The position numbers were made by a program, and so were the translations under genes. Below the pieces are notes generated by a model. That model was given only the letters and a program-made list of their open reading frames with translations. It made no database searches and was not told the origin of the DNA. This document shows positions 1 through 9,627 of a stretch of DNA of 9,627 bases, one piece after another. Position 1 is the first letter of the stretch. The number at the start of each line of letters is the position of its first letter. The DNA is from an uncultured archaeon (GTDB taxonomy: Archaea > Iainarchaeota > Iainarchaeia > Iainarchaeales > 0-14-0-20-30-16), in NCBI GenBank assembly GCA_964565725.1, contig CAZMGA010000011.1, forward strand, positions 3,115 through 12,741. Direction: 5' to 3'.

Positions 1-2
1 TA

Positions 3-701
3 TTAATTACAAAGGATTTTGCAGAAAAATATAACAAAGGAATAGGTTCCAGTATAAAAATTAATGAAGAAAAATTTACTATTATAGGTATATTTGAAGT
101 TAAATCTAGTTTTTTAACTAATTTAATTATTATGGATATAGATGATATGCAAAGTGCTTTTGATATGGATAAAAGTAAAGTGAGTAGTTTTTATGTATTA
201 CCAAATAATATGTCTCAGTCTGAAAATATTGCAAAAAAAATAGAATTTAAATTTGAAGATTTGGAAGCTTCTACTCAACAAGAATCAGCTCAACAATTAG
301 GAGATGTATTAGGAAATTTAAAATTAATGGTTTGGGTAGTATCATTAATTGCCGCAATTGTTGCAGGTGTTGGAATAATAAATACTATGTTAATGTCTGT
401 TATGGAAAGAACAAAAGAAATTGGTACTTTAAAAGCAGTTGGTTGGACTGATTCTAATGTTATGTTAATGATTTTATTTGAATCTATTTTTGTAGGTTTA
501 ATGGGTGGAATATTAGGAATAATATTTGGTTATATTTGTAGTTATATTGTATTTTTAATTTCTGGACTAGTTACAACAGTAACAATTACAACAGTATTAC
601 AAAGTTTTTTATTTGCATTTATAATTGGAATAATAGGTGGATTATATCCCGCACGAATTGCTAGTAAATTAGACCCTATTGAAGCATTAAGAAGTGAATA
701 A
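3..701 (+). CDS. ABC transporter permease, FtsX/MacB-LolCE type (5' end cut by window edge)
   Basis: The frame of ORF 132..701 stays open back to nt 3 (LITKDFAEKYNKGIGSSIKINEEKFTIIGIFEV..., resembling the end of a MacB-like extracytoplasmic domain), so the Met at 132 is internal. The C-terminal part has an FtsX-domain layout: a TM helix, 'MERTKEIGTLKAVGW', two more TM helices and a terminal 'GGLYPARIASKLDPIEALR'. Stop TAA at 699-701. Confidence 0.9.
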   Translation, partial: LITKDFAEKYNKGIGSSIKINEEKFTIIGIFEVKSSFLTNLIIMDIDDMQSAFDMDKSKVSSFYVLPNNMSQSENIAKKIEFKFEDLEASTQQESAQQLGDVLGNLKLMVWVVSLIAAIVAGVGIINTMLMSVMERTKEIGTLKAVGWTDSNVMLMILFESIFVGLMGGILGIIFGYICSYIVFLISGLVTTVTITTVLQSFLFAFIIGIIGGLYPARIASKLDPIEALRSE

Positions 702-1328
702 TTAAGTATATTTAGTAATTATTTTATAAAAAGTAATTCTTTCTTCTAATTTGTTTTTTCTACTTTGTAAAGTTATTATTTTCTTTTCAGAAATTTCTTT
801 TTGTAAATTATTTTTTTTAATTATTTTATCTCCTAAACTTGAGTTTTTATAAATAATTGAATTATTTATTGTTTCCAATAAATTATTTCTATAATCTTTA
901 TTATCCATGAATGTAGAAATTATTTTTTCTATACCTTTATCATTAATGTAATCTATAGGTAAATTTATTTTTTCAAAGTCTTCTTTATATTTTTTATCAA
1001 AGCTTTCTTTTATTTTGTGTTTCCAAAAAGTTTTATTTAAATATTTTTTCCTTTTTCCATTTTCTAAGAAGTTTTTGGAATCGTTTTGCATACCTATCCA
1101 ATAATCTAATTTGTCTTTTATTTTAGTATATTCTGCTTTTATAGTATTAACTTCTTTTTTAATTATGTCTTTTGAAGGATATATAAATTTTAATTCTTGA
1201 TTTTTTTCTGTTTTTATTATCCCTCCTTCTTTTAAATAATTAGATATACTTTGTTTTTCAAATTGAGTAAAAGTTCTTAATTCTTTGTATTCTTTTTCCA
1301 AATCTTCTAAAGTCATAAATAATTGCAT
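702..1328 (-). CDS. hypothetical protein, Lys-rich and helical/coiled-coil, with a possible N-terminal winged-helix-like segment
   Basis: 208-aa ORF that exactly fills the gap between two well-supported genes. I recognise no family motif. The N-terminus 'LRTFTQFEKQSISNYLKEGGIIKTEKNQELKFIY' looks loosely like a helix-turn-helix plus wing. There is no SD, and a TATA-like TTTTAAAT lies about 27 nt upstream, which fits a leaderless start (alternative Met at 1316). Confidence 0.55.
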   Translation of the reverse strand: MQLFMTLEDLEKEYKELRTFTQFEKQSISNYLKEGGIIKTEKNQELKFIYPSKDIIKKEVNTIKAEYTKIKDKLDYWIGMQNDSKNFLENGKRKKYLNKTFWKHKIKESFDKKYKEDFEKINLPIDYINDKGIEKIISTFMDNKDYRNNLLETINNSIIYKNSSLGDKIIKKNNLQKEISEKKIITLQSRKNKLEERITFYKIITKYT

Positions 1329-1401
1329 ATATTACAAAAAGAACGTTATGCTTTTAAATGTATATTCTATAAATATATATAAACATATAAGGAGTGAAAT
1401 T
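1329..1401. promoter_or_regulatory. divergent promoter region between the 702..1328(-) and 1402..2166(+) genes
   Basis: 73-nt AT-rich spacer. A TATA-like TTTTAAAT (1352-1359) is centred about 27 nt from the minus-strand ATG (1328). It is also about 30 nt upstream of a plausible plus-strand TSS that would include the SD GGAGTG (1391-1396). The assignment rests on archaeal promoter geometry only. Confidence 0.35.
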
Positions 1402-2166
1402 ATGGATACTAAATTAAATATTCTACCTATAATAATAATTTCTGTATTATTTTTAGTTATAGGTTTGTTATTAGCGCCAAAAATAATAAATACCAGTGAA
1501 GTTCCTAATCAAATTATTAATGTTGAAGGAAATTCAAAATTAGATATAATGCCAGATGTGGCAAAAATGAACTTAAATATAGAATACAAAAAACCAACTG
1601 CTGAAGAATCAATGCTTTTAGTTAAAGATAAATATGATGACTTAAACAATTATGTTGTAGATTTAAATATTCCTAATTTAGTTTTAAGTACTAAAAATAT
1701 TTCTGTATATCCTTATTATGATTACAATAAAGAATCAGAAGAAAGTTATCTAAAAGGTTATGTTGCTTCACAAAATTTAGTTTTGGAATTCAAAGATTAT
1801 AATAATGTTAGATTCTTTGATATTTTACAAGATTTATCTAAAAAAGGAATTTTGTTAAATGGTATGAGTTTTGAATTATCAGATGATTTAAAAAATTCAT
1901 CATATAATTTATTATTAGAACAAGCAATTGCAGATGCAAGAGTAAAAGCAAATAATATTGCTATATATACTTTAGTTAAAATAAACAAAAAACCAATATC
2001 TATAAATGTGAATGCTAATTTCGATAGTTATCCTTATTATAACTACAGTTATAAAGCATTAGATTCTACATATGGTGGAGAAGAACAATCTAGAATAACA
2101 TCTAATATTGTGCCTGAAGTACAAACTATAAGTATGGTTGTAGATTTAGGATTTCAATATGAATAA
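1402..2166 (+). CDS. SIMPL/DUF541-domain protein with N-terminal membrane anchor
   Basis: I prefer the ATG at 1402 over the ORF-track start at 1285. It is preceded by SD GGAGTG with a 5-nt spacer, and the 1285 extension overlaps the minus-strand gene and the promoter spacer. After a TM/signal anchor (ILPIIIISVLFLVIGLLLAP) the protein follows the SIMPL pattern: 'INVEGNSKLDIMPDVAKMNLNIE', '...KGYVASQNLVLEFKD...', 'GMSFELSD...LLEQAIADARVKANNIA'. Confidence 0.8.
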   Translation: MDTKLNILPIIIISVLFLVIGLLLAPKIINTSEVPNQIINVEGNSKLDIMPDVAKMNLNIEYKKPTAEESMLLVKDKYDDLNNYVVDLNIPNLVLSTKNISVYPYYDYNKESEESYLKGYVASQNLVLEFKDYNNVRFFDILQDLSKKGILLNGMSFELSDDLKNSSYNLLLEQAIADARVKANNIAIYTLVKINKKPISINVNANFDSYPYYNYSYKALDSTYGGEEQSRITSNIVPEVQTISMVVDLGFQYE

Positions 2167-2182
2167 ATAAAATATAGATATT

Positions 2183-2206
2183 TTGAAAGTTTTAAAAAAC
2201 TTTCAA
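2183..2206. repeat. intergenic inverted repeat TTGAAAGTTTT-AA-AAAACTTTCAA
   Basis: The 11-nt arms at 2183-2193 and 2196-2206 are exact reverse complements. The repeat lies in the 68-nt gap between the SIMPL gene stop (2166) and the next SD (GGAAGTG, about 2222-2228). It could be a transcript-end hairpin or a dyad operator. No strong T-run follows. Confidence 0.4.
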
Positions 2207-2234
2207 TAAATATCATAAAAAGGAAGTGAATTAA

Positions 2235-3317
2235 ATGGCAAAAAAGTCTGATGTTTTATTTGCAATATTAGTTGCAGTATTATTTTTTGGATCTACATTT
2301 TCTGTGTGGCTTTATTCTCAAAGCGACAATTCAGATGAAGGTGTTACAAAAGATATAGAAGACCCTTTAGATAATATAATGTTGAATTATTCAACTGAAA
2401 TTACTGGAAAAGTATTAGAAGTACCTATTGGAGGGGCTTATAGTTTTTTTGCCTATACTAATAATGAAAATATAGTAAATTTAGATTATGCTATTAGAGA
2501 TTTAAATGGTGTAAAAGAAGTAAATAGTAGAATTGAAGTTAGTGATGATAATACTATAGGACAATATATTTATGTTGCATATATTTTAACTGATGATTTA
2601 AATACTTTGATTTTAGATTCAAAACTAAAAGATATTAATGGTTTTTTAGATTTTTATTTATATCCTTATGTAAAAGTAGAATATAATTCTGATTTGGTTT
2701 TTTATAATCTTGACTTAAATGAGTCAAAAAATTATTCTTTGGGTGGAAATGAAATTACTTTATTAGGGGATTCTACAGTTCTTGTAGGAGATGTTTTAAA
2801 TTTTCGTATTGATGCTAATTTCTCTGGAAATGTTTTAAAAAATTATAATGCATATTTAGTAGAAAATTTAAGTTTGTATTCTCAAAAACAAACATATTTA
2901 TTAAACAAATTAAATTCAAAAGGTTATAATAAAATTATTTATGGAAATTATTTAAAGGAAGATTTTAACTTTTTAAATTTAGATTTTAACTTTTTAAAAA
3001 ACGATTCTAATACAATTTGTAAATTGTCTTTTGATAATGATATAAATGTATTATATATAGAAAATGAATTGAAAGATTATAATAGTATTGAAATGTTGAT
3101 GAATGTTGATACTTATATTTATGATTTAAATATAAATAATAAAAACTATATTATAGATAAAAATATTGAAGTTTATGAAGAAGATTTAGATTTAGGATTA
3201 ATGCCTGGTTTAAGTTATAAGAAATATAATAATGAAGATGTGAATTTAGAAATAAATTCTATATTTTCAAGAGATGAATTTATGTATGTAAATAATATAA
3301 TTTATAGAGGTAATTAA
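2235..3317 (+). CDS. hypothetical signal-anchored, probably extracellular Asn/Asp/Tyr-rich protein
   Basis: 360-aa ORF with SD GGAAGTG upstream. It has an N-terminal hydrophobic anchor (VLFAILVAVLFFGSTFSVWLY) and then a non-hydrophobic, apparently beta-rich sequence with many N-x-S/T sequons. I recognise no family motif. Confidence 0.7.
   Translation: MAKKSDVLFAILVAVLFFGSTFSVWLYSQSDNSDEGVTKDIEDPLDNIMLNYSTEITGKVLEVPIGGAYSFFAYTNNENIVNLDYAIRDLNGVKEVNSRIEVSDDNTIGQYIYVAYILTDDLNTLILDSKLKDINGFLDFYLYPYVKVEYNSDLVFYNLDLNESKNYSLGGNEITLLGDSTVLVGDVLNFRIDANFSGNVLKNYNAYLVENLSLYSQKQTYLLNKLNSKGYNKIIYGNYLKEDFNFLNLDFNFLKNDSNTICKLSFDNDINVLYIENELKDYNSIEMLMNVDTYIYDLNINNKNYIIDKNIEVYEEDLDLGLMPGLSYKKYNNEDVNLEINSIFSRDEFMYVNNIIYRGN
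2961..2998 (+). repeat. in-frame 21-nt-period tandem duplication inside the 360-aa gene
   Basis: GATTTTAACTTTTTAAA occurs at 2961-2977 and again at 2982-2998. It encodes DFNFLNL/DFNFLKN. Confidence 0.8.
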
Positions 3318-3319
3318 TT

Positions 3320-3652
3320 ATGTTTCCAAATATGAATCCTGCACAAATGCAAAAAATGATGTCTCAATTAGGTATAAAAACAAATGAATTAAATGTTGAA
3401 AAAGTAATTTTACAATTAAAAGATGGTAAAATATTACAAATTGATAATCCACAAGTTACTAAAATGATAATTCAAGGTACTGATACTTATCAAGTAATTG
3501 GTTCTGCTGTAGAAGTTGAAGAAAAAATTAGTGAAGAAGACATAAATTTAGTTTCAGAACAAGCTAATTGTTCAAAAGAAATTGCAGAAAAAACATTAAA
3601 AGAAACTGATGGAGATATTGCTGAAGCAATAATGAAATTAAAGAAGATTTAA
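3320..3652 (+). CDS. nac: nascent polypeptide-associated complex protein (archaeal NAC; NAC domain plus C-terminal UBA)
   Basis: 'NPAQMQKMMSQLGIKTNEL..VEKVILQLKDGKILQIDNPQVTKMIIQGTDTYQVIG' is the archaeal NAC-domain pattern. 'SEEDINLVSEQANCSKEIAEKTLKETDGDIAEAIMKL' is the UBA tail. SD GAGGTAAT (3307-3314) lies inside the end of the upstream gene, 2 nt after whose stop this gene starts. Confidence 0.92.
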   Translation: MFPNMNPAQMQKMMSQLGIKTNELNVEKVILQLKDGKILQIDNPQVTKMIIQGTDTYQVIGSAVEVEEKISEEDINLVSEQANCSKEIAEKTLKETDGDIAEAIMKLKKI

Positions 3653-4642
3653 TTAAGATAATCTTTGATATCTATAAATAAATTCATCTATTGTTAAAAT
3701 ACTATTTTCTAGAGCTAATTTTTCACCTATTTTTATACCTTCAATATATTTATCTCCTAATTTCTTTCCATTAAGAGTATAATCTATAGACTTCCCAGAC
3801 AATTTATATTCTATATATGTAGATAATGCTTGAACAAATGTTTCGTTTTCAGATAGTTTAATATATTTTGGTTTTGTTTCTAATGTTCTGTGAATATATT
3901 CGTGTATAATCGTGGATTTATCATTTAAGAATAAATATATTTTATTAAAATGAAATAATCCATATTCTTTTGTTTTAAATAAAGAAATTAAATTTTCAAG
4001 AGAAAATTTTGAATTTATAGATTGTATTCTTTGTAATAATTGTATGGGATTTTCTTCAAAATAGAATCGATCTACAAAAAATAAATTAAATGGATCTTTT
4101 ATTTTTCTTATAACTAAATCTAAATTTACATTGTTAAAAAACCCCATTTTTATTAGAATACTGTCTGCCTCTATACATGTTGATTTTGCAAAATCATAAT
4201 CTATTTTAAATATCTCGTTAATTTTTTGATACTCTTCAGGAGTAAGTTTTTTTCTTATTTTTTCTAATTGTAATCTTATTTCTTTTAATAATTTATTATG
4301 TAATAATTTATCAAAATTTGTAGATAAATTCTCTAAAATCTTTTTGTATTGTTTTAAGTTTTTAATATTTTTTGTTATTTCATATAATATTCTTTTTTTA
4401 TTTTTTTCAATAATCTTTAATATTTTTATAGGATCTGTGTCTATATTAATTTCTTTTAATACTTGCGCAATTGTTGTTTTTATTTTATATGTTAATAATA
4501 TTTTTAATGTTATGTGATCGGTTGTTACTATGTTTTTTTTAGTTAACATTTCTTTTGATTTTTTAATTCTTTCAAGATGTTCCTCTTTATGTTTTTTAAT
4601 ATATTCTGGAGTAAATCTTGATTTTTGTTTTGGTTTAAACAT
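3653..4642 (-). CDS. hypothetical protein with a C-terminal HExxH (MA-clan-like) zinc-metallopeptidase motif and a long basic helical N-terminal region
   Basis: 329-aa ORF. Its ATG (4640-4642) directly abuts the TAG of the upstream gene (TAGATG). 'IIHEYIHRT' (HEYIH encoded at 3890-3904, checked on the DNA) is followed by 'LSENETFVQALSTYIEY', which resembles the downstream Glu/helix block of gluzincin or 'peptidase MA-like' domains. Residues 1-160 are Lys-rich and helical. Confidence 0.65.
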   Translation of the reverse strand: MFKPKQKSRFTPEYIKKHKEEHLERIKKSKEMLTKKNIVTTDHITLKILLTYKIKTTIAQVLKEINIDTDPIKILKIIEKNKKRILYEITKNIKNLKQYKKILENLSTNFDKLLHNKLLKEIRLQLEKIRKKLTPEEYQKINEIFKIDYDFAKSTCIEADSILIKMGFFNNVNLDLVIRKIKDPFNLFFVDRFYFEENPIQLLQRIQSINSKFSLENLISLFKTKEYGLFHFNKIYLFLNDKSTIIHEYIHRTLETKPKYIKLSENETFVQALSTYIEYKLSGKSIDYTLNGKKLGDKYIEGIKIGEKLALENSILTIDEFIYRYQRLS

Positions 4643-5074
4643 CTAATCACTATAAATACTTTCAATTGCTTTATTAAATATTATTAGTAAAATATATATT
4701 TCATCTTCTGTTAAAGATATTTGAATTGAATTTAAAGTGTTGTCTTTTCCTTGTTGGTTTATTTTTATAATATATCCAAAATTATTTTTAGATATTTTTA
4801 AAACAGCATTTTTTACTACTGTTTCATTAATAGATTTGTTAGGATCATGAAATAATTGTAATTCATTTTTTTGTTCTTTAAAAGTAATGCAAATTTTTGC
4901 ACAATCTTGTGCACTTAATTTAAATATTTGTTTATTTGCCCAATCAAATTTCTTTTCTTCTATTTGTTTTGCAAATTCTAAAAATAAACTTTTCTTTTCT
5001 TTATTGAAATCTACGCTTAATGCAGAACCTGTTTTAGAATTATTTGGTTTATAAATTACATAATTATTTTTCAT
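4643..5074 (-). CDS. Whirly-like (Whirly/PUR-alpha-fold) single-stranded nucleic-acid-binding protein
   Basis: I prefer the ATG at 5072-5074, preceded by an SD-like AGTGA with a 5-nt spacer. The ORF track instead starts at the GTG at 5083, which overlaps the upstream TAG by 1 nt. Blocks 'YKPNNSKTGSALSV', 'FLEFAKQ...KKFDWANKQIFKLSAQDCAKI', 'LQLFHDPNK', 'VLKISKNNFGYIIKINQ' and 'ISLTEDEIYILLIIFNKAI' are colinear with the conserved blocks of plant Whirly proteins as I remember them. Confidence 0.6.
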   Translation of the reverse strand: MKNNYVIYKPNNSKTGSALSVDFNKEKKSLFLEFAKQIEEKKFDWANKQIFKLSAQDCAKICITFKEQKNELQLFHDPNKSINETVVKNAVLKISKNNFGYIIKINQQGKDNTLNSIQISLTEDEIYILLIIFNKAIESIYSD

Positions 5075-5082
5075 ATTTGTCA

Positions 5083-5520
5083 CTAAATCATATTATTTTT
5101 TAACTTTAATTTTTTAACCATTAATTCTGGATTATCAATTTCTTTGATTACATTATATTTTGGTATAATTTGAAAATATATGTGTTCGTCTTTTTTTGTT
5201 TTGTGTATTACTTCAAAGCTTTCTGGGCTAAAACTAATTTTTAATAATTTAATTGCTCTTTTTATTAATAACATCATATCTTTGTCTTCATCTTTATTTA
5301 ATTCTGTTATATCTGTAATGTGTCTTTTTGGAGCTACCAATAAATGACCATAACTTAAAGGATTTTTTTTTGCAATTATATAAGCTGTATTTCCTACATG
5401 AATTATTAATTTTTGTTTTTCAGTATAATTACAAAAGTAGCAATTTGTTTTTTTATTTTCTTTATTTTTATTTTTCTTTTCATTCAAACTTTGTAATTGT
5501 GCATAAATTATTTTTGCCAT
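5083..5520 (-). CDS. HIT (histidine triad) superfamily protein with a non-canonical HxYxQ motif
   Basis: SD AGGAGAT (5524-5530) lies in the 12-nt gap after the endA stop. 'CYFCN', '...NTAYIIAKKNPLSYGHLLVAPKRHITDITELNKDE' and '...EHIYFQIIPKY' follow the HIT-family layout (CxxC, GH-hhV-PK-H, then the triad strand). The triad reads H-I-Y-F-Q-I-I instead of H-h-H-h-H-h-h (encoded at 5164-5184, checked on the DNA). Confidence 0.8.
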   Translation of the reverse strand: MAKIIYAQLQSLNEKKNKNKENKKTNCYFCNYTEKQKLIIHVGNTAYIIAKKNPLSYGHLLVAPKRHITDITELNKDEDKDMMLLIKRAIKLLKISFSPESFEVIHKTKKDEHIYFQIIPKYNVIKEIDNPELMVKKLKLKNNMI

Positions 5521-5532
5521 AATATCTCCTTT

Positions 5533-6051
5533 TTATAATTTAATTCTATTCATTTTGTAATATGTAATATTTAAGTCATTATCAATCATAGCAAGAATTA
5601 AATTTGTGTTTAATCCTTGGGCCATTCTTATACTTTTAGAAAAAAAGTTTGGTTTAATACTCTTATTCTCATCAACAATTGATATAACATATTTAGTATG
5701 TGCTTCATCAATTTTTTTACCTAAAGGATAAACCCTAAAATCAAATCCAAATTTTAAACCAGTTTTAATAATATAGCCTAAAGATTTTATATCTTTATAC
5801 ACTAAATAGTTATTAAAAAAGAATTTATTGTTTTTTATTTGTTTTTTTATATATTCTTCTGTGCTTATAGGTTTATTTCTATGAATCAAATCTAATCTAT
5901 TATTTTCTAATAAATATAATGTTTCATAAATGTCTAAAATCAAATAATTTTTGTTTTTTATACCATATCCTTTAGATATTAATAAAGAGGAATAATTAAG
6001 ATTAGTTATTATTGTAGAATTGTTTTTTAACTCTCCTAAGTATTTTTTCAT
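5533..6051 (-). CDS. endA: tRNA-splicing (intron) endonuclease, short homotetramer-like form
   Basis: The 172-aa product aligns without gaps over its C-terminal half to Methanocaldococcus jannaschii EndA as I recall it: 'YLVYKDIKSLGYIIKTGLKFGFDFRVYPLGKKIDEAHTKYVISIV...IRMAQGLNTNLILAMIDNDLNITYYKM' against '[45 protein letters not shown]...VRVAHSVRKKLLIAIVDADGDIVYYNM'. The N-terminal domain is also colinear. Confidence 0.9.
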   Translation of the reverse strand: MKKYLGELKNNSTIITNLNYSSLLISKGYGIKNKNYLILDIYETLYLLENNRLDLIHRNKPISTEEYIKKQIKNNKFFFNNYLVYKDIKSLGYIIKTGLKFGFDFRVYPLGKKIDEAHTKYVISIVDENKSIKPNFFSKSIRMAQGLNTNLILAMIDNDLNITYYKMNRIKL

Positions 6052-6140
6052 TTTTATCCCTTAAGTCTTACTAATATTATACATTATATATACACGAAAG
6101 TATTTAAATGTTTAAACATTATATCTATTGAGGTGGTTTT
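6052..6140. promoter_or_regulatory. divergent promoter region between endA(-) and the CBS gene(+), containing a 14-bp perfect palindrome
   Basis: 89-nt AT-rich spacer with several TATA-like elements (TATATATA 6086-6093, TATTTAAA 6101-6108, TTTAAA 6111-6116). It contains the perfect palindrome AATGTTTAAACATT (6107-6120), SD GAGGTGG (6130-6136) for the plus gene, and TTAAGGGATA (complement of 6055-6064) for endA. Confidence 0.4.
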
Positions 6141-7181
6141 ATGGTAAGTTGGTACGATTTAACAAAAAAACATTTTAAAACATTAGAATCTAGTAATACT
6201 ATATCTAAAATAATTCCTATTTTAAAGAAGGAAAAAGAAGTATTAATAGTAGATAATGGCAAATATAAAGGTATAATTTTGAGAAAAGATGTATTGAAAC
6301 AAGACCTTTTATTGTCTGAAACAAAAATATCTAATTATATTTATAAACCACCAATTTTAGAAAAAAAACATTCTAATTTGGATGTTGCAAAATTTTTTAT
6401 CGAAAGTGGGGCAATATTTTTACCTGTAATTGAGTCTAGTAAAGTAGAATCTATACTTTACAGAGCAGATTTCTTAAATTTTATTGTTTGTGAAGATTTA
6501 AAAAAAGTTAAAGTTTTAGATTTAATGAATATTAACCCAAAAGTAATTTCTCCAGACTATAATTTAGCAAAAGTAATATCTGTATTTCAAGAAAACAATT
6601 TGTCTAAGTTAGTAGTTTATGATAAAAAAATTTTAGGTGTTATTACATTATCAACAATATTAAATTATTTTATGAATACAGATAAATTAACTAAAACTGT
6701 ATTACAAAATACTTTAGTAAAACAAGTTATGAAAGAACCAATTATTATAAATAAAAATGCATCTATATCTGAATTAATGGATTTTTTTATAAACAAAAAT
6801 GTATCTTCAATAATTGTTGCTAATAATAATGATTTATTAGGAATAGTAACAAAAACAAATATTTTAGAATATTATATTTATAAAAATAGTAAGGACTCTA
6901 AAAACTCAGTTATGCAAATATCTGCAAAATTTTCAGGTTTAGATAAAAAAGATATTGAAGATAGATTTGAAGCATTACAGAAATATATTGATAAGGATTC
7001 TAAGATTTTTGTTTATTTTAAATTAGGTAAAGAAAAATTTAGAGGTTTGCCTTTAGTAAATTGTAGAGTGCGAGTTTTATTGCCTAAGAAAAATTTTAAT
7101 GTTTCTGTTGAAAGTTGGGGTATTGAACATTCAATTGAATTAGCAATACAAAAACTAAAAAGAATGATGGGTAATTTTTAA
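6141..7181 (+). CDS. four-CBS-domain (two Bateman modules) protein with a C-terminal HPF/RaiA (S30AE)-like domain
   Basis: Four CBS repeats are recognisable, for example '...KVISPDYNLAKVISVFQENNLSKLVVYDKKILGVITLSTILNYF' and 'VMKEPIIINKNASISELMDFFINKNVSSIIVANNNDLLGIVTKTNILEYY'. The last ~89 aa (6912-7178) read 'MQISAKFSGLDKKDIEDRFEALQKYIDKDSKIFVYFKLGKEK...VNCRVRVLLPKKNFNVSVESWGIEHSIELAIQKLKRMM'. This parallels the beta-alpha-beta-beta-beta-alpha pattern of bacterial HPF/YfiA. The CBS call is confident and the HPF-like call is tentative. Confidence 0.85.
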   Translation: MVSWYDLTKKHFKTLESSNTISKIIPILKKEKEVLIVDNGKYKGIILRKDVLKQDLLLSETKISNYIYKPPILEKKHSNLDVAKFFIESGAIFLPVIESSKVESILYRADFLNFIVCEDLKKVKVLDLMNINPKVISPDYNLAKVISVFQENNLSKLVVYDKKILGVITLSTILNYFMNTDKLTKTVLQNTLVKQVMKEPIIINKNASISELMDFFINKNVSSIIVANNNDLLGIVTKTNILEYYIYKNSKDSKNSVMQISAKFSGLDKKDIEDRFEALQKYIDKDSKIFVYFKLGKEKFRGLPLVNCRVRVLLPKKNFNVSVESWGIEHSIELAIQKLKRMMGNF

Positions 7182-7207
7182 GCCTTAATATAAGGCTTAT
7201 TTTTTTT
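7179..7207. terminator. stem-loop plus T8 tract between convergent genes
   Basis: TAAGCCTTA (7179-7187) and TAAGGCTTA (7191-7199) are exact reverse complements around the loop ATA. Eight T (7200-7207) follow on the plus strand. The stem begins in the CBS gene stop codon, and the T-run overlaps the stop of the minus-strand gene (7206-7208). An oligo-T tract is the established archaeal termination signal. Confidence 0.55.
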
Positions 7208-7730
7208 ATTTTAATCTCATTAAAATATCTCTTTGATTTTCTAAAATATCTTGCATTATTTTTCTTAAAACTTCTATTTTTGCATCAATATTATCTAATT
7301 TATTATCTATATTTTTATGGCTTGAATCCAAATTTAAATTCATTTTTTCAATATCTTTTAAATTATCATTATTAGACATTTTTATTATTGATTCATTTAA
7401 ATCATTTATTTTGGTTTCTACATTTCTTACTACTTTTTCATGATCATTTATTTTATCTGTAGCCATCTCGGCTACATTCATTGCTAAATTACTTGCTAAT
7501 TTTGCCTCATCTGCATTTATTTTTGTTTTTTCTTCTGGGCTTAAATTTTGTATATCTTCTTCTGGTTTTTCTTTTTCAGAATTATCTGGTTTTTCATTTA
7601 CGTTTTGTTTTAATGCTTCATTTATTATGTCTTCATCAAAACCAATATCTTTTAACATGCTTTTAATTTCTTCATTACTTAAACCTGAGTTTCTTAAATT
7701 AGCAATTGTTTCTAACACACTATTGTCCAT
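7206..7730 (-). CDS. hypothetical protein: N-terminal UBA-like helical domain, acidic linker, C-terminal coiled coil
   Basis: 174-aa ORF. 'LETIANLRNSGLSNEEIKSMLKDIGFDEDIINEALKQ' resembles a UBA/TS-N-type three-helix module. It is followed by an E/K/P-rich linker and about 90 aa with heptad-like repeats. TTAAGGGATA sits 3 nt upstream of the ATG. Confidence 0.65.
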   Translation of the reverse strand: MDNSVLETIANLRNSGLSNEEIKSMLKDIGFDEDIINEALKQNVNEKPDNSEKEKPEEDIQNLSPEEKTKINADEAKLASNLAMNVAEMATDKINDHEKVVRNVETKINDLNESIIKMSNNDNLKDIEKMNLNLDSSHKNIDNKLDNIDAKIEVLRKIMQDILENQRDILMRLK

Positions 7731-7797
7731 ATATATCCCTTAAAGCTAATTATTATATAATATAATTATTTATATATGTTTCCCTATTTAATATGTT
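7731..7797. promoter_or_regulatory. divergent promoter region between 7206..7730(-) and 7798..9213(+)
   Basis: 67-nt AT-rich spacer. A TATA-like ATTTATATAT (7768-7777) is centred about 25-26 nt upstream of the ATG at 7798. That gene has no SD, which fits a leaderless transcript. TTAAGGGATA (complement of 7734-7743) precedes the minus-strand ATG. Confidence 0.35.
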
Positions 7798-9213
7798 ATG
7801 GATTATCCGTATGGCCCTTGGAAAGAATTATTTGTTGGAATTTATGATGATTATAGTCTTAGACTTTTATTTAATCAAGATGGGTTAATAATTTCTGAAA
7901 TTTTAAATAAAGATAAAACTAAAGCTGTATTATCATTAACTCAAATTATGGGTGTTTTTGGAGATTCCGAAGCATTTATAGAATCAATATCTAAAAGTGC
8001 AATATATTTAAATATTCATGACAATTCAAACTCTAAATATCTTTTATTGCAAAGTAATCAAGAAATTTTAAATTATAATGTTAAAGACGTAAATGACTTT
8101 TTAAATTATCAATACAAAGATTTAATGAGAGACTTGAGAAATTTACAAAATATTTCCGAATCTTACGAAATAAATGTTAAATTATATAATGAATTGCCAA
8201 ATGATTTAAAAACAAAAATATTTTCTAACCCTTTAAATTTATTTTCATTTATAACTAAACCTAAAGTTACAAGTTCACAAAAAGTAAAAGAAGAAATAAA
8301 TAAAACTTTATTTTTAGGTTTTTATAGAAATAATGATGAAAAAGTAATAGAAAAAATAGAACAATTTTCAAATACTTTAATAATAGGTAATAATAAATTA
8401 ATATTTAAAACAATGATTGAAAATTTTTCAATTAATGGTATTAATACTGTTGTTTTTTCAGATTCTAAAGATATTATAAATATGAAATATCCTAATGAAG
8501 ATAAAAATATTTCTAATAAAAATATAACACCTATAGGCTTTCCGCTAAAAGAAAAAATTATTGGCGAGGACATTTATGTAAATTTATCTGAATTACCTTT
8601 AAATAGTTTTTTAGAATTAAATAATATTGACGATTCAAATGTAGCGGATTTGATTAATGATATTATTTCAAATAAAAAACCAAAAACACTAGATAATTTA
8701 ATTAAAGAATTAGATGAATTTAAATATAATGATAAATATAATTTTTATGATGTACATTTAACTATTAGAATTTTAAATATTATAAAACAAAAAAATCCAG
8801 GAATTTATTTAGGAGATAGTTCAGTTTCCAATTTAAATAAAGATAACAACAATTTAGGTACTATAAATTTTATTAAATTAAATAAATTAGACACTGATAA
8901 AATAATAATTTATAACATAATTAAAAAGATTGTGAATAATATAGATGATAGACCCGTAGCAATTTTTGTAGAAAATTTGCAAGATTACTTTAATAATGAA
9001 AATGATAATATAACTAAAGATTTTTATAATTTGTTTAACAAAAAAACTCAAAATTATTTTATTTTTAGTGTTTTAACTGAAATTGATTTGCCTAAAGAAT
9101 TTAGTAGTAATTTTTCTGCAAAGTTATCTTCAGTTGATGATTTAGATATAGGCTTAAATTTAAAAGATTCTAAACCTTTTAGATTTATTTTAAGACCTAC
9201 TTTATCAAAGTGA
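7798..9213 (+). CDS. HerA/FtsK-clade (DUF87-like) P-loop NTPase homologue with deviant Walker A and B motifs
   Basis: The 471-aa ORF follows the layout of archaeal DUF87/HerA ATPases. 'LFLGFYRNNDEKVIEKIEQFSNTLIIGNNKLIFKTMIENFSINGINTVVFSDSKD' sits where 'lG....v.l....l.rH.lI.G.TGSGKS.....l.e.....g..vlifD..gEy' would be. 'PVAIFVENLQDYF' corresponds to 'p.llviDEAH.f', 'YFIFSVLTEIDLP' to 'l.lvTQrPsdl', and the terminal 'FRFILRPT' to 'v.vrpR.T'. Stop TGA at 9211-9213. Confidence 0.55.
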   Translation: MDYPYGPWKELFVGIYDDYSLRLLFNQDGLIISEILNKDKTKAVLSLTQIMGVFGDSEAFIESISKSAIYLNIHDNSNSKYLLLQSNQEILNYNVKDVNDFLNYQYKDLMRDLRNLQNISESYEINVKLYNELPNDLKTKIFSNPLNLFSFITKPKVTSSQKVKEEINKTLFLGFYRNNDEKVIEKIEQFSNTLIIGNNKLIFKTMIENFSINGINTVVFSDSKDIINMKYPNEDKNISNKNITPIGFPLKEKIIGEDIYVNLSELPLNSFLELNNIDDSNVADLINDIISNKKPKTLDNLIKELDEFKYNDKYNFYDVHLTIRILNIIKQKNPGIYLGDSSVSNLNKDNNNLGTINFIKLNKLDTDKIIIYNIIKKIVNNIDDRPVAIFVENLQDYFNNENDNITKDFYNLFNKKTQNYFIFSVLTEIDLPKEFSSNFSAKLSSVDDLDIGLNLKDSKPFRFILRPTLSK

Positions 9214-9217
9214 TATT

Positions 9218-9627
9218 ATGAAGGAATTATTTAATCCAAAAACAATAGCCGTAATAGGAGCTTCAAATAAAAAAGGCAAAATTGGAAATACAATTTTAGA
9301 AAATTTATTAATATCTAAAAAATCTATTTATCCTATTAATTTAGATGAAAAGAAAATTTTAGGCTTAAAAGCATATCCTTCTTTAAAAAATATACCTATA
9401 AAAAATTTAGATTTAGCGATAATTGCAGTTCCTAAAAATTATGTTTTAAATGTTTTACAAGATTGTGTTGTTAAAAAAACTAAATATGTTATTATCATAA
9501 GTTCTGGTTTTAAAGAAGCAGGAGATTTAGATTCTGAATTGAAAATAAAAGATTTTGCAAAGAAAAATAAAATAAGAATAATTGGTCCAAATGTTTTAGG
9601 AATATATGATAATTATTCAAATTTAGA
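9218..9627 (+). CDS. acetate--CoA ligase (ADP-forming)/acyl-CoA synthetase, N-terminal CoA-binding domain (3' end cut by window edge)
   Basis: This ORF is absent from the ORF track because it has no stop in the window. The ATG at 9218 lies 4 nt after the upstream TGA and is preceded by an SD-like AAGTGAT. 'LFNPKTIAVIGASNKKGKIGNTILENL...IYPINLDEKKILGLKAYPSLKNIP..LDLAIIAVPKNYVLNVLQDC..KKTKYVIIISSGFKEAGD...AKKNKIRIIGPNVLGI' is the CoA-binding/succinyl-CoA-synthetase-like pattern of archaeal ADP-forming acetyl-CoA synthetase. Confidence 0.85.
   Translation, partial: MKELFNPKTIAVIGASNKKGKIGNTILENLLISKKSIYPINLDEKKILGLKAYPSLKNIPIKNLDLAIIAVPKNYVLNVLQDCVVKKTKYVIIISSGFKEAGDLDSELKIKDFAKKNKIRIIGPNVLGIYDNYSNL

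What the first reader, a model, noticed from the sequence alone, without database searches (positions are those of the whole stretch)
4643..5083. Whirly-family-like single-stranded nucleic-acid binder in an archaeal genome
The ~143-146-aa product matches the conserved Whirly blocks in order. Plant sequences below are quoted from memory.
- 'YKPNNSKTGSALSV' vs 'YKGKAALSV/TV'
- 'FLEFAKQIEEKKFDWANKQIFKLSAQDCAKI' vs 'LLQFAPSAGVRQYDWSRKQVFSLSVTEIGTL'
- 'LQLFHDPNK' vs 'CEFFHDPFKG'
- 'VKNAVLKISKNNFGYIIKINQ' vs 'VRKVLKVEPLPDGSGHFFNLSV'
- 'IQISLTEDEIYILLIIFNKAI' vs 'IYIPITKAEFAVLISAFNFVL'
The segment that separates the first two blocks in plant proteins is missing, so this would be a minimal version. 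Whirly proteins are known as plant nuclear/organellar ssDNA-binding genome-stability factors. The same fold occurs in kinetoplastid MRP1/2 guide-RNA-binding proteins and in PUR-alpha. An archaeal member, translationally coupled to neighbours in an operon that begins with the tRNA-splicing endonuclease, is unexpected and has no described function that I know of.
Basis: partly seen in the sequence, partly recalled or inferred. Interest (0 to 1): 0.75.

Follow-up and report, generated by a model that had tools for sequence, protein, structure and literature searches.

The report
Whirly ssDNA-binding protein in DPANN archaeon

Summary
The ORF at 4643-5083 (minus strand) is real; the likely start is the ATG at 5074, giving 143 aa. 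It is a true Whirly-family member. It scores 54.2 bits on Pfam PF08536 (cutoff 23, E 1.8e-14) and matches plant Whirly crystal-structure sequences at E 8e-9. A confident AF2 model (pLDDT 89.6) has the beta4-alpha-beta4-alpha topology. Its best PDB fold matches are plant Whirly (TM 0.76), then MRP1/2, then Pur-alpha.

Named relatives are all DPANN archaea (Iainarchaeota, also called Diapherotrites, and Micrarchaeota). An exhaustive profile search finds 452 clusters at 50% identity, including members on phage-like contigs inside replication/recombination modules.

The DPANN branch is a minimal form. It lacks the ~17-residue segment of plant proteins. A 5-residue insertion splits the KGKAAL block, so no lysine aligns with its second Lys.

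The EndA-HIT-Whirly gene order holds in only one Iainarchaeota clade. One Micrarchaeota clade has RecJ-like DHH-EndoIII-Whirly with RadA nearby. Whirly is the best-conserved gene in its neighbourhood apart from RadA.

Most likely it is a tetrameric single-stranded nucleic-acid binder acting in genome maintenance. That function is inferred, not shown. It is a new member of a known kind, of moderate interest.

The parts
4643..5074 (-). Whirly-family CDS: 143 aa from the ATG at 5074, with the stop codon at 4643-4645. A GTG at 5083 would give 146 aa and overlap the HIT stop by 1 nt. Residue numbers in this report count from the GTG.
   Evidence: ORF. Homologues and the identical database protein P0001 (143 aa) start at the ATG. 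Pfam PF08536 E 1.8e-14.
4877..5065 (-). First beta4-alpha repeat (residues 7-69): strands 7-12, 20-27, 32-42, 52-56 and helix 58-69.
   Evidence: AF2 model, pLDDT 89.6, DSSP elements.
4649..4864 (-). Second beta4-alpha repeat (residues 74-145): strands 74-79, 90-99, 103-112, 117-125 and the hydrophobic C-terminal helix 126-145 (EDEIYILLIIFNKAIESIYS), the presumed oligomerisation helix.
   Evidence: AF2 model. Sequence per element. The oligomerisation role is inferred from plant Whirly tetramers.
5018..5053 (-). Degenerate KGKAAL block, YKPNNSKTGSAL (residues 11-22), with a 5-residue loop insertion.
   Evidence: Bridging alignment A3. Y11, K12, N14, G19 and A21 are invariant in the close family.
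4940..4948 (-). FDW motif (residues 46-48), equivalent to plant YDW. D47 and W48 are nearly invariant in the 51-sequence alignment and invariant in the bridging alignment with plant sequences.
4841..4852 (-). FHDP motif (residues 78-81), equivalent to plant FFHDP. H79 is the only fully invariant column across 51 diverse family members.
5083..5520 (-). Upstream neighbour (context, not part of the protein): HIT-family hydrolase, with its best Pfam hit to CwfJ_C_1. A GGAG Shine-Dalgarno-like sequence precedes its ATG.
   Evidence: Pfam. NCBIfam. Sequence.
5533..6051 (-). First gene of the same-strand cluster (context): 172-aa tRNA-intron endonuclease EndA.
   Evidence: Pfam tRNA_int_endo and tRNA_int_endo_N. 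TIGR00324 endA at 103 bits against a cutoff of 59.6.
3653..4642 (-). Downstream neighbour (context): 329-aa lineage-restricted ORFan whose ATG abuts the Whirly stop codon. It occupies a variable slot.
   Evidence: No family hits. Only 4 close relatives. Not detected in any of L007-L017. HicA and a partner gene occupy the slot in L024.

Best explanation
The gene encodes a bona fide but minimal Whirly-family protein of an Iainarchaeota (Diapherotrites, DPANN) archaeon. Shown: family membership by profile and sequence; a confident predicted beta4-alpha-beta4-alpha fold closest to plant Whirly; strong purifying selection; and a wide uncharacterised family in DPANN archaea and uncultivated phages. 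Inferred: like the characterised Whirly proteins, it assembles through its hydrophobic C-terminal helix into a homotetramer. [quoted passage not shown] In the cell it most likely acts as an accessory, non-OB-fold ssDNA-binding protein in genome maintenance. It would coat or protect ssDNA intermediates of repair, recombination or replication, alongside rather than instead of canonical SSB/RPA. No lysine aligns with the second Lys of KGKAAL, so plant-style 24-mer cooperative assembly is not expected. The position behind EndA and HIT reflects clade-level synteny in a tightly packed genome, not a dedicated tRNA-splicing role.
For: Family and fold: Pfam PF08536 at 54.2 bits against 23; PDB sequence hits are exclusively plant Whirly at E 8e-9 to 9e-7; the profile version reaches E 1e-10. 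The AF2 model has pLDDT 89.6 and pTM 0.84 with two beta4-alpha repeats. Foldseek gives 1l3a at E 5e-9 and TM 0.76, MRP1/2 at TM 0.64-0.72, and Pur-alpha at about 0.4.

Conserved core: Y11, A21, F34, D47, W48, K51, H79 and E128 are conserved across 51 divergent members and shared with plant proteins. The proteins are basic, with pI 8.7-9.1 in most DPANN members checked and net charge +3 to +4.

Constraint: Whirly is 79-83% identical where syntenic neighbours are 43-60%. It is 63% identical where neighbours are 29-59%, and in Micrarchaeota 76% where neighbours are 62-68% and RadA is 84%.

DNA-metabolism context elsewhere in the family: DHH/DHHA1 (RecJ-like), HhH-GPD/EndoIII, then Whirly, with RadA 1-3 kb away, in five Micrarchaeota loci. 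gyrA/gyrB lie nearby in another relative. Phage-like contigs place it among UvsX-like recombinase, PolA, DnaG-type primase, SSB and a processivity factor.

Mechanism by analogy: WHY2 binds ssDNA without sequence specificity between the sheets of adjacent protomers in the tetramer (review). K67 is needed for 24-mer formation and cooperative binding.
Against: No binding, oligomerisation or expression data exist for any prokaryotic member. In the window's own clade the neighbours are RNA- or nucleotide-related (EndA, HIT), not DNA-repair genes. Each gene context is conserved only within a clade, so guilt by association is weak in either direction. Two distant members sit in a glycosyltransferase-rich context. 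Whirly-fold proteins also bind RNA: MRP1/2 bind guide RNA, and plant reviews describe WHIRLY proteins as binding RNA as well as ssDNA. The N-terminal block falls outside all HMMER local alignments.
Confidence: 0.6

Rival explanations
1. It is an RNA-binding cofactor of RNA processing. It would be co-expressed with the tRNA-splicing endonuclease EndA and a CwfJ-like HIT hydrolase, binding pre-tRNA, excised introns or other single-stranded RNA, much as MRP1/2 bind guide RNA.
For: EndA-HIT-Whirly are co-directional with spacers of 12 nt and 8 nt or less. The order is kept in relatives down to 63% Whirly identity. The HIT protein's best Pfam hit is CwfJ_C_1; from general knowledge, that domain comes from splicing or debranching-associated eukaryotic proteins. 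The fold also matches the RNA-binding MRP1/2 at TM ~0.7. Plant reviews state that WHIRLY proteins bind RNA as well as ssDNA.
Against: The whole ~10-kb region is collinear in those relatives (CBS, the 174-aa and 471-aa genes, NAC, the 360-aa gene, SIMPL), so the adjacency is not specific. No EndA or HIT lies within ±6 kb of the gene in eight more distant DPANN loci, nor near it in P0186, L026 or L028. Tight spacing is genome-wide here; for example, NAC starts 2 nt after the preceding gene ends. There is no tRNA or Rfam RNA gene in the window.
Confidence: 0.15
2. It is an abundant architectural nucleoid or chromatin protein, or a transcription regulator, acting on duplex or melted DNA genome-wide. 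This is the role proposed for plant WHIRLY1 in plastid nucleoids and originally for PBF-2 as a transcription factor.
For: It is very highly conserved relative to its neighbours, small and basic, and sits in varied genomic contexts, as housekeeping nucleoid proteins do. The plant literature describes WHIRLY1 as a nucleoid-compacting protein.
Against: In plants, compaction and cooperative binding depend on 24-mer assembly through the second Lys of KGKAAL, and no lysine occupies that position here. No abundance data exist. Phage members lie in replication/recombination modules rather than regulatory ones.
Confidence: 0.15
3. It is a mobile-element-derived or defence-related single-stranded nucleic-acid sensor, by analogy with the sPC4/Whirly-fold sensor domains of Shedu and Menshen, sitting beside a variable slot.
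For: sPC4/Whirly-fold domains act as proposed infection sensors in bacterial defence systems. Family members occur on phage contigs. The slot immediately downstream varies and holds a HicA toxin gene and a partner in L024. A HIT-family PADLOC model (ThsC) weakly matches the upstream gene.
Against: There is no PADLOC hit for the Whirly protein or the 329-aa gene. It is a stand-alone protein with no effector fusion. It lies in a housekeeping chromosomal region of uniform ~20% GC. It is vertically conserved across two DPANN phyla with shared indels, at a conservation level atypical of defence genes.
Confidence: 0.05

Closest known systems
Plant Whirly proteins (StWHY1/p24 of PBF-2, StWHY2, AtWHY1-3; Pfam PF08536; PDB 1l3a, 3n1h, 4koo, 4kop, 4koq)
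   Same: Significant sequence homology over ~110 residues at about 24-27% identity. Same beta4-alpha-beta4-alpha fold (TM 0.73-0.76). Shared (F/Y)DW..K, FHDP and (A/D)E(F/Y) core motifs. Similar domain size, basic charge and a hydrophobic C-terminal helix.
   Different: No organelle transit peptide or C-terminal extension. About 17 residues shorter between the first strands. A 5-residue insertion inside the KGKAAL block, with no lysine aligned to the second Lys that drives 24-mer assembly. Archaeal host. Function untested.
KGKAAL-type short Whirly proteins on uncultivated phage contigs (P0168, P0195/P0138; UniProt A0A6J5NR37 'Whirly transcription factor [uncultured Caudovirales phage]')
   Same: Same Pfam family. 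Single-domain proteins of 141-152 aa with no targeting peptide.
   Different: They keep an intact YKGKAAL motif and the extra segment. They are much closer to plant Whirly (Pfam 85-101 bits; AtWHY2 E 3e-20 over the full length) than the window protein is (54 bits; AtWHY2 E 7e-7). They sit beside UvsX-like recombinase, PolA, primase and SSB.
Kinetoplastid MRP1/MRP2 guide-RNA-binding proteins (PDB 2gia, 2gje, 2gid)
   Same: Same Whirly-type fold (TM 0.64-0.72, Foldseek E 1e-6 to 5e-5) and similar length.
   Different: Only 10-15% identity and no detectable sequence homology. MRP1/2 form a heterotetramer that binds RNA in mitochondrial RNA editing.
Pur-alpha / PC4-like type I domains
   Same: Built from beta-beta-beta-beta-alpha repeats that bind single-stranded nucleic acids.
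   Different: Weak structural match (TM ~0.4, E ~1e-3) and no Pfam PurA hit. Different repeat packing and oligomer.
Canonical OB-fold SSB/RPA of archaea
   Same: The presumed cellular job: binding and protecting ssDNA.
   Different: Unrelated fold, with no OB-fold or SSB Pfam hit. A canonical SSB is reported in Ca. Micrarchaeum ARMAN-2, so Whirly is not shown to be a replacement.

Membership tests
Whirly family (Pfam PF08536) | Significant match to the family profile above the curated gathering threshold | tested here: met
   54.2 bits against 23, E 1.8e-14; residues 30-132 align to profile positions 30-133 of 136. All close homologues carry precomputed PF08536 hits.
Whirly family (Pfam PF08536) | Whirly fold: two beta-beta-beta-beta-alpha repeats | tested here: met
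Whirly family (Pfam PF08536) | Conserved core motifs (Y/F)DW..K, F(F)HDP, and the Glu at the start of the last helix | tested here: met
   FDW at 46-48, K51, FHDP at 78-81 and E128 align with the plant residues. H79 is invariant and D47, W48, K51 and E128 are at least 90% conserved in the 51-sequence alignment.
Plant Whirly proteins (WHY1/2/3) | Intact KGKAAL motif, including the second lysine (StWHY2 K67) needed for 24-mer assembly and cooperative ssDNA binding | tested here: not met
   The window has YKPNNSKTGSAL. The bridging alignment puts a 5-residue insertion inside the motif and no Lys at the K67-equivalent position. The role of K67 comes from PMC3245945.
Plant Whirly proteins (WHY1/2/3) | N-terminal organelle-targeting peptide and nuclear-encoded organellar localisation | tested here: not met
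   The protein starts 3-6 residues before the first strand, and the host is an archaeon.
Whirly family (Pfam PF08536) | Homotetramer ('whirligig') formed through the C-terminal helices | not testable with these tools
The only indirect support is the strongly hydrophobic helix at 126-145.
Whirly family (Pfam PF08536) | Preferential, sequence-independent binding of single-stranded DNA (and RNA) | not testable with these tools
   This needs EMSA or anisotropy with recombinant protein. Only homology, charge and gene context bear on it.
MRP1/MRP2 (kinetoplastid gRNA-binding) | Sequence membership in the MRP family and heterotetramer formation | tested here: not met
   No Pfam or PDB sequence hit to MRP. 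Fold similarity only, at 10-15% identity. A single gene copy lies in the locus.
Pur-alpha (PUR repeats) | Match to the PUR repeat profile and a PUR-type repeat arrangement | tested here: not met
   No Pfam PurA hit at E <= 1. Foldseek TM is ~0.4 at E ~1e-3.
OB-fold SSB/RPA | OB-fold ssDNA-binding domain | tested here: not met
   No SSB or RPA Pfam or NCBIfam hit. The predicted fold is not an OB barrel.

The most novel reading that the evidence does not exclude
Whirly is not a plant invention. It is an ancient ssDNA-binding module carried by prokaryotes and their viruses. DPANN archaea (Iainarchaeota and Micrarchaeota) keep a minimal tetrameric version as a core, highly constrained genome-maintenance factor. 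Plant organellar Whirlies descend from a phage-borne KGKAAL-type version, acquired along with other phage-type organelle replication proteins such as Twinkle, RPOT and PolI-like POP.
Probability: 0.3. Interest if true: 0.65.

Novelty: new member of a known kind. Interest (0 to 1): 0.5.

Why it matters
Plant papers and reviews routinely describe Whirly proteins as plant-specific. This locus shows a well-conserved archaeal branch, and the follow-up shows hundreds of uncharacterised clusters in DPANN archaea and uncultivated phages.

If the inferred activity holds, DPANN archaea have a second, non-OB-fold single-stranded nucleic-acid-binding protein under strong constraint. That bears on how these reduced genomes handle repair and recombination.

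The small, tag-free archaeal and phage versions would also be convenient minimal models for Whirly biochemistry, such as tetramer against 24-mer assembly and the role of KGKAAL. The phage members that resemble plant WHY2 over their full length make the evolutionary origin of plant organellar Whirlies directly testable.

It does not by itself reveal a new mechanism.

Tried and rejected
1. Tetramer modelling.

3. A search for a universal gene partner found none. The EndA/HIT link is confined to one clade. The EndoIII/DHH/RadA link is confined to one Micrarchaeota clade. Other clades have MscL, His_Phos_1 plus a GTPase, a TrmB regulator, L35Ae plus Trm5, or gyrase nearby.

4. Whirly as a replacement for SSB. 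The literature I could read gives no support for this, since Ca. Micrarchaeum ARMAN-2 has a canonical SSB.

5. Cultured phages gave no tblastn hits in 50,697 phage records for the window protein, P0140, P0168 or P0195. PHROGs gave no hits. IMG/VR gave nothing for the DPANN subtype or for P0195 and one 136-kb viral genome for P0168. The A2 alignment was too diverse for a viral scan.

6. Naming the distant clusters failed: cluster look-ups returned only 'hypothetical protein' or nothing.

7. The 329-aa neighbour has no family hits, only four close relatives and a low-confidence model (pLDDT 56.5), so I did not run a fold search on it.

8. Residue-level ssDNA contacts of StWHY2 could not be mapped, because the two structure papers are not held.

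9. A defence-system reading was rejected: no PADLOC hit, and a housekeeping context.
Full report
**Observation.** The window is ~20% GC throughout. A 146-aa ORF runs on the minus strand at 4643-5083 from a GTG. Most homologues begin at the Met matching window residue 4, and the identical database protein P0001 is 143 aa. The real start is therefore probably the ATG at 5074. The plant blocks quoted from memory match AtWHY1/WHY3/p24 as printed in the HMMER alignments.

**Family assignment.**
- Pfam Whirly (PF08536) matches at E 1.8e-14, 54.2 bits against a gathering score of 23, covering profile positions 30-133 of 136.
- The only significant PDB sequence hits are plant Whirly proteins: 1l3a at E 8.2e-9, and WHY1/2/3 and StWHY2 at 5e-8 to 9e-7. 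A profile of 17 homologues improves this to E 1e-10.
- NCBIfam, PHROGs and PADLOC have no model that matches. This explains why sources name these proteins 'hypothetical'.

**Structure.** An AF2 model built on the 17-sequence alignment is confident (pLDDT 89.6, pTM 0.84). It has strands 7-12, 20-27, 32-42 and 52-56, helix 58-69, strands 74-79, 90-99, 103-112 and 117-125, and helix 126-145. That is two beta4-alpha repeats. Foldseek against PDB ranks all plant Whirly chains first (E 5e-9 to 1e-7, TM 0.73-0.76). Trypanosome MRP1/2 come next (TM 0.64-0.72), then Pur-alpha (TM ~0.4, E ~1e-3).

**How it differs from plant Whirly.** I built a bridging alignment with phage-like and plant sequences. 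The plant sequences were reconstructed from the HMMER output. The alignment shows that the DPANN branch carries a 5-residue insertion inside the KGKAAL block (YK-PNNSK-TGSAL). It also lacks about 17 residues that plant and phage-like proteins have before the 'LLQFAP' strand (spacing of 35 against 44 residues). No lysine aligns with the second Lys of KGKAAL. In StWHY2 that residue (K67) is needed for 24-mer assembly and cooperative ssDNA binding (PMC3245945). The family-wide core is kept: Y11, A21, F34, D47, W48, K51, H79 and E128. Most DPANN members checked are basic, with pI 8.7-9.1 and net charge +3 to +4. Which strands are structurally equivalent in the N-terminal hairpin was not resolved.

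**Organism and distribution.**
- The identical protein, in the same gene order, occurs on six assemblies from different sequencing runs.
- Named relatives are Candidatus Diapherotrites archaeon MAGs at 79-81% identity, Ca. Iainarchaeum at 46%, and Candidatus Micrarchaeota at 24-45%. NCBI files the CG08 Diapherotrites MAG under phylum Candidatus Iainarchaeota, kingdom Nanobdellati (DPANN).
- An exhaustive HMMER search of 1.84 billion cluster representatives found 452 clusters at E <= 1e-3, 56 of them at E <= 1e-10. Most are 140-175 aa.
- A rough motif classification puts about 106 of the 148 listed representatives in the window's insertion subtype and about 10 in the KGKAAL subtype.
- The species-representative genome scan returned only DPANN loci. 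Its search patterns were subtype-specific, so other lineages are not excluded.

**Gene context.** In the window the cluster is EndA (172 aa; TIGR00324 above its cutoff), a HIT hydrolase (best hit CwfJ_C_1), Whirly, and a 329-aa ORFan. All are on the minus strand, with spacers of 12 nt, 8 nt or less, and 0 nt.
- EndA-HIT-Whirly is retained in L007-L009 and L024, where Whirly identity is 63-83%. In those loci the whole region is collinear, so the adjacency is not specific.
- The 329-aa gene was not detected in any of L007-L017. In L024, HicA and a partner gene occupy its slot.
- None of the eight more distant loci has EndA or HIT within ±6 kb.
- One Micrarchaeota clade has JAB, DHH/DHHA1 (RecJ-like), HhH-GPD/EndoIII, then Whirly, with gaps of 4-62 nt between EndoIII and Whirly, and RadA 1-3 kb away.
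- Other relatives sit near gyrA/gyrB, MscL, a histidine phosphatase plus a GTPase, a TrmB regulator, or L35Ae and Trm5.

No partner is universal. The tRNA-endonuclease link is therefore not evidence of function.

**Constraint.** Whirly is the best-conserved gene in its neighbourhood apart from RadA.

| Comparison | Whirly identity | Neighbours |
|---|---|---|
| Window vs L007-L009 | 79-83% | 43-60% |
| Window vs L024 | 63% | 29-59% |
| Micrarchaeota L012 vs L026 | 76% | JAB 64%, DHH 68%, EndoIII 62%, RadA 84% |

This level fits a core nucleic-acid-handling protein with extensive interaction surfaces.

**Viral branch.** Distant members lie on phage-like contigs: genes on one strand, with many small ORFs that lack Pfam hits.
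- P0140 sits among ThyX, dCMP deaminase, ClpP and a class II RNR.
- P0168 lies between a UvsX-like recombinase and an intein-containing UDG-exo-PolA, followed by a DnaG-type primase.
- P0195 lies between an SSB and a UvsX-like recombinase, with a processivity factor nearby.
- A 136-kb IMG/VR viral genome encodes a 59%-identical relative of P0168.
- BFVD contains a UniProt entry auto-named 'Whirly transcription factor [uncultured Caudovirales phage]'.
- P0168 and P0195 keep YKGKAAL. P0168 and P0138 (the representative of P0195's cluster) score 85-101 bits on the Pfam model, and P0168 matches AtWHY2 over its full length at E 3e-20. They are much closer to plant Whirly than the DPANN branch is.
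- No deposited phage genome matched.

**Literature.** Plant papers call the family plant-specific. The review of PC4-like domains never mentions archaea. [quoted passage not shown] Papers on Shedu and Menshen discuss sPC4/Whirly-fold sensor domains at fold level only. No paper in the library links Whirly with any DPANN lineage. Ca. Micrarchaeum ARMAN-2 is reported to have a canonical SSB, so replacement of SSB is not supported.

**Interpretation.**
- Shown: a genuine, conserved, minimal Whirly-family protein in a DPANN archaeon.
- Inferred: a homotetrameric, sequence-independent single-strand binder acting as an accessory ssDNA-binding factor in genome maintenance, without plant-style 24-mer assembly.
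- Rivals: an RNA-processing cofactor with EndA and HIT; a nucleoid or transcription protein; a defence or mobile-element sensor. These are less supported but not excluded, and biochemistry is needed.

**Verdict.** This is a new member of a known kind, known to databases but unstudied. Interest is moderate at 0.5. The more interesting lead is the breadth of the prokaryotic and viral family and the plant-like phage members.

Noticed in passing
L020/L021 8001-8459; L022 8001-8438; L032 3001-3450; L018 8001-8477: Short Whirly-family genes on phage-like metagenome contigs, inside replication/recombination modules. Two of them (P0168, P0195) have an intact plant-type YKGKAAL motif. P0168 matches AtWHY2 over its full length at E 3e-20. 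This raises the possibility that plant organellar Whirlies have a phage origin.
   Followed up: partly
window 3653-4642 (-): A 329-aa, predicted all-helical ORFan whose start abuts the Whirly stop codon. It has an invariant HEYIH (HExxH) motif at residues 247-251. It has only four close relatives, no family hits and a low-confidence AF2 model (pLDDT 56.5). Its slot is variable: HicA and a partner gene occupy it in L024.
   Followed up: partly
window 7798-9213 (+), 7206-7730 (-), 2235-3317 (+), 702-1328 (-): Four further genes (471, 174, 360 and 208 aa) have no Pfam or NCBIfam assignment, yet are syntenic and 35-49% identical in related Iainarchaeota MAGs. They look like lineage-specific conserved unknowns.
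   Followed up: no
window 6141-7181 (+): A CBS-domain protein (three matched CBS stretches) whose C-terminal ~75 residues weakly resemble the S30AE/ribosome-hibernation family (PF02482, E 0.0015, below cutoff). It is divergently transcribed from EndA across an 89-nt AT-rich spacer.
   Followed up: no
L020 8973-12275 and 5193-6731: The phage-like contig encodes an 1100-aa fusion of UDG, a 3'-5' exonuclease and PolA, interrupted by an intein. An IS605-type TnpA/TnpB pair lies just upstream of the Whirly gene.
   Followed up: no
L030 6001-6444; L031 6001-6480: Two distant insertion-type family members (P0052, P0192) share a different conserved context: the last gene of a one-strand string rich in GT1/GT2 glycosyltransferases. 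The organism type is unknown. This context does not fit a DNA-repair reading.
   Followed up: partly
representatives P0049, P0118, P0130; P0032, P0035: Some family members carry N-terminal extensions. Several look like eukaryotic mitochondrial presequences on insertion-type domains, which may be protist Whirlies. Others have long Q/P/T-rich low-complexity tails fused to a DPANN-like domain.
   Followed up: no
L012 3860-8374; L026 2819-9616; also L011, L013, L015: A Micrarchaeota cluster of JAB, DHH/DHHA1 (RecJ-like), EndoIII-type glycosylase and Whirly, with RadA nearby on the opposite strand. In one sub-clade (L015, L026) a 681-aa PEGA/metallopeptidase gene lies between Whirly and RadA.
   Followed up: partly

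Follow-up and report, generated by a model that had tools for sequence, protein, structure and literature searches.

A ribosome hibernation factor in which four CBS domains precede an HPF domain (4xCBS-HPF), HibA, has been shown experimentally in Pyrococcus abyssi and Thermococcus barophilus (PMC13324472), and the corresponding structures are PDB 9SR9-9SRF and 9T7H (P. abyssi Q9UYR4 and T. barophilus; Madru et al., Nat Commun 2026, PMC13324472; preprint 10.1101/2025.10.11.676729). AHA of Haloferax volcanii has the same 4xCBS-HPF architecture (EMBO J 2026, PMC13728122), and HibA/AHA proteins have been reported in about half of archaeal genomes. Ribosome binding, translation inhibition and preservation of ribosomes in stationary phase are known for the P. 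abyssi, T. barophilus and Hfx. volcanii proteins only. In the archaeal complexes the HPF domain sits at the 30S site of bacterial HPF, and the CBS3 loop of HibA (residues 190-207), which corresponds to 'loop 3' of AHA, is inserted into the peptidyl-transferase centre (PTC). The HibA residues E323-K324-F325-R326 contact 16S G496 (E. coli G530), A1461 (E. coli A1492) and uS12 (Supplementary Data 1; PMC13324472), and the C-terminal tail, which heads for the mRNA exit channel (residues 369-387), contacts h23, h24, h28, uS7, uS11 and eS28 through residues 369-386 (PMC13324472). In this family the CBS tetrad consists of two Bateman modules assembled into one disc. The long PTC loop, found in the characterised members, and the tail, found in P. 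abyssi HibA, lie outside the published family definition. In vitro, the CBS module of HibA alone did not inhibit translation and HibA without both archaeal insertions still did so (Fig. 6a source data; PMC13324472). HibA binds AMP, ADP and ATP, and its conformational landscape on the ribosome was unchanged by nucleotides (PMC13324472); AHA binds two AMP molecules at the CBS3/CBS4 junction (PMC13728122). Hibernation factors made of CBS domains only have also been described, namely Dri of Pyrobaculum calidifontis (PDB 9E6Q/9E7F) and SriA-D of Methanosarcina acetivorans (PDB 9ZNF/9ZNG/9ZNI; PMC13454478).

The window analysed here, a 9,627-nucleotide stretch of DNA from an uncultured archaeon, carries a single and intact open reading frame for a 346-aa protein in the region of interest, as listed among the reading frames of the window (Table 1). 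The codon at 6912-6914 encodes Met258, the first residue of the C-terminal string to which a first-pass annotation, made from the letters of the DNA, had drawn attention; the last residue, Phe346, ends at 7178 and is followed by a TAA stop at 7179-7181. The TATA-like and Shine-Dalgarno-like stretches (6101..6136) may act as promoter and ribosome-binding site, and the downstream hairpin with its T-run is a candidate terminator. The labels that the sources give to this gene are limited to 'CBS domain-containing protein', 'histidine kinase' and 'predicted transcriptional regulator'.

Table 1. Coordinates of the gene, the domains of its product and the flanking signals within the window (C11, coordinates on the parent contig)
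Feature	Position	Strand	Basis
TATA-like TATTTAAA, putative promoter	6101-6108	+	~33 nt 5' of ATG; read from sequence
Shine-Dalgarno-like GAGGTGG, putative ribosome-binding site	6130-6136	+	read from sequence
HibA/AHA-type protein gene, complete CDS including stop	6141..7181	+	intact ORF; full-length phmmer match to 9sr9_H
CBS1, ~aa 6-53	6156..6299	+	PF00571 match at C11:9270-9413; secondary structure of AF2 model
CBS2, ~aa 66-118, weakest repeat of the four	6336..6494	+	fourth CBS stretch at relaxed threshold; helix/strand pattern in model
CBS3, ~aa 127-178	6519..6674	+	PF00571 match at C11:9633-9788
Shortened PTC-loop equivalent, aa 177-193, FMNTDKLTKTVLQNTLV	6669..6719	+	17 residues; alignment to HibA
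CBS4, aa 193-245	6717..6875	+	best PF00571 stretch
HPF/RaiA-fold domain, aa 258-346	6912..7178	+	AF2 model, Foldseek, profile matches
E298-K299-F300-R301, in archaeal-specific insertion between strands 2 and 3	7032..7043	+	identical to HibA E323-K324-F325-R326
Hairpin AAGCCTTA..TAAGGCTT then T-run, putative terminator	7180..7207	.	read from sequence; between ORF 6141-7181 and convergent gene 7206-7730 (-)

A phmmer search identified the P. abyssi HibA chain 9sr9_H as the best solved relative of the 346-aa protein (E 2.7e-22), with the alignment running through both modules (residues 14-342 versus 16-367). The protein is a member of the HibA/AHA family and its architecture has already been published. 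The first-pass annotation had taken the S30AE/HPF family to be bacterial and plastid, a view that is out of date; the fusion is therefore not a discovery. Its central proposal has nonetheless held: the covalent fusion of a CBS tetrad to an HPF/RaiA-like domain in an archaeon is supported by the CBS matches, the fold search and the homology to HibA, and the hibernation role suggested for this architecture, far from being displaced by a different experimentally supported function, is the one demonstrated for HibA and AHA (PMC13324472, PMC13728122). The second solved relative, 9l96_a, is a 406-aa 4xCBS-HPF chain of a ribosome entry, and a literature search on PDB 9l96 found no relevant paper.

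A compact clade of Iainarchaeota/"Diapherotrites" type (n=18; 346-358 aa) comprises the 346-aa protein, 15 metagenomic homologues (P0002-P0016) and the representatives P0026 and P0027. It is also close to sequences of Archaeoglobi and Thermococci (30% identity), which may reflect slow evolution or transfer. Conservation was scored on a 16-sequence alignment of the 346-aa protein with P0002-P0016, loop lengths were counted on all 18 proteins, and 127 other representatives of the family served as the comparison set.

Pfam detected the four announced CBS stretches (PF00571, E 7.7e-31), and the D110-F111 pair of CBS2 occupies invariant columns in the alignment of the compact-clade homologues. The full-length AlphaFold2 model has a mean pLDDT of 86.5. 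With this model, Foldseek retrieved the CBS tetrads of Sri, Dri and AMPK-gamma (E 1e-12 to 1e-18, about 1e-14 for the AMPK-gamma structures), the best match being 9znf_4 (E 4.4e-18), with 9zng_7, 9e7f_3 and 9e6q_3 lower. No HibA entry was present among the 50 listed matches, perhaps because the fold library extended to 2026-04-08. This search was dominated by CBS tetrads and uninformative on the C-terminal domain, which was therefore modelled alone.

The C-terminal 91 residues gave an AlphaFold2 model with a pLDDT of 88.6, in which strand 258-262, helix 269-281, strands 288-300, 303-314 and 317-326 and helix 328-342 follow one another, bearing out the succession of one beta strand, an alpha helix, three beta strands and a second alpha helix read earlier from the last ~89 residues. 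Foldseek ranks 1-36 were HPF, RaiA, YfiA or pY structures without exception (TM 0.6-0.81), E. coli HPF (6h4n_x) superposing on the model with a TM of 0.80 and an rmsd of 1.7 A. The E. coli HPF sequence quoted in the first-pass annotation agrees with the PDB chains 2rql_A and 6h4n_x, and the HMM alignment pairs the distal helix ('S.E..G...A....I.KL.RQL') as it had claimed. An S30AE profile signal was also found, as PF02482 (Ribosomal_S30AE) reached 23.0 bits with the 89-aa piece (E 1.4e-4) and 19.6 bits in the full-length scan, both below the curated gathering threshold of 23.7 bits; matches at E<=0.01 were obtained for 12 of 21 homologues, and P0016 has a precomputed PF02482 match. Among PDB chains, the domain profile matched HibA with an E of 3.5e-12, 9l96_a with 2.6e-8 and, along its whole length, E. 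coli HPF with 0.15. The resemblance of the C-terminal domain to HPF exceeds chance.

CBS-ACT combinations occur in other proteins, and on this general ground the C-terminal domain might be sought among ACT-like or other ferredoxin-like small-ligand-binding domains, which would make the protein a purely metabolic sensor. The ACT-like identity is refuted by the fold search, in which no ACT or ferredoxin-like structure occurred among the 50 best Foldseek matches and the HPF/RaiA type filled the leading ranks. Moreover, the strand order of the AlphaFold2 models is unlike that of ACT (beta-alpha-beta-beta-alpha-beta), and the sequence profiles indicate S30AE and HibA. We consider that this reading has next to no chance of being correct.

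Residue mapping onto HibA then allowed the ribosome contacts to be compared. Forty-two contact residues of the HibA C-domain could be mapped, of which 9 have an identical and 11 a similar counterpart. The identical set clusters where HibA touches h18, h44 and uS12, at positions that are invariant or almost so in the clade. The archaeal-specific hairpin insertion reads 299-KFRGLPL-305 in the 346-aa protein and 324-KFRGVHL-330 in HibA. The decoding-centre contacts identical to those of HibA are E298-K299-F300-R301, Y292, R311 and R341; E298, K299 and F300 are invariant and R301 is found in 15 of 16 clade members. These positions bear on a rival proposal, in which the CBS tetrad belongs to a regulator that acts away from the ribosome, such as a transcription factor comparable to the CBS-only HhpR of Pyrococcus yayanosii, and the C-terminal alpha/beta domain is a generic nucleic-acid-binding module. 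One archaeal CBS-tetrad family (CM-3/HhpR) does regulate transcription, two homologues bear the JGI name 'predicted transcriptional regulator', and dsRBD proteins appear in the C-terminal fold search, though from rank 37 on and with an E of about 0.02. However, the conserved C-terminal residues are those that touch 16S rRNA and uS12 in HibA, HhpR-type proteins have no HPF domain, the best sequence match, CBS part included, is HibA and not HhpR, Sri or Dri, and the name from JGI was assigned automatically. A regulator of this kind is thus a very unlikely identity for the protein.

We conclude that gene 6141-7181 very probably encodes a compact HibA/AHA-family ribosome hibernation factor, which would silence ribosomes mainly through its HPF core. 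Such a protein would bind ribosomes and inhibit translation. In the proposed mechanism, the conserved E-K-F-R hairpin and the side chains of Tyr292, Arg311 and Arg341 would grip uS12 and the nucleotides of the decoding centre. With the N-terminal CBS tetrad placed towards the large subunit, a single polypeptide would bridge both subunits, block tRNA and mRNA binding and preserve idle 70S ribosomes. Silencing is assigned mainly to the HPF core because the CBS3 loop is 8 residues shorter than that of HibA and the tail is absent; neither the PTC nor the mRNA exit channel would be entered by more than a small part of the protein, if by any. A protein cut down in this way would be expected to work as long as its HPF core is intact, since HibA without its insertions inhibits translation whereas its isolated CBS module does not. 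Several observations count against this explanation: three elements through which P. abyssi HibA makes many ribosome contacts (the PTC loop, the beta1-alpha1 region and the tail at 369-386) are reduced or absent, few of the mapped contact residues (9/42) are identical, and the PF02482 score lies just under the cut-off. In addition, the ribosome of this small DPANN-type genome may differ from those of Pyrococcus and Haloferax.

The reductions are shared by the clade. The PTC-loop equivalent has 17 residues in 18/18 compact-clade proteins, whereas P. abyssi HibA and 76 of the 127 other family representatives have 25; a loop of 20 residues or fewer also occurs in 5 of these 127. Equivalents of the HibA PTC contacts R190 and E201-P205 (Supplementary Data 1) are deleted, and Tyr195 aligns with a Lys. 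The 346-aa protein ends 5 residues past Arg341 (HibA Arg366), the family median tail being 25 residues; a tail of at most 10 residues occurs in 14/127 other representatives, and a short loop and a short tail together in none of the 127.

Changes also affect the nucleotide pocket. Thr172 stands at the ribose-binding Asp position of the CBS3 G-h-h-T-x-x-D motif, which in P. abyssi HibA is Asp181. All 16 of 16 clade members carry T, N or S there, the Asp being lost clade-wide. In CBS4, I235 and T237 conserve the HibA ATP contacts I254 and T256; N240 replaces the ribose-contacting D259 at a position where 12 of 16 clade members have Asp and 4 have Asn. HibA T137 is also replaced, by Asn. The 346-aa protein may respond to adenine nucleotides; the two altered Asp positions weaken the case for such sensing. 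The earlier suggestion that the fusion directly couples energy charge to silencing went too far, being unproven even for the type members, with a HibA landscape that nucleotides leave unchanged and two Asp altered here.

These losses of loop, tail and nucleotide-binding Asp could alternatively reflect loss of function in a decaying HibA remnant. In favour of this, the loop falls short by 8 residues, the tail counts 5 residues where the family median is 25, Asp is missing from the CBS3 position throughout the clade and the CBS4 Asp is Asn in the 346-aa protein, the genome measures 0.59 Mb, and a copy was detected in a minority of the genomes sampled from its order (11/41). Decay is nevertheless hard to reconcile with an intact reading frame, with plausible expression signals, with the presence of the gene in 6/6 other sampled genomes of its family, and with a loop fixed at 17 residues across proteins only 42-54% identical to the 346-aa protein. 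The 16-sequence alignment further contains 48 invariant columns, decoding-centre contacts among them, a pattern that points to a stable derived design kept by purifying selection. We therefore judge the decay reading very improbable, and retain that of a compact hibernation factor.

In the source genome, a small DPANN-type MAG, the gene is the sole copy, as a profile of the C-terminal domains of the clade recovered it with an E of 2.5e-34 and yielded no second match; no stand-alone HPF-type copy was found by this search of the 0.59-Mb genome. The gene is also the only clear CBS-tetrad gene there, and no Sri/Dri-type paralogue was found, one other weak CBS match falling below the cut-off. An SBDS homologue is present. 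Within the genus there is synteny of EndA, gene 6141-7181, orf174 and orf471, the last of which adjoins the gene in the sister genus too; the neighbourhood was rejected as functional evidence, since relatedness explains the synteny and no neighbour is ribosome-related. A co-evolution of the shorter beta1-alpha1 region with loss of the uS19 C-terminal extension was likewise rejected, uS19 having 130 aa and a long basic C-terminal tail.

The biology of this family is already published, and the practical value of our analysis lies in annotation; it also illustrates that a reader with only the sequence can independently recover a real, recently recognised fusion. The new point is comparative: a DPANN lineage has shed the PTC loop and the tail and kept the HPF core and the decoding-centre contacts. 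This natural deletion series agrees with the in vitro result that inhibition is carried by the HPF core and not by the CBS module or the insertions. More tentatively, and with considerable doubt, the clade may represent a distinct 'minimal HibA' that has given up the PTC-plugging loop, the mRNA-exit tail and partly the ribose-binding aspartates, leaving a bacterial-style short HPF tethered to a CBS disc that would possibly be nucleotide-insensitive or tuned to another ligand. If true, this would suit an episymbiotic DPANN cell with a host-dependent energy supply. The compact protein could also serve as a small construct in structural work.

Compared with known systems, the C-terminal domain resembles bacterial short HPF/RaiA proteins (YfiA, pY; PF02482) in fold and size (89 aa versus 95 aa for E. 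coli HPF) and shares with E. coli HPF a distal helix ending in ..KL.RQ... By contrast, it forms the C-terminus of a 346-aa protein and is fused to a CBS tetrad, whereas bacterial HPF is a stand-alone protein of ~95-115 aa or a long form with a dimerisation domain; its archaeal hairpin KEKFRGLPL corresponds to a gap in the E. coli HPF alignment, and its sequence similarity to bacterial HPF is marginal (E 0.15 to PDB HPF chains and 23.0 bits with PF02482). The CBS-tetrad fold is closely similar to that of Sri and Dri, whose modules are ribosome-bound, but these have no HPF domain, Dri consists of two tetrads, and Sri chains match the 346-aa protein with a phmmer E of 7e-9 or weaker, versus 2.7e-22 for HibA. 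Like AHA, the 346-aa protein is built of two modules, and steric occlusion is the mechanism proposed for both. The AHA coordinates (PDB 12DM) did not occur among the search matches; unlike AHA, whose long loop 3 enters the PTC according to its published description, the protein has a short loop and both ribose-binding Asp altered. The 346-aa protein differs from HibA in its length (346 aa versus 392 aa), in a PTC loop of 17 residues versus 25 without equivalents of the Y195 and E201-P205 contacts, in a beta1-alpha1 region ~6-7 residues shorter, in the absence of the C-terminal tail and in the replacement of D259 by Asn240 and of the CBS3 Asp by Thr. As in HibA, four CBS domains precede an HPF/RaiA fold with end-to-end homology, the archaeal hairpin insertion carries an identical E-K-F-R, and the Tyr and Arg contacts as well as the Ile and Thr of CBS4 are conserved.

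The first-pass annotation had described four CBS domains followed by an HPF/RaiA-like C-terminus, a description that proved correct: the open reading frame is intact, Pfam recognises four CBS stretches in its product (E 7.7e-31), and the last 89 residues carry a Ribosomal_S30AE (PF02482) signal of 23.0 bits (E 1.4e-4), narrowly missing the curated cut-off of 23.7 bits. NCBIfam returned generic CBS matches only. Twenty-five homologues were found, and PF02482 was matched independently by 12 of the 21 that were aligned. When the C-terminal-domain profile was compared with PDB chains, Pyrococcus abyssi HibA ranked first (9sr9_H, E 3.5e-12) and a 406-aa CBS-HPF chain second (9l96_a, E 2.6e-8), followed by chains of E. 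coli HPF, which align over the full length (positions 6-91 vs 6-89) with a non-significant E of 0.15.

AlphaFold2 models were obtained for the full-length protein (pLDDT 86.5, pTM 0.82) and for the C-terminal domain alone (pLDDT 88.6), the latter from an input alignment built from window and locus DNA. Both models share the topology beta(258-262)-alpha(269-281)-beta-beta-beta(288-326)-alpha(328-342). A Foldseek search of the PDB with the domain model placed HPF, RaiA/YfiA, protein Y or plastid pY at all of ranks 1-36 (Listeria HPF, E 1.6e-5; E. coli HPF 6h4n_x, TM 0.80, rmsd 1.7 A; Vibrio HPF, TM 0.81), and the earliest unrelated folds were dsRBDs at E about 0.02. An ACT-like fold had been named as the alternative that would undermine the HPF assignment. 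Since the 50 best Foldseek matches of the domain model are headed by HPF-type structures and include no ACT domain, the C-terminal domain is, as modelled, an HPF/RaiA fold.

Features of the CBS-HPF gene and neighbouring genes in the window
Feature	Position	Strand	Remark
Target ORF	6141-7181	+	intact, 346 aa (ORF listing)
Stretch flagged in first-pass annotation	6912-7178	+	final 89 codons of target ORF
TATA-like TATTTAAA	6101-6108	+	5' of target ORF (sequence inspection)
GAGGTGG	6130-6136	+	ends 4 nt ahead of ATG (sequence inspection)
Hairpin and T-run	7180-7207	.	between target ORF and convergent gene
Whirly-matching gene	4643-5083	-	146 aa
HIT-family gene	5083-5520	-	
EndA, tRNA-splicing endonuclease	5533-6051	-	adjoins HIT-family gene
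471-aa ORF	7798-9213	+	no Pfam match

Among solved structures, the whole protein is best matched by chain H of the entries 9SR9-9SRF/9T7H (residues 14 to 342, both modules; E 2.7e-22), which the data-availability statement identifies as 70S-bound P. abyssi HibA (PMC13324472). HibA comprises four N-terminal CBS domains (residues 1-269) and a C-terminal domain (270-392), and fills all three tRNA sites (A, P and E) as well as the mRNA channel (PMC13324472). This end-to-end homology to a ribosome-bound protein supports the proposed reading as a hibernation factor. The archaeal CBS-HPF fusion had, on the other hand, already been discovered and published as HibA (preprint of October 2025, 10.1101/2025.10.11.676729) and, independently and with the same architecture, as Haloferax volcanii AHA, which holds two AMP between CBS3 and CBS4 (PMC13728122). 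As to how widely the architecture occurs in archaea, a point raised with the original proposal, HibA is present in 47% of archaeal genomes (PMC13324472).

The HibA contact tables (Supplementary Data 1, PMC13324472) were transferred to our protein via a MAFFT alignment. E298-K299-F300-R301 are identical to HibA E323-K324-F325-R326, which contact 16S G496 (E. coli G530), A1461 (E. coli A1492) and uS12 (PMC13324472), and Y292, R311, R341 and Q259 correspond to HibA Y317 (h31), R336 (h31/uS9), R366 (h44) and Q277. Of the 42 contact positions mapped in all, 9 are identical between the two proteins and a further 11 similar, compared with 25% identity across the domain. Among 16 aligned sequences of the clade described below, E298, K299, F300 and R341 never vary, and Y292, R301 and R311 are each shared by 15. 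The hairpin KFRGLPL is the counterpart of the second archaeal-specific insertion of HibA (324-KFRGVHL-330) and falls in a gap of the alignment with E. coli HPF; the domain thus belongs to the archaeal HibA type and does not represent a recent import from bacteria.

The protein belongs to a compact clade that includes 15 metagenomic proteins of 349-370 aa and the genomes of its own and its sister genus (G001-G006). In a set of 1.84 billion proteins the clade makes up four representative clusters at 50% identity, beyond which the score falls from 311 to 207 bits. It was compared with P. abyssi HibA, Archaeoglobales homologues and longer HibA-like open frames (L024-L026, 379-392 aa) that belong to the same order but to other families. 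The CBS3 loop spans 17 residues in all 18 clade members vs 25 in HibA, lacks equivalents of HibA R190 and E201-P205, and carries Lys in place of Tyr195, which in HibA stacks on the universally conserved A2834 (PMC13324472). The beta1-alpha1 region is shorter by 6-7 residues, and the proteins end 5-8 residues past Arg341 (14 in P0016, the single exception), whereas the HibA tail (369-386) contacts h23, h24, h28, uS7, uS11 and eS28 (PMC13324472). Of 127 further full-length representatives, 76 have a 25-residue loop and 5 a loop no longer than 20 residues; their median tail length is 25 residues, with at most 10 in 14 of the proteins, and none combines a short loop with a short tail. A C-terminal Phe column is invariant in the 16-sequence alignment; it is the last residue in 14 (typical ending ...RQMGDVRF), including Phe346 of our protein (window 7176-7178), and is followed by a few residues in P0015 and P0016. 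HibA F384, which packs on eS28 and uS7 near the C-terminus (PMC13324472), lies about 18 residues past Arg366, whereas Phe346 lies just 5 past the equivalent Arg341. Two very long proteins among the top profile-search matches, P0078 (2354 aa) and P0133 (1763 aa), contain 7-8 CBS-matching stretches each; they are not HibA-like, as no HPF domain aligns in them.

Regarding the proposed coupling to energy charge, the HibA ATP contacts I254 and T256 are conserved as I235 and T237, whereas the ribose-contacting D259 is replaced by Asn240 (Asp in 12 of the 16 clade sequences) and the CBS3 Asp (HibA D181) by Thr, Asn or Ser in all 16. Adenylate binding is thus possible but not assured. HibA itself binds AMP, ADP and ATP with Kd of 12, 65 and 113 uM, with no effect of nucleotide on its conformational classes (PMC13324472), and the energy-sensing link is unproven even for HibA.

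Among named relatives, the closest are MAGs labelled 'Candidatus Diapherotrites archaeon', and the protein of L001 (CG08_land_8_20_14_0_20_30_16) is the same as that of the same-genus genome G003. The name of L001 agrees with 0-14-0-20-30-16, an order label of Iainarchaeota in the published genome table (PMC13324472), which makes an Iainarchaeota (DPANN) origin of the window most likely. Of 40 sampled relatives, the 6 that share its family all carry the C-terminal domain, as do 4 from elsewhere in the order. One of these 4 is a 98-aa open frame (G035:C9:614828-615106) that scores E 1.3e-5 against the HibA C-terminal-domain profile, has no CBS module and resembles a stand-alone archaeal HPF/RaiA-like gene, which fits the remark that such forms occur mostly in DPANN (PMC13324472).

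The window (G+C about 20%) is part of contig 11 in a genome of 593,677 bp and 34 contigs, with an estimated completeness of 86%. The gene is single-copy by profile search of this genome, and a Pfam CBS search of it found no second clear CBS tetrad. The genome also encodes an SBDS homologue and a uS19 whose long archaeal C-terminal tail is intact. Gene neighbourhood was rejected as functional evidence, the synteny EndA-target gene-orf174-orf471 being limited to close relatives and uninformative. The 471-aa ORF is conserved beside the HibA-type gene in this genus (46-55% identity) and in sister-genus loci L021 and L022 (25%). The HIT-family protein has CwfJ_C_1 as top Pfam match (E 9e-12), then HIT (3.4e-9). 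The best conserved gene of the neighbourhood by far (79-83% identity to three related MAG loci vs 47-60% for the others) matches the Pfam family Whirly, known from plant organelles (PF08536; E 1.8e-14; 54 bits, cut-off 23).

In the best-supported reading, residues 258-346 would occlude the 30S A/P-site channel sterically in the manner of HPF, and the CBS disc would sit on the 50S side, thereby bridging the subunits. Published data support this reading: in vitro translation is cut about ten-fold by HibA and likewise by HibA without both insertions, and stays at control level with the N-terminal module alone (source data, PMC13324472). Since the insertion-less form inhibits and the CBS module alone does not, the trimmed protein should, by analogy, still inhibit translation. 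Its plugging of the PTC and its contacts in the exit channel are presumably diminished or absent. Taken together, these results confirm the observation and support its interpretation: the gene adds a trimmed new member to the known HibA/AHA family, whose structure and distribution are already published.
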